Assembly: GCA_963764625.1 (NCBI GenBank)
Contig: CAVXTH010000006.1
Location: 416,001 to 480,000 of the forward strand
Source: Candidatus Krumholzibacteriota bacterium
GTDB lineage: Bacteria; Krumholzibacteriota; Krumholzibacteriia; JAJRXK01
DNA: 64,000 bases
Direction: 5' to 3'
The notes beneath the pieces are model-generated. The model was not told the DNA's origin. It made no database searches and saw only the letters and a list, made by a program, of their open reading frames with translations. Of the stretch, positions 1 to 64,000 are shown piece by piece. The first letter of the stretch is position 1. Every line of letters begins with the position of its first letter. The translations under genes and the position numbers were made by a program.

Positions 1-199
1 TCTGGAGATCGTGCTCAATACCGGTCTGGTGCTCGATGGCACCAGGCTCGAGCCTAAGTGGAGCACCGATGATTTCGGCACGATAATCGAACTTCTGGAC
101 ATCGACGGGGACGGGATCCAGGAGATTCTCGGTTACGATGACAACGGGAAGATGAAGATCTACGAGGCCGATCAGCAGCAGGAGAAACCGGTTCGTTGA
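1..199 (+). CDS. 3' end of a protein with an FG-GAP/VCBS-like repeat (partial, runs off the window)
   Basis: Frame is open from base 2 and contains LDIDGDGIQEIL (DxDGDG calcium-blade motif). Stop TGA at 197-199, followed by a terminator hairpin. Confidence 0.55.
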   Translation, partial: LEIVLNTGLVLDGTRLEPKWSTDDFGTIIELLDIDGDGIQEILGYDDNGKMKIYEADQQQEKPVR

Positions 200-217
200 G
201 CCGGGCGTTGCCGAGTG

Positions 218-253
218 AAAAAAACCCCGTCGAGAAATAACTCGACGGGGTTT
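218..253. terminator. Intrinsic terminator between convergent genes
   Basis: Perfect 13-bp stem AAACCCCGTCGAG / CTCGACGGGGTTT with a 6-nt loop. The A-run at 218-224 gives a U-tract on the minus strand. Confidence 0.85.
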
Positions 254-284
254 CATCCACTCAGGTCTTCGTCACGTTCCAATC

Positions 285-353
285 TCATTTACGTAACCAC
301 CAGAAGATGTCGACGCCCAAGATGAAGAGGCTTGCGATCGTTGCGAGTTGCAT
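285..353 (-). CDS. Putative 22-aa hydrophobic small protein MQLATIASLFILGVDIFWWLRK
   Basis: ATG at 353 is preceded by GAGGGAG 5 nt upstream; TGA at 285-287. It lies between the phosphatase stop and the terminator, and is below the ORF-track size cutoff. Confidence 0.45.
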   Translation of the reverse strand: MQLATIASLFILGVDIFWWLRK

Positions 354-425
354 GATTGCTCCCTCGATGGGACCCCGGACCGAATGTGACGAGACGCACG
401 CGGCACCGGAGTCACTGACGGATTG

Positions 426-2938
426 TCATGCTTTAGCAACAGCAGATACCGTGCCAGGGACTCCATCCTGGTGGAACTTGAGAACCAACAGGGTCTTATC
501 GTCCGTCGCCTCCCCTTCGGAAAACTCGGAGACGGCCTGAAAGACAGCATCTCGGATGGATTTTGCCTCTTGGTCGACCCTAGCCGTCAATTCTCGGACG
601 AAACGGGGAAGACCGAAGGAATCCGCGCTCTCATTCTCCTCGTCGACGATTCCATCGCTGTAGGCGGCGACGACGTCGCCCGGATGCAGGCGAATCCAAC
701 CATCGAAATAATGGGAGTTGGGAAGAACACCGAGGACCGGACCGCCGCGAGTGAGACTCTCCACACGACCCTCCGCGCTGCGCCACCACAGGGGAGGATC
801 GATTCCCGCGGTGCAGTAGTTGAGCATGCCGCTTTGCGGATCGAAGATGCCCAGGAAACAGGCGATGAAGTGATGCTCCGCCGTCATGCCGTGCACCTGT
901 TGGTTGAGGTGGTCGGCGATTTCGGAGCTACTCATGGAGGGCCTCGCCGTCTCCCTGAGCGCGGCGCGGACACTGCTCATCAACAAGCTGGCGGGCACTC
1001 CTTTTCCCGAGGCATCGGCGACCGCAATGAGGATGCGCTGATCGGGAAGTTCGAAGTAGTCGAAGACGTCTCCTCCCACCTGGCGGCACGGAACCATGCG
1101 GCCACTGAGCGAGAAGTTGGTCCCGTCTAGGTCCGGCGCAGGTAACAGTTGTGCCTGGATCTCGCGCGCGAGGTCCATCTCCGCAGAGATGCGCTCGCGG
1201 GCCAGGTCTTCCCGATGCATGAGGGCATTCTCCAAACTGATTCCAGCCTGATTGAGCAGCAGTCGGAAATGGTACAGCGCCACTTCGCCATAGATTTCGC
1301 CGGCGAGGGCGGGCCCCACCACGAATAGGGCGAGCGCTTGGTCTCGACCCCACAACGGAGCGAGCACCGTCGCATCGGTGGTGCCCAAGAACTGTTGACT
1401 GGAGCCGTCGAGGGGGAAGGGTCGAGGACCGGTCAGTTCGGGTTCGACCAGGAGCGGTTCCCGGCGCGAGAGCGTTGCGGTGAGAATGGATGAGTTGGAG
1501 TCGAGGGTCTGGGGAAGGGTCGAGTATTGCGGATCACCCTGGTGATCCTCGAGACTCAGCTGGTTGCCCTCGACTCGGTAAAAGCACACGTAGCGCGAGG
1601 GGAGAAGCTCCCCGCCGTGCGCGCACAAGAAGCGCGCCAGCTCCTGGGGAGAGCGCGTCCCGGTGAGCTCGGCCGTGAGCTGCCCGGCGCGCTGGCGCAG
1701 CTCGACCTGACCGGGATAGAAAATGCGGTCGATGAGCCTCGCGACGGGACGACGCGCGGGCACCGCCGCGATGCTGAGCGCGAAGATGGTGATAGTCGCC
1801 ACCAGGTAGATCATTCCCCGCCCGGTCCCTTCCACCCGCGATCCCAGTCCCAGGAAGAGAATGGCACCCAGGGCGGCCAGCGGCAGGGCGAGAGTCAAAG
1901 CGATCAACGCCTGACGCCCCAGATAGGCGATGTCGATGGTTCCGGTGCGCAGCAGGGCTACGCTGAAGGAGAGGGGAACGAAGGGTAGGAGCAGGAGACT
2001 GGCCTCCTCCAGAGGCGCAGGGTTCGCCGGCCACAGTTGTTGAGCCACCGTGGCGAGGGTGATGGGCAGAATCCCCAGGATCATCCCCACCAGGGTCAAG
2101 CGCAGTTTGCTCCAGAGAACCCAACGCTGTTCGCGGCGGATCTTCCGGTCGAAGACGACGATCGCGGCCACGATGTACACCGCGAAAAGAATGGCGGTGG
2201 CGAGTCCGACCCGGTTCACCATGGGACTGTCCGGAGGAACGGGAGAAATTACTGATGTAGAGATGGAAGAGCGCGAGAATCAGAGGAGGAGCCAGGAGCC
2301 AGCGATGGCGCGAACGTCCCGCGATCCCGGCGCCCTCGGGAAAGATCAGGAAAAAGCGCAAAAAGGCGGCAGGAAGCAGAAGGCCCGATGCGTTCCTGAG
2401 CAACTCCTCGAGCCGCATGATCCAGATCCAGGGAAAGGTCGGAAGGTCGAGCAAGAGGAACGCGAAGAGAATACAGATCGCGTAGAAGAGCCTTCCCAGA
2501 GCATCGTCTCGACGCAAGAACGTGATGAAGCCGAGGAAAACGAAGAGGAGCCCCATGGACGTGGCGAGGTAATCGCGAAATCTCCTCCCGGTACTGCGCT
2601 CTCCCATCTTCAGCTTCAGCTTCACTGCCTTGGACTGGCGGCGTAGCCTCCAGGACTGCCTCGTCACCGGCGTGCAGTCCGAAGGACGCGGCCTGGTAGG
2701 AGGCGTAGCCGGGAGTATTCTGCCCGTTTAACGAGAGGAGAACATCCTTGGGAAGAACCCCGGCCTCATCGGCAGGCCCGTCCGCGCGTACGGAGACGAT
2801 CTCGGTGCCGCGCAGGGACATTCCGCTGTCGGGCCGGCGCCACAGTTCCATCGAGCCGGGAAGCTCCAGGACGAGGAGCAGGGGGGCGAGGGCCAGGAGC
2901 ATGCGTCGACTGAGGCGGGAAGCGGATGGTCGGTGCAT
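426..2938 (-). CDS. Membrane-bound SpoIIE/PP2C-family phosphatase with N-terminal PDZ-like domain, multi-TM region and GAF-like domain (frameshifted near 2648 and 2228)
   Basis: PDZ-like segment VRADGPADEAGVLPKDVLLSLNG. PP2C motifs VGGDVFD, IAVADASGKGVPASLLM, YSDGIVD and DDKTLLVL. Three ORF pieces (2249-2938, 1534-2667, 426-2222) join collinearly. Confidence 0.8.
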
Positions 2939-3008
2939 GGCAGAGATCCCTCGCTCGAATCAAAAGACGGACGGACCCCGGGGAAGGGCGTTCCCGTCGA
3001 ACGGAATG

Positions 3009-6000
3009 CTATTTCAAGAGTACCATGGTTTTGCTGGATTGGTTGGTTTCGCCGCGCAGAAGTAGAAATAGGTGCCGGCGGAAACCGAGTGTCCGGCCGC
3101 ATCCGTTCCATCCCAGACCACGCGGTGCTCTCCCGCGGATAGCAACTCGTCGCGCAGAGTGGCGACGACCCGCCCCGACAGATCATAGATCTTGAGACTC
3201 GCTCGACCCGGCTGAGCCAGAGAGAACACGATCGTGGTGCGCGGATTGAAGGGGTTTGGGTAGTTCTGGCCCAAGACGAAGCGCGTGGCGGGGGCCGCGT
3301 CGAGAGAGAGGGAGAGCTCCGAGACACCCAGTTCGAGGTTCCCGCCCCCATCCTGCCAGTCAATGCGATAGCGCAACGAAGCGTGGGTCTGAATTCCCTG
3401 TGTATCATCCAGGAAGGAGATGCTGCCGTCTCGTGCCAGGAGGGGTTCGTCGTTTCTGAGTTCGAAAGGAGCGGAATTCACCGAGCGCGCGACGCGGAAG
3501 CTTCCCTCGACACCGAGCGGGACGTTCCAATTCAAGAGGACGCCCGTGCTCACCCGGCTGGCCGAGAGTTGTGAAATGAGCACCGGGACTCCCGTGGACT
3601 TCGCGGTCGTCAATTCCAGGCACCAGTCGAGGAGTCGTCCTTCATCACCTGCCGCCAGGTCCTTCACGACCAACGACCAATCTCCTTCCGCCGGTTCTCC
3701 CGAAAAGTCTGCCAGGGTTCCCGGCCCGTCGACCCGCGTGGAATCGGGATACAGGACGTGCAGATCGTCGAGGTCGCTGCCGGTGCGGTTGTGGAGAACC
3801 ACTTCGGTGCCCAGAGGCGAGCGCAGAACGACCTGCAGGTCCCCGCGCCAAGGGTGCTCGATGTTCACCCAGACTCGAAGCGCGTTGATCTCGCCGGATT
3901 GCGTGCTCATGAGGACCGAGCTCACTCCCTGTGAGTCTCCGTCGGGAATCACTCGTGTCGAGTCGTTGCAGCTCTTGATGACGGTGATCGGACGGAGTTG
4001 GAAATCGACGCCGCCGATCGTCTCTCCGTCTCCGAGGGTGAGCGACTTGGAAGCAGTTTCGAATCCGGCCGGGCCTTCCACCCAGATTTCATGGTTCCCC
4101 GAATACAAGGGGGCGAGAGAGTAGCCGCCGTCGGCGTCGGTGGAGGTGCTCAACCCGGAGGGTTCCTCCCAGACGCGCAGGCCCTCTACCACGGCGCTCT
4201 CGCTCGAGCTCACCGTACCGCCCACCGTGCAGTTGGGAGCCGGTTGGTCGGCGGTGAGGAAGTGGGCCGTGTTCTCGGCCAGGTCCGCGGCCAAGGCCGG
4301 GTCGCTCAGCTGAGAGTAGGCGAAGGCCCAGTACACGATCTGGGCGCTCGCGGGGCTGGTGTCGTTGTCGTAGACGAGAACCCCCGCGTTCGCCGCTTCA
4401 CTTTCGTTTCCGTAGAGGAGAAACGCATCCGTGGCAGGCACCATGGAATCCTGATCCCCGTATCCGCCGCTGGTGTCCACCGCGAGACTGGCGGGAAGAG
4501 AATTGGGGAAAGTGCGCAACGGCGTGTTCAAGGGGGTTGCGGTCAGAGCTCCGCTCGCGTCTCCCTCCCAGCGAAGCACGTGCAGGACTTCGTCGGCGAA
4601 CTGCGGGTAACCCGGATTGGAGGCCGCGTCGAACCCGATTTCACCACCTTCGATCAGCAGCTTGCCTCCGCTCTCGACCCAGGCCACGAGATTCGCCCGC
4701 AGGTTTGCATTCTCGGCCGGGGCCGTCGTCTGCCCGAACGAGGCCACCAGCAGATCATAGTTCTCCCAAGTTTGCGGATCGCTGCTCAGCGCGTCCTCCT
4801 CGGTAACGAGGAATCCGGCCGCGCTGAGGTCGGCGGTCAGGCGCGACGCGCTGACTCCCTTGACCTGACTCTCCGGGATGGGACTCTTCTGAAGCGAATC
4901 GAATTTGCGCGCGGCCGAGGAAGTAGTCTGTTCTCCGTTCAGGAGGAGCACTCTGCGCGGGGTGGCGATCACCGAGAACGAATGGGGCCCCGAGAGGGTG
5001 GTGTTGCCGTTGCTCGAAGCATCTCTGGCGGTAATGATGTAGGTGATCGAATCGCCCACCGACATCGCGAAGGCGGGGTAAGGGAACGGAGCCGCATACT
5101 GGTCGTTGCCCTGATCGACGAGATCGAAGTTCGGCATGAAGGCGCCATTTCGGTACCACCGGACACTCACGCTGAGAGACGCCCGAGGCGTCGTAGGCCT
5201 CGGCGTTGAGCGTGGGGGGCCAAAGTTCGATCGCCGTGTCGCCCAGCGGATCGTGATGGAGGGTGGGCGGAACCGAGTCACTGGCGACCGCGAAGGAATA
5301 AAAGCTCGCCAAGCCCCCTTGGGGCGAGAAGATCTCGACGCCCACCGAGTCTCTCGCACTTATCGCGTAGTCGATTCTTGCCTCGTGTCCGGGGCCCGGG
5401 ATCTCGCCGTGCCACTGATCGGGGCCCTGGTCCGCCATCACCACGATGGTCCAGGGGTCACTCGCACTGGCCCTCCAGTACAGGCGGACCGGATCTACCG
5501 TAGCCAGGGGTTTCACGTGTCCCACTTGCGCATCGACGGGATAGGGGCCATCGATGTTTTCGGTGGCGCTCAGCGGAGTGTGGACGATGTCGAGCTCGTA
5601 ACTGGGTTGGATTCCGTGCTCTTGATACGCGCTGTGAATTTCCGCGAGGTGTTGGCCCGAGAAGAGGGTCTCGTCGACTTGCAACATGGCATTGGCGAAG
5701 TCGACGAACTTCGCGGTGGTTCCGATGTGAAACAGCGATTCCACGACGAGCTCGTCGGTGGTCTGCTTACCCAGTTGGTTCCACAGGCGCCACCAGACGG
5801 CGGAGATGATCTCTCCGTCGGTGTGGATCTCGCCCACCATGTCCTGGGGGTAGACTTTCGTGGAGTCGGTGCGGCGCAGAAAGGGGGGCGGGCCAGGATT
5901 GTACGAGGTGGCGTCCCACTCGCCCACCAGGGGATTGGCGCCGAAGGTAGCCGCGACATAGTCGCCGAACGCTTCAGAGATCGCTCCGGTCTCTCCCGCA

Positions 6001-7313
6001 TTGGCAAAATCAGGCACGATGTTCTCGTGAATGGCATGGCCATATTCGTGGAGGACGATCTCTCCGTCCTCAGCGTCGTCGACGCCGCCGTCTCCGAAGC
6101 GGATGTCGTCGGTCACCGGGCTGTACATGCTGTTGTCCGCTGCGAGCGCGTGCGCGAAAATGCGGGTTGGCCGGTTGTTGGCGTCGAGGATTCCGAGCGA
6201 GGTCTGCAGATAATTCTGGAAGGCATCGATGTGCCAGTAGGCATTTACCGCATGAAACGACGATAGCGTGGAGTCGGCGCTGTAGTCGAACACCAATGAC
6301 GGTTCAGAGGGTTGCGTCGTGTAATCATTCCACGCGTCGACATAAGCTCCGCGAAGCAATCCAGATCCGTCCAGACGCTCCAGGGCCTGGTTCTCCCGAT
6401 AGCCATCGACCGGATCCCCATCCCGCAAATCGTAGCGCTCGGGGTGCCCATTGAGGGGATTGTCCACCAGGACCATTCCACTGCCTTGGCTCTGCAGCGC
6501 GGCCGGGTTGGTGACGAGATAGGGGGCAGGAAGAGTGGGCGGATCGAGGATGCGCGGAGCCGCACCGAGTTTCTTGCCTTCGGACATGGCGTTGGTGGTG
6601 CTCAGAACGCGCCCACTTACGGCGTCCACCTCGCTGACCCAGTCGCCCAGGGGAGCCCAGAGCGCCTGCGTCACTCTCCAGATGAGAATGCGACGCACGG
6701 GATCCAGCAGAAGCTCCACTCTTTCGGGCGCGCGCGGTTCTCCCTGCGCGCGCACCGCGCTCTTGGCTGCCGCCAGGGCGTCTTCACCAGCGACGGTCGG
6801 AACGGTCGACACACTCTCCAGACCAGAGCGATAGTGGTTATCGACTGCGATGATTCTCCCGGCGGGGTCCAGATGAACGCACACCCAACCGTCCTTCACG
6901 GGAACGCCCTGCACGAATTGCCGGCGCCAGAGATGAAGACCGCTCGCGCTGCGGCGCTCTCGGCTCACGCGAAGCTCGGCTGGGCCCGGTTGGTAAAGGC
7001 TCACCTCGCGACCGAAGAGCGCGAGAGCATGCTCTTGCAGGAAGGCTGTCGCGTGAGCCCGGGGATTTCCTGGAGGCGCCGGTCGCGACAGAATTTGGCG
7101 GGAAGCGTAGAGCTGGGGAGGGAGGGAATCGCCGATACTGGGCACGAGACGATAGCCCATGCGCCAGAGGGACGCGCCCTGGTCGCCAGGCGCAGTCGAT
7201 TGGCCTCGCGCCGGGGCGGCGAAGGCGAAGGGGATCAAAGAGAGAATGAGCCAACCAGCCCACGGAATCCGAGACCTCACAACGGCACCATCGACGGAGG
7301 AGTTCGCGACCAA
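3009..7313 (-). CDS. Large secreted M4/M36-type metallopeptidase with propeptide, proprotein-convertase P-domain and FlgD-Ig/T9SS-like C-terminal domain (frameshifted near 5175 and 3060)
   Basis: Signal peptide and FTP/PepSY-like prodomain. Zinc motifs HEYGHAIH and GAISEAFGDY. P-domain WVNIEHPWRGDLQVVLRSP. Tail QNYPNPFNPRTTI; the alternate frame gives the expected end LRGETNQSSKTMVLLK* (TAG 3009-3011). Confidence 0.8.
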
Positions 7314-7399
7314 CCGGCGAAATTGACGGATAGCGCTTGAATTATAAGGCCTTCTCGCGGACCTTGAAAGAGTCCCACCCGCGTCGGGAGCCAGGAGAG

Positions 7400-8089
7400 A
7401 TGTTGCGTACCCTTACTTGCGCTATAGGTTCTACGTATATTCTCTTTTTGACCGGCTGCGGGAGTGGACCTCCCCCTCCGGTGGAGATCACTCACGTCGA
7501 GCCAGGCTTCGAGGAAGCGCTCCGGACGGGATTCTCGGTGGCCCCGGTCGACCGGAGCGAGCCCATCTATGGGGGAGCGGAGTCGCTGGCGGAGTTCACC
7601 AACGGGCTGTACTCCTCCTTGCTGGCGTTCACCGAAGGCGTCGAGATCACCGAACCCGGTGTCGTACTCAAACGCGTCAAGCACGGTGGCGACGAGGCGC
7701 TGGCGCTCTTCCGGAAGTTCCAGCGCGAGCGCATCAACAAGTTGCCGCTCTCCACCAGCGATTGCACGCGGATCTTCCCCCTGGTGCTCCAGCGCTTCTT
7801 GTTCGTGCCCTGGGTCGAAGAGCACGAGGAGGCGGGAGTCGAGGATACGGTCTCCGGAGAGTACACCACCAAGATCGACTTCGCGGCCGACCTCAACAAC
7901 GTGAGTTTCAAGCAGTACGAGGGGCAGCTCTCCGGGGAGATGATCGATCTCGTCAAGGGCGAGGTTGTGTGGCGAGGAGTGGCGCGATACAAGACGGGCA
8001 AGATCTTCATCGGAAATCGCCCCGAGGATCTCTGGGCCTGCCGCACCAAGGCCGCGACGAACCTCGCGCGTCTTCTCAGCCTCGATTGA
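7400..8089 (+). CDS. Hypothetical lipoprotein
   Basis: AGGAG RBS before ATG 7400. Lipobox-like LFLTGC after a hydrophobic stretch. C-terminal MIDLVKGEVVWRG resembles DUF4136/LpoB-like lipoproteins. Confidence 0.6.
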   Translation: MLRTLTCAIGSTYILFLTGCGSGPPPPVEITHVEPGFEEALRTGFSVAPVDRSEPIYGGAESLAEFTNGLYSSLLAFTEGVEITEPGVVLKRVKHGGDEALALFRKFQRERINKLPLSTSDCTRIFPLVLQRFLFVPWVEEHEEAGVEDTVSGEYTTKIDFAADLNNVSFKQYEGQLSGEMIDLVKGEVVWRGVARYKTGKIFIGNRPEDLWACRTKAATNLARLLSLD

Positions 8090-8203
8090 CCCCCTTTCGT
8101 GCCCTGTGCTAATTTCTGCGTTTCTCGAGCCTTTTGGTGGGTGGAAGGGGCGGCTGCGTCCCGTTTCTTCAGTAGCGTCGCTTCGCGGCCTGGACGGTGG
8201 ACG

Positions 8204-10939
8204 ATGGACAAACAATTCGAGCCGAGGGGCCTCGAGCAGAAGTGGTACGACCGTTGGGAGGCAGCCGGGCTCTTCAAGCCGGAGAGCCACGGCAGTGGCC
8301 AACCCTACGTGATCACTCTTCCGCCGCCCAACGTGACCGGGGTTCTGCACATCGGACACTGCTTGGGAAACTCGGTCCAGGACTGTCTCATTCGTTTCTA
8401 CCGCATGAAAGGCAGGCCCGCGCTCTGGATTCCCGGCGCCGATCACGCTTCCATCGCCACCGAAAACAAGGTGGTGGAGGAGCTTGCCAAGGAAGGACTC
8501 TCGCGCGAAAAACTCGGCCGGGAGAAGTTTCTCGAACGAGCCTGGGACTGGTCGCGACGGCATCACGATCATATCGTCCTGCAACTCAAACGCTTCGGCG
8601 GAAGTCTCGATTGGGATCGCGAGGCATTCACTCTCGACGAGGCTCGCAACCGCGCGGTGACGGAAGCCTTCGTGAGACTGTATGAAAAGGGTCTCATCTA
8701 CCGTGGCGACTACATGGTGAACTGGTCGGTGGCGCAGCAGAGTGCCGTGAGCGATGAAGAGGTGGAGTACAGGGAGGTTGCGGGAAAGCTGTGGCACTTC
8801 CGCTACCCCCTAGAAGATGGCGGCTTTCTCACCATCGCGACCACGCGCCCCGAAACCATGCTCGGCGACAGCGCGGTGGCAATCCATCCCGACAATCCCA
8901 AGACGGCGCACCTGAAGGGAAAGACCGTCGTTCTTCCCCTGGTGGGGCGCCATATTCCCGTCATCGAAGACGACTATGTCGACCCGGAGTTCGGTTCGGG
9001 CTGCGTGAAGATCACTCCCAGCCACGATCCCAATGACTACGAAATCGGGAAGCGTCACGACTTGCCCTTCGTCAACATCCTCCGACCCGACGGCAAGCTG
9101 AGCGATACTGTTCCCGAGCGCTTCCGCGGTCTTGATCGATTCGAGGCGCGCAAACGCGTGGTGAGGGAACTGGAAGACCTGGGACTGGTGGAGAAAGTCC
9201 AGGACCACGTCCACAACGTGGGATACCACGATCGCACCGGGACCATCATCGAACCTTTCGTCTCCACCCAGTGGTTCCTCAAGATGGAGAGTCTGGCGAA
9301 ACCCGCGCTCGAAGCGGTGAGGTCCGGCGAGGTCACCCTGTTCCCGGAACGATGGGTGGGCGTCTATTACAACTGGATGACGAAGATTCGCGACTGGTGT
9401 ATTTCTCGCCAGCTCTGGTGGGGGCATCGCATCCCGGTGTGGTATTGCCCCGATCAACACGTGAACGTGGCGCGTGAAGCGCCCGCGAAGTGCTCGACCT
9501 GCGCTGCGACGGAGTTGCGCCAGGACGAAGACGTGCTGGATACCTGGTTCTCATCCTGGCTGTGGACCTTCTCACCTCTCGGCTGGCCCGATGAGACCCA
9601 GGACCTAAAGAAGTATCACCCGACTTCGACCCTGGTCACGGGCCACGAGATTATCTTCTTCTGGGTCGCGCGAATGATCATGGCCTCATACGAGTTTCTC
9701 GGCGAAAAGCCCTTCTCCGAAGTCGTGTTCACGGGAATCGTTCGCGACGATAAAGGCCGGAAGATGTCGAAGTCATTGGGGAACTCTCCCGATCCGATCG
9801 AGATCATCGAGAAATATGGGGCGGACGCGCTGCGGTTCGTTCTCTTGATGCTGGCCCCGACCGGACAGGACATCAACTTCGGCGAGGAAATGGTCGAGAC
9901 CGGCCAGCACTTCTGCAACAAGATCTGGAACGCGACGCGGCTACTGTTTTCCAATCTCGAAACGGCCGGCCTCGCGTTCCCGGCCGCCGATCCGAGCGCC
10001 ATGGCCAAAGATCTGGGTGCGGACTTACCCCGCGAGGATCCGGACGCGCTGTTCGCGACGCTCTATTTGAGAGTCTTCGGAGGCGCGCTGCCGTCGGTGG
10101 CCTTGGGTCCCCTGCAGCTGGAGGATCGCTGGATTCTGCAGGAGCTCTCCGACGCCGCTGCCAGGGTGGAGGCGGCGGTCGAGTCGCGGCGTCTCAACGA
10201 TGCCGCGCGTGGGGTCTACGAGGTGTTCTGGAAGGAATTCTGCGACTGGTATCTGGAGGTGATCAAGCCCCGCATGCAGGGAGACGATGTGGCGGACCGC
10301 AATACCGCCCTGCTCGTCGCACTCACCGTACACGGGATTCTGCTGCGGATCCTGCACCCATTCCTCCCCAACCTCAGCGAGGAGCTTTGGGAGCACCACC
10401 CCGCCAGCGCCGGCTTCTGCATGATTGCGCCGTTCCCCTCCTTCGGCTCCCCTTTGCCTTTCCAGACGGAAGCCGAACGCTTCCTACTCGTGAAGGAGCT
10501 GGTCGGCTCGGCACGAAATCTGCGCCATGAATTGAAGGTCGCGCCGGGCAAACGGGGCCGTCTGCTCTTGAGGGTGCCCAGTTCGCGGCTTTCCGAGGTG
10601 GGCGAACTCGCCTCTCACATCGCGGTTCTGGCAAAAATGGATGAAGTGGAAGTGGCGGGGCCGGGCGAGAAACCCGAGCGCAGCGTGGCCGCGGTGGTGG
10701 GCGAGGTGGAGATCTATCTGCCGATCGAGGGACTCATCGATCTCAAGAAAGAGGAATCACGTTTGCGAAAGGAAGCGGAACAAGCGCAGGGCAGACTGAA
10801 AGGCTTGCGAGCCAAGCTGGGGAATGAGAACTTCTTACGGAGAGCTCCGGGCGAGGTCATCGAGCGACAGCGCGCGCTGGCCGCCGAGGTCGAGGAGACC
10901 CTGCGGAAGCTAGAACAACAGCTGGCGGATCTGGAGTGA
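8204..10939 (+). CDS. valS: Valine--tRNA ligase
   Basis: PPPNVTGVLHIGH, DWCISRQLWWGHRIP, DVLDTWFSS and KMSKSLGN motifs, plus C-terminal coiled-coil. Confidence 0.97.
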   Translation: MDKQFEPRGLEQKWYDRWEAAGLFKPESHGSGQPYVITLPPPNVTGVLHIGHCLGNSVQDCLIRFYRMKGRPALWIPGADHASIATENKVVEELAKEGLSREKLGREKFLERAWDWSRRHHDHIVLQLKRFGGSLDWDREAFTLDEARNRAVTEAFVRLYEKGLIYRGDYMVNWSVAQQSAVSDEEVEYREVAGKLWHFRYPLEDGGFLTIATTRPETMLGDSAVAIHPDNPKTAHLKGKTVVLPLVGRHIPVIEDDYVDPEFGSGCVKITPSHDPNDYEIGKRHDLPFVNILRPDGKLSDTVPERFRGLDRFEARKRVVRELEDLGLVEKVQDHVHNVGYHDRTGTIIEPFVSTQWFLKMESLAKPALEAVRSGEVTLFPERWVGVYYNWMTKIRDWCISRQLWWGHRIPVWYCPDQHVNVAREAPAKCSTCAATELRQDEDVLDTWFSSWLWTFSPLGWPDETQDLKKYHPTSTLVTGHEIIFFWVARMIMASYEFLGEKPFSEVVFTGIVRDDKGRKMSKSLGNSPDPIEIIEKYGADALRFVLLMLAPTGQDINFGEEMVETGQHFCNKIWNATRLLFSNLETAGLAFPAADPSAMAKDLGADLPREDPDALFATLYLRVFGGALPSVALGPLQLEDRWILQELSDAAARVEAAVESRRLNDAARGVYEVFWKEFCDWYLEVIKPRMQGDDVADRNTALLVALTVHGILLRILHPFLPNLSEELWEHHPASAGFCMIAPFPSFGSPLPFQTEAERFLLVKELVGSARNLRHELKVAPGKRGRLLLRVPSSRLSEVGELASHIAVLAKMDEVEVAGPGEKPERSVAAVVGEVEIYLPIEGLIDLKKEESRLRKEAEQAQGRLKGLRAKLGNENFLRRAPGEVIERQRALAAEVEETLRKLEQQLADLE

Positions 10940-12243
10940 TCGTGGACACGAAGAAAGAGAAGGAGTATCGCAGCCTGGGCGAGATCCTCCGCGATTGCCG
11001 CGAGCAACGCGGTCTTTCGGTGGAGGACGTTTCGGAATCCACCAAGATCTCCCCCCGTGTTCTGAGCTCTCTGGAAGCGGACGGAGTGGGAGAGCTGGCT
11101 GGTCCCCTCTACGTTCGTAGCTTCGTCAAGACTCTGGCCGCATTCTACGATCAAGATGAGGCGTGGCTTCTCACGCGCCTGGAGACTCTCGATCAAGAGG
11201 CCACCCGCCCGGTCGCGCCGGTGAGCCTCCCCAAGAGCGACTCCCACATTCCGCTCCCCACTCCCAAGACCGTCCTCCCGAAACCGCCGCGTGAGGTAAC
11301 CACCTGGAGAGTGGAAACCGTCGACGACACCACGGTGAAACGGATCGAGGGCCGCGGCACCCTGCCGAACTCGCGCGCGTGGTGGATCCTGCTGGCGATC
11401 GTGGTGCTTCTCCTCGTATTCTGGCTCGTTCGGCGTGGCGGCTCGGAAGCGCAACCCCTGAGCACGAGCAACGCTCCGGGTGCACATGCCGACGAGATGA
11501 TCACGCGCGGAAGCGGTGCCTCGGACGATGGATTCGTTGCCGGCACGCAGTCGGCGCAGGCTTCGCAACCGACCGCCAATGCTCTCGCCGCGCAGAAGGA
11601 CTCGACCGAGGAGGATCGCGCGTCGGTGGTCGTGCCGGCGAGAGAGTCCAAGCTGGCCAACGCGGTTCCCGAACCCGGCAAGCCGAGCGTGAATCTGGAT
11701 CGCGCGATTTTGGCCGGGGGCGACGCGGGTTCCGCACCGGCCCGCCAGAATCCCTCTCCGGCCGTGAATACGCCCAAGCCCAAGCCAGCGGCGGACGATT
11801 CGTCCGAGACCCAACCCCCACCGAAGCAACCACCCAAGAGCGAAGCGGCGGACGACAACCTCCAAGAGACCGAACCCACCGAATCGAGTCCCGCACCCAT
11901 CCAGACAACCCAGGAACGACCGGCACCCCAGGAGACCAAGAGCGTGCAGAGACTGGGGAGCATCGTGCGTCCCGGTTTGAAGCCTCCCGTCGCGGGCGAA
12001 CTCGCGTTGGACCTGAGGGCCACGCGAGCGACCGAGGTGCGTGTTTCGGTGGACGGCGGCAGCCGACAGCGCCGCACTCTCGCCGCGGGTGAGGTCTGGC
12101 ACCTCACCGGGCGCGATCACTTCTCTCTCTTCTTCGCGGATCCCACCGCGATGGAGGTTCGGCTCAACGACACCGTCGTGACTCCGCCCGCGGGTCTCGA
12201 TGGAGGCGAGTGGCTGCTCTATCCTCACGCCGACAGCCAGTAG
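10936..12243 (+). CDS. RodZ-like protein (XRE HTH, TM helix, low-complexity linker, DUF4115-like C-terminus)
   Basis: [20 protein letters not shown]...[13 protein letters not shown], one TM ([17 protein letters not shown]), Pro/Ala-rich linker and a beta-rich end. Overlaps the valS stop (GTGA). Confidence 0.8.
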
Positions 12244-12254
12244 CCGGGAGCGCC

Positions 12255-14342
12255 ATGGGCCGAGAGTTCAAACTCCATCAGCCGTTTCAGCTCACGGGGG
12301 ATCAGCCGCGTGCGGTCAAGGAGCTCGTGGAGGCCTATCGCGCCGGTCAGACCGAGCAGGTGCTCTTGGGGGTGACGGGCAGCGGCAAGACCTACACCAT
12401 GGCCAACGTGATTCAGGAACTCCAGATTCCCACTCTGGTGCTGAGTCACAACAAGACACTCGCGGCGCAGCTCTTCGGAGAGCTGCGCGGATTCTTTCCC
12501 GAGAACGCGGTCGAGTTCTTCATCTCGTATTACGACTACTATCAGCCCGAGGCGTTCATTCCTTCCTCCAACACCTACATCGAGAAAGACGCCAGCATCA
12601 ACGACGAGATCGACCGGCTTCGCCTGCGGGCGACATCCTCGCTCCTGGCGCGGAAGGATGTCATCGTGGTGGCCAGCGTTTCATGCATTTTCGGACTGGG
12701 CAATCCGGAGAATTTCAGGCGCCAGGTCATCGCTCTAGAGGTGGGGGCTCACTTCGATCGCGAAAAGCTCTTGGCCGACCTCGTCTCCATTCAGTACAGG
12801 CGCAACGACGTCGCGTTCACGCGCGGGACCTTCCGGGTTCGCGGAGACGTGGTTGAGATCAGACCGGCTTACGAAGAGGAGATCGTTCGAGTCGAGCTCT
12901 TCGGCGACGAAATCGATCGCATTGCGGTCGTCGATCCCATCACGGGAGAGGTGCGTTCCCGCGTGAAGTCGTACACCATCTATCCCGCCAGCCTGTTCGT
13001 GACCGAGCGTGAGCAACTCGAGGGAATCGTGGATGGGATCGGCAAGGAGTTAGAGGAGCGGTTGGCGGAATTCGACGGCATGGGACGAGTGCTGGAGGCG
13101 CAGCGGCTCGCCTCGCGGACACGCTACGACATGGAGATGTTGTTGGAGATGGGCTATTGTTCGGGAGTCGAAAACTACTCCCGGTACTTCGACGGTCGAC
13201 GCCCCGGCCAGCGTCCAGCCTGTCTGCTCGACTACTTTCCCGACGAATGGCTTCTGATCATGGACGAGAGCCATGTCAGCGTGAGTCAAGTAGGCGCCAT
13301 GTACAACGGGGACCGGTCGCGCAAGGAAACCCTGGTGGAGCACGGTTTTCGCTTGCCGAGCGCATTGGATAACCGCCCGCTCACCTTCGAGGAGTTCAAC
13401 CAGATGAAGCCGGCGACGATCTACGTCAGCGCGACTCCCGGGGACTACGAGTTGAAGCGCTGCGGTGGTGTCGTGGTGGAGCAGATCATCCGGCCCACTG
13501 GCCTCATGGATCCCAGCGTCGCGCTTCGGCCAGTGGACGGTCAGGTCGATGATCTGATGAAGGAGATTCAGCGAACGGTGGCCCAGTCCTACCGCATTCT
13601 GGTCACGACTCTCACCAAACGTATGGCGGAAGATCTCACGGATTACCTCTCGACTCACGGGATCCGTGTCCAGTATCTCCACAGCGACATCGCTGCCCTC
13701 GATCGAGTCGAAATTCTGCGTGGACTCCGCTTGGGAGAGTTCGACGTGTTGGTCGGGATCAATTTGCTCCGCGAAGGTCTCGATCTGCCCGAGGTTGGCC
13801 TGGTGGCTGTTTTGGACGCGGACAAGGAGGGATTCCTTCGCAGCGAGCGAAGCCTCATTCAGACCGCGGGCCGCGCTGCGCGCAACGTGGATGGCCGCGT
13901 GATTCTGTACGCGGATTCCATGACCGGATCCATGCAACGTGCGATCGCAGAGACCAATCGGCGCCGCGACATTCAGCGGGCCTACAACGAAAAGCATGGT
14001 ATCATCCCGCGGAGCATTCAGAAATCGATGGAGGACATCCTGCTCAGCACGAGTGTGGCCGACGGCGTCCGCGAGGGTCCCAAGGAAGAGGACGCGCGGG
14101 GTCAACGCGGCGTGCTCGAACAACTCGGCGAGTTGAGTCCCTCCGAACTGCTCGAGCAACTCACGGCCGAGATGTACAAGGCGGCCAAGGAGCTCGATTT
14201 CGAAACCGCGGCAATCTTGCGCGATCGCATCGACGAACTCCGCCTGGAGCAGGAGTTGGCCGGACCCAAGAGCGTCCAGAAAGAACGCCGCCGGGCGAGC
14301 CGTGCCAAGAACCGAGGCAATTCCTCGAGGAGGTCGAAGTGA
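12255..14342 (+). CDS. uvrB: Excinuclease ABC subunit B
   Basis: [21 protein letters not shown] and [14 protein letters not shown] motifs, plus C-terminal UVR domain ([11 protein letters not shown]). Confidence 0.98.
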
Positions 14343-15202
14343 ACGCCACTCCAGCGGAATTCGGACCCTTGGAACTCGCGAGTGCGCGCCGCCTCATCGA
14401 GCAAGCTCTCATGGAAGACGGAGCGCGGAACGACATCACGACTTCGCTCTGTGTAAGAGAGGGGACGAGAGCCAAGGCGGTGATCCGTTCGCGTCAGGCC
14501 GGGGTGCTGGCCGGCCTTCCCTGTGTCGCACTCACCCTGTCCGCTCTGAGCCAGGACTTCGAACTGGTGGAGGACTGTGAAGATGGTCAGCGGCTGCAGG
14601 GGGGGGACGTGGTCGCGAGTCTGGAGGGTCCGCTCTCCCTTCTGCTCACGGCGGAGCGCACCTTCCTCAACCTCCTGTGCGGGCTCAGCGGCATCGCGAC
14701 CCTCACGCACACCTACGTGGAACGTGCCGGGCCTCATTGCCGTATCCTCGACACCCGCAAGACCTGGCCCGGGCTTCGCGTGCTGCAGAAGTACGCAGTG
14801 CGCTGCGGCGGGGGGAGCAACCATCGTATGGGGCTTTCAGACGCAGTCATGGTGAAGGACAACCACCGCGCCGGCGGTCGTATGCTGCAAGAGGTAGTGA
14901 ACTTGGCACGGTCGCAAACCCCCGAACTTCCCATCATCGTGGAAGCCGACGATCTTCCCTCGGTTTCTCAGGCGCTGGCTTTGGGCGTGGACCGCGTCCT
15001 CCTGGACAACTTCGACGCGGCAGGGGTACGCGAGGCATGCCGGTTGCGCAAGGAGCTGGCCGTCGAGATTCCCTTCGAGGTGTCCGGCGGGGTCCATCTG
15101 GATTCGGTGGCCGAGCTGGCGCGTGCCGGCGCGGACATGGTCTCGGTAGGAGCATTGACCCACTCGGCGCCCGCCCTGGATCTGGGCCTCGATCTGAGTT
15201 AG
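14339..15202 (+). CDS. nadC: Quinolinate phosphoribosyltransferase
   Basis: DTRKT, HRMGLSD, KDNH, LLDN, EVSGG and SVGALTHS motifs. Confidence 0.95.
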
Positions 15203-15204
15203 AC

Positions 15205-15993
15205 GTGGACACCGCACTCGAACTGCCCGGTCTCACCGCCGTCCGCTTCGGCCGCAGCGGGAAGTTCTTTCCCGTGGTCGATTCCACGAACCAACGATTG
15301 CTGGAATGGGCGTCGGAGGGTGCGCCGCACGGAGCGAGCATTCTCGCTCTGGCCCAGACGGAGGGAAGAGGTCGCCAGGGACGTAGCTGGGAAAGCGAAG
15401 CGGGCTGCGGACTCTACGCTTCTCTGCTCCTTCGTCCCGAGAGCACTCTGGTGGGTACCGCCGCATTCTCCCTGGTGACCGCGCTCACGGTGGCGGAAAC
15501 GCTGCGCGCGACTGCGGCGATTGAGTGCACCCTGAAATGGCCCAACGACGTCTGCCTGCAGGGGAAGAAACTCGCCGGGATTCTGCTCGAGGCTCGCGGG
15601 GGCAGCCAGCCGGTGGTCGTGGTCGGCCTGGGACTCAACCTGAAGCCTCCAGCGGGGGGATGGCCTCCCACCCTGCGCGCGCGCGCCATCGCTCTGTCCG
15701 AAACGACGGTCCGGATGCCCTCCGAGCGGGGACTCTGGGCCCAGGTGCTGAATCGGCTCGAGCAAAAGTGGGAATTGTTTCGCGCGAAAGGATTCTCCGC
15801 CTTTCAAGAGGAATGGGACGCGCGCGATCGTCTGCGAGGGGAAGACGTTCGGGTGCAGAGCGGACAGCACCGCTTCACGTGCCGGGTGGAAGGAGTGGAC
15901 TCCGAGGGCCGTCTCCGCGCGAGAGTCGAGGACGGTTCGGTGTTGCGTCTGGAAGCGGGAGAAGTTCATCTGGAAAACGGAGGCGAGGAATGA
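15205..15993 (+). CDS. birA: Biotin--[acetyl-CoA-carboxylase] ligase (no N-terminal HTH)
   Basis: DSTN, QTEGRGRQGRSW, LKWPND and KKLAGILLE motifs. Start (GTG 15205) is inferred. Confidence 0.9.
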   Translation: MDTALELPGLTAVRFGRSGKFFPVVDSTNQRLLEWASEGAPHGASILALAQTEGRGRQGRSWESEAGCGLYASLLLRPESTLVGTAAFSLVTALTVAETLRATAAIECTLKWPNDVCLQGKKLAGILLEARGGSQPVVVVGLGLNLKPPAGGWPPTLRARAIALSETTVRMPSERGLWAQVLNRLEQKWELFRAKGFSAFQEEWDARDRLRGEDVRVQSGQHRFTCRVEGVDSEGRLRARVEDGSVLRLEAGEVHLENGGEE

Positions 15994-16766
15994 GGGTTCT
16001 GAGCCTGGACATCGGCAACAGCAAGGGTGCGGTGGCGCTGGTCGAGAACGGTCGGGTGACGGCAAGCCTGCGCCGGGAGCACCGTCGGGATGCACCGGAG
16101 GACTCGCTGCGCGCACTCCACCGTTGGTGCGGCGAGCGCGTGGGGGAGAGTGCGGTCGAGGGAATCGTGGTGGCGAGTGTGGTGCCCGAGCTGCTCGTGA
16201 GCTGGCTTTCCCTCTGGCAACAGAGCGAAGCGACTTGCGCGTTCACGCCGCAAGTCGTGACGGCGGAAACTCCCTTTCCCTTCGCGGTGGACATCGAAGA
16301 TCCCACGGGAGTAGGAGCGGATCGCTGGTGCAATCTGGCCGCGGCGGCGGCGCGCGGATACGAGAGCGCGCTCGTCGTCGATCTGGGAACCGCCAACACT
16401 TACGATCTATTGCTCGCAGGTCACTTCCGGGGCGGACTCATCGCGCCGGGACTGGTCACCTCTCTTCGTGCGCTGTCACGCGAGAGTTCTCTTCTGCCCG
16501 AGGTCGAGTTCACGCGCCCTTCGCACCTGCTCGGGGGCGCGACGGTGGCGGCGATCGAGGCCGGCGCCTGGTACCAGGGGGTCTTGGGGGTGCGAGCTGT
16601 GATCGAGCGCCTTCTCTTCGAGCACCCCCAGACTCCCGTCCTGATGAGTGGGGGGCTGTGCCACAGGGTGGCCACCGAGCTCCCCGCGGACGCGCTTCTG
16701 GCACCGGACCTGACCCTCGAAGGCGCCGCCGCGCTCCTGCGCGTGCCCGGGACGCGGCGATCCTAG
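15990..16766 (+). CDS. coaX: Type III pantothenate kinase
   Basis: LDIGNS, GADRW, VDLGTANTYD and GGLIAPG motifs. ATGA overlap with birA; typical nadC-birA-coaX order. Confidence 0.9.
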   Translation: MRVLSLDIGNSKGAVALVENGRVTASLRREHRRDAPEDSLRALHRWCGERVGESAVEGIVVASVVPELLVSWLSLWQQSEATCAFTPQVVTAETPFPFAVDIEDPTGVGADRWCNLAAAAARGYESALVVDLGTANTYDLLLAGHFRGGLIAPGLVTSLRALSRESSLLPEVEFTRPSHLLGGATVAAIEAGAWYQGVLGVRAVIERLLFEHPQTPVLMSGGLCHRVATELPADALLAPDLTLEGAAALLRVPGTRRS

Positions 16767-16802
16767 CTCGAGCTCCCGGCCCGACTCCATCCGCGCGCTT
16801 TT

Positions 16803-16887
16803 TTAGCAGTCTTCCTCCGCGCTTGCCAAATCCCAGCAGCGTGACTATGCTTGAGGCCGATTAGCAGATGACATGATCGTCTGCTGA
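16803..16887 (+). promoter_or_regulatory. sigma70-like groESL promoter flanked by two degenerate CIRCE (HrcA) operators
   Basis: -35 TTGCCA (16823-16828), 17-nt spacer, -10 TATGCT (16846-16851). Operators TTAGCAGTC-N9-GCTTGCCAA (16803-16829) and TTAGCAGAT-N9-GTCTGCTGA (16861-16887), compared with consensus TTAGCACTC-N9-GAGTGCTAA. Confidence 0.7.
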
Positions 16888-16992
16888 AAACGGTTCTCAG
16901 GGAGAAAACCCACGGTTTCGCTCCCTAGTGGCCATTTTAAGGCCAGATCCATGAACGATCCGCCCCCTGTGGGCGGCTGCAGGAGGAGATCC

Positions 16993-17271
16993 ATGAGCAT
17001 CAAACCGCTTGGAGACCGCGTGTTGGTCCAGGCTCTGTCCAGCGAGAAGAGCAAAGGCGGGATCATCATTCCGGATACGGCCAAGGAGAAGCCCCAAGAG
17101 GGGAAGATCATCGCCGTCGGTCCCGGCCGCGTCGAGAACGGCGAGCGCGTGAAGCCCGAGGTGAAGAAGGGCGATCTCGTGCTGTTCGGAAAGTACGCCG
17201 GCACCGAGATCACGGTCGACGCCAAGGAATATCTGATCATCAAGGAGTCCGACATCCTCGCGGTTCTCTAA
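16993..17271 (+). CDS. groES: Co-chaperonin GroES
   Basis: [23 protein letters not shown] and ESDILAV motifs; AGGAGG RBS. Confidence 0.98.
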
Positions 17272-17323
17272 GCCGTGACCGGAATCCCGTACTTAGTTTT
17301 CTTAGCAAGGAGAGTCCACGATC

Positions 17324-18973
<1,650 letters not shown>

Positions 18974-18997
18974 AATCACGCCTCGTTCGGTTGATTC

Positions 18998-19033
18998 AAA
19001 GGGGCCGCGCCATGAGGTGCGGCCCCTTTTTTT
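18998..19033 (+). terminator. Intrinsic terminator of groESL
   Basis: Stem AAAGGGGCCGCGCC / GGTGCGGCCCCTTT ending in a T7 run. Confidence 0.9.
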
Positions 19034-19267
19034 GACCCGAGTCGAGCGTGGGTTGCACATTTTGCTCCCAGATCTCGCTTCTCTCCTTAGACGGCCCAGA
19101 ATCAAGGGTCTTCTGGCATTGGGGCGGGCTCGTGCGTCGGGTTGGGAGCCAACGACGTGCGTCCCGCCCCTTGCCTCGTCCCGCCCATTCTGGCCAGAAA
19201 TCGACGCGATATGATAGAATTCCGGCGAGCGCCCAAAAAGTTCCCCATTGGAATCTGGTCCCAAAAA

Positions 19268-19863
19268 GTGTCGTCCCCTACCGACTCACAGAATCACGGG
19301 CATCCTCCTGGCGATGCGCGATGATCCCGCACGCTGCGAGGAGCTTGCCGAAAACCTGTACAGCACACCTACCCTCATCTTGCACGAACTGGCACGGCGG
19401 CTGATGGTGGCCGAACGGAGCGATCACACTCTGCAACCCACGGCTCTCGTCAACGAAGCGTACCTTCGGCTGGTCGACAGCGAAAGCGTCGACTGGGAGG
19501 GGCGCAGTCACTTCTTCTGCATCGCAGCTCGCATCATGCGGCGGATCCTCATCGATCACGCGCGGGCGAAGGCGCGCGCCAAGCGGGGAGGGGAATGGCG
19601 GCGCGTTACCCTGGGGGATCATCTCCACCGGCGCGATTTTGACGCTCTGGAGCTGCTCGTTCTCGAGGATACCCTCCAGCAACTCGAGAGCCAGACACCC
19701 ACGGATGGCGAAGGTGGTCGAGTTGCGCGTGTTTGGCGGAATGACCATGAAGGAGATCGCCCAGGCGCTCGGTGTTTCCAAACGCACGGCGGACGAGGAT
19801 TGGAGCTTCGCCCGGCGTTGGCTGGCTCGTGAACTTTCCAGCGAGGAGAGGGGAGACCGGTGA
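19268..19863 (+). CDS. ECF sigma factor, TIGR02999-like kinase-associated type (frameshifted near 19700; start uncertain)
   Basis: HTLQPTALVNEAYLRL and IMRRILIDHARAKARAKRGG. Region 4 (VVELRVFGGMTMKEIAQALGVSKRTADEDWSFARRWL) continues in another frame. Confidence 0.85.
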
Positions 19864-22689
19864 GCGCGCTCGATGACAGTAACCAATCGCCGCGCTACTC
19901 CGACTGGGAATTCGAGCAGCTCCGAAAGGCCGTCCTGGCGGCATTGGCGCTCCCCGAAGTCGAGATCGGGTTTGCTACCTGAAACGAGAACTCGGTAAAG
20001 ACGAGCTGGTGGCCGACGCGCTGTCTTTGCTCGCCTCCGATCCCGACCGCGCGGATCGGGTCATCGACGGCTCGGTGCGGTCCGTTCTCGAGGAGGCCCT
20101 CGATGACGCGGATCGGACAGCGGACCTGGGCCGGACTCTAGGAACCTATCGGCTCGAGCGTGTGCTTGGCCGCGGTGGGATGGGGGTGGTCTATCTGGCG
20201 CACCAGCAGCAACCGATCGAACGGAGGGTCGCTCTCAAGATCGTCACTGGGGCGGCGATCATGCCTTCGATTCTGCGACGCTTCGAACTCGAACGACGAC
20301 TTCTCGGGACAGCTGGATCACCCGAACATCGCCAAGGTGCTCGATGCCAATCAGACCGAGGATGGCCGGCCTTATTTCGTCTTGGAGTACGTCGATGGAG
20401 TACCGATCACCGAGTACTGTCACGATCACGAGCTGAGTTTGCGGGAGCGACTCGTTCTCTTCCTGCAAGTGTGTCGTGCCGTCGATCACGCTCACCGTAG
20501 GGGCATCATCCACCGCGATCTCAAGCCGTCGAATCTGCTCGTGAGCCGGCAGGACGGCCTTCCACTGGCCAAGGTGATCGACTTCGGCATCGCGCGCGCG
20601 ATCGAGGAAGAGAGCGCGCTTGCTTCCCTGGCGACCATCGATGGGCACGTTCTGGGCACGCCGCAGTACATGAGTCCGGAACAGGCTCGAGGTGAGCGTG
20701 ATCGCATCGATACGCGTTCGGATGTCTACTCGCTCGGGGTCGTCCTCCATCAACTTCTCACCGATTCATTGCCCTACGAGGTCGACACGACCTCCTTGCT
20801 GGAGGTCCTGCGCGTGGTGGCCCAGGAGCCGCCCAAGCTCAGCCGCGAGAGCTTTCACGGGCGTCACGTTGCCCTCCGATCTGCGGAACATCCTGGCGAA
20901 GGCCCTCGAGAGCGAGCCGGATCGCCGCTACGGCGGCGTGCGCATGCTGGCCGACGACATCGAACGCTATCTGGATCGGCGGCCGGTGCTCGCGCGGAGG
21001 CCCGAGCACCCTGTACAACCTGCGCAAGGTGATCGAGCGCCATCCGTTGGCCGCGACGGCGCTGGTCCTTTTGCTCATCGTTTCGCTGGTATCGGCGATC
21101 GCGATGAGCGTGCTGTACCGGGGGCAGGTGGTGGCCCGCAGACACGAAACGCGCGAAGCCGACAAGTCGGCCGCCGTGCTTCAGTACATGGAGAGCGTGT
21201 TTGCCGCCGCGGACCCCGTGGAAGGAGGGCCAGACCAGACGATCGGGGAACTTCTGGATGGCGCGACCGGCCGCGCGGAGAGAGAGCTGGCCGACCAGCC
21301 TCTACTGCGGGCTGCGGTCCTGCGAACCCTGGCGAACTCGCAGGCCGCGCTGGATCAGTACGATGTCGCCCAGGAGACCTTCGACGGAGCCTTCGATGCC
21401 ATCGGCGAGGTGGATCCGCCGGATCCCCTGGAGAACGCGCGTCTGGAGCGAGCCTACGCTGCATTTGAGGAGAAGCGTGGTCACTTCCAGAGCGCCGTCC
21501 AGCACAGCGAAAAGGGCCTGCAAATCCTCGGCGAGGCTTCGCGCCAGGATCCAAAAACGCGTACGCAGCTTCTCTCGCAGTTGTTTGGGGGGCTGGACTC
21601 GGGGAATCGCTTCGCTGAGGCGGAGAGTGTGGCTACGCTGGAAGTCGACTATTCGCGTGTTCATCTCGGAGAGAAAAGTCCCGAGTATGCCCATGCGCTC
21701 TATGACCTGGGGGAAGCTCTGCGCTTCACCTCCGGATGGCAGGAGGCATTGCCCGTGCTGCGCGAGGCGACCGCCGCCGCGAAAAATGCCTTTGGAGCCG
21801 ACTCTCCCAAGTTGATCGAGTTCCTGAATCTCCTGGGCGTGGTAACGGCGAATGAGAACCCCGAGGAAGCTCTGGCGATTCGGCGGGATGTCCTCGAGCT
21901 GGCGGAAGAGACCTACGGACCCAAACACAGTCAGGTGGCAGTCCAAGCGAATAACCTGGCCACGGCCCTGCTCAACGCCCGCCGCTTCGAGGAGGCCGAG
22001 CCCTACGCTCTTCAGGCATTCGAAATTTGGGAGCACACGATGGGGCTACAGTCACACCTATTCCATCACTGGACTCGCCAATCTCGGATACCTCTACGCA
22101 AACCGCTGCCAGTTCGATCGCGCCCTCGATCGTCTCATGCTCGCGCGTTCGGTGTGTGATTCCCTGCAGGATGTCGAATTCGAGGCCGAAACCAGCGTCT
22201 TGGCAAACCGCGGCCTCACGTACATGGGTCTGGGACGATTTCAGGATGCCGAAGCGAGTTTCGAACGAGCGCTGGAGATCCAGCGAGCAAGTTTGGGCGA
22301 AAAGATCGCGCCCATGGCGTGGAACCGGAGCAATCTGGGTACGGCCTACCTCGAACTGGGTGAACCCACGAAGGCCAAATCTGAACTCGAGGCGGTCCAG
22401 GAGTTCATTGACACCTGGGGGAGAGTACAGCTCTGGGGGAAGAGTCAATCGGCATCGACTCGCGCGTGTCGAGGCCGCTCTTGGCGATTCCGCCCGGGCA
22501 CGCAAGGCGATCGAAGAACTGGCTCCTGAGTTACTGGAGGTCGAGCACTTGAGCTTCAACTTGAGTTTCGAACTCGCGCGCGGGGCGAAGTTGCTGCGGA
22601 GCTGGGGGGATGGCGATCTCGCCGAGCGCTACGAAGCGCGCCTCAGAGATTCTCCCTGCGCCTGCCTCGACTCGCTCTCAGCAAACTGA
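19860..22689 (+). CDS. Ser/Thr protein kinase with TM helix and TPR array (about 6 frameshifts; pseudogene or assembly error)
   Basis: GRGGMGVVY, VALK, HRDLKPSN, DFG, GTPQYMSPEQ and SDVYSLG motifs, then a TM helix and TPRs. Pieces switch frame near 19963, 20306, 20855, 21003, 22045 and 22420. GTGA overlap with the ECF stop. Confidence 0.85.
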
Positions 22690-22946
22690 CTCCGCGGAGC
22701 ACAGTCGCGAAGCCGCGGCTCATCGCTGGCTCAAATCAAACTGCACAATCGTCCGCTCAATCTCGCTTCTCTAGATGAAGCCCTCGCACTCGAAGCGAGC
22801 GATCCTCTTCGCTCGCCAAACGAGGTTCACGGTCCCCACCTCTCGTGCGAGCGCAAATTTCCGGGCTCCCTCACCAAGTTCCCCCCCGGCGAGCCTCCTG
22901 GATCGGAGTGCTCGTGTGGTCCCCTAGTCATCGAGGTGACGAAGCC

Positions 22947-25418
22947 ATGCGTAGATTGAAGTTTTCCTTTCACATTTTCCTTCTCACGTTCCTGGTTCTC
23001 GGGCTCGTCATGGCCAGTTCGGCCGTGGCCCAGGACGAGGCGCCCTGGACGGCGTCCGGTACGGGAACCTCGTTCAGCACCGACGCATCCGGCGTGGTCT
23101 TCTCGTTCGACACGGCGGATTCGGTCGATGCTTTGATCTATTCGACTCCGGAGGAATTCATGGAGTTCACTCTCTGGGGTGTGGGGGATGTGATCACCAC
23201 CACTCTGACAATCTCCGGACTGACTCCCAATCACGCCTATTGGATCTACACGACTGGGGAGGTGGAACCAGTGGTCGTCGAAGCCTCGACCGAGGGTGCC
23301 CTCACCATCCCGCTCGACGTGGAAACTGCCGTCGTGCGGTGGCTTCAACCGAGGCATTCGACACTGCTGTTGACGGCGAATGGCCTCGTAGACGCAAGTG
23401 GCGGCAGCTACCCGGGAGCAACCTGGGATCCTATGACGAACACGGCGACGCTCACTCAGGACGTCGATGAGACGATTCGGCTCATGACCGATGGGGTTAC
23501 CCTCGACGGCGGTGGATTCTGTCTGACCTCGGATGAAATGTACGGTATCACCATGGAGAAGTCCGGACAGACGGTGCAAAACATCACGGTGCATGCGATG
23601 CGCGTCGGAGTCTACATCCTTCAGGGCACCGTCCGAGATTCCCGGATCGAGATCGACGCCAATAGTTATATTGGATCGGGAGCATTCAGCCTTCCCAAGT
23701 GGTACCCATGCGGTCGTAGATGTCCGCCTGGAGGTTTTGGTCAAGATCCCCCCGCGGACACCGCCTTCATTACCGGGTGTGAGGTCACGGCACCAGGTAT
23801 TGCAGGAGGAGGAGTAATAATCGGTGGTTTCCTGGAAGACGGATACACGATCTACCACAACAATTTCCATTTTACCTATGCCCCACACTTCAACAGCGCG
23901 GCTGACAACATCTGGTCGGACCCGGTGCTCGGAGGCAATTACTGGGGTGCACTCTACAGCGGTGTCGATGCGGACGGCGACGGATTCGGCGATACTCCGT
24001 TTTCGGTCGGAGATGCTCACAACGTGGATTACCTCCCCCTTGTCGATCCCATCCCCCTCGGATTGCCGAACTGTGGTGAAACACCCCCGCCGGCCACGAC
24101 CGTCGCCCTCAGCGGTTCGGTTTCCTCGGACTGCGACGGGGCGCTCGCTGGGGTGGGAGTGAGCCTCACCCTTGCGTCCGGGGAAGTTCTCCAGACCAGC
24201 ACGGACAGCTTTGGAAACTACAACTTCGAGGCCGACGCGGGCTCCGGTCCTGGAACGGTGGCGATCGCGATTCCGGGTGGCTACGAAGCTGCGAGTTCTT
24301 CATCGAGCGTTGCGCTGGATGCGGACGCGACGGTGGATTTCTCGCTGAGCTGCATCTACGTGGACGTCACGGGCAGCGTGCTCTCCGATTGCAACGGACC
24401 CGCTCTGGTGACGGTGGATCTGGCCTACGGCTCGACCTTCCTCACCAGCAGCACCGACGCCGATGGCAACTATCTCTTCGAGCACCTGCGCTGGACCGAA
24501 GAATCGGCCGAGATCAGCATCGTGGTGCCTTTGGGCATGGTGGCGCTCTCCCCCGAGTTCGGACAGGCCGCGGTTTCACTGACCGACGACGTGGTCTTGC
24601 CGTTCTCGCTGGAGTGTCTGGCGACCACGGGCGAGGTGCGCTCCATGGGCTACTGGAAGCACCAGGCGCGGGTCCATCTCTACGGCAAGGGTTCGGCTCA
24701 GGAGAGCTACGAGGACATGGCGACCAACTACCCGGCCGCCATCTTCAGCCACTTCTACGAGAACGAACTCAACAGCATCCAGGTTCCGGGCGTGAGCTGC
24801 ATGGTCTCGGGTGGCAGCTCGGTGCCGATCGATCTCGCCCAGATCGATCAGAGCCTGAACGTGAATCACGGCGGGACCCTGCTGGATCGCGCCAAGCAAC
24901 AGTTCCTGGCCGCGCTCTTGAACGTGGCTTCGGGCAAGTTGCAGACCTGGACCGTGGTTTCCGAGGATGGCTTCACCGCGAGCCAGGCCCTGCAGGACGT
25001 TGCCGACAGGATCAACGACGGTGACACGACCAACGACGAGCTGGCCAAGGACATCGCGGAGGCGCTGAACCTGGGTCAGACGGTGGCGGCCGGTGCGATC
25101 CGCGATCAGTGGAGCAACATCTCGTACAAGGGCGCGCCCATCCCCTCCGCGCAGACGTACGAGCTGGAGCAAAACAGTCCCAATCCCTTCAATCCGCAGA
25201 CCACGATCCGCTTCAGCCTGCCGAAGGCCATGTCCTACGAGCTGACGATCTACAACGCCGCCGGGCGTGTGGTGGATCGAATTGACGCCAACGGTCAGGC
25301 GGGAAACAACGCCGTGATCTGGAACGGGAAGGGCGGCTCGGTCGCGAGCGGGATCTACCTGTATCGCTTGCAGGCCGGCAGCTTCGTCCAAACGCGAAGG
25401 ATGGTGCTCGTGAAGTGA
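22947..25418 (+). CDS. Secreted protein with beta-helix/NosD-like region, Ig-like repeats and FlgD-Ig/T9SS-like C-terminal domain
   Basis: Signal peptide ending AVA-Q. GGNYWG...DADGDGFGDTP is typical of NosD-like repeats. Tail QNSPNPFNPQTTIRFSL...RRMVLVK. Confidence 0.7.
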   Translation: MRRLKFSFHIFLLTFLVLGLVMASSAVAQDEAPWTASGTGTSFSTDASGVVFSFDTADSVDALIYSTPEEFMEFTLWGVGDVITTTLTISGLTPNHAYWIYTTGEVEPVVVEASTEGALTIPLDVETAVVRWLQPRHSTLLLTANGLVDASGGSYPGATWDPMTNTATLTQDVDETIRLMTDGVTLDGGGFCLTSDEMYGITMEKSGQTVQNITVHAMRVGVYILQGTVRDSRIEIDANSYIGSGAFSLPKWYPCGRRCPPGGFGQDPPADTAFITGCEVTAPGIAGGGVIIGGFLEDGYTIYHNNFHFTYAPHFNSAADNIWSDPVLGGNYWGALYSGVDADGDGFGDTPFSVGDAHNVDYLPLVDPIPLGLPNCGETPPPATTVALSGSVSSDCDGALAGVGVSLTLASGEVLQTSTDSFGNYNFEADAGSGPGTVAIAIPGGYEAASSSSSVALDADATVDFSLSCIYVDVTGSVLSDCNGPALVTVDLAYGSTFLTSSTDADGNYLFEHLRWTEESAEISIVVPLGMVALSPEFGQAAVSLTDDVVLPFSLECLATTGEVRSMGYWKHQARVHLYGKGSAQESYEDMATNYPAAIFSHFYENELNSIQVPGVSCMVSGGSSVPIDLAQIDQSLNVNHGGTLLDRAKQQFLAALLNVASGKLQTWTVVSEDGFTASQALQDVADRINDGDTTNDELAKDIAEALNLGQTVAAGAIRDQWSNISYKGAPIPSAQTYELEQNSPNPFNPQTTIRFSLPKAMSYELTIYNAAGRVVDRIDANGQAGNNAVIWNGKGGSVASGIYLYRLQAGSFVQTRRMVLVK

Positions 25419-25447
25419 GCCACAACGGCTGACTAGTTCTTCGTGTG

Positions 25448-25516
25448 GAGCCCCGGGCCTCGTCCCGGGGCTCTTCCTCGTGGCAGTGGAGGGGAGGGGG
25501 AGCCTTCCCCGTCCAC
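25448..25516 (+). terminator. Two tandem GC-rich hairpins, probable terminator
   Basis: GAGCCCCGGG / CCCGGGGCTC (25448-25473) and an imperfect GTGGAGGGGAGG / CCTTCCCCGTCCAC stem. The U-tract is weak. Confidence 0.5.
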
Positions 25517-25618
25517 TAGATGCAGTGGTTCCTACGTGTCGCATTGGACCTCCGCCCTTTGAAGTCCTACATTGGCCGCGCGTTGATCCCAATCACCTTT
25601 TCTGAGGGAAGGACGGCC

Positions 25619-27018
25619 ATGGCGAGCTATCGCAAGGAACGAGATTCGATGGGCGAGATGCAGGTCCCCAGCTGGGCGTTGTGGGGGGCCAGCACCCAAC
25701 GCGCCGTCGAGAATTTTCCCATCTCCGGCCGGCCGGTACCGGCCGAAATCATCCACGCCTTCGGTCACTTGAAGGCGGCCTGCGCGCAGGCGAATCTCAG
25801 CCTGGGTAAGATCTCCCAGGCCAAGGCGAAAGCCATCATCCGTTCGGCCAACGAACTGGCCAAGGGTGAGCTCGACGAGCACTTCCCCGTCGACGTCTTC
25901 CAGACCGGTTCGGGAACTTCCACCAACATGAACGCCAACGAGGTCATCGCGAACCATGCCGCCAAGCTCAAGGGCAAGCCGGTGGGGGCGAAGGATCCGC
26001 TGCATCCCAACGATCACGTGAACATGGGGCAGAGCTCCAACGACACCTTTCCCACCGCCCTGCACGTGGCGGTCGCGATCGAGATGCAACAGCAGTTACG
26101 CCCTGCCATGGTGAAGATGCAGCGCGAGCTCAAGAAGAAGGCGCGCAAGTGGGATCGCGTCACCAAGATCGGCCGCACCCATCTCATGGACGCCACTCCG
26201 ATTCGGGTGGGTCAGGTCTTTTCCGGCTACGCCTCGCAGATCGAGCACGGCATCCGCCGCATCGATCGCACCTTGGAGGGTCTCTCCGAGCTGGCCATCG
26301 GCGGCACCGCGGTGGGCACCGGGATCAACACCCATCCTCGTTTCGCGGGCAAAGTCTGCAAGGAGTTGAGCCGCCGCACCAAGGTGAAGTTCAAGGAGGC
26401 GGAAAACCATCGCGAAGCCCAGGCTGCCAAGGACGCCATCGTGGACGCCTCCGGCGCCCTGAAGACCATCGCGGTGAGCCTCTCCAAGATCGCCAACGAC
26501 ATCCGCTGGCTGGGCAGCGGCCCGCGCTGTGGCATCGGCGAGCTGCAGCTTCCCGCCACCCAACCGGGCTCCTCCATCATGCCGGGCAAGGTGAATCCGG
26601 TGATGTGCGAGAGCATGGTGCAGGTCGCGGCGCGCGTGGTGGGCAACGACGCCGTCATCACCTACGCCGGCTTCGGCGGGGTGGGCTCCATCCTCGAGCT
26701 CAACGTGGCGATGCCGCTCATGGCGGATGCGATCCTGGAGAACATCCGCATCCTGAGCCACGTTCTCGATGCCTTCGTGGAGAAGCTGCTCGTCGACTCG
26801 AGGTCGATCGCAAGCGCATCAAGGGCCTGCTGGAGCAGTCGCTGATGGTGGTGACGAGCCTGGCTCCGGCCATCGGCTACGACGCCGCCTCCAAGCTGGC
26901 CAAGCGCGCGCTGAAGGAAGGGAGGACGATTCGCGAATTGGCGCTGGAGGAGAAAGTGCTCGACGCCAAGGAGCTGAACGTCCTGCTCGATCCGGCCCGC
27001 ATGACCGAGCCGCACTGA
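25619..27018 (+). CDS. fumC: Class II fumarate hydratase (one frameshift near 26800)
   Basis: QTGSGTSTNMNANEVI, KIGRTHLMDA and GSSIMPGKVNP signatures. C-terminus SLMVVTSLAPAIGYD...LDPARMT is in an alternate frame. Confidence 0.93.
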
Positions 27019-27057
27019 GGCGCGAGGCGCGCGCAGGGGAAGAGGACGGCGCGCGAC

Positions 27058-28423
27058 TCAACGCGAGGGCAGTCTCGACCCGACCATCGAACGGGCTCGG
27101 GCCGGGCCTGCTCGCAGGATCCAAAGCACCAGAGTGATCGCCACCACCGCCAGTCCGAGAGCGAGACCCCACCAGAGTCCCGCCAGCCCCCAGTCGGTGT
27201 GCAAGCCCAGCCAATAGGCCAGGGGTAGGGCGAGGGCGTAATAGCCCAGCAAGATTGATGAGCGCGGCCGGCAGGGTACTTCCCATGCCGCGCAGGACTC
27301 CACCGCCGGTGACCTGGGTGCCGTCGAAGAGCTGGAAGGCGGCGGCGATGGGGAGGATGGAGGATGCCAGCTCCACCACCTCCGCGTTCTTGGTGTAGAG
27401 CAGGGGCAGCAGGTGTCGGGTGGCGACGATGACCAGCGCCGAGAGCGCCATCACTCCGGCGCCCATCCCCACCGCCAACCACGCGCTCTGCTGGGCGCCG
27501 CGGGAGTCTCCCTGGCCGATTCTCTGCCCCACGCGCGTGACGGCGGCCAGCGCGATGCCCAGGGGCACCATGAAGGTGAGCGAGGCCAGGTTCAGGACGA
27601 TGGTGTGCGCGGCCAGCGCCACTTCCCCCAGCCGGCCCGCCATCAGGGTGCAAATCTGAAACGCCCACACTTCCAGGCTGAGTTGGATCCCCACCGGCAC
27701 GCCCAGGACCAGGAGCTGCCGCAGCCCGGCGAGCTCCAGGCACTGCCGGCTGAGCGGAACCCAGGCGCCGCGTTGCAGGCGCCACCGGGTGATGATCCAC
27801 AGCAGCATTCCGCACATGAGCACGCGCGAGAGCCCGGTGGCCAGACCGGCACCGCGCAGCCCCATGGCGGGAACACCCAGGTGTCCGAAGATTAGAATCC
27901 AGTTGAAGGAAGCATTGAAAATATTTGCTGCCAAAGCGACTAGAAGAGCAGGCCGTACGATGCCCCGGCCCTGCAGATACTGACGCAGGGCAGTGTAGAC
28001 CAGGAAGAACGCCACCGTCGGAATCTGCACCCGGGTGTAGATCGCGGCCTGCGCGGCCAGCTGTTTTTCCTGCCCCAGCAGCACCAGCGCCGGCCCAGTG
28101 AGGCCCCACAGCACGCTGATGGGAAGGCTGATGAGGAGGGCGAGGAGGACGCCCCGTTGCAGGGTGAGCCCCAGGAGCTGACGGTCGCGCGCGCCTGCCG
28201 CCTGGGTGATCAGGGGATCCATCCCGATGACCGCGCCCATGGCGAAGATGAGGGTGCCGAAGGTCCAGAGGTGCCCCAGGGCCGCTGCGGCCAGAGCCTC
28301 CACGCTGAGATGCCCCACCATGAGGGTGTCCACCACGCCCAACATCATTGTCGCCACTTGCGTGACGATGACCGGAACCGCCAGGTTCCACAGACGCCGG
28401 GCTTCCTCTCTGCGGCCGCTCAT
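27058..28423 (-). CDS. MATE-family efflux transporter (frameshift near 27250)
   Basis: LAVPVIVTQVATMMLGVVDTLMVG and FQLFDGTQVTGGGVLRGMG. The last helices (GYYALALPLAYWL...GLWWGL) are in the 27058-27303 frame. Confidence 0.88.
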
Positions 28424-30379
28424 GGTTCGTTCCTTCGTGGAGTCTTCAGGAGCCACGCTCCGCACAGGAGCAACACGAGCGAGAGCAACCAGGCCAAGGG
28501 GCCGTCGAGAGCGAACGGCACTTCGTGGCTTTGGAACCAGATTCCTCCCACCAGGAGGCTGCCGTTGTAGCTGAGGTGAAAGAGCATGGCGGGAAGAATC
28601 GAGCCTGAGCGGACGACGAGCAGACCGAGCACGACACCCAGAGCGGCGGTGGGCACAAAACGGAAGATGCTCAGATGGATGAGTCCGAAGAACACCGCCG
28701 TCGTGAGTACGGCCCAACGCGTGCTGCCCACGCGTCGCAAGAGTCCGAGAAAGACGCCGCGAAACAGCAACTCTTCACAGATGGCGGGAGAGAGGGCGCC
28801 CAGCGCGAAGATCTTCCAGCTCGCGAGTCCGGAGAACACACTCTGCAGCTCCTGGGCCATCGAGCGCGGTGTGGGAAGGAAGCGTCCTTGCAATGGCATC
28901 CACCCGCCCATGATCGGAAGCAACAAGCCCAGGGCGAGAAGCACCGCCGCCACCAAGATGTGGGGAGGAGGCTTGCGCAGCGAGAGCAGCTCGAGGAGCG
29001 CACCTCCGTTGCTGCCCAGCCAGAGCGAGAGCGCGCCGAGAATTGGCAAGAGTAGCCAGAGACTCATGACCACGCCTGCCACCTGGAATCGAGACTGGAG
29101 CAGACTGCCCAGGTAGAAGTAGACCAGAACCGAGAATGACATGGCCAGAAGCGCGGCTCGCCGTCGACCCGAAGCGCTTCTGGACAAGAAGGGTTCGGGA
29201 TCGAAACCCAGCACCATCTCCTCGCGCCGCAATTGCCCGGCCACCCAGCGCAGAACCAGGAAACTCCAGAAGAAGCTGGCGAGGCTGACTTCCACGATGC
29301 TCGCGGGGTGGATCTGGCCGGCGAGAAGATCGCGCATGGCCAGGGCCACGTTCACCACGGGTATCAGGGCCACCGCAAAGTCGAGTTGGACAGCCTGGCT
29401 CGCGCTCAAAAGACCTGCGCCGAAGCACAGCAGCATGGTGGGAAGCACCAGCTGCTGGGCTTCCTTGAGACTGCGCGCGTAGGTCGAGAAGCCGAGCAGG
29501 ATTCCTCCCAACAGGATGGCCAGAGGTACGACCAGGGCTGCGGCGGCGAGCAAGGCGCCGAGCGAGAGCGAGGCATGCGCGCTGTTAGCCGCGCCGTCCA
29601 TGAGCCCGGCCGAATAGCAGGCCGCGATGCTCAACAGGCTCAGGATCCCCGAGAGACTCGTTCCCGCGACCACGACCACCACTTTGGAGAGAGCGATCTC
29701 TTCGCGGGGCACCGGAGCGAGGTACAGCGTCTCCAGGGTTCCCCGTTCCTTCTCTCCGGCGACGAGGTCGCTGGCCAGCGCCGCGCCGCTCACGAAGAGA
29801 GTCATGAGAAGGATGTAGACGATCTGGCGTCCCGCTCTTGCCCCCGCGGCCGCGCTGGCTCGCGAGGTGTCCAGGGTCACGAAGGCGGCCAGAGAATCCA
29901 GACTGCCTTCGCCCCCGCGCGCGAGATAGCGCTGTTGCCGTTCTCGATCGCGCAGACCCGTCAGGACTGCTTTGCCCCGATCCAGAGCGCCACGACTGCG
30001 CTCCCGCGTGCTGCGGTAGCGCAGCTCTACCGTCGCGCTGGAATCGGCTCCCATCGGACTGAGCCCCGCCTTCGCGTCCACGATGAGATCGATCGACTCC
30101 GTTCGCGAGCGCGCTCTCTGCCGAGTCGGGCAGGTCCACCAACACAAGGGTGCTGTCGGCCTCGAGAGCCGCGCGCAGCACTTGCGAATCGCCCAGGAGA
30201 CACACGCGTGAGACGATCTGCTCCTCACTCGCCGCGTGCCGCCGTTGCAGGCCAGAGGAGAGCAGGAAGAGCAGGGGGTAGAGAAATACCGGCAGGAAGA
30301 CGCCGAAGAGCATTGCCCTTCGGTCGGCACGGAGCTCGAGAAACTCCTTCCGCACCAAGACGAGCCAAGTTCGGTTCAC
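28420..30379 (-). CDS. NatB-like ABC permease fused to a CPBP (Abi/CAAX) intramembrane protease (frameshifts near 30095-30135)
   Basis: KEFLELRADRR start, AGEKERGTLETL, and CPBP motifs EELLFRG, FGLIH and PAMLFHLSYN. Confidence 0.85.
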
Positions 30380-31131
30380 GCTGCGTCCTCTTGAACGATC
30401 TGCCGGAAGATGTTCTCGAGATAGTGTTCGCCTGAACTCTGACGCAATTCCTCCAAGGTTCCCATGGCCCGGATGCTTCCCTGGTGGAGAATTCCGATGC
30501 GATCGCACAGGCGCTCCGCTTCGCTCATGATGTGGGTCGAAAAGAGAACGCACTTCCCTTCGGCGCGCGCCCTTTGCACGAACTCGAGAGTGGTGGAGGC
30601 AGCCAACACGTCGAGTCCGCTGGTGGGTTCATCGAGAATCAGCACCGGCGGATCGTGGACGACGGTACGCGCGATGTTGACCTTCTGCTTCATACCGGTG
30701 GAGAGTTTCTCGCAGCGCTGATCTGCGTAACGATCCACCCCGAAGGTGCGCAGCACTTCGGCCACCCGGGAGGCGAGTGCTGCTCCTTTCAGGCCGTGCA
30801 ATTCCCCGAAGAGGGTGATCATCTCCTGCGCCGTCAGGCGGTGATAGAGCCCGGTGGTCCCCGAGAGAAAACCGATGGAGCGGCGGACCGCCTGTGATTG
30901 GCTGCCGACATCGTAGCCGTTCACGCGGGCAGAACCGCGGGTGGGTGAGAGTGCGGTCGAGAGCATTCGCAGAGTGGTGGTCTTACCCGCGCCATTGAGC
31001 CCGAGGAGCCCGAAGATCTCGCCGGCGCGGCATTCGAAGCTAACTCCGTCCACCGCGCGCACCCCTTCGCCTCCGCGATGGTCGGGATAGATTTTCATCA
31101 AGTCGTGGGCCTCGATCAGAATCTCGCTCAC
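30376..31131 (-). CDS. ABC transporter ATP-binding protein (NatA-like)
   Basis: [23 protein letters not shown] and STH motifs. GTGA overlaps at both ends. Confidence 0.92.
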
Positions 31132-32381
31132 TGAGCTCTCCTTTGTCGCCCCAAGAGCCGGCGTAGATTCAGACTGGAATCGAACAGGATCTCCTCGCGC
31201 TGGCCGATCCGTGCCGCGAAGCTCAGGAGCAAGGCGGTAAGGACCGCGAGCGACGCCATGCTGAGCAGGGCGAGTCCGAGTTCGAATTGGCCACGGATCG
31301 CCTCTCGCAACAGCACTGCCACGTTCACGATGGGAATCAGGGAGAGGACCGGACTCAGCACGTCCCCCTGAGCGGCCATGACCAGCCCGGCCAGAGCGGG
31401 AAGTAGATAGAGCGGCATCAGCGCACTCTGCCCCTCGCGGTAGTTCTTGCTGGGAACCGCGGCGACCATCATGGCCGCCGAGAGAAACGCAGCCGTCAGG
31501 AGCGCGACACACACCACCAGAAGAAGCTCGCTCGGGCTCAACTGAAGGCCAAGTGCGCTCTGCAGCCCCATGAGCCGCAACGCGAACGAGAGGAAGAGGG
31601 CGAGGCTCGCGAAATTCAACAGGAACGAAACCACACTGGAGAGCGTCACGAAGAGGAATTTACCCAGGAGAATTTCTCCGCGCGTCAGGGGAGAGGTCAC
31701 CAGGGTTTCGAGTGTACCGCGTTCGCGCTCGCCCACCACCGTGTCGAGGGTGGCGTAGTAGGCTCCCTGGGGGAGCATGATCACCAGGAGCACCGGCACG
31801 AGCAGGGAGAGCACATAGCTGCTCACCTGGCTCCTGGAGGCGGTGTCGGTGGGGTTGATTAAGAGGGGGGCCATGTCTCCCGCACTCATCCCCACCGAGC
31901 GCCCAAGGGCTTCCCGCTTGCGCTGGACGTAGTCCCTTATCCCCTCGGCCAATGTGCGTCTGGCGCTGGCCGAGCGATCGCGCGAGGAATCGTAGAGCAC
32001 CAGGAATCTCTCTCCCTTCGCCCCCGGCTCGTTCAGGACCACTGCTTCGGGCGGGTCCTTGGGACTTTCCTCACGCAGGCGGCGGAACTCCTGCCCCCGG
32101 TCCTTCACCTGGGCAATCCATCCTTCCTCGGGGAGAGGAGCAAAGTGGAGGTTCTGGCTCGTTCTGAGCGAATCGCTGAGTTCGGTGGGGAGCGACGGGT
32201 CGAGATAGACCAGGCTGCTCGCCCTCTCGGTGGCGCCCTGAATGAGCAGGAAGACCTGCCAGGCCGAGAAGCCGAGAAAGGGGTAGAGGAAGAGCGGGAT
32301 GAGGAAGAGGTGCACCACGAGGCTGCGGTCGCGGAGAGCCTCCCGCGACTCCTTCTTCAGAATTCGAAGTGCTTGCTTCAT
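31128..32381 (-). CDS. ABC-2/NatB-like permease
   Basis: KESREALRDR and VGERERGTLETLVTSP motifs; multiple TM helices. Confidence 0.85.
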   Translation of the reverse strand: MKQALRILKKESREALRDRSLVVHLFLIPLFLYPFLGFSAWQVFLLIQGATERASSLVYLDPSLPTELSDSLRTSQNLHFAPLPEEGWIAQVKDRGQEFRRLREESPKDPPEAVVLNEPGAKGERFLVLYDSSRDRSASARRTLAEGIRDYVQRKREALGRSVGMSAGDMAPLLINPTDTASRSQVSSYVLSLLVPVLLVIMLPQGAYYATLDTVVGERERGTLETLVTSPLTRGEILLGKFLFVTLSSVVSFLLNFASLALFLSFALRLMGLQSALGLQLSPSELLLVVCVALLTAAFLSAAMMVAAVPSKNYREGQSALMPLYLLPALAGLVMAAQGDVLSPVLSLIPIVNVAVLLREAIRGQFELGLALLSMASLAVLTALLLSFAARIGQREEILFDSSLNLRRLLGRQRRAQ

Positions 32382-32458
32382 CGTGATCGAGGGTGGGGCG
32401 CCGTGAGTGCCCATACTCGCGGGCCCGTGCATTCAGGTCAAGCGCCGGCTGCGTCGGC

Positions 32459-33130
32459 TCAGGCTTCTGCCAGTCCCTCGCGAATGGCGAAGCGAGCCAG
32501 CTCGACGCGGTCGTGGATGTTGAGCTTGGCCATGAGCCGCGCGCTGTGATTCTCCACCGTCTTCACGCTCAGGTGCATGGTGCGTGCGATTTCTTTCTTG
32601 GGCAGTCCCTGAGCGATGTATCGGAGGACTTCGATCTCGCGCTGCGTCAAGAGCGAGACCGCGGTCTTTCCCTTTCCGGCGAGTTCCACCCGGTCGTCAT
32701 CCACCAACAGACGGGCGCGCACCTGCTCGGAGAAGTACGACCCCCCCGAGGCGACTTCTCGAATGGCTTCGAGGAGCACCGAGGGCTCATCCGATTTCAC
32801 CACGTATCCTCGGGCCTTCACCCTCAGAGCTTGCTCGATGTAGTGGTCGTGGAAGAACGCGCTCACGAAGATGATCTTGGGGGGTTCGTCCTGCGCGTTG
32901 AGGCGGTGCGCGGCGTCGAAGCAGATCATGCCCGGCATGTCGATGTCCATGAGGATGATGTTGGGCTTCAGCTGCTCGACTTTCTGGAGCAAGTCGTCCG
33001 CGCCGGGAAGGGTGTCAACCACCTCGAACCCCTCTTGGCGCGAGAGCTGGGCGGCCAGCGCTTCGCGCACCAGAGTGTGATCGTCCACGATCAGGATCTT
33101 GAGCCGGGCAGAAGATGCTTTCGCGTTCAC
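32459..33130 (-). CDS. NarL/LuxR-family response regulator
   Basis: ILIVDDH, LMDIDMP and GYVVK receiver motifs; LTQREIEVL...KTVENH HTH. Confidence 0.95.
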   Translation of the reverse strand: MNAKASSARLKILIVDDHTLVREALAAQLSRQEGFEVVDTLPGADDLLQKVEQLKPNIILMDIDMPGMICFDAAHRLNAQDEPPKIIFVSAFFHDHYIEQALRVKARGYVVKSDEPSVLLEAIREVASGGSYFSEQVRARLLVDDDRVELAGKGKTAVSLLTQREIEVLRYIAQGLPKKEIARTMHLSVKTVENHSARLMAKLNIHDRVELARFAIREGLAEA

Positions 33131-33900
33131 CGTGAATCATCTCCATTCTCCCAGCGGCATCGGTTGATCTCGGCAAGCAGCCGTGCGATGGGAAAGGGCT
33201 TATGCAGCACGACGAGCGAGGGGCCCTCCTCCACCTCGGCGCGTTGTTTCGATTCGGTGCTCATGAGGATCACCGGGAGGGTGGGGTATTTCGCGCGAAT
33301 GCGCAGCGCGCCCGCGCCCTTCTCCATTCCCCGAAGGGCCGAATCGACCACGAGCACCGGATGACGTGCCGCGTATTCGTCGCACAGGCGAAGGACCTCT
33401 TTGAAGCCGGAAGCCACGATGATCTCGTTTCCCGCCGCTTTGAGCCCGCTGCTCAGGATCGAGCGAATGAAGGTGTCGGCCACCGCGAATAGCACCAGGC
33501 CGGTCGAGCCGGGCGCGAGATCTTCGCACTCCCCTGGAGTTTCCGCCGGCCCATCTCCGTTCTCGTCCCCGGAACTCGACACCCTCGCGAGTTGCGTCTT
33601 GGGGGAGGATGTGCCGACGGTTTGATAGAGTTCGTCGTAGCGCAGGACTTCCTCCGAAAACCCCTGGATCGAGCGGGCTGCCGAATGGGCGGCCTCGACC
33701 GCCTTGGCAATCGCGCCCCTAGCCTCGTGCTCTTCGCCGAGCTGTCCGGCCGCGAGATCTATGTAGCCCAGTACCGCGGTGAGCGCATTGCTCACTTCGT
33801 GAGCGGTGCTCCGGCTCAGAAGAATGAGCGCCGCGAGGGCGTCTTCGGGAGACTGTGCCCGCTGGGACCAGGATCTCGGCTCATCGTGGGCAGCGAACAT
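33127..33900 (-). CDS. HisKA-like (DHp) plus receiver-like protein with no HATPase domain
   Basis: H-box AHEVSNALTAVLGY. Receiver elements LVVD, PVILMST and LHKPF. No N/G1/F/G2 boxes. Overlaps the response regulator start. Confidence 0.65.
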   Translation of the reverse strand: MFAAHDEPRSWSQRAQSPEDALAALILLSRSTAHEVSNALTAVLGYIDLAAGQLGEEHEARGAIAKAVEAAHSAARSIQGFSEEVLRYDELYQTVGTSSPKTQLARVSSSGDENGDGPAETPGECEDLAPGSTGLVLFAVADTFIRSILSSGLKAAGNEIIVASGFKEVLRLCDEYAARHPVLVVDSALRGMEKGAGALRIRAKYPTLPVILMSTESKQRAEVEEGPSLVVLHKPFPIARLLAEINRCRWENGDDSR

Positions 33901-33907
33901 GATCTCC

Positions 33908-35131
33908 CTAAATAGCCTCGAAGACTCTGGTGATGATCGAAAGGGCTTGCTCCATTTCCTCGTCCGTGATGATCAGGGGAGGCGCGAAGCGGATGATGTT
34001 CCCGTGGGTTTGCTTGGCGAGAAGACCGTTCTCCTTCAGCGCCACGCAGATGTCCCAGGCTTCGAATCCCTCATCGAAAACCACGGCGTTGAGTAGGCCC
34101 TTACCGCGCACCAGTTGAATGCGCGGACAGTCGATGGCGCGCAGGCGCTCGCGCAAGTGCTCTCCGAGCTCGTTGGAGCGTTGGGCCAGGTTTTCACTCT
34201 CCAGGACCTCGATCGCAGCTTCGCCCACGGCCGCGGCCAGGGGATTGCCTCCGAAAGTGGAGCCGTGGGATCCGGGAGTGAAGACTCCCAAGACGCTCTC
34301 GTCCGCGACGACGGCCGAAACGGGAAGGACTCCTCCGCCGAGGGCCTTGCCCAAGCACATCATGTCCGGCCGCACGTCCTCGTAGTCGCACGCGAATTTC
34401 TTGCCCGTCCGGCAGAACCCGGTTTGGATTTCGTCCGCGATCATGAGGATGCCGTGCCGGGTGCAGATCTCGCGAACCTGCCTGAGATATCCGTCGTCGG
34501 GAAGATTGACGCCAGCCTCACCCTGAATGGGCTCCACCAAGAAAGCGGCGGTGTTCTCGTTGATCGCTTCTTCCAGCGCGCTGGGATCGTTGTAGGGAAT
34601 CACGGGAAAGCCCGGAGTGAAGGGGCCGAAGCCCTCACGGGCAATCGGGTCGGTGGAGAACGAGATGATGCTGATGGTGCGGCCATGGAAATTCTCGCGG
34701 CAGCAGATGATCTCTTGTTTCCCGTCTTCGATTCCCTTCACCTGGTGACCCCAACGGCGCGCGGTCTTGAGCGCGGTCTCCACTGCCTCGGCGCCCGTAT
34801 TCATGGGAAGGGCCATTCCGTAACCGGTGTAGGCGCAGAGGCGCTCGAGGAATCCGCCCATGCGGTCGTTGTGAAAGGCACGGCTGGTGAGCGTGCAGCG
34901 GCCCGCCTGCTCGATGAGGGCCGCCATGATGCGTGGGTGCCGGTGACCCTGGTTCACGGCTGAATAGGCCGAGAGGAAGTCCATGTAGCGCCGGCCTTCC
35001 GGGTCTTCGACCCACACTCCCTGGGCGGTCGAGATCACGACGGGCAGCGGATGATAGTTGTGGGCCCCCACCCGCTCGGTGAGTTCCATGATGGATTCGC
35101 TGCTCATGGTGAGCGTCTTGCTTTCACTCAT
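33908..35131 (-). CDS. rocD: Ornithine--oxo-acid aminotransferase
   Basis: GAHNYHPLPVV, DFLSAYSAVNQGH, EPIQGEAG, DEIQTG, LGKALGGG and HGSTFGGNPL motifs. Confidence 0.95.
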   Translation of the reverse strand: MSESKTLTMSSESIMELTERVGAHNYHPLPVVISTAQGVWVEDPEGRRYMDFLSAYSAVNQGHRHPRIMAALIEQAGRCTLTSRAFHNDRMGGFLERLCAYTGYGMALPMNTGAEAVETALKTARRWGHQVKGIEDGKQEIICCRENFHGRTISIISFSTDPIAREGFGPFTPGFPVIPYNDPSALEEAINENTAAFLVEPIQGEAGVNLPDDGYLRQVREICTRHGILMIADEIQTGFCRTGKKFACDYEDVRPDMMCLGKALGGGVLPVSAVVADESVLGVFTPGSHGSTFGGNPLAAAVGEAAIEVLESENLAQRSNELGEHLRERLRAIDCPRIQLVRGKGLLNAVVFDEGFEAWDICVALKENGLLAKQTHGNIIRFAPPLIITDEEMEQALSIITRVFEAI

Positions 35132-35266
35132 GTCCGGGTCGTCCTTTCCCAAGGATGGAGGCAGTTCGGGCTCGGTCCGAAGATGCTGCCTCGGAGGGAT
35201 CGAAATGGGCCCAATTTGGCGCGGGCTCTTGACAAGGAGAACTTCTGGACCAATCTAGTTCGAACC

Positions 35267-36313
35267 ATGAACCAGGCAAAAAGCTTAGCGCAAAGCGCTC
35301 CCGAAGAGTACCCCTCACGCGGCACGGACCGCGCGCGAGCCCTCGCCCAGGGGGCCTCCATGTTCTTGGGACTGCTCCTTCTCCTCTCTGCCACGGCAAA
35401 GATCGCGGCCCCCAAGTCCTTCCTGGACGTCCTGGGGCAGTTCGGCATCCTGCCGCAGGACTTCCTCGTGCCGGTCGGGGCAGGGTTGGTAGGGCTGGAG
35501 CTCTCCCTCGCCGTGCTCTTCATCACCGGCGCGTTCCGCCGCGCGGCCGCGTGGTTGAATCTCATGCTGATGATGCTCTTCGTGGGCCTCATGGCCGAGG
35601 CGATTCGCAGGGGGTTCGAGCATTGCGGGTGTTTCGGCGAGGTCCTACGCCTGGCTCCCAAGCAGGAGATTTGGATCGACGTCCTGCTCTTGGCACTCAC
35701 GGTGGTCGTGCTCTGGCGCGGAGAGAACCGCCAGTGGGGCAGCGCTGGTCTGCGTCACACCGTGGCCTGGGGCATGCTGTGCCTCGGCTCGTTTCTCTTT
35801 CTCTTGGGTGGTCCCGCGCCGGCCACGACGGGGGAGTACGAGTTTGATCCCGCCGCGCTCTCGGCTCTTCAGGGAGCGGACCCTCCGTTGAAGTTGCCGG
35901 AGAACGGGATGATCTTTCTCTTCTCGGCCAACTGCGATCACTGCTGGGCCTTCGCGGGGGGAGTGCAGATGACCGCGGACAAGCTGGTCGGGTTCGAAGT
36001 CCACGGGGTCACCTTCAGTCCCATGAACGAAGTGCTCCGCTTCAAGGAGACCTTTCAGCCCACCTATCCAATCCACCGGATCTCCCAGCAGGCGTTCGAT
36101 CGACTCATCGACGTCTACCCGGGGGCCCTGTGGATCAAAGATGGGGAGGTGGCGGGAGCGTGGAGCGAATTCGTACCCTCGCATCGCGAGCTGTCCGATC
36201 TCGGAGGCTACGACATCCGCCAGACCGGCGCGGCGAGCCAAATCCCTAGCTCCGAGGGCGGCCCGGATTCCAGTGCCGGGCTCTTCGGCGGGACCGTCAG
36301 CAGCCGGCACTGA
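35267..36313 (+). CDS. MauE/DoxX-like membrane protein fused to a thioredoxin-like CxxC domain
   Basis: TM region with HCGCFG, followed by FLFSANCDHC and a YP (cis-Pro-like) motif. Confidence 0.7.
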   Translation: MNQAKSLAQSAPEEYPSRGTDRARALAQGASMFLGLLLLLSATAKIAAPKSFLDVLGQFGILPQDFLVPVGAGLVGLELSLAVLFITGAFRRAAAWLNLMLMMLFVGLMAEAIRRGFEHCGCFGEVLRLAPKQEIWIDVLLLALTVVVLWRGENRQWGSAGLRHTVAWGMLCLGSFLFLLGGPAPATTGEYEFDPAALSALQGADPPLKLPENGMIFLFSANCDHCWAFAGGVQMTADKLVGFEVHGVTFSPMNEVLRFKETFQPTYPIHRISQQAFDRLIDVYPGALWIKDGEVAGAWSEFVPSHRELSDLGGYDIRQTGAASQIPSSEGGPDSSAGLFGGTVSSRH

Positions 36314-36346
36314 ATCTCCAGCCCCGGACGAATTCCAAGTGAAAGA

Positions 36347-39300
36347 TCAGCGGATGAGGGCCATCTTCCTCGTCTCGGTGAATCCCAGTCCCTTGACCTG
36401 GTAGAGATACACACCGCTCGACACGCTGGCTCCGTGATCGTTCTTCCCGTCCCATCTCACCGCAGTCGTCACGCCTCCCTCCACCACTTGATCGAAGAGA
36501 GCGCGTACGAGCTGGCCTCTGAGATTGTACACTTTGACCCCCACCTCACCCCGCGCCGGCGAAGTGAAGCGAATCGTCGTCGAAGGGTTGAACGGATTGG
36601 GGTGATTCTGCTCCACCAGCAAATGCCGAATTCCCGGCGCCCCGGCCTGGGTCGCAGCTCCGGGCATCACGTTCTCTCCGAACGCGGTCAACACCTCGCC
36701 CAAGAAAAGCGAACGGTCGGACACGCCGGTCGAGGTCTTCGAAAACGTGTCGACCACGTAGTTGAGGCCAAAGGGGAAAGTGAGGTCCACGCGCCGGTAG
36801 GAGTCGAGGCCCACGAATTCGTTGCGTTCGTACCAGATGCCCGCGGCGGGAGGCAGGACGGGTCCGCCCGCGCCGCCGTCGGTGAACTGGTGAGACACGA
36901 CCGCGCCCGAACCGTTGAACACCTGGAGGTAGTCGAACTTGTTGATGGAGGGACAGCCTCCATTGGCCGCGACGCCGGTGACGAAGGTCGAAGCCGGCGT
37001 GCCACTGGGCTGCACGTAGGGGGCCACCTGTCCGTTCAATGCCGAACGCGCGTCAGCCGAGACCAGATCGACTCCCATGGTATTCTGCAGGTAGCCCAGC
37101 GTCGAGGAGCCCTGGTTGACCATCGCGGAGCCGATGTTGTCGGCGAAATAGGCGACGTAGCGGTCACCGGCGAGATGATGCCAATCCTCCAGGGTGGCCA
37201 GATCGTTGCTCTTGTCGTTCCCGTTCTGGTTGCTTCCGTCGCTGATCAGTCCGGACGAGAGGTTCCCCGCAAGGTAGAGAATCGTGTGATAGCCCGAGAG
37301 TTGTTGTCCCGTCGCGCCATGAACTCCCGCGGATCCGATTCCGTTGCCCACCAAGGAGCTGGGTCCCACCACGGTATAGGTGTCGAAATCCACTCCTTCG
37401 ACCAGACCGTTTTGGGCCAGGGCGTAGAGGTATTCCGACTCCCCGCCACGGGGGCCGAAGTCCTTGACAGTGAGTGACGCCTCGTCGTCGACGTCCTGAG
37501 CGATCGCTCGCTTCGCCTGTGCGTGGAGGATCGGAGATTCCTCTCCACGACGGCCGAAGTCATTGATGACCAGAATGGAGGGCTGCCTCAGTCCCCCGAG
37601 TCCATCCGGAACCACCGTGGGCAGCGCATGGACGGTGGACGATCTTGCGTATCCACTGCCCGAGAGGAATCCGGTGGTGTCAGGCGGCATGGTGCTGGTT
37701 TCACCGATGCTGTCCTCCGCTTCGAGGAACCACCGGAAGATGTCGCCGGGGAAGAACATCGCGTCCTCCGCAGCCTGATAGGGTTGGGCGGCAGGTCCGT
37801 CATTTGGTGCGTCAAAGAAGAATTGGTCCTCGACTGCTTTGCCGAACGCAGTTCGAGCGCTGTCGCCCTCCACCGTTCCCGTCCAGACCGGGAACCCCCG
37901 GCTACTGATTCCGGACATGACCGCCCCGGGGGGAAGGACCCTGACGGCATCGAAGGCAGGGTTCGCGTCGAGCGCCCAGCGCATCACCGGGAGACCGTTG
38001 CTGCCGGGACCCACGATGGTGGACCCCGGGTTCGCGGCCTTGATGGTCACGACCATCGAATCGCCGGCCACGTTGGCCGCGCCATCGGCGTTGATGTCCC
38101 GGGCGGCATCGATCCTCACCGAGGCGTTCGCCGCGTCGCCTTGCCAGTCACTCGTCCCAGTGTTGGAAAAACTGTCCTGAAAGAGATCGAGGTTGGTGCT
38201 GCTGAAGGCCGGACCCGCCGCGTCATACTTCCAGAAGCTGACGTCATCGAAGAGCGGGGAAGGGGTGGCGTCGCCTCCTGGCAGGTTGAAGTACTGGGCC
38301 AGGTCCTCGACTCCCAGCGCGATCTGGACCTTTTGTGGGTTCTGGACCAGCAGATCGGTCACGTCGTTCGTGATGGTGACGTAGAGCGGATCGTTTCCGT
38401 AATACACGAAGCCCCGATCCCGCCAAGGGGACCAGTTCCCGTTTCCGTCCGGATAGCTGCGAACTTTCCAGGTCCAGAAGATCCCGTTCGCCAGCGGTAA
38501 GTGCTGCCAGACCGAGAACTGGAGAATCGCCCCGCCCTGAATGGCGTCGTCAACGCTCGTGTTGGAGTCGTTCCAGGCGATCTCCGGAGACCAGAACTCG
38601 TTCATGAGCGATCCCGCGCTGGGATCGATTCCACCCTGGTAGTTGACCACGAACCCCCCGTCGGTACCATACGCCCAGGTTCCCGAGACCGAGCCCCCGG
38701 TCGTTTCCGTCGAGTTCAGGGGCGGTCTTCCGTCGTCGATGAACCCGATCTGCGCCGCGTTGTCGCTCGCGCAGGGATCGATGTCCACGAACAGTGGCCA
38801 GAGCCGGCCGAAGTTTCCCACGAAGCGCGACGGGGAGGCAGTCCAACCGTCGGTGTCGAAGGTGCCACCGCCGGCATCCTCGAAGGTGGCGAGGCCGTCG
38901 CCGTTGGACGTCGCCGGCGACCCGTTGAAGTAAACCCGGATGTTGTCGACCTGCACCGCTCCGTCGCTGGGATACAGACCGTCCTCGTCAGACCCGGAAG
39001 CGTCCGTCTGAACGCGAAGTCGAAGGTGCACCTGGGCGTTGGAGTACATGAGCGGCGTGTAGTGAATGGTCTGGTCGAAGAGCGCCGGGGTGCCGAAGTT
39101 GCCGCCGGCGTCCCGGGTATCACCGGTGAAGGTCGCCCAGGTCTTCATGACCCCGGCCGAGTCGTATTCGACTACGAAGAAATCGCTGTTCGGCTCGATA
39201 TCGAGATTGTAATCGAAAGTGAGGCGGACGTTGACACTCACCACCGGATTGGTGGGAGCTAGCCAATCGAGCTGGTCATCCATGTCGTTGGCATAGCCCG

Positions 39301-39724
39301 GAGCGGTGGCAAAGCCCGTCTCTCCTGCATCGACTCCGGAGAACATGGCGTGGTTCTGTCCGATCGCGTCCAGGTTCGAGGCATTGAATTCGCTTACATG
39401 CCACAGGGGCACATGTTCCGTGAGATCCACCGGCGTCCACCCCTGGAGGGTGGGGGTCAGGTCGGGAAGGTTGAACTGGCCTTCGGGGCGGCGATCGTTG
39501 AGTCCTTCGGGGTGGACTCCGCCGAAAATGTTCCAAAGCGAAGTGGTGGTCCCCGCGGCAAGGTTGGGCACGGAACCGTTGATGATGACGTTCGACCCGT
39601 ACTCCGCGATCTTGGGTTTGACCCCGTGCTCCAGAAGTTCCGCGGACGAATTGGCGAAGGAGGGGAGAGGCAGCGTACAGAGTGTCAACGCGAGACCGCA
39701 GGCGAGAACGCGGGTCGTGTGCAT
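36347..39724 (-). CDS. 1125-aa secreted protein of unknown function with FlgD-Ig/T9SS-like C-terminal domain
   Basis: Signal peptide ending SFA-N, GAAGGA RBS, acidic beta-rich body, and tail QNHPNPFNPSTTIRF...RKMALIR. Confidence 0.75.
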   Translation of the reverse strand: MHTTRVLACGLALTLCTLPLPSFANSSAELLEHGVKPKIAEYGSNVIINGSVPNLAAGTTTSLWNIFGGVHPEGLNDRRPEGQFNLPDLTPTLQGWTPVDLTEHVPLWHVSEFNASNLDAIGQNHAMFSGVDAGETGFATAPGYANDMDDQLDWLAPTNPVVSVNVRLTFDYNLDIEPNSDFFVVEYDSAGVMKTWATFTGDTRDAGGNFGTPALFDQTIHYTPLMYSNAQVHLRLRVQTDASGSDEDGLYPSDGAVQVDNIRVYFNGSPATSNGDGLATFEDAGGGTFDTDGWTASPSRFVGNFGRLWPLFVDIDPCASDNAAQIGFIDDGRPPLNSTETTGGSVSGTWAYGTDGGFVVNYQGGIDPSAGSLMNEFWSPEIAWNDSNTSVDDAIQGGAILQFSVWQHLPLANGIFWTWKVRSYPDGNGNWSPWRDRGFVYYGNDPLYVTITNDVTDLLVQNPQKVQIALGVEDLAQYFNLPGGDATPSPLFDDVSFWKYDAAGPAFSSTNLDLFQDSFSNTGTSDWQGDAANASVRIDAARDINADGAANVAGDSMVVTIKAANPGSTIVGPGSNGLPVMRWALDANPAFDAVRVLPPGAVMSGISSRGFPVWTGTVEGDSARTAFGKAVEDQFFFDAPNDGPAAQPYQAAEDAMFFPGDIFRWFLEAEDSIGETSTMPPDTTGFLSGSGYARSSTVHALPTVVPDGLGGLRQPSILVINDFGRRGEESPILHAQAKRAIAQDVDDEASLTVKDFGPRGGESEYLYALAQNGLVEGVDFDTYTVVGPSSLVGNGIGSAGVHGATGQQLSGYHTILYLAGNLSSGLISDGSNQNGNDKSNDLATLEDWHHLAGDRYVAYFADNIGSAMVNQGSSTLGYLQNTMGVDLVSADARSALNGQVAPYVQPSGTPASTFVTGVAANGGCPSINKFDYLQVFNGSGAVVSHQFTDGGAGGPVLPPAAGIWYERNEFVGLDSYRRVDLTFPFGLNYVVDTFSKTSTGVSDRSLFLGEVLTAFGENVMPGAATQAGAPGIRHLLVEQNHPNPFNPSTTIRFTSPARGEVGVKVYNLRGQLVRALFDQVVEGGVTTAVRWDGKNDHGASVSSGVYLYQVKGLGFTETRKMALIR

Positions 39725-39961
39725 GGATGTTCCTTCCGAACAAACAAGGTCGGCATTGGAATCGTGGGAGGGCGAGGCGGAATCCCACTCCCTCCTTCAC
39801 GTTCAAATCGAACGCGCACTCTCAGGCAGGCGAGCTGGCGAGACTGGATCCGACTGCGGCGACAAGGGTGTACGGCAGCGGATACAGGAAGCCTATCCCG
39901 CGCGACGAGGCGGGAGGGAGCCGGCTAGACCTGGAGTCGGGCCCGTCACTTCAGCCCACTC

Positions 39962-39991
39962 AGTGTATCCCAAAGCGCGAGGTCTTGGCAA
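39962..39991 (-). promoter_or_regulatory. Putative sigma70 promoter for the 1125-aa protein gene
   Basis: Minus-strand TTGCCA-N18-TACACT, about 230 nt upstream of the ATG. Confidence 0.4.
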
Positions 39992-40142
39992 TATGGCCCC
40001 CCGATTTCGACGCTGGCTCGGGGAGCGGAAGCGCATATATTCCCCACAATTAGGGTATTTCCCTTAGGACTTGAGCTCGGGACTCTCGGCGGAAAAACTC
40101 CTCGACGGTTCCGCGGTAAATCCATCCCCGGGAGAGTGGAGA

Positions 40143-42113
40143 ATGCGGCAGAACGCCATTGAGAAAATCGTGCAGCGTTACGCGGTCGATCTGGCGGAAG
40201 GACAATTCGTGCGGGCGGAAGAGTTTCTGACCGTGCGTCCCCTCCACGTGATGACGCATGACAACAGCGGGGCGGTCCTCAACAAGTTTCATGCACTCGG
40301 AGCCCAAAGAGTGGCCGACTCTACGCAACCGGTTTTCGCGCTGGATCACGACGTGCAGAACTTTTCGGAAGACAATCTGGCGAAGTATGCTCGGATCGAG
40401 TCCTTCGCACGCGAACAGGGAATCGCGTTTCACCCGGCGGGGCGGGGAATCGGACATCAGATCATGGCCGAGGAAGGATTCGCGCGGCCCGGCGCTTTGG
40501 TGGTGGGAAGCGATTCGCATTCCAACCTCTACGGCGCTCTCAGCGCAGTGGGAACGCCGGTGGTTCGGACGGATGCCGCCGCCCTCTGGACCACGGGAAC
40601 CACCTGGTGGCAAGTGCCCAAGACGGTGCGCGTCAATCTCCACGGTAGCTTGCGCGAGGGAGTCAGCGGGAAGGACGTCATTCTCAGCCTCATCGCACTC
40701 TACAACCACGATGAAGTACTCAACTACGCGATCGAGTTTCACGGTCCTGGCGTCACGACTCTGAGCATGGATGGACGCATGACGATCGCGAACATGACCA
40801 CCGAGTGGGGTGCGCTAGTGGGCTGGTTCCCCTTCGACGAGGTTCTGCTCGAGTGGTTGAACGAGCGAGCCCGCCACTTCCAGGAGCGCGGCGACGAACA
40901 TCCCCGTCTGACCAATGAGTCGATCGCCAAGCTCTACGCGAAGCGCGTGGAGCCCGACCCGGACGCATGGTACGCCAAGCATATCGACTTCGATCTCTCC
41001 CGGGTCAGCCCCTACGTCGCGGGACCGGATCAGGTGAAGGTGGCGTCCTCGGTGGCAGAGATGGCGAAGCGGAAGATCAAAATCGACAAGGCCTTCTTGC
41101 TCTCTTGCGTGAACAGCCGACTGGAAGACCTACATCAGGCCGCCGAAGTGGTGCGGGGGAAGAAAGTCGCTTCGGGGGTGCAATTCTATCTGGCTGCCGC
41201 ATCGAGCGAGATCGAATCGGCGGCCCGCACCGACGGGAGCTGGCAGGCGCTCCTGGACGCGGGGGCCATCCCCCTGCCTTCCGGTTGTGGACCGTGCATC
41301 GGATTGGGAGAAGGCACCCTCGGAGAGAACGAGGTGGGAATCAGCGCCACGAATCGAAACTTCAAGGGACGCATGGGAGATCGGAGCGCGCAGTGCTATC
41401 TCGCCAGCCCCGCGGTGGTCGCCGCGTCCGCGCTCGCGGGATTCATCGCGAGTCCCTTCGCGTCGGGGGAATCGCTCCCGGAGGCCGCGCTCACGGCGAA
41501 CCCTTCTTTGGGCAGAACGGCGGGCGCGTCGAGCACCCTCGAGGGCTTTCCCCCCAAACTTCGCGGACGCCTGCTCTATCTGCCTCAGGACAACCTCAAC
41601 ACCGACGGGATCTACGGAAAGGACTGGACCTATAGGGACGACATGACGCCACCGGAGATGGCCGAGGTCGCCATGCTGAACTACGACCCCGAGTTTCAGA
41701 CGATCGCCGAGGAAGGCGACATCCTGGTAGGGGGGAAGAACTTCGGTTCCGGCTCTTCGCGGGAGCAGGCGGCCACCGCGCTGAAGTTTCGCGGAATCCA
41801 ACTCATTCTCGCCGCGTCCTTCAGCGAAACCTACAAGCGCAACGCATTCAACAACGGCTTTCTGGTGGTGGAGTGCCCCGAGCTCGTCGACGCGCTGGCA
41901 GAGCTGGAGAACGAGGCGATGCGGGCGCAACGCAAGACGATCGCCTGCCCGGGTGAGGCCGAGATCGACTTCGTTCGCTCGGTGGTCGTCTACTTGGGGA
42001 AGGAGTATCCCATCGCGGTTCTCTCCTCGACGGCTCAGGAACTCGTGCTGGCCGGTGGAAGCGAAGGCCTCGTACGCCAGCAACTCGCGCGTCAGGCGCG
42101 GGAGAGGTCGTAG
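40143..42113 (+). CDS. lysF: Homoaconitate hydratase, single-chain fungal LYS4/LysF type
   Basis: EKIVQRYAV, HDN, GRGIGHQIM, SDSHSN, RTDAAALW..G.TWWQ and IANMTTEWGAL motifs. Fe-S cysteines in SCVNSR and CGPCIG. Fused swivel domain (NTDGIY, NFGSGSSREQAA). Confidence 0.8.
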   Translation: MRQNAIEKIVQRYAVDLAEGQFVRAEEFLTVRPLHVMTHDNSGAVLNKFHALGAQRVADSTQPVFALDHDVQNFSEDNLAKYARIESFAREQGIAFHPAGRGIGHQIMAEEGFARPGALVVGSDSHSNLYGALSAVGTPVVRTDAAALWTTGTTWWQVPKTVRVNLHGSLREGVSGKDVILSLIALYNHDEVLNYAIEFHGPGVTTLSMDGRMTIANMTTEWGALVGWFPFDEVLLEWLNERARHFQERGDEHPRLTNESIAKLYAKRVEPDPDAWYAKHIDFDLSRVSPYVAGPDQVKVASSVAEMAKRKIKIDKAFLLSCVNSRLEDLHQAAEVVRGKKVASGVQFYLAAASSEIESAARTDGSWQALLDAGAIPLPSGCGPCIGLGEGTLGENEVGISATNRNFKGRMGDRSAQCYLASPAVVAASALAGFIASPFASGESLPEAALTANPSLGRTAGASSTLEGFPPKLRGRLLYLPQDNLNTDGIYGKDWTYRDDMTPPEMAEVAMLNYDPEFQTIAEEGDILVGGKNFGSGSSREQAATALKFRGIQLILAASFSETYKRNAFNNGFLVVECPELVDALAELENEAMRAQRKTIACPGEAEIDFVRSVVVYLGKEYPIAVLSSTAQELVLAGGSEGLVRQQLARQARERS

Positions 42114-42967
42114 CTGAAGAGTCCCAGTGCGGTCCAGATGAACGCGAACCCGAGCAGTTTTTCGTGTCCGAAGGGCTCGTGGAAGGCTGTGACCGCGAGC
42201 AGGAACTGGAGCGAGGGCGCGAGATACTGCAAGACGCCGACCGTGGAGTAGGGCAGGCGCCGTGCCGCGTTGGTGAACCAGATGAGCGGCAGCGCGGTGA
42301 CGAGCCCGCCGGCTGCCAGCAGGACATCGATGGTCCCGCTCGACCGCCCGAAGGACAGGCCGCCCTGAGCTTCCAGGTGCAACAGCCACAGAGCCGCCAG
42401 CGGAGAGAGGAGGAGGGTCTCCAGACAGAGACCCTCGACTGGACCAGCACTAACTCTTTTTCTTACAAGACCATAAAACCCGAAGCTCAAGGCAAGGACG
42501 AGGGCCACCCAGGGAACCTTTCCCAGTCCGAGGGTGAGAGTCAGCACCCCAATCGCGGCCAACAGGACACAGATCTTTTGGATCGTGCGCAGGTTTTCCC
42601 GGAGGAAGACGACGCCCAGAAGCACGTTCAGCAGGGGATTGATGAAGTAGCCCAGGCTGGCCTGGAGCACCTGCTCGTGTCCGATGGCCCAGATGAAAGT
42701 GTACCAGTTGATCGCGATGAGGGCGGTCGAGAGGAGGAGTAGCTGAAAAGTTCGCTTGCGCCTGAGCGTGTGCCACGCGCTCTTGAGGCGGCCCCGAAGC
42801 GCCAGAAGCGAAAGGAGTAGCACCAGGGACCATAGGACGCGGTGACAGAGCACTTCCAGCGGGGTGACCGCGGCCACCGCCTTGAAATAGAGTGCGATGA
42901 AGCCCCACCACAGATAGGCGGCCAAACCGTAGGCCACACCCACTCTCGTCTGGCGATCGGAAGTCAA
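42092..42967 (-). CDS. rarD: EamA-family transporter RarD
   Basis: GLAAYLWWG, HRVLWS, ASLGYFINPL, SFGFYGLVRK and GVLQYLAPSLQF motifs. TTG start inferred from overlap with the SDR stop. Confidence 0.9.
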   Translation of the reverse strand: MTSDRQTRVGVAYGLAAYLWWGFIALYFKAVAAVTPLEVLCHRVLWSLVLLLSLLALRGRLKSAWHTLRRKRTFQLLLLSTALIAINWYTFIWAIGHEQVLQASLGYFINPLLNVLLGVVFLRENLRTIQKICVLLAAIGVLTLTLGLGKVPWVALVLALSFGFYGLVRKRVSAGPVEGLCLETLLLSPLAALWLLHLEAQGGLSFGRSSGTIDVLLAAGGLVTALPLIWFTNAARRLPYSTVGVLQYLAPSLQFLLAVTAFHEPFGHEKLLGFAFIWTALGLFSYDLSRA

Positions 42968-43737
42968 CGGGCGCAGGTCTGCCGGCGACCACCGTCGATG
43001 GCGATGGTCTCGCCGGTGATCCACCCCGCTTCGTCGCTGGCCAAAAAGGCGATGAGGGCCGCGACCTCTGGGGCTTCGCCGACTCTTCCCAGGGGATGGG
43101 TCGACTTGCTGTGCTCGAGAAACTCGGCGTAACGGTCCTGCTCCATTCCGCCCTTGAGGTGCAGGTTCGTTCGCACCACGCCCGGGTTGACCGCGTTCAC
43201 ACGCACGCCGCTGCTCGCGAGTTCGAGCGCGAGACAACGTGTGAGCTGGTCCACCCCGGCCTTGCTCAGACAGTAGGCGAGCACTCCGGGGAAGGCTCTT
43301 GATCCGGTGACGCTGCTCAGATTGACGATGTTGCCGCGGGTGGCTTTGAGGTGGGGGATCGCGTGCCGGCTGAGCGCGAAGATGGATCGGAGGTTGATGT
43401 CCATCATCAGGTCGTAGCTCGCCAGGTCGGTTTGTTCCCAATCTCCACTGCCGATGATTCCCGCCGCGTTCACCAGAATGTCCAACCCGCCCAATTCCTC
43501 GATCGAAGTCTCGACCAATTGGACGCGGAATTCCTCACGCGTGAGGTCGCCGTCAATCGTTCCGAGCGGTAGCTCGGCGCCCGCCTCGTTCGCCAGTGCG
43601 GCCAGAGCTTCCCGGTCACGGCCGGTTGCCAGAACCACGGCCCCTTCGCGAGCGAAGCAAAGAGCGGTGGCCCGACCAATACCGGAACTGGCGCCAGTCA
43701 CCAGGGCACGTTTGCCCGCGAGTCTTCCCTCATCCAT
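42964..43737 (-). CDS. Short-chain dehydrogenase/reductase
   Basis: TGASSGIG, NAAG, YCLSK and VNAVNPG motifs. Confidence 0.92.
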   Translation of the reverse strand: MDEGRLAGKRALVTGASSGIGRATALCFAREGAVVLATGRDREALAALANEAGAELPLGTIDGDLTREEFRVQLVETSIEELGGLDILVNAAGIIGSGDWEQTDLASYDLMMDINLRSIFALSRHAIPHLKATRGNIVNLSSVTGSRAFPGVLAYCLSKAGVDQLTRCLALELASSGVRVNAVNPGVVRTNLHLKGGMEQDRYAEFLEHSKSTHPLGRVGEAPEVAALIAFLASDEAGWITGETIAIDGGRRQTCAR

Positions 43738-43776
43738 GCTTGCTCCACTTTCCCTTCACGCAGAACGGTGATCGAT

Positions 43777-45276
43777 TCAATGTGTTCCCATGGCGGCGGG
43801 GGAAACCTCGCGGAGACGCCCCGGCATCTGCGCCAGGATGTAGGCCATGAGGGCCATGCTGCCCACGTTCACTCGCAGGTCCTTCTCGATGATCTTGTCG
43901 AAAGTATCCGCGTTGGTGTGATGGATCTCGAAATACTTTGTCGTGTCGTGGTCGAGCCCCAAGCCCACGACACCGTCGACGACCATCGGACCGACGTCGG
44001 TTCCGGAGTAGGACGAGAAGAAATGAGCGCTCCCTAGCGGCTCGAAGAGCGGCGCGAAGCGCTGCAGTTTGTCGATCGCCGAAGTGCGTTCGCTTTCGAG
44101 CTGTGATTTTTGCTCGTCGCTCAGCTCGGACTTCTTTTCCTTGCCCGTGCTTCCCGGGGCACGGAGATCCAGGCGAAAGCCGTCCGCCAAACCGTTTCCC
44201 GAGTCGGATTCGATGGCCGCGATGTGGTTCGTAAGCTCCGCCGCATGCCGGTGGGCGTAGTCCTTTCCGCCGTGGTCTCCGTTTTCCTCGTTCGTGAAGA
44301 GCACCAGGCGGATGGTCCGTCGCGGATGGATTCCCAGACGCTGGAGGGTGCGCACCGCTCCCCAGGCGATGATGCTGCCCACGCCATCATCCTGAGCCCC
44401 CTGTCCGACGTCCCAGGAATCGAGGTGGCCTCCCAAGACCACTACTTCCTCGGGTACTTCGCTCCCCGGATAATCGGCGACCACATTCGCGCTCTTGGCG
44501 TCCTCGAGCATGTGGGCTCCCATCTCGAGGTGACAGCTCATCGTATCGCCGCGCTCTTGCAAGCGGTGCATCAGAGTTGCGCCTTCGATGGTGACGGCCG
44601 CCGCCGGAATCTTCGGCTGATCTTCGTCGTACAGCAGGGTGCCCGTGTGGGGCGTGTCGTAGGAAATCGGACCCACCGAACGGACGAGAACCGCGACCGC
44701 TCCGAAGGCTGCGGCGCGGCTCGGACCGTCCATGCGGTAGCGCACTGTCTTGCCGTAGCTCACGAACGGCGCATCATAGAGCACGATTTTGCCCTTCAGC
44801 TTGCCTTTCTCTCCGCGTTGGTTCAACTCATCGAAATCGCTGACGACCACGACCTCCGCGTCGGTTCCCCCCGGTGGGGTCCCAACGCTCATTCCCAGCC
44901 CCAGGATGTTCAAGCGGTGCCGCGTGGTCGGGGTAGTCAACCAGGCTTTCTCCTCGCCCCGCACCCAGTGGGGAACCTCGACTTCCTCCCGATGAACGTT
45001 GGTCAGGCCCTGCGCCTTCATCTTGGCGATGGCCCAATCGATGGCGTTCTCGAGAGTCTGGCTTCCGCTGAGACGATTTCCATAGCGGTCGCAGAGTTCG
45101 GAGAGGGTCTGATACGGCTCACTGCAGAGCAGGGCTTCGCCCAGAATCTGGCGCGCCGGAGCACGGTACGCGCTGAGTTCGTCCTTGGCATGAGCGGGAG
45201 GAGAGAGCGAGGGCCATGCGAGCCAGAACGAGAGGAGGAGAGAAAGACAAAAAGTGCGCGGAATAAGCCGACTCAC
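43777..45276 (-). CDS. Secreted M28 peptidase (carboxypeptidase Q-like) with PA domain
   Basis: Signal peptide; GHLDSWD, GAQDDG, NEE, ESDSG and IHHT..D motifs. Confidence 0.9.
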   Translation of the reverse strand: MSRLIPRTFCLSLLLSFWLAWPSLSPPAHAKDELSAYRAPARQILGEALLCSEPYQTLSELCDRYGNRLSGSQTLENAIDWAIAKMKAQGLTNVHREEVEVPHWVRGEEKAWLTTPTTRHRLNILGLGMSVGTPPGGTDAEVVVVSDFDELNQRGEKGKLKGKIVLYDAPFVSYGKTVRYRMDGPSRAAAFGAVAVLVRSVGPISYDTPHTGTLLYDEDQPKIPAAAVTIEGATLMHRLQERGDTMSCHLEMGAHMLEDAKSANVVADYPGSEVPEEVVVLGGHLDSWDVGQGAQDDGVGSIIAWGAVRTLQRLGIHPRRTIRLVLFTNEENGDHGGKDYAHRHAAELTNHIAAIESDSGNGLADGFRLDLRAPGSTGKEKKSELSDEQKSQLESERTSAIDKLQRFAPLFEPLGSAHFFSSYSGTDVGPMVVDGVVGLGLDHDTTKYFEIHHTNADTFDKIIEKDLRVNVGSMALMAYILAQMPGRLREVSPAAMGTH

Positions 45277-45375
45277 GGTGAACTCCAGGATCTGCGGGGA
45301 GCCAGTACACTACCACCACCCCCGGTGGGTGGGAAGGACTGCGCGAGAGGAGAGAGGGGTCCAGAGGCGGATCCC

Positions 45376-46011
45376 TCAGACCATCGGGCCCCCCAGGCTC
45401 GACCAGAGGTACCAGCTCGCCACGCTGCGCCAAGGTCGCCAGCTTTCGGCCAGCTTCAGGAAGTGCCTCGGGCTGGGGCGCTCCCTCAGACCGTAGAGAT
45501 TGCGCACCGCGTTCTTCAGTCCCAGGTCGCCCACCGACAACACGTCGGGCCGGCCCAAAACGAAGAGAAGAAACATCTCGCCCGTCCATGGCCCGATCCC
45601 CTTGACCTGACAGAGGTGCTCGATAACCTTCTCGTCCTCCAGACGCTGGATCGAGCGGAGCTTGAGACTTCCTTGGGCTTGCCGGTGCGCCAGGTCCCGC
45701 AGATAGTCGCGCTTTTGGCGGCTCACGCCGCACTCGCGATAACCAGCCTCATCGAGTTGCAGGATCTTCGCAGGGGAGAGCCGTCCGCCCAGACGCGTGC
45801 GAAGGCGCCGTCGAACCGTGGCCGCCGCCTGGATCGAGATCTGCTGTCCGAGGATCATGTGGGCGAGGGACTCGAAGCGGCTGTGGCGCGGAAGGTCCGG
45901 AAAAATGGCGCCGATCTTCTGCACTACATCGGCCATGACGGGGTCGTGCCGGCAGAGGTGGCGTCGGGCTCGTCTCCAGGCTGCTTCGTCGTGGAGGGTC
46001 GCCTGGTTCAT
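45376..46011 (-). CDS. DNA-3-methyladenine glycosylase II (AlkA/HhH-GPD family)
   Basis: ILGQQIS, VKGIGPWT, GDLG and WRPWRS motifs. Confidence 0.9.
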   Translation of the reverse strand: MNQATLHDEAAWRRARRHLCRHDPVMADVVQKIGAIFPDLPRHSRFESLAHMILGQQISIQAAATVRRRLRTRLGGRLSPAKILQLDEAGYRECGVSRQKRDYLRDLAHRQAQGSLKLRSIQRLEDEKVIEHLCQVKGIGPWTGEMFLLFVLGRPDVLSVGDLGLKNAVRNLYGLRERPSPRHFLKLAESWRPWRSVASWYLWSSLGGPMV

Positions 46012-46066
46012 GGTCTCCCGTCGCTAGTGATGGAGTGAAGTCGAAAGCTCGTTTCGGCGCGGCCGG

Positions 46067-47440
46067 CTAGGCGTTGCCGACGCCCTCGTTGCGTACGCCG
46101 CCCAGTAACCAACGCCGGGCCAGGATCAACGCGAAGGGACTGATCAGGGCGGTCACCCCGTAGATCAACCAGAGCGCGCCAGGATCCTGGGGCCCATTCA
46201 CCGGGACGTAGCGTTCCAGCATGCTACCCGCGTACAGCCCGGTCACCGTCTTCGCGAGGAACCAGGGAATGCCCGCGATGCCCATGTAGATGCCCACCCG
46301 ATTGCCCGGAGCGATGTCCGCGACATATTCCAGGAAACGAGACGACCACATGGCCTCGCCCAGACTCCAGATGACCATGTAGGCGATCAGGAGGAAGACG
46401 CTGGGGCTGGGCACCAGGAGAAAGCACGAGAGCGCGCTCACCAGAGTTCCCGCGATCATCATGTCGACGACTTTGCGCTTTTGCGTCAGGGCCGCGATGA
46501 GCGGCACTCCGATCACGATGACGGTGGGATTGATGGCGTACACCCACTCCCAGTAGCGGCTGATCTCCGCGGGAAAGGCACGGGTGACATAGTCGGGCAT
46601 GGTGAGAAACTGGTGCGCGAAGAGGGTCCTCACCGGGAGCAGAACGAAAATGAAGAACATGAACCGCTTGTCGAGGATCGGCAAACGCCTCAGCTTCTGC
46701 AGCATGCTCAGGTGATCATCCGGCTCGCTCTGGACCACGCGCACGCGATCTCGCTCTTCCACTCTTCTGGTGAAGAAGACAAGGTTGATGAGAATGACGA
46801 GCGCGGTGATGCCGATGAAGAACCAGAACGAACCCGAGATCCCCGCGGTGGGCACGACGTTGATGTCGACGTGCTCGACCCGTGCGGCCCACACCTGCCG
46901 GACCTTGGGGGAGAGCATCTCGCCGGCCACGATCCCCAGATTCATGATCGAATAGAGGAAGGCGTAACCGAGGGTGGCGGTTCGGGCGTCGGTGTATTCC
47001 TTGACCCCCGAATAGAGCGCCGGCTGGAGAATTCCCTCCCCGATGGCCATGATGATCAGGGCCGTCCACGCGGCGGAGTGGACCATGAATTCTCCGGCGA
47101 AGACCGGGCTTTGGACCAACAAGATTCTTCCCACGAGCACGACGACCATCGAGACCGTCATCGCCCGTCGGACCCCCAGGCGGTCGGAGAGCCAGCCCCC
47201 TCCCAGAGCCATGGTGAGGGTCACCAGCCCCGAGAAGAGCGAGATACTCATGGTCGCGTGGGTCGTGTTGAAGCCCACGTTTCGCTGCATGAAGAGGGTC
47301 ATGAGCCCCAACATGCCGAAGTAGGCGATTCCGTCGCCGAAATTCACCGAATTCACCAGCCAGAATCCCTTGGACGCACCGAAGAGAATGCGGAATGAGT
47401 CGCGCAGACGGGGTTTGGCTGGGGGGTTGGTATCGGTCAC
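46067..47440 (-). CDS. MFS transporter (POT/peptide-transporter-like)
   Basis: GGWLSDRLGVRR motif A, LYSIMNLG, about 12 TM helices. Confidence 0.85.
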   Translation of the reverse strand: MTDTNPPAKPRLRDSFRILFGASKGFWLVNSVNFGDGIAYFGMLGLMTLFMQRNVGFNTTHATMSISLFSGLVTLTMALGGGWLSDRLGVRRAMTVSMVVVLVGRILLVQSPVFAGEFMVHSAAWTALIIMAIGEGILQPALYSGVKEYTDARTATLGYAFLYSIMNLGIVAGEMLSPKVRQVWAARVEHVDINVVPTAGISGSFWFFIGITALVILINLVFFTRRVEERDRVRVVQSEPDDHLSMLQKLRRLPILDKRFMFFIFVLLPVRTLFAHQFLTMPDYVTRAFPAEISRYWEWVYAINPTVIVIGVPLIAALTQKRKVVDMMIAGTLVSALSCFLLVPSPSVFLLIAYMVIWSLGEAMWSSRFLEYVADIAPGNRVGIYMGIAGIPWFLAKTVTGLYAGSMLERYVPVNGPQDPGALWLIYGVTALISPFALILARRWLLGGVRNEGVGNA

Positions 47441-47754
47441 AGGAAAGAGCCCACGCTCATTCGGTCGGGGAGGGGGATCGCCACGGAGGATCGCGAACCG
47501 GGGGAAAATAGCATCCACCGCAGCGGGGGGAAAGAGTCAAAACCCCTTTTTTCCCCGCTCATTTCGACGAAACATTTGCCAGAACGAGCCAGTTGGACTA
47601 AGAATCTAAAGGTAGATGGCGAGATTCAAGCCGCCGTCAGCGGCTCGCCCCACCCCGCGCAGTTCAGATCCCGCTCACCGACTTTTCGGATATGGTGACG
47701 CCGTGGAGCGCGCTGGGTCCCTCCAGAAAGAAGATCTGTATTGGTCTGCCCGGT

Positions 47755-48927
47755 ATGAGTAGCGAGAAGAACGATAATTCCCGCCGGCGCCGCAAACGGC
47801 CGCCCCGCAAAGAAGCCAACGGCAACGTGGCCGTGTCCGACGAGCAAGCAGGCGGGGGAAAACAACGATCCTCCAAGAGCGTCTCCCAGCGCCGCAAGAG
47901 CATGAGTGCCTTCCGGCCGCGCCACCAACGACACAGCGGGAGTCCCGGCGAAAAAGACGGCTCCCGTCGGCGGCACAACGGGAACGGTCGACGCAACGCT
48001 CGTTCGAACCGGGACCGCAACCGCAATCGCGAGGAGCAGCTTCGACGCATTTTCTCCGAGTTGCAGCGCGGAACGAGCATCGATCCGTTCGAGCGCTTCG
48101 AGCTCGAGCGGGAGGACGAGGCGTTCACTCCACGCGTAATCGATCTAGTCGCGCCGATAGGCAAGGGACAACGCTGTCTGATCGTCGCGCCGCCGAAAGC
48201 GGGCAAGACGACGCTCCTAATGGAAATCTGTAAATCGCTCGAAGTGAATTATCCCACGGTGAAGGTCTTCGCGCTCCTGGTCGACGAGAGACCCGAAGAG
48301 GTCACCCACTTCTCGCGCTCCACGCACGCCGAGGTCATCGCTTCCTCGAGCGACCGCATCGCCGAGGAGCACGTGAAGGTGGTGGAGGAGGGCATCCAGC
48401 ACGTTCTGCAACCGGTCCTTGCCGGGGAAGACGTCGTCTTGATGCTCGATTCCATCACCCGACTCGCGCGCGCCTACAACACCGCGCGCGGTGACTCCGG
48501 CCGCACTCTGACTGGCGGGCTCGACGCCAACGCCATGCAGACACCCCGCCGTCTCTTCGGAGCCGCGCGGAATCTGGAGGGCGGCGGCAGCCTGACCATC
48601 TTGGGGACGGCTTTGGTGGACACGGGATCGCGGATGGACGAGGTGATCTTCCAGGAGTTCAAGGGGACCGGAAACAGCGAGATCGTCTTGTCTCGCCAAC
48701 TCTTCGAGAAGAGAATCTTCCCCGCGATCGACATTGGGAAATCAGGGACTCGCAAAGAGGAGAAGCTTCATCCTCCCGAGTACCTCGACCACATCCGCAA
48801 GATGCGGAGAGTCCTCAGCGACATGTCTCCCGACCGTGCCATGGATGGTCTGTTGAAGCTCATGGCGAAGTGTCCGACGAACAAAGAGCTCCTAGACGCA
48901 CTTCCCACTTCGAATCAGAATCAGTAG
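47755..48927 (+). CDS. rho: Transcription termination factor Rho-like protein lacking the RNA-binding OB domain
   Basis: [41 protein letters not shown] and SGTRKEE motifs. The N-terminal 92 aa are R/N/S/G-rich and have no GFGFLR segment. Confidence 0.85.
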
Positions 48928-48932
48928 GCCGA

Positions 48933-51530
48933 TTAGTTCTTCGACTTCACGCGCTCCAGAGCGGCGAGCGCGGACTCTACGATTGCCTGCTCGTCCACCC
49001 CGAAGAACCGGCGCAGATTCTCTCGCGTATCGCTGCGCCCAAAGCCATCGGTGCCCAGGATCGAGAAATCCGCGTCGATCCAGCGACCGACTAGTTCGGG
49101 GACCGCGCGCAGGTAATCGGTGCTGGCGACGATGGGGCTATCCGGTGACTTGAAGAGCTGCTTCACCCAGGGGAGAGAGTCCTCGGGGGAACCCTCCTCT
49201 TCCCAGCGGAGCGCATCGCGCCGCAGTTCGGTCCAGGAAGTCACGCTGTACACGTCGGCGGCAACCGAGTGCTTCTTCTCCAGGACCTCCGCCGCGCTCA
49301 GGGCGGCGCGCAGGATGGGGCCGCTTCCCGCCAGCCGAACCCGTCGGTCGCTCTTCTTCGTGCTCTTGCGCAGGAGATAACCCCCGCGAACGATGCCCTC
49401 CTTGCTCTTGGGAGGCATCGCGGGCATGCGGTAGTTCTCGTTGTACAGCGTGATGTAGTAGAAGATCTCCTCGCCATCGCCGTACATCCGTTTCAATCCG
49501 TCTTCGATTATGGTCGCCGTTTCGAAGTGCCAGCATGGATCGTAAGCGCGGCATGAGGGCACGACTGAAGCCATCAGATGGCTGTGTCCATCCTGATGCT
49601 GCAGGCCCTCGCCGTTGAGCGTGGTGCGCCCCGCGGTGCCTCCCAGGAGAAAGCCCTTTCCGCGCGCGTCCGCGAACGCCCAGATGGAATCGGCGGTGCG
49701 TTGGAATCCGAACATGCTGTAAAAGATGTAGAAAGGCACCATGGGCTGTCGCAGGCTGGCGTACGCGGTTCCGGCGGCGGTCAGCGAGCCCACGCTGCCC
49801 GCTTCGTTGATGCCCTCCATGAGCAGCTGGCCCGTTTCGGATTCCCTGTAGCTGAGGAGCACCTCCGCGTCGACCGGCGTGTAGTTCTGTCCGATCGCCG
49901 AGTAGATTTTGAATTCGCGGAAGAGGCTCTCCATCCCGAAAGTCCGGGCTTCATCGGGAACGATGGGGACGATCCTCTTGCCGAAGTCCGCGTCCTTCAT
50001 CAGCTTCCGCAGGAGACGGACGAAGGCCATGGTGGTGGAGGCCTCCACCTTGTCTCCCGTGTCCTGCCTGAATTCCTCGTAGAGATCTTCCTTCGGGAGA
50101 TCGATCTCGACCGGGACCACGCGACGCAGCGGCAAGCATCCGCCCAAGCTCCTGCGTCTCTCCATCATGTACTCGATTTCCGGGCTCTTCGGACCGGGAT
50201 GATACAGCGGCGCGCTGGCGAGCTGAGCGTCGGGAATGGGAAGCTCGAGGCGATCGCGAAAGACCCTCAACTCCTCCGCGTTCAGCTGCTTCATCTGGTG
50301 CGTCACGTTCCGGGACTCGAAGTCCACCCCCAGGGTCCATCCCTTGACCGTCTTGGCCAGAATGCAGCTGGGAACTCCGGCCTGCTCGGTGGCGACCTTA
50401 TAGGCCGCGTAGAGCTTCCGGTAGTCGTGGCCGCCCCGTCGCAGCCGCCGGATCTGTTCGTCGCTCAGATGTTCCACCAGCTTCAGAAGCCTGGGATCGC
50501 TGCCGAAGAACTCCTCGCGAATCTTTCCCCCGTCCATGGTGGGGTAGCGCTGCCAATCCCCATCGAGGGTCTCCATCATCTTGTTCACGAGCACGCCATC
50601 GATGTCGTTGTGCAGTAGCTCGTCCCATTCCCGGCCCCAGATCACCTTGAAGACGTTCCATCCGGAACCGCGAAAACGGGCCTCCAGCTCCTGGATGATC
50701 TTCCCGTTCCCGCGCACCGGACCGTCCAGCCGTTGCAGGTTGCAGTTCACCACGAAAATGAGGTTGTCCAGGCCCTCGCGAGCGGCCAACGAAAGCGCGC
50801 CGAGCGCCTCTGGCTCGTCGGTCTCACCGTCGCCGAGGAAGGCCCAAACCCGGCTTCGTGAGGTGTCGGCCATACCGCGCTGGTGCATGTACTTCAGGAA
50901 GCGCGCCTGGTAGATGGCGTTCAAGGGGCCCAGTCCCATGGAGACGGTGGGGAACTCCCAGAATTCCGGCATGAGGCGCGGGTGGGGATACGACGACAGC
51001 CCCACACCCGAAGCCTCGCGGCGAAAACGATGGAGGATGTCCTCGCTGAGTCTGCCCTCGAGAAAGGCGCGGGCGTACATCCCAGGAGCGGCGTGGCCCT
51101 GGTAGAAGATGAAGTCGCCCAGCTCATCGCCATCCTTGCCGCGGAAAAAGTGATTGAATCCGACCTCGTAGAGACTGGCGGCCGAAGCGTAGGTCGAGAT
51201 GTGTCCGCCGAGTCCGTGGAACTCGCGGTTCGCGTGCGTCACCATGGCCGCCGCGTTCCAGCGGATCAGACGGCGGATCCGGCGCTCCATGTCCTCGTCC
51301 CCGGGGAAGGGAGGCTCCTGTTCGGGACTGATGCTGTTGATGTAGCGGGTGCTCACCGTTTGGGGAAGACCCAGGTGGAGCAGCCGCGCCCGCTTGAGAA
51401 TCTTGTACAGCAGAAACTGCGCGCGAAGCTTGCCCGACACTTCGGCCACCGAATCGAGGGCTTCGATCCACTCGGCAGTTTCCTCGGGGTCGAGATCGGG
51501 GAGCTGTTGCTTGAATTGATCAAAGACCAT
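48933..51530 (-). CDS. aceE: Pyruvate dehydrogenase E1, homodimeric type
   Basis: DPEETAEW, YQGHAAPG, SSYPHP, GDGETDE (ThDP motif), IVPDEARTFG and EGLQHQDG. Confidence 0.95.
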   Translation of the reverse strand: MVFDQFKQQLPDLDPEETAEWIEALDSVAEVSGKLRAQFLLYKILKRARLLHLGLPQTVSTRYINSISPEQEPPFPGDEDMERRIRRLIRWNAAAMVTHANREFHGLGGHISTYASAASLYEVGFNHFFRGKDGDELGDFIFYQGHAAPGMYARAFLEGRLSEDILHRFRREASGVGLSSYPHPRLMPEFWEFPTVSMGLGPLNAIYQARFLKYMHQRGMADTSRSRVWAFLGDGETDEPEALGALSLAAREGLDNLIFVVNCNLQRLDGPVRGNGKIIQELEARFRGSGWNVFKVIWGREWDELLHNDIDGVLVNKMMETLDGDWQRYPTMDGGKIREEFFGSDPRLLKLVEHLSDEQIRRLRRGGHDYRKLYAAYKVATEQAGVPSCILAKTVKGWTLGVDFESRNVTHQMKQLNAEELRVFRDRLELPIPDAQLASAPLYHPGPKSPEIEYMMERRRSLGGCLPLRRVVPVEIDLPKEDLYEEFRQDTGDKVEASTTMAFVRLLRKLMKDADFGKRIVPIVPDEARTFGMESLFREFKIYSAIGQNYTPVDAEVLLSYRESETGQLLMEGINEAGSVGSLTAAGTAYASLRQPMVPFYIFYSMFGFQRTADSIWAFADARGKGFLLGGTAGRTTLNGEGLQHQDGHSHLMASVVPSCRAYDPCWHFETATIIEDGLKRMYGDGEEIFYYITLYNENYRMPAMPPKSKEGIVRGGYLLRKSTKKSDRRVRLAGSGPILRAALSAAEVLEKKHSVAADVYSVTSWTELRRDALRWEEEGSPEDSLPWVKQLFKSPDSPIVASTDYLRAVPELVGRWIDADFSILGTDGFGRSDTRENLRRFFGVDEQAIVESALAALERVKSKN

Positions 51531-51801
51531 GGGCTCTCACTTCCATGTCGGACGCAGGCGCGCGCGCCTCTGTTCACGATTCTCGCGCGGGAACTCGATC
51601 AGCCTCTAGGGGTGAAAGGAGCGCTTGGACTTACAAGCTGTAGGCATTACTTCTAGCAAAAGCTGCTGCCTACGGCCAGCGATCGTGCTAGCTTACTCCC
51701 TGACCCAAAATGGGAAGCTTCGCGGGAACCGACTCCGCGTCTCCCGAGTTCAGTTCGAGCTGGCCAACGTGGTAGCCCGTTTAATTTCAAGGAGTTGAGG
51801 G

Positions 51802-52584
51802 ATGAAAATCCTGTGTTGCGTGAAGCAAGTGCCGGAGAAGGACGCCCGCGTGCGGATCTCCTCGGACGGCGCCTGGATCGTCGAGGACGGGCTCGCTTTC
51901 GCCCTCAGTGAATGCGATCGCTACGGCGTGGAGGCCGCTCTCCGCCTGAAGGAGAGCGCGGGTGGGGAGGTTGCGGTGCTCTCTCTGGGAGGCGAGCGGG
52001 TCTCCAAGGGAATCAAGGAGGCGCTTGCGATGGGCTGTGACCGCGCGATCCACGTGCAGAGCGACGCGTTCGCGCGAGCGGACGCCATCACCATCGCCAG
52101 AGTGATCGCGGCCGCGGTGAATGATGAGAACTTCGATCTGGTTTTGGTCGGAGTGCAATCGGACGACCTGGGCTACAACGCGGTGGGGCCGGCTCTCGCG
52201 GAATTCCTGAATGCCCGCCACGTTCAGATCGTGCTGAGCCTCGAGCCGGCCGGGGAGAGCGCGTTGAAAATTACGCACGAGCTCGACAACAACCTCATCG
52301 AAACCGCCGAACTGAGTCTGCCGGCGGTGCTCGGGGTGCAAAGCGGTATCCTGGACGTCCGCTACGCTTCGCTCAAGGGAATCATGGGCGCGGCCTCCAA
52401 ACCCCTCAAGAAGCTCTCGGTGGAAGATCTGGGACTTTCGGAAAAGGAACTGGTTTCGAAAGTGAAGATCGAGAGTCTGTCTCTTCCCCAGAAGACGAGT
52501 CAGGCCGAGATGATCGAGGGTGACCCGGCGACCATGGCGCACACTCTCTTGAAGAAACTCAAGACCGAGGCCAAGGTTCTCTAG
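51802..52584 (+). CDS. etfB: Electron transfer flavoprotein beta subunit
   Basis: MKILCCVKQVP, ALAMGCD and RYASLKGIM motifs. Confidence 0.93.
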   Translation: MKILCCVKQVPEKDARVRISSDGAWIVEDGLAFALSECDRYGVEAALRLKESAGGEVAVLSLGGERVSKGIKEALAMGCDRAIHVQSDAFARADAITIARVIAAAVNDENFDLVLVGVQSDDLGYNAVGPALAEFLNARHVQIVLSLEPAGESALKITHELDNNLIETAELSLPAVLGVQSGILDVRYASLKGIMGAASKPLKKLSVEDLGLSEKELVSKVKIESLSLPQKTSQAEMIEGDPATMAHTLLKKLKTEAKVL

Positions 52585-52597
52585 GGAGGATGGAAGA

Positions 52598-53575
52598 ATG
52601 GCGAAGCAGATTTTGGTCATCGCTGAGGTTCGCGACGGCGCACTCAAGCCCATCACGAAGGAAGCCCTCACCGCTGCGCTGTCGGTGGCGTCCGATCCTA
52701 AAGATGTGAAGGCGGTCTTGCTGGGCGAGGGACTCGACAAGCTGGCGCAGGAACTCTGCGCGTTCGCTCCGGGTGGCGTGCTCTATCTCGAAAATCCCGG
52801 GCTGAAGTCCTACACTCCCGAGACCTACGTTTCCGCGCTGAAGCAAGTGGTGCAAGACGGCTCGGTGGATCTTCTGTTCACCGGACACTCCTACCAGGCC
52901 ATCGACTTCTTTCCCCGTTTGGCCGCGACGCTCGACGCAGCGTTCATTCCCGACTGCACTGGCATCGAGAGCGACGACAATGGACTGATCTTCAACCGCA
53001 AAGTCTTCAATGGAAAACTCGATGCGCGCTGTCGAGTCCAGTCCGAGGGAATCGTGCTTGCGAGTCTGCAGCAGGGCGCGTTTCCTCCGGGAGACGCCCC
53101 TGGCGGCGGAAGTGTCGAGAAGCGCGACGTCGACCTGACGGGCGTCGAGGCCCGCAAAATCCTCTCGATCGAAGCGGGGGGCACGGGAGAAGTCGATCTC
53201 TCCGAAGCCGACATCATCGTTTCCGGTGGACGTGGGGTGGGGGACAAGGACAAGTTCCAGGTGGTGTTCCAGCTCGCCGAAGCACTCGGGGCCGCGGTGG
53301 GCGCATCCCGTCCGCCGTGCGACAGTGCATGGGTCGAGTCCTTCCGGCAGATCGGCTCCTCGGGCCAGGTCGTGGCGCCGAAGCTCTACATCGCGCTGGG
53401 AATTTCCGGAGCCATCCAGCACCTGGTGGGGATGCGCGGTTCGCAATGTATCGTGGCCGTCAACAAGGATCCCAACGCCGCCATCTTCCAGGAGGCGAGC
53501 TACGGCTTGGTGGGTGACCTCCATGAAATCGTGCCGGCTCTCATCGAGGCCGTCAACGAGGCGCGGGAAGCGTAG
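52598..53575 (+). CDS. etfA: Electron transfer flavoprotein alpha subunit
   Basis: VSGGRG, VGASRP, QIGSSG, GISGAIQH and VNKDPNAAIF motifs. Confidence 0.95.
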   Translation: MAKQILVIAEVRDGALKPITKEALTAALSVASDPKDVKAVLLGEGLDKLAQELCAFAPGGVLYLENPGLKSYTPETYVSALKQVVQDGSVDLLFTGHSYQAIDFFPRLAATLDAAFIPDCTGIESDDNGLIFNRKVFNGKLDARCRVQSEGIVLASLQQGAFPPGDAPGGGSVEKRDVDLTGVEARKILSIEAGGTGEVDLSEADIIVSGGRGVGDKDKFQVVFQLAEALGAAVGASRPPCDSAWVESFRQIGSSGQVVAPKLYIALGISGAIQHLVGMRGSQCIVAVNKDPNAAIFQEASYGLVGDLHEIVPALIEAVNEAREA

Positions 53576-53578
53576 GAC

Positions 53579-54841
53579 TTGTCACAGTTCTTCCAACCGC
53601 CGGAGATCGACACGGGAAACTCGCAACGGGTCACCGCGGTAGCGGGGCTTTCCGCACTTTACGGTCTCCGGCTTCTGGGCATGTACCTGGTCTTGCCCGT
53701 GCTCAGCCTTTACGCCGCGAACTTGAGGGGAGAGACCGCTCTTTTGATCGGGATGAGCCTGGGGATCTACGGCTTCTCCCAGGCGCTCTTTCAAATCCCC
53801 TTCGGTATATGGAGTGATCGCTACGGCCGGCGCCGCGTCATCGCGATGGGGCTCCTTCTCTTCGCGATCGGGAGCGCGGTGGCGGCCCAAACCCATTCCA
53901 TCTACGGCCTCATTCTCGGGCGCTTTCTGCAGGGTTCTGGCGCGGTCGCGTCCGCTTTGGTGGCACTCATGGCCGACCTCAGCGGCCCGCGCTACCGCGC
54001 TCGGGCCATGGGAGCGGTTGGCGTTTCGGTGGGCATCGCGTTCGCCATGGGGATGGTGTTCGGGCCGGCCGTCTATCAGCGCATGGGAGCGCCCGCGATC
54101 TTCTGGCTCACGGCGATCCTCTCGGTGCTGGGAGTCATCTACGTCGGAGTCGGCGTCCCCAAGGTGCGAGAGTGGGAACACGACCACGAGATGGAATGGA
54201 CGAGGGGCCAGAGCACCACCCTCTTGCACCACCCGACCCTCCTGCGTCTCGACGCCGGTATCCTGGTCCTCCACCTCCTGGTGACCGCAGCTTTCGTGGT
54301 GGGGCCGACCTACCTGTCTCTGTACCGGCCGGTGGAGCAGCACGGCAGCATCTATGCCCCGATCGTCCTGGCCGGGGTGGTGGTCCTGGCCATCTCGGTT
54401 TTCGTCTCGGATCGCTTCGGTCGCCTGCGAGAAGCCATCGTCCTGGGGGGCATCCTGCTGTTGGCCTCCGCGGTGTTTTTGCTCTTCGCGACGAGGGGTC
54501 TGGTGTACTCCGTGGCGGTCATTGCCTGCATGGTTGGCGGCATCGCGATCGCCGAGCCGGCCATGCCGGCGCTCCTCACCAGTCTCGTCTCTGCCGATCA
54601 GCGCGGGACCGCGGCCGGCATCTTCCACACTTCACAGTTCACGGGCTCTTTTCTGGGAGGGATGGCGGGCGGCGCGATGCTGCGCCACCCGAAACCGGTG
54701 GGACTGGTGTTGGTCGGGATAGCCTGTATCTGGGTCGTGATCAGTTTGGGTCTGCTCTCCAAGAGGAGCTCGAAGCTCAGTTCCAGTTCCGCCGCGCCTG
54801 CCAGCGGGCGTGAAGGGAAAACGCCAGGGGGGCGAGACTGA
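53579..54841 (+). CDS. MFS transporter (YajR-like)
   Basis: LRLLGMYLVLPV, QALFQIPFGIWSDRYGRR and SQFTGSFLGG motifs. Confidence 0.88.
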   Translation: MSQFFQPPEIDTGNSQRVTAVAGLSALYGLRLLGMYLVLPVLSLYAANLRGETALLIGMSLGIYGFSQALFQIPFGIWSDRYGRRRVIAMGLLLFAIGSAVAAQTHSIYGLILGRFLQGSGAVASALVALMADLSGPRYRARAMGAVGVSVGIAFAMGMVFGPAVYQRMGAPAIFWLTAILSVLGVIYVGVGVPKVREWEHDHEMEWTRGQSTTLLHHPTLLRLDAGILVLHLLVTAAFVVGPTYLSLYRPVEQHGSIYAPIVLAGVVVLAISVFVSDRFGRLREAIVLGGILLLASAVFLLFATRGLVYSVAVIACMVGGIAIAEPAMPALLTSLVSADQRGTAAGIFHTSQFTGSFLGGMAGGAMLRHPKPVGLVLVGIACIWVVISLGLLSKRSSKLSSSSAAPASGREGKTPGGRD

Positions 54842-55733
54842 GCGCCAGGATCCAACCCGCGATCGCGTCGACTCCATAGTGAAACCCACCATAGACCGTG
54901 CCCACCGTCAGGGCCGGGACGAGCGCGGCGAGAAACCACCCCGCACGGCTGCGCGCCCTGAGCACCGTGATCCAGCAAATGGCGGCCACGGCGCAGTGCG
55001 AACTGGGGAAGGCCGTTCCCACCGAGGAGCCCGAATGCAGAATGGAGTGCACCAGAGGGGGAAAGAAGCGTCCCATGCTCGTGGGATCCGGTTCGGGGAA
55101 GTGGTGGAAGGGTCCCGCCACGGGAAACCCGATGAACACCAGCTGGCAGGCCACGAATACCAGCAGGAGGGCGCTGAGGTATTCCTCGACTTCCCTCCAG
55201 CGTCCGCCCAGGGCGAAGGCTACCAGGGGGGTCGGGATGATGATGTAATAGCTTAGGTAAGCAAAGTGAAGATATTCGGATAAAAGGAGATAAGGCATCC
55301 TTTGGTGAAGCACCAAGGGGAGTACCTGGCCGTGAAATAGCGCGCGTTCGAGTCCCAGGATCGTCTCGTCGAAATAGCGGGAGGCGAAGAACATGTCGTT
55401 GAGGTCGCGGGCCTCGGCATAGAGCAGAGGGATGAAGAGGAGGGGGAGGATCCTGCGGGCCCAGGCCACAAACCGATTCTCGATGCGCGCCGGCGCACGG
55501 TGCAGGACGAGGAGAAAGAGAACGATCGCGAGATTGCCCGCCAGCAAGCGCACCCAATGAGCGACCCCCGCGTGAAAGAACGGCAACAGGAGCACCGTCA
55601 ATAACAGATACGCCCCCACGATGCCCTCGGAAGGGCGGAGACCCCGGCCGAACTGATCCGCCGCGAGGATGCCGGGTGCACCTGTCGTCGCTGGCTTCGC
55701 GGCCGAACCCGCTTTGCGGGGGCGCGCGTTCAT
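54777..55733 (-). CDS. PAP2-superfamily membrane enzyme, AUR1/IPC-synthase-like
   Basis: AYLSYY, FPVAGP, AFPSSH and YGGFHYGVD (H/H/D triad) motifs; multiple TMs. ATGA overlap with the upstream SDR gene. Confidence 0.75.
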   Translation of the reverse strand: MNARPRKAGSAAKPATTGAPGILAADQFGRGLRPSEGIVGAYLLLTVLLLPFFHAGVAHWVRLLAGNLAIVLFLLVLHRAPARIENRFVAWARRILPLLFIPLLYAEARDLNDMFFASRYFDETILGLERALFHGQVLPLVLHQRMPYLLLSEYLHFAYLSYYIIIPTPLVAFALGGRWREVEEYLSALLLVFVACQLVFIGFPVAGPFHHFPEPDPTSMGRFFPPLVHSILHSGSSVGTAFPSSHCAVAAICWITVLRARSRAGWFLAALVPALTVGTVYGGFHYGVDAIAGWILALSLAPLAFSLHARWQARRNWN

Positions 55734-56707
55734 AGCCACCCTGCCTCCCGGTACCAGTCCATCGTCGCGCGCATTCCCTCCGCGAGCTCAACTTGGGGCC
55801 GGTAGGCGAAACGCGCGGCTGCTGCCTCACTGCTGCAGCTGTACGAGCGCGCGCAGAAATCGCGCGCTTTCTCCCTTCCGAACATGGCCTGACGTCCCAA
55901 GAGGCTGTGCGCGGCGTCGTTCACCGCTCCGGCGGTGCGAACCAACCAATCGGGGAGGGTGAGGACGAAGACGCGGCGTCCCGCCGCGCCGGTGAGAGCG
56001 GCTCCGATCTCTGTCCAGCTGTGCGGCGTTCCGTCGCTGAGAAAATAGGTTCCGATCCCGCCCTCATGCTGCGAGGCGGCCACCATGCCCGTCACCAGAT
56101 CCTGCACGTGGATCAGGGAGAGCAGCCGTTCGCCCGATCCCACGCAGAACGCGAAACCACGGGCTGCTAGGGCGAAGAGAGGAAGCGTGGCCGCGTCGCG
56201 CGGTCCGTACACCGCTGGCGGCCGAATCACGGTCAGCGCCGGTCCCGAGAGCGCGCGCAGGGCGACCTCGGCCTCCAGTTTGGAGCGGCCGTACAGACTG
56301 TGGGGATGAGGCCGATCCTCTTCGCGATAGACGCGTCCCTCCCCGCCAGCTCCCATGGCCGCCAAGCTGGACACGAAGATGAAGCGTCCCTGCGCGGGGG
56401 CGAACTGGGCGAAACGGCGATAGAGAGTGAGGGTGGCGTCGACGTTCACGCGGCGAAAAGTCTCTCGGCGCGCTGCCTTAAGCACCGCCGCGACGTGAAA
56501 TACGCGGTCGACCCCGTGTAGGGCGGCTTCGGGAATTTCCCCTTGGGCAAGCTCTCCGTGGTGGATTTCCACTCGATCCGTGTCCAGGAACCGTAGCTTC
56601 GAACTCTTGCGGACCAGCGCGCGAACCTCGTGCCCTTGGCGCAGAAGTTCGTCCACGAGATGGCTTCCCACAAAACCGTTGGCGCCGGTGACCAGGACTG
56701 CCACCAC
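55730..56707 (-). CDS. NAD-dependent epimerase/dehydratase-family SDR, candidate ceramide (3-oxo) reductase
   Basis: TGANGFVG, VSSLAA, YGRSK and RPPAVYGP motifs. Function inferred from operon context. Confidence 0.75.
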   Translation of the reverse strand: MVAVLVTGANGFVGSHLVDELLRQGHEVRALVRKSSKLRFLDTDRVEIHHGELAQGEIPEAALHGVDRVFHVAAVLKAARRETFRRVNVDATLTLYRRFAQFAPAQGRFIFVSSLAAMGAGGEGRVYREEDRPHPHSLYGRSKLEAEVALRALSGPALTVIRPPAVYGPRDAATLPLFALAARGFAFCVGSGERLLSLIHVQDLVTGMVAASQHEGGIGTYFLSDGTPHSWTEIGAALTGAAGRRVFVLTLPDWLVRTAGAVNDAAHSLLGRQAMFGREKARDFCARSYSCSSEAAAARFAYRPQVELAEGMRATMDWYREAGWL

Positions 56708-56713
56708 AGGACC

Positions 56714-57835
56714 TCAGAGTTCTTTCTGATAGATGCGGTAGGTGCGGTAGGGCTCCCCGGCTAATTTCTGCAGGGGAACGATCATTGGCACGTTGTCTTC
56801 CAACACCCAGGAGCATTCGGCCCAATCGTAACCCTTGGCCAAGCCTGCCTTCACCACCGCCTGGATGAGAACACCATCGAGTCCCTTGCCTCGCATTTCG
56901 GGGACGATGCCCAGAGTGACGACCCGAATGCCGTCGATCTTGCGTTTGTGCCACAAGATCTTCAAGAGCCCCAGGGGGAAGAGGCGACCGTTGGCTTGCT
57001 TCAGGGCCACGTTCAGATCGGGCAGAGCCAGGATGAACCCCAGGGGTTCTCCGCTCTCGACGTGCTCCAGGAAGAAGACGACATCGGGGTCGATGCCGTA
57101 ACGGAGTTCGGAAGCGAAGTGACGGACTTCGCTCTCGGTCATGGGAACGAAGCCCCAGTTCTTCTCCCAGCAGCGGTTGTAGAGATCGAGTATGCGGTCA
57201 ACTTCCTTGGGGAAGTCCTTCATGTTCAAGCCACGCAGACGCACCCCGTGTCGTGCGATCAGTTTGTCCGCCAGCGCCAACAGTCGATCGAGCTCGGGAC
57301 TCCGGCGCACTTTGAAGGCCAAGAGGTCCTTCGCTTTGCTCAAACCCGCCGCTTCGTATCGCGCCGGATACCAGGAAGGATTGTAGTTCATCATGATCAC
57401 GGGGGGACCCGGTTCACCGCCCACCAAGAGACCGCAGCTCTCGTTGGTGGAGAGCTCGAACGGACCGAGCGCATGACTTCGACCTCTGGATTTCAACCAG
57501 GAGAAAGCCTCTTCGAACAGAGCCGCCGAGGCTTCGTCATCCTCGCGCAGCGCATCGTGAAACCCGAAGAATCCCACTTCGTCGCCGTGGAATTCGTTGT
57601 GGGCCCGGTTGACTTGCGCCACTACCCGGCCCACCACTTTCCCGTCGCGCCAGGCGAGAAATGGCTGAACCTCGCCGTGTTCATGGAAGGGGTGTTGCCC
57701 GGGAGTGAGCAACTTGCTCTGGTCGGACTTGAGCGGTGGCACCCAGTACGGATCATCCCGGTAGATTTGCCAAGCCAAGTCGATGAATCGCTTGAGATCG
57801 GCGCGACCCTGTACCGGACGGATCGTAAGACTCAT
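56714..57835 (-). CDS. GNAT-fold acyltransferase, bacterial ceramide synthase (bCerS)-like
   Basis: FIDLAWQIYRDDPYWVPPL, VGR, GFFG, GPF..STNE.CGLL, MMNYNP, NWGFVPMT, LPDLN and SWVLEDN motifs. Directly downstream of the SPT gene. Confidence 0.78.
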   Translation of the reverse strand: MSLTIRPVQGRADLKRFIDLAWQIYRDDPYWVPPLKSDQSKLLTPGQHPFHEHGEVQPFLAWRDGKVVGRVVAQVNRAHNEFHGDEVGFFGFHDALREDDEASAALFEEAFSWLKSRGRSHALGPFELSTNESCGLLVGGEPGPPVIMMNYNPSWYPARYEAAGLSKAKDLLAFKVRRSPELDRLLALADKLIARHGVRLRGLNMKDFPKEVDRILDLYNRCWEKNWGFVPMTESEVRHFASELRYGIDPDVVFFLEHVESGEPLGFILALPDLNVALKQANGRLFPLGLLKILWHKRKIDGIRVVTLGIVPEMRGKGLDGVLIQAVVKAGLAKGYDWAECSWVLEDNVPMIVPLQKLAGEPYRTYRIYQKEL

Positions 57836-57856
57836 GAATGCTCCCCACGCAACGGC

Positions 57857-59086
57857 TCAGATGAGCCCAAGTTCCTTGCCGACCCGGCGGAAGATCTCGA
57901 GCGCGCGGTGCAGTTGATCGTCGGTGTGGGTGGCGATGTACGAGGTCCGTAGCAGGGCTCTGCCTTCGGGGACCGCGGGGGAAACCACGGGGTTGGTGAA
58001 GACTCCGCCGTCCAGAAGTGTCCTCCACAACTGGAAGGCCATTCTCGACTCACCGATGACGATGGGGATGATGGGCGTCTCGGTCAATCCCACGTCCCAA
58101 CCCATTCCCGTCAGTTCGTTCTTCATCAGGTTCTGAATTTCCCATAAACGGACGCGTCGTTCGGGTTCGGTCCGGATGATCTCGAGACTCTTGAGGACCG
58201 TGGCCACTGCGTAGGGGGGGATGGCGGCGGAGAAGATCATGGGGCGAGCGTTGTGGCGCAGGAAATCGATGACCGCGCTGTCGCCCGCCATGAATCCCCC
58301 GATCGAAGCGAAGGACTTGGAGAAGGTCCCCATGATGAGATCGGTCTCGGCGGCCAGACCGAAATGATCGGTCACTCCCGCCCCCTTGGGGCCGACGACC
58401 CCCAGCGAATGGGCTTCGTCGACGAGGACGCGCGCGCCAGAGGCATGGGCCAGCTCCACAACCTGGGGGAGCGGCGTCAAGTCCCCGTCCATCGAAAAGA
58501 CCCCGTCGACTGCGATGAGCACTCCCCGGTTGGTGGGAATCCGCTGGAGTTGATCGGCCAGGTCGCGCATGTCGTTGTGCCTAAAGCGCGCGACTTGGCC
58601 GGCGGCCATCATCGCGCCGTCCACGATACAGGCGTGATCCAGCTTGTCGATGAGCGCCGTGTCGTCGCGACCCACCAACGCCGCGATGCAACCCAAGTTG
58701 GTTTGATAGCCGGTGGAGAAGACGAGGCTCTCTTCCTTGCCCACGAACTCCGCCAACTCGGCTTCGAGCTTCAGGTGGAGGTCGAGCGTGCCGTTCAAGA
58801 AGCGGCTTCCGGTGCAGCCGGCGCCATAGGATCGGGCGGCTGCCTCACCCGCCTCCAGCACGCGAGGATCGTGGGTGAGTCCCAGATAGTTGTTGGAGCC
58901 CAGCATGACCACCGGCTTGCCGGCGATCGTCACTTCGGTTCCTTCGCTGCCCTCGATGGGAATGAAATAGGGATACAATCCCGTGGCGCGAGTCTCCCGG
59001 GCTCGGGTGTAAGAGGCTGCCTTCTGGAAGACATCCTCGCGCTCTTGGGTGTTGGGTTTGCGACTCGTCTGTGGATTTGGATTCAT
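57857..59086 (-). CDS. spt: Serine palmitoyltransferase (alpha-oxoamine synthase family)
   Basis: LYPYF, MLGSNNYLGL, GCTGSRFLNGTLDLH, DEAHS and GTFSKSFAS (PLP lysine). These match SPT rather than BioF or Kbl, which typically have GTLGKA. Confidence 0.82.
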   Translation of the reverse strand: MNPNPQTSRKPNTQEREDVFQKAASYTRARETRATGLYPYFIPIEGSEGTEVTIAGKPVVMLGSNNYLGLTHDPRVLEAGEAAARSYGAGCTGSRFLNGTLDLHLKLEAELAEFVGKEESLVFSTGYQTNLGCIAALVGRDDTALIDKLDHACIVDGAMMAAGQVARFRHNDMRDLADQLQRIPTNRGVLIAVDGVFSMDGDLTPLPQVVELAHASGARVLVDEAHSLGVVGPKGAGVTDHFGLAAETDLIMGTFSKSFASIGGFMAGDSAVIDFLRHNARPMIFSAAIPPYAVATVLKSLEIIRTEPERRVRLWEIQNLMKNELTGMGWDVGLTETPIIPIVIGESRMAFQLWRTLLDGGVFTNPVVSPAVPEGRALLRTSYIATHTDDQLHRALEIFRRVGKELGLI

Positions 59087-59092
59087 CGATTC

Positions 59093-59812
59093 TTAGACGT
59101 CCAGGAGAGAGAGATCCTCGGTGTCGCCGCCAGGCCCCCAATAGGCTTCCTCGGTTCGCGGCGCCCGCGGGGCAAAGAAGAATAGCGCTAAGATGGCACT
59201 CAGCAACAGACCAGCAAGAAGGACGGGAATCCACCAGGCGATCGGCCCCGTCTGCAGATTCTCGCGGAGATCGTCCCAGCTATGAGCTTCCACTGGATTC
59301 AACACGATTTTCAGCGACCATGCCAGGAGAAGTACTGCGTAGATCACCCAGTAATTGCGAGTGAACCTGGCCCTCAGGGCCGACAACAAGGTGATCTTGA
59401 ACTGGGGATTGAGAAGATCCGCCGCCACCCGCTGCCCCCAGGCCTCATCCGGGCTGACCGGATCCCGCCGCAGGATGGGCCCGTAGAAATTCTCCTCGAT
59501 CATGCGCACCCGGGCCCTCCACACGTCGAAAAAGCGGAAGCGCCGCGCTTCGTAGCCGAGCAGGGCGCTGACGAGCAGGAACCCCACCAAGAGACTCCAG
59601 TGTGAATGCCCGGTGGAGCTGAAGGAATAGCTCAGCAGTCCGGCGGTCGTCAAGATGGCCCAATTCGTCGTGGTGTCCAGCCGCAGACGCCAGGCGTTGG
59701 CCCGGTACAGCTCTCCTCGATAGAGGTGTACGACCGCCGTCACGTACTCGGCACGGCTGAGCGCTTGGCTTTCGTAGTCCGCGCGACCTGTCTGCTCAGT
59801 GACCACCGTCAT
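59093..59812 (-). CDS. DUF2270-family membrane protein
   Basis: HLYRGE...WRLRLDTTTNWA, EARRFRFFDVWRARVR.IE and AW..KI motifs. Confidence 0.8.
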   Translation of the reverse strand: MTVVTEQTGRADYESQALSRAEYVTAVVHLYRGELYRANAWRLRLDTTTNWAILTTAGLLSYSFSSTGHSHWSLLVGFLLVSALLGYEARRFRFFDVWRARVRMIEENFYGPILRRDPVSPDEAWGQRVAADLLNPQFKITLLSALRARFTRNYWVIYAVLLLAWSLKIVLNPVEAHSWDDLRENLQTGPIAWWIPVLLAGLLLSAILALFFFAPRAPRTEEAYWGPGGDTEDLSLLDV

Positions 59813-59936
59813 ACTCCTTTTCCCGGCGTTACTCTAGCCTGATAAGGCCCTGCTCTTCAACAACCGTTGCCAAGCGAAGCGAGCCAGCGCATCCTCAGAC
59901 CTGACTCTCGCGGAGGCGCCGGGCGCGCTTTGGGAT

Positions 59937-61052
59937 ATGCGAATCCTCGAGTTGGGAAAATTCTACCCCCCGGTGCGTGGCGGGATGGAGAGCGCGCTCG
60001 AGCAAATCTGCTTGGGTTTGAGGGGCCATGGACACCGGATTCTGGCCCTGGTTTCGGCCGACGGAAGACGGCCCAGCCTGCGCCTCGTGCGGGGAGTGGC
60101 GGTTTGGCGACTCGCGCGCTGGGGTCAGCTTCTGAGCGTTCCCCTGAATCCCCACCTCGCCAGGGCCCTGCACCGAGCCCAGTGGGGGTTTCGTCCCCAG
60201 CTGGTGCATCTGCACCTGCCCAACCCCTCGATGGCGCTCGCCTGGCTGCTCTTCGGCGACCCGCGCTTGCCCTTGGTGGTCAGCTACCACAGCGACATCA
60301 TTCGACAGCGGCGCTGGAAGTGGCTCGTGGAGCCGTTGCGCCAGCGCGTTCTGGCACGTGCGGCGAGAATCGTGGTGACCAGCGAGGCCCTGAAAAGCTC
60401 CAGCCAGAGCCTGACGGGGCACCGCGCGCGCTGTATCGTCATTCCTCTGGGGGTCGACGTAAACGCGATCACCCCCGGTCCGCCGCTGAACCCGGAGACC
60501 CTTCCCTTCCCTCGCTACTTTCTCTTCGTCGGCCGCATGGTGTACTACAAAGGTCTGGAGATCCTGCTCGCCGCCCTTCAGGAGGAAGAGATGCCTCTGG
60601 TGGTAGTGGGGGAAGGGCCGCTGCGAAGGCGCTGGGAGGAGCAAGCGCGGGCGCGAGGGATGATCGCCCGGGTGCACTTCGCGGGCGAAGTCTCCCCCGA
60701 GAGGCTCGATACCCTCTACCGCGGCTGCATCGCCCAGGTGCTTCCCAGTACGGCGCCGAGTGAGACCTTCGGCCTGGTGCAGCTGGAAGCCATGGCCCGC
60801 GGAAGACCGGTGGTGGCGGCGCGCGCCTCCGGTGGGGTGGTCTCGGTCCAGGAAGAGGGCGTCACCGGCCTCTTGGTTCCGCCGGGCGACGCCCCCTCGC
60901 TCGCATCCGCGCTCCGGACACTCTGGGACGACCCGGAACGTGCCCACGCAATGGGGGCTGCGGCCCGGGAGCGGGTGGTGGCACAGTTCGATCAGCGGCG
61001 GAGAATGGCGGAAATGGCGGGGGTCTTCCAGGAGCTGGTGCGTGATGGATAG
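59937..61052 (+). CDS. GT4-family glycosyltransferase
   Basis: KFYPPVRGGME, HLHLPNP, YHSD, VGRMVYYKG and ETFGLVQLEAM (EX7E) motifs. Confidence 0.92.
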   Translation: MRILELGKFYPPVRGGMESALEQICLGLRGHGHRILALVSADGRRPSLRLVRGVAVWRLARWGQLLSVPLNPHLARALHRAQWGFRPQLVHLHLPNPSMALAWLLFGDPRLPLVVSYHSDIIRQRRWKWLVEPLRQRVLARAARIVVTSEALKSSSQSLTGHRARCIVIPLGVDVNAITPGPPLNPETLPFPRYFLFVGRMVYYKGLEILLAALQEEEMPLVVVGEGPLRRRWEEQARARGMIARVHFAGEVSPERLDTLYRGCIAQVLPSTAPSETFGLVQLEAMARGRPVVAARASGGVVSVQEEGVTGLLVPPGDAPSLASALRTLWDDPERAHAMGAAARERVVAQFDQRRRMAEMAGVFQELVRDG

Positions 61053-61902
61053 TCAAGATCAGGTTCGGTTTCTCACCCCGTGGACTCTGCTGCTCCCCGC
61101 CGGCGGGGGACGGGTTCTCACCGCGGTGGGCAGCGGGGGCAAGAGCGCACTCCTGGACCGCCTGTACCGCCACTATCGCGCCGAGGGGTTCAGCGTGCTG
61201 TGGACGCAGACGGTGGATCACGCTCCTCCTAAGGGCCTGATGGCCAGGAGCGACTCGGCTCCGCTGGACGAACTGCGGAGGGAGTTTCGCCATCACGCCG
61301 CGCTGTTCGTGGCGGGGGAACGCGATGCGGAGGGACACGCGCGCGGGCTTTCGGCCTTGAGGGTGGAGGAGCTTCGCCGCGCCCTCGCCCCCGAGGTGGT
61401 GCTGGTGGAAGCCCAGGCCAGGCGGGACAGCGCCGCGCTGGCAGAGCTCGGGCCGCCGGAGTGGCCCGCGCCGGTTCATCTGGTTTTCGCGGTAGCGGGC
61501 TTGCAGGCAGTGGGAAGAATCCGAAGCCATGGCACCGAGGGTGCGCTTCGCTCCGAGCTGAGCGTAGAGGGCGACCCGCCGCTGCGCGTTTGCACCCAGG
61601 ACGTACTGCGCCGCTTCACCGCCCCCGGTGGGCTTCTCGATCTCGTCCCGCAGGGAGTGCCCTGCTTGCCCTTCCTCGCCGGTCTCGGGAGCTTCCGTGA
61701 CCTGGACGGGATGTTCGAGCTGGTGGCGACACTGTGGGAGGACACGCGCGTGAAAGCGGTTTTGCTGGGTGAACTGATCGGGCAGGAACGAATCGACGCG
61801 GCGGAAGAGGCGGCAGCGGCTCCGCTGGGAGGTGCTCCGCATCTCTCAGGGGAACGCGTCTACGCTCTCTATCCTTCGCGGTTGGACGAAGCATCCGAGT
61901 AG
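61045..61902 (+). CDS. Degenerate YqeC-like P-loop protein
   Basis: VLTAVGSGGKS...GFSVLWTQT and VVLVEA resemble YqeC (VGAGGKTT, VLVTTTT, LVEADG), but key residues diverge. Overlaps the GT4 stop. Confidence 0.5.
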   Translation: MDSQDQVRFLTPWTLLLPAGGGRVLTAVGSGGKSALLDRLYRHYRAEGFSVLWTQTVDHAPPKGLMARSDSAPLDELRREFRHHAALFVAGERDAEGHARGLSALRVEELRRALAPEVVLVEAQARRDSAALAELGPPEWPAPVHLVFAVAGLQAVGRIRSHGTEGALRSELSVEGDPPLRVCTQDVLRRFTAPGGLLDLVPQGVPCLPFLAGLGSFRDLDGMFELVATLWEDTRVKAVLLGELIGQERIDAAEEAAAAPLGGAPHLSGERVYALYPSRLDEASE

Positions 61903-62030
61903 GAAGTTGTCGCGTGCTCGCTCGCTCCCTATACTGACGCGCGTCGAGACGATCCCGAAGCAGAGCGTCTCCCACACCAACTCGCCCCACGTCATCACAA
62001 TCTCGCCGTTTAGTGCAGAAGGAGTCCTGC

Positions 62031-62882
62031 GTGCCTCAGATTGGAATCAATGAGCCGCTGCGCGAACTCGAGTTCGTCGCGTTCGATACCGAAACCACCG
62101 GGCTCTCCGCCGCGATGGAGCGCGTGGTGGAGCTCTCCGCCGTGCGCTTTCGATTTGACGGAACGCAACTCACAAGCTTCGACGAACTGATCGATCCGAA
62201 GCGGCCCATTCCCCCCGACGCGGCACGGATCCACGGGATCAGCGACGCCATGGTGCAGGGGAAGCCGTCTGTAGACGAAGTACTGCCCCGCTTCCTGAAA
62301 TTCTGTGAAGGCGCGGTTCTGCTGGCCCACAACGCGGAGTTCGATCTCGGCTTCCTCGTACACGAAGCGGCGCGAGGTGAGATCACTTTGCCCACGCCGC
62401 CCGTGCTGGATACCGTCGAGATTTCGCGACGGCTTCGTCCAGATCTACCCAATCACAAACTGGCGACGATCGCGCGCGCCCTGGGCTGTGAGCCGACCAC
62501 CTACCATCGAGCGCTCGCCGACGCCGAGACTCTCAAGTCGAGCTTTCTGAAACTGATGGAAGAGCGACACCAGCAGAGCACTCTCGCCGATCTTCTCAAC
62601 GACACCGGGAGCGCGTTGACCTTCGGCTGGCCCGATCGCACGCGAGCCTGGTTGCCTCCGCGGCTGCGCGCCATCGACGACGCCATGATGTCCGGGAGCA
62701 AGGTCACCATCGTCTATCGACCCGAGGGACATCGCGAGGAGGCCCGCGAGATCGTGCCGCGCGCGTATTTGCGGCGCCCGGGGGTCACCTTTCTCATGGG
62801 CCGACTCGACGGGGGCGCGGATCGGAATTACCGCCTTGCGTGGATCGTGCGGGCTCATATGGCCCAGGCCACCCTTTTTTGA
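62031..62882 (+). CDS. DEDDh 3'-5' exonuclease (DnaQ-like) with C-terminal WYL-like domain
   Basis: FDTETTG, HNAEFD and HRALADA exonuclease motifs. C-terminus AMMSGSKVTIVY...REIVP...RNYRLAWI. AAGGAG RBS before GTG 62031. Confidence 0.8.
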   Translation: MPQIGINEPLRELEFVAFDTETTGLSAAMERVVELSAVRFRFDGTQLTSFDELIDPKRPIPPDAARIHGISDAMVQGKPSVDEVLPRFLKFCEGAVLLAHNAEFDLGFLVHEAARGEITLPTPPVLDTVEISRRLRPDLPNHKLATIARALGCEPTTYHRALADAETLKSSFLKLMEERHQQSTLADLLNDTGSALTFGWPDRTRAWLPPRLRAIDDAMMSGSKVTIVYRPEGHREEAREIVPRAYLRRPGVTFLMGRLDGGADRNYRLAWIVRAHMAQATLF

Positions 62883-62974
62883 TCGGCCGCTCGGTCGCGG
62901 GTGGCCTCAATGGCGGGAACCGCCCAAGCTGAGCGCACATATAAGGGAGAGACTGGCGGCGTGGGCCTCGAAGA

Positions 62975-63004
62975 TTGACAGGTGGGCGATTCCCCATTTA
63001 GATT
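62975..63004 (+). promoter_or_regulatory. Putative sigma70 promoter
   Basis: TTGACA-N18-TAGATT upstream of the TPR gene. Confidence 0.45.
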
Positions 63005-63080
63005 GCCGCGATTCCAACTCCTCGAAATCGACCGCTATTCTCGGTCATCATTCCACGTTCGTTTCGGAGGTTCGTGAACC

Positions 63081-64000
63081 GTGAAGTCTCTCGCAATCAG
63101 TGTCCGGGCCGGCGCCATCCTCTTCGTACTCATGCTCTTCAGTGCCGGAGCCGTCCTCGCCGAGTGCTCACCGAGTGAAATGGCGGCCGCTCGCCAGGCC
63201 TACGATACCGCGTACGCGTTCGTGCAGCAGGGGAAGTGGAATACGGCCATCCGGAGCCTCGAGAAAGCGCAAGAGCAGTGTCCCGACCACTGGCAGAGCA
63301 AGGAGCTTCTGGCGCAGGCCTATCTGCGCACCAAGGACTATGAAAAGTCCGTGGTGGAATACAAGGCGCTCATTCAGGGAAAGTACAAGGGCTCCGTGGA
63401 CAGCACCGAAACTCGCGTGCTCTCCGGTTACGGTTTCGCTCTCTTGAAGGCGGAGAACGTCAAGGACGCCGAGGCAGTCTATCTTGCCTACATCAAGAAG
63501 GACCCGAGAAACGAAGATCCCTACAAGCGAATCGTCTACGTCTACGAGGCAACCAAGCGCTACGACGACGCCATCAAATACGAGAAGAAGCTCTATGAGA
63601 TGAATCCGGAAGAGCACGAGTACACCAAGAAGATCGGCGATCTCTATCTGAAGAAGGGTGACAACGCGTCAGCCCAGGAATGGTATTCGAAGGCCGCCGC
63701 CGAGGGCATCGCGACGCGCGGCGCCTACGAGCTCGGCCTCGAACACATGAAGGCCGGCCGCTTCGAGGCCGCCGCCAAAGCCTTCCAGGATTACGTGTCC
63801 GGGAAGCCGAAGAATGCATCCGGCTGGCAGAATCTGGGCTATTGCTACACCAAGATGGGGCAAAACAAGAAGGCGATCGAAGCCTACGAGACTGCACTTT
63901 CCATCGAGGCGGGACGCCACAGCGTCGCCGCGAGTCTCGGGTTTCTCTACCTCGAAAACCAGCGAGTCGACGACGCGGAGAAGATCGCCCGCGACGCCAT
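63081..64000 (+). CDS. Exported tetratricopeptide-repeat protein (partial, runs off the window)
   Basis: Not in the ORF track because it has no stop in the window. GGAGG RBS, then MKSLAISVRAGAILFVLMLFSAGAVLA signal peptide and TPR-like helices (e.g. WQNLGYCYTKMGQNKKAIEAYETAL). Confidence 0.8.
   Translation, partial: MKSLAISVRAGAILFVLMLFSAGAVLAECSPSEMAAARQAYDTAYAFVQQGKWNTAIRSLEKAQEQCPDHWQSKELLAQAYLRTKDYEKSVVEYKALIQGKYKGSVDSTETRVLSGYGFALLKAENVKDAEAVYLAYIKKDPRNEDPYKRIVYVYEATKRYDDAIKYEKKLYEMNPEEHEYTKKIGDLYLKKGDNASAQEWYSKAAAEGIATRGAYELGLEHMKAGRFEAAAKAFQDYVSGKPKNASGWQNLGYCYTKMGQNKKAIEAYETALSIEAGRHSVAASLGFLYLENQRVDDAEKIARDA

Follow-up and report, generated by a model that had tools for sequence, protein, structure and literature searches.

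Which reaction is catalyzed by the membrane protein encoded at the end of a bacterial ceramide operon, and which head group would it handle? The question is raised by a gene at 54777..55733 (minus strand) in a stretch of 64,000 nucleotides from Candidatus Krumholzibacteriota bacterium, referred to here as the window. The gene encodes an Aur1-like PAP2_3 membrane phosphotransferase of 318 aa, a predicted ceramide phospho-head-group transferase. We consider it likely that the product transfers a phospho-head group of some kind to ceramide, and with less assurance we favor an Aur1-like inositol-phosphoceramide (IPC) synthase that uses phosphatidylinositol (PI) as the donor.

The operon and its last gene

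The gene is the last one of a DUF2270-spt-bCerS-cerR operon. Directly upstream lies the gene of a CerR-like NAD(P)-dependent extended SDR of 325 aa (55730..56707, minus strand; Pfam Epimerase, 110.8 bits), preceded by that of a bCerS-like GNAT acyltransferase of 373 aa (56714..57835, minus strand; Pfam Acetyltransf_1, 30.1 bits, with no match to an NCBIfam model) and by that of a serine palmitoyltransferase-like (Spt-like) alpha-oxoamine synthase of 409 aa (57857..59086, minus strand). The top NCBIfam model for the latter is the serine palmitoyltransferase model NF047600, whose 519.5 bits fall under the cut-off of 640 bits, while the BioF and Kbl models score 374 and 369. The locus shows the clustering by which bacterial ceramide operons are recognized, namely an alpha-oxoamine synthase, a GNAT-type acyltransferase and an NAD(P) epimerase-family reductase side by side. 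The putative identities of the bCerS-like and CerR-like genes rest on domain type and synteny. The original paper on Spt, bCerS and CerR is said to be that of Stankeviciute et al. from 2022. A gene for a DUF2270 integral membrane protein (59093..59812, minus strand; Pfam DUF2270, 189.8 bits) ends 6 nt upstream of spt and probably opens the operon in this lineage alone: it was seen at just 2 of the best 80 of at least 569 loci of relatives. A GT4 glycosyltransferase gene (59937-61052) is transcribed divergently from the operon.

The minus-strand open reading frame of the last gene spans 54777-55739, with the stop codon at 54777-54779. The ATG at 55733-55731 yields the 318-aa product, and an alternative GTG at 55739 lies 2 codons 5' of it, so the start position is uncertain by 2 codons. 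The plus strand reads TCAT at 55730-55733, which is ATGA on the minus strand, and hence the ATG overlaps the TGA of the SDR gene by 4 nt (55730..55733, minus strand). Judged from this reading of the sequence, the gene is translationally coupled to the SDR gene, in agreement with the overlap and coupling that the preliminary description had proposed. A search for sequencing runs found no RNA run; 16 DNA runs matched (best word share 0.35).

Fold, motifs and membrane topology

According to its modeled structure, the product is an eight-helix inner-membrane protein of the PAP2 lipid phosphatase/phosphotransferase superfamily with an Aur1-like build. The AlphaFold model (pLDDT 92.3) contains eight long helices, and Foldseek returned two matches at E<=0.001, both of them Aur1 entries; the Foldseek E for Aur1 is 1.3e-4. 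In VIA-align the model was superimposed on Aur1 9vj4_A with Z 18.3 (258 residues aligned, rmsd 4.1) and on 9ivc_A with Z 18.0 (265 aligned, rmsd 4.3), the alignments spanning model residues 32-310. The closest solved fold is consequently that of Aur1, a drug target in yeast and the catalytic subunit of the S. cerevisiae IPC synthase (PDB 9vj3/9vj4/9ivc), with which the protein shares N-terminal helices that are absent from phosphatases. The similarity to Aur1 is marginal at the level of sequence (profile E 0.078, 17-18% identity), the protein is shorter than the 401 aa of Aur1, and its gene is bacterial and stands in an operon with Spt, bCerS and CerR. Fungal Aur1 works with a partner subunit, Kei1.

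The H-H-D triad and the segments FPxAxP, AFPSxH and HYxVD align with Aur1 residue for residue, which bears out the earlier claim of an Aur1-like enzyme with such a triad, as the eight helices and the motif positions bear out that of FPSSH and HYGVD motifs in a protein with multiple transmembrane segments. The C1-equivalent segment FPVAGP (residues 203-208; 55110..55127, minus strand) aligns with FPAAPP of Aur1 in the HMMER alignment, H246 of the C2 motif FPSSH (residues 242-246; 54996..55010, minus strand) aligns with H255 of Aur1 (AFPSLH), and H285 and D289 of the C3 motif FHYGVD (residues 284-289; 54867..54884, minus strand) align with H294 and D298. One study reports that H255, H294 and D298 of Aur1 are each essential for IPC synthesis (PMC13133130). 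Among 27 aligned homologues at 33-77% identity, H246, H285 and D289 are invariant (27/27), and so are the FPSSH motif and the residues P204, V205, G207 and P208 of the C1-equivalent segment. The protein matches Pfam PAP2_3 (PF14378) with 69.9 bits (gathering cut-off 27 bits; E 3.2e-19) at profile positions 2-186 of 190, and this match together with the invariance of the triad puts the motifs beyond chance. Comparison with the two profiles had been proposed as a check; the general PAP2 model matches at profile positions 47-127 of 130 only and therefore misses the C1 portion. Pfam PAP2_C, the sphingomyelin synthase family, gave no match at E<=0.01, and a search of the ESM Atlas gave bacterial PAP2_3 clusters without names and no functional lead.

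The five predicted inner loops hold 15 Lys and Arg residues and the four outer loops hold 5, a positive-inside count that would put the three motifs at the outer side of the membrane. The active site is therefore predicted from topology to lie on the periplasmic side, and it is predicted to be non-cytoplasmic in Aur1 as well. Such a location would fit with the periplasmic CerR reported for Caulobacter (PMC11087976).

By analogy with Aur1, from which the substrates and the product are taken, the reaction could proceed as follows. D289 would activate H285, which, on the periplasmic (outer) side of the inner membrane, would attack a glycerophospholipid at its phosphodiester; diacylglycerol would leave, and a phospho-head-group-histidine intermediate would arise. 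Spt, bCerS and CerR would supply (dihydro)ceramide, whose C1 hydroxyl would be activated by H246, and ceramide would then accept the phospho-head group. With PI, the likeliest donor, the product would be inositol-phosphoceramide.

Inositol supply and the choice of donor

The preliminary description had noted that the window contains no inositol genes and had reasoned that the head group could be a new one. This part of it was not supported when the whole genome was considered. The search for myo-inositol-1-phosphate synthase (MIPS) that it had suggested located the gene on the same contig (G000:C6:874639-875859), about 404 kb from the PAP2_3 gene and among LysR, DegT, Bac_transf and Wzy_C genes. 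The genome, which is 96% complete, also encodes CdsA and one CDP-alcohol transferase, a PIP-synthase-like enzyme on another contig (C5) that scores 150, 128 and 124 bits with archaetidylinositol-phosphate and PIP synthase models, under all three NCBIfam cut-offs, and 34 bits with PgsA. No Psd candidate was found in this 96% complete genome, and neither PssA nor PgsA was found in it, their models matching weakly the same CDP-alcohol transferase gene. Additionally, a tblastn search of the genome with an authentic PgsA from one of the related loci gave no further match, and PgsA scored above the cut-off in 0/10 genomes of the family. With MIPS, CdsA and a PIP-synthase-like enzyme present and PgsA, PssA and Psd not found, PI is the sole evident donor and an IPC synthase is the best reading; inositol would be the likeliest head group, and a new head group is unlikely.

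The bacterial precedent for such an enzyme is BT_1522 of Bacteroides thetaiotaomicron, an Aur1 homologue whose deletion is reported to abolish IPC and to leave PI intact (PMC9246714, PMC8791184). The same reaction is proposed for the protein described here, and both genomes contain MIPS and a PIP synthase (here PIP-synthase-like). The two genes differ in their surroundings, since BT_1522 is grouped with the genes of MIPS, PIP synthase and PIP phosphatase in an operon for inositol lipids (BT_1522-1526), whereas the gene studied here belongs to a ceramide operon and is not clustered with inositol genes. BT_1522 is reported to match Aur1 with E 1e-15, and the present clade does so only marginally; the latter is thus probably a separate and more divergent clade.

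One could argue that the enzyme transfers a phospho-head group to ceramide from a different donor, for instance PG or PE, so that ceramide-phosphoglycerol, ceramide-phosphoethanolamine or a lipid with an undescribed head group is made, whether by this organism or by some members of the family. We regard this as rather unlikely. It is favored by the separation of the gene from inositol genes just described, by the fact that head-group specificity cannot be read from sequence, and by the bi- or trifunctional use of donors reported for some sphingolipid synthases of the superfamily (PMC13133130). It is also favored by the distribution of MIPS, which does not track the PAP2_3 gene. The search for MIPS in other carriers covered the genomes of loci L007-L056, 50 of the 80; MIPS was present in 44/50, which counts for the IPC reading, and was not found in 6/50, four of which are MAGs of Eisenbacteria that contain the complete operon. 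In five of these six genomes the CDP-alcohol transferases were classified: PIP-synthase-like genes occur in 2/5 (genomes without a completeness estimate), and each of the five holds 2-4 CDP-alcohol transferases with PgsA-like ones among them, one of which is above the PgsA cut-off. Across the phylum 182/201 genomes encode MIPS, including 82/89 with the PAP2_3 gene and 100/112 without it, and we rejected MIPS co-occurrence as a test of the head group because MIPS is nearly universal there.

A donor other than PI is disfavored by the missing PgsA, PssA and Psd in the genome and the family, which leave no evident source of PE or PG, and Psd was found in 0/5 of the MIPS-negative carriers. Structure points in the same direction. 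The sphingomyelin synthase family (SMS1/2, SMSr, trypanosomatid SLS) belongs to the same superfamily, has an H-H-D center and transfers a head group from a glycerophospholipid to ceramide, but its match to the model is much weaker: PE-using SMSr gave Z 10.1 in VIA-align and E 0.095 in Foldseek, compared to Z 18.3 for the strictly PI-specific Aur1.

Predicted transferase activity and the link to ceramide genes

The IPC synthase reading has a second competitor in a lipid-phosphate phosphatase, with ceramide-1-phosphate, undecaprenyl-PP, PIP or the phosphate of a sphingoid base as examples of its substrate, and we hold this to be improbable. Most members of the PAP2 superfamily are phosphatases, and Pfam PAP2_3 is broad, with matches in 11/14 control genomes, E. 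coli and B. subtilis among them, so that membership in it is by itself no proof of a transferase. In the ranking of PDB entries by sequence the phosphatases LpxE and PgpB come first, through the C2-C3 region only (residues ~220-290), and the sole NCBIfam match of the protein is the undecaprenyl-diphosphatase SepP, a weak one (19.8 bits; cut-off 250). Furthermore, the PIP-synthase route depends on a PIP phosphatase, and no gene for one was identified here.

The phosphatases LpxE, PgpB, YodM and LPP1 have a six-helix core and the His-His-Asp of C2 and C3 in common with our protein. They differ from it in being hydrolases that carry KX6RP in C1 and SRX5H in C3, lack the N-terminal helices and reach Z 13.0 at most. 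KX6RP is missing from the 318-aa protein: the C1 Lys and Arg positions are taken by F200 and G207 (FIGFPVAGP, G207-P208). The HX3D part of the phosphatase C3 motif SRX5HX3D is kept (H285, D289), and its Ser and Arg are replaced by G278 and T279. Aur1 likewise has no Lys/Arg in C1 and no Arg in C3, and absence of these phosphate-binding C1 residues and of the C3 Arg is a hallmark of transferases. LpxE, the next VIA-align match after Aur1, gave Z 13.0 (163 aligned, rmsd 3.0) over residues 119-307 only, and thus the whole-length match to Aur1 stands about 5 Z units over any phosphatase.

The role of a PIP phosphatase was judged unlikely from the distribution of the gene in the phylum, where it tracks bCerS and not MIPS, the latter being present in 100/112 genomes without the gene. 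Of the 201 genomes, 89 have the PAP2_3 gene and 86 have bCerS; the two occur together in 84, the PAP2_3 gene by itself in 5 and bCerS by itself in 2, and 110 genomes have neither, so that 84/86 bCerS-positive genomes carry the PAP2_3 gene, although such counts overstate independence because the genomes of one phylum are related. Four of the five genomes with the PAP2_3 gene alone are 68-75% complete.

A similar association is seen beyond the phylum. At least 569 stretches in a collection of species-representative genomes encode a relative, and we analysed the best 80 of these loci, which belong to MAGs with the labels Gemmatimonadota, Eisenbacteria, Krumholzibacteriia, Longimicrobiales and Poribacteria. 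Within 7 kb or less, these best 80 of at least 569 loci contain a CerR-like gene in 60/80, a bCerS-like gene in 59/80 and an Spt-like gene in 50/80, and at 51 of the 80 the CerR-like gene is directly upstream on the same strand. A start codon that permits the 4-nt overlap with the CerR stop is present in 37/51 of the adjacent pairs from this set, and the nearest start is at most 30 nt from the CerR stop in 48/51. The preliminary description had been ready to give up its reading if the gene were not linked to spt and bCerS in relatives; the linkage is conserved in several phyla that have been little studied. It is very improbable that the linkage has no functional bearing and that the gene merely shares a transcript while its substrate is unrelated to sphingolipids: 18 of the best 80 of at least 569 loci have no nearby ceramide gene, a bCerS homologue lies elsewhere in 13/18 of their genomes and was not found with this query in 5/18 (four of them Poribacteria), but gene order and the stop/start overlap are kept across Krumholzibacteriia, Eisenbacteria, Gemmatimonadota and Longimicrobiales records of this set, and co-occurrence with bCerS is near-perfect inside the phylum.

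To our knowledge, enzymes that provide phosphosphingolipids with head groups are known for very few bacteria, the examples being BT_1522 of Bacteroides and the Caulobacter Cpg genes. A limited literature search found no report of an Aur1-like gene within an spt-bCerS-cerR operon, which is weak evidence of novelty, and no sphingolipid report for Krumholzibacteriota, Gemmatimonadota, Eisenbacteria, Longimicrobiales or Poribacteria. The clade described here adds a candidate head-group enzyme that is tied physically and, as the overlap suggests, translationally to the core genes of ceramide synthesis. As a small bacterial relative of Aur1 for which no partner subunit is known, this enzyme could also serve structural and inhibitor studies.

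The reading as an IPC synthase predicts a concrete lipid, IPC, which could be searched for by environmental lipidomics, and the gene inventory suggests a family of bacteria in which PE and PG may be absent altogether. A broader and doubtful picture, which we put forward as speculation, is that of a lineage without PE, PG and cardiolipin, whose envelope would be built on inositol lipids. PI made via a PIP synthase of the archaeal/actinobacterial type would be its main glycerophospholipid and also the donor for the Aur1-like enzyme making IPC at the periplasmic face, and the GT4 glycosyltransferase might extend the product to glycosyl-IPC, comparable to the GIPCs of plants and fungi. The clade would then make IPC widespread in Gemmatimonadota, Eisenbacteria and Krumholzibacteria.

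The gene and its operon

The minus-strand open frame at window positions 54777-55739 encodes the PAP2_3 protein considered here, which has 318 residues if translation begins with the ATG at 55733; the GTG at 55739 could serve as start instead. Plus-strand positions 55730-55733 are TCAT, giving ATGA on the minus strand; within it the start codon overlaps the TGA that ends the preceding ORF (55730-56707), as the preliminary description had claimed for this gene and the SDR stop. The two motifs it had named were also found, with each codon verified in the DNA: FPSSH occupies residues 242-246 (54996-55010), and HYGVD lies within FHYGVD at residues 284-289 (54867-54884).

This gene is the last of five on the minus strand, preceded from upstream to downstream by the genes for a DUF2270 integral membrane protein (59093-59812; probably the first gene of the operon, set 6 nt ahead of spt and likely sharing its transcript), a Spt-like alpha-oxoamine synthase (57857-59086), a 373-aa bCerS-like GNAT (56714-57835) and, directly after the GNAT and directly upstream of our gene, an extended CerR-like SDR (55730-56707). 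The best NCBIfam hit of the alpha-oxoamine synthase is serine palmitoyltransferase (519.5 bits, cut-off 640), ahead of BioF (374) and Kbl (369). Judged by sequence, the synthase, GNAT and SDR are the Spt, bCerS and CerR set, whose genes are reported to cluster frequently in bacteria (PMC11334938).

On the plus strand, an MFS transporter gene (53579-54841) is convergent with the PAP2_3 gene and overlaps its 3' end by the last 65 nt; the transporter might export or flip lipids, or be unrelated. A GT4 glycosyltransferase gene (59937-61052, plus strand) diverges from the operon. Its NCBIfam matches are weak and none reaches cut-off; among them are the inositol-phosphate glycosyltransferase MshA and a GlcNAc-PG synthase. 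The enzyme might glycosylate an inositol lipid. The genes past it, for a YqeC-like protein (61045-61899, plus strand) and an RNase_T exonuclease-WYL fusion (62013-62879, plus strand), appear unrelated to the lipid genes.

Fold, family and conserved residues

The AlphaFold2 model, computed from a 27-sequence alignment, has a mean pLDDT of 92.3, a pTM of 0.89 and eight long helices, in agreement with the multi-TM protein described earlier. With both termini inside, 15 K+R fall in the five inner loops versus 5 in the four outer loops, which would set every catalytic motif on the outer side of the membrane. Only two Foldseek hits reached E<=0.001, both of them Aur1 entries. VIA-align gave Z 18.3 (258 aligned, rmsd 4.1) and 18.0 (265 aligned, rmsd 4.3) for these, compared with 13.0 for LpxE (163 aligned, rmsd 3.0), at most 12.2 for other phosphatases and 10.1 for SMSr. 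The modeled structure thus upholds the proposed likeness to Aur1, and the N-terminal helices are part of the Aur1 match, whereas the phosphatases do not cover them. In the profile search of PDB sequences, LpxE and PgpB matched over the C2-C3 region only; the yeast Aur1 match was weak (E 0.078) but covered nearly the whole protein (query 16-287, chain 39-316). It pairs FPVAGP with FPAAPP, AFPSSH with AFPSLH (H255) and FHYGVD with HHYFVD (H294, D298). IPC synthesis by Aur1, which is reported as strictly PI-specific, requires each of H255, H294 and D298 (PMC13133130).

The search of 5.8 billion proteins (8000 candidates scored) returned 342 homologues at E<=0.001, and all 120 among the matches listed are PAP2_3 proteins. 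Where their sources give them a name, it is never more specific than 'phosphatase PAP2 family' or 'membrane-associated phospholipid phosphatase'; the proteins so named belong to MAGs of Krumholzibacteria, Eisenbacteria, Gemmatimonadota and Longimicrobiales. NCBIfam has no model for the protein. When the two Pfam profiles were compared, PAP2_3 scored 69.9 bits (cut-off 27) over positions 2-186 of 190, and the general PAP2 model scored 27.6 bits, narrowly over its cut-off of 27.2 and in the C2-C3 part only. In the alignment of 27 homologues (33-77% identity to the query), H246, H285, D289, the whole AFPSSH block and P204, V205, G207 and P208 are invariant, as are residues of the N-terminal half including Y42, Y105, E107, D122, E153 and H156. 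The protein has F200...G207-P208 instead of the C1 motif KX6RP of PAP2 phosphatases and G278-T279 instead of the SR of C3; at the sequence level, the canonical phosphatase motifs are incomplete. We consider a phosphatase improbable.

Linkage to ceramide genes

When one genome of each prokaryote species was scanned, at least 569 stretches encoding a relative turned up. Among the best 80 of these loci (flanks of up to 7 kb, many ended by contig ends; tblastn E<=1e-10), CerR-like genes were found in 60, bCerS-like in 59 and Spt-like in 50, so the linkage to spt and bCerS holds in relatives. Of the other neighbors, DUF2270 occurs in 2/80, GT4 in 3/80 and MFS in 10/80, the last in Krumholzibacteriia and Eisenbacteria records. 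Where CerR and PAP2_3 are both present, PAP2_3 follows CerR immediately, in the same orientation, in 51/60 loci; the remaining nine (L042, L055, L064, L068, L069, L074, L077, L078 and L085, several labelled Longimicrobiales) have the order CerR-Spt-bCerS-PAP2_3, with PAP2_3 after bCerS, not CerR. A start codon allows a 4-nt overlap in 37 of the 51 junctions and a 1-nt overlap in 2, and lies within 30 nt of the CerR stop in 48; the start nearest to this stop was chosen, a rule that favors short gaps, but the exact -4 arrangement in 37/51 is far above chance despite this bias.

No ceramide gene is nearby in 18/80 loci, and for 13 of these a bCerS homologue is encoded elsewhere in the genome. The window-gene query found no bCerS in the other five: one unpublished genome (G232, locus L038), a single item in the related-locus counts on which no conclusion rests, and four Poribacteria MAGs (L048, L063, L073, L076), whose PAP2_3 homologue (37-39% identity) may do something else; MIPS was likewise not found in the L048 genome. 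Of 201 evenly sampled genomes of the phylum, 89 carry the PAP2_3 clade and 86 carry bCerS. The two occur together in 84; five genomes (four of them 68-75% complete) have only PAP2_3, two have only bCerS and 110 have neither. As these genomes are related and the positives fall mostly in two families, what the counts show is consistent co-inheritance rather than a series of independent events. A function unrelated to sphingolipids is very hard to credit beside these counts, even with the 18 unlinked loci; that the protein transfers some phospho-head group to ceramide we regard as probable.

Head-group donor and proposed reaction

The genome of the window (3.57 Mb, 9 contigs, 96% complete) was searched for MIPS, which was found at C6:874639-875859 (330.9 bits), about 404 kb from the PAP2_3 gene. 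Next to MIPS is a LysR regulator gene, and downstream of it come genes for a DegT aminotransferase, a Bac_transf sugar transferase, Wzy_C and Polysacc_synt_2, with a DUF212 'divergent PAP2' gene close by (L005, G000:C6:866000-885000). Some of the inositol may go into a surface polysaccharide as well. MIPS occurs in 182/201 phylum genomes (82/89 with the clade, 100/112 without); being nearly universal, its presence is permissive, not diagnostic.

CdsA is encoded, together with one CDP-alcohol phosphatidyltransferase (G000:C5:97010-97735; L006:1429-2157, minus strand). Its best NCBIfam model is archaetidylinositol-phosphate synthase (150 bits, cut-off 180), followed by PIP synthase (128, cut-off 170) and BT_1523-type PIP synthase (124.5, cut-off 350), with only 33.8 bits for PgsA. 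No Psd candidate was found in this genome, PssA and PgsA models matched weakly this transferase alone, and tblastn with a related-locus PgsA that passes the TIGR00560 cut-off returned only the same transferase (E 0.003). PgsA was over cut-off in 0/10 genomes of the family. A second, weak PAP2_3-like match lies in a 274-aa frame (G000:C5:334104-334403; below cut-off at 26.2 bits), which might encode an ordinary PAP2 phosphatase, e.g., the missing PIP phosphatase. The PI pathway is the only head-group pathway visible in the genome, and therefore PI is the evident donor; we favor, with moderate confidence, an IPC synthase.

Among other carrier genomes MIPS is present in 44/50 and was not found in six, including four Eisenbacteria MAGs in which the operon is complete. 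Five of the six were examined: each has 2-4 CDP-alcohol transferases, the eight classified being PIP-synthase-like in two genomes and PgsA-like in the others, and Psd was found in 0/5. Thus other family members might use PG.

By analogy with Aur1, in the putative IPC synthase D289 would activate H285, which would attack the PI phosphodiester with release of diacylglycerol, and H246 would activate the ceramide C1-OH to accept phosphoinositol. CerR is reported as periplasmic in Caulobacter (PMC11087976), which fits the predicted outer-face active site; thus the last two products of the operon may act one after the other on the inner membrane's outer leaflet. Aur1 has a previously described bacterial homologue, BT_1522 of Bacteroides thetaiotaomicron, whose deletion is reported to abolish IPC, not PI (PMC9246714, PMC8791184). 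However, BT_1522 is located in an inositol operon and our gene in a ceramide operon, our protein is much more distant from Aur1, and it occurs in phyla without sphingolipid reports in the literature searched. In the genome of the window the sole CDP-alcohol transferase is PIP-synthase-like, and PgsA, PssA and Psd were not found; it would be unusual for a bacterial family to have no pathway to PE, PG or cardiolipin.
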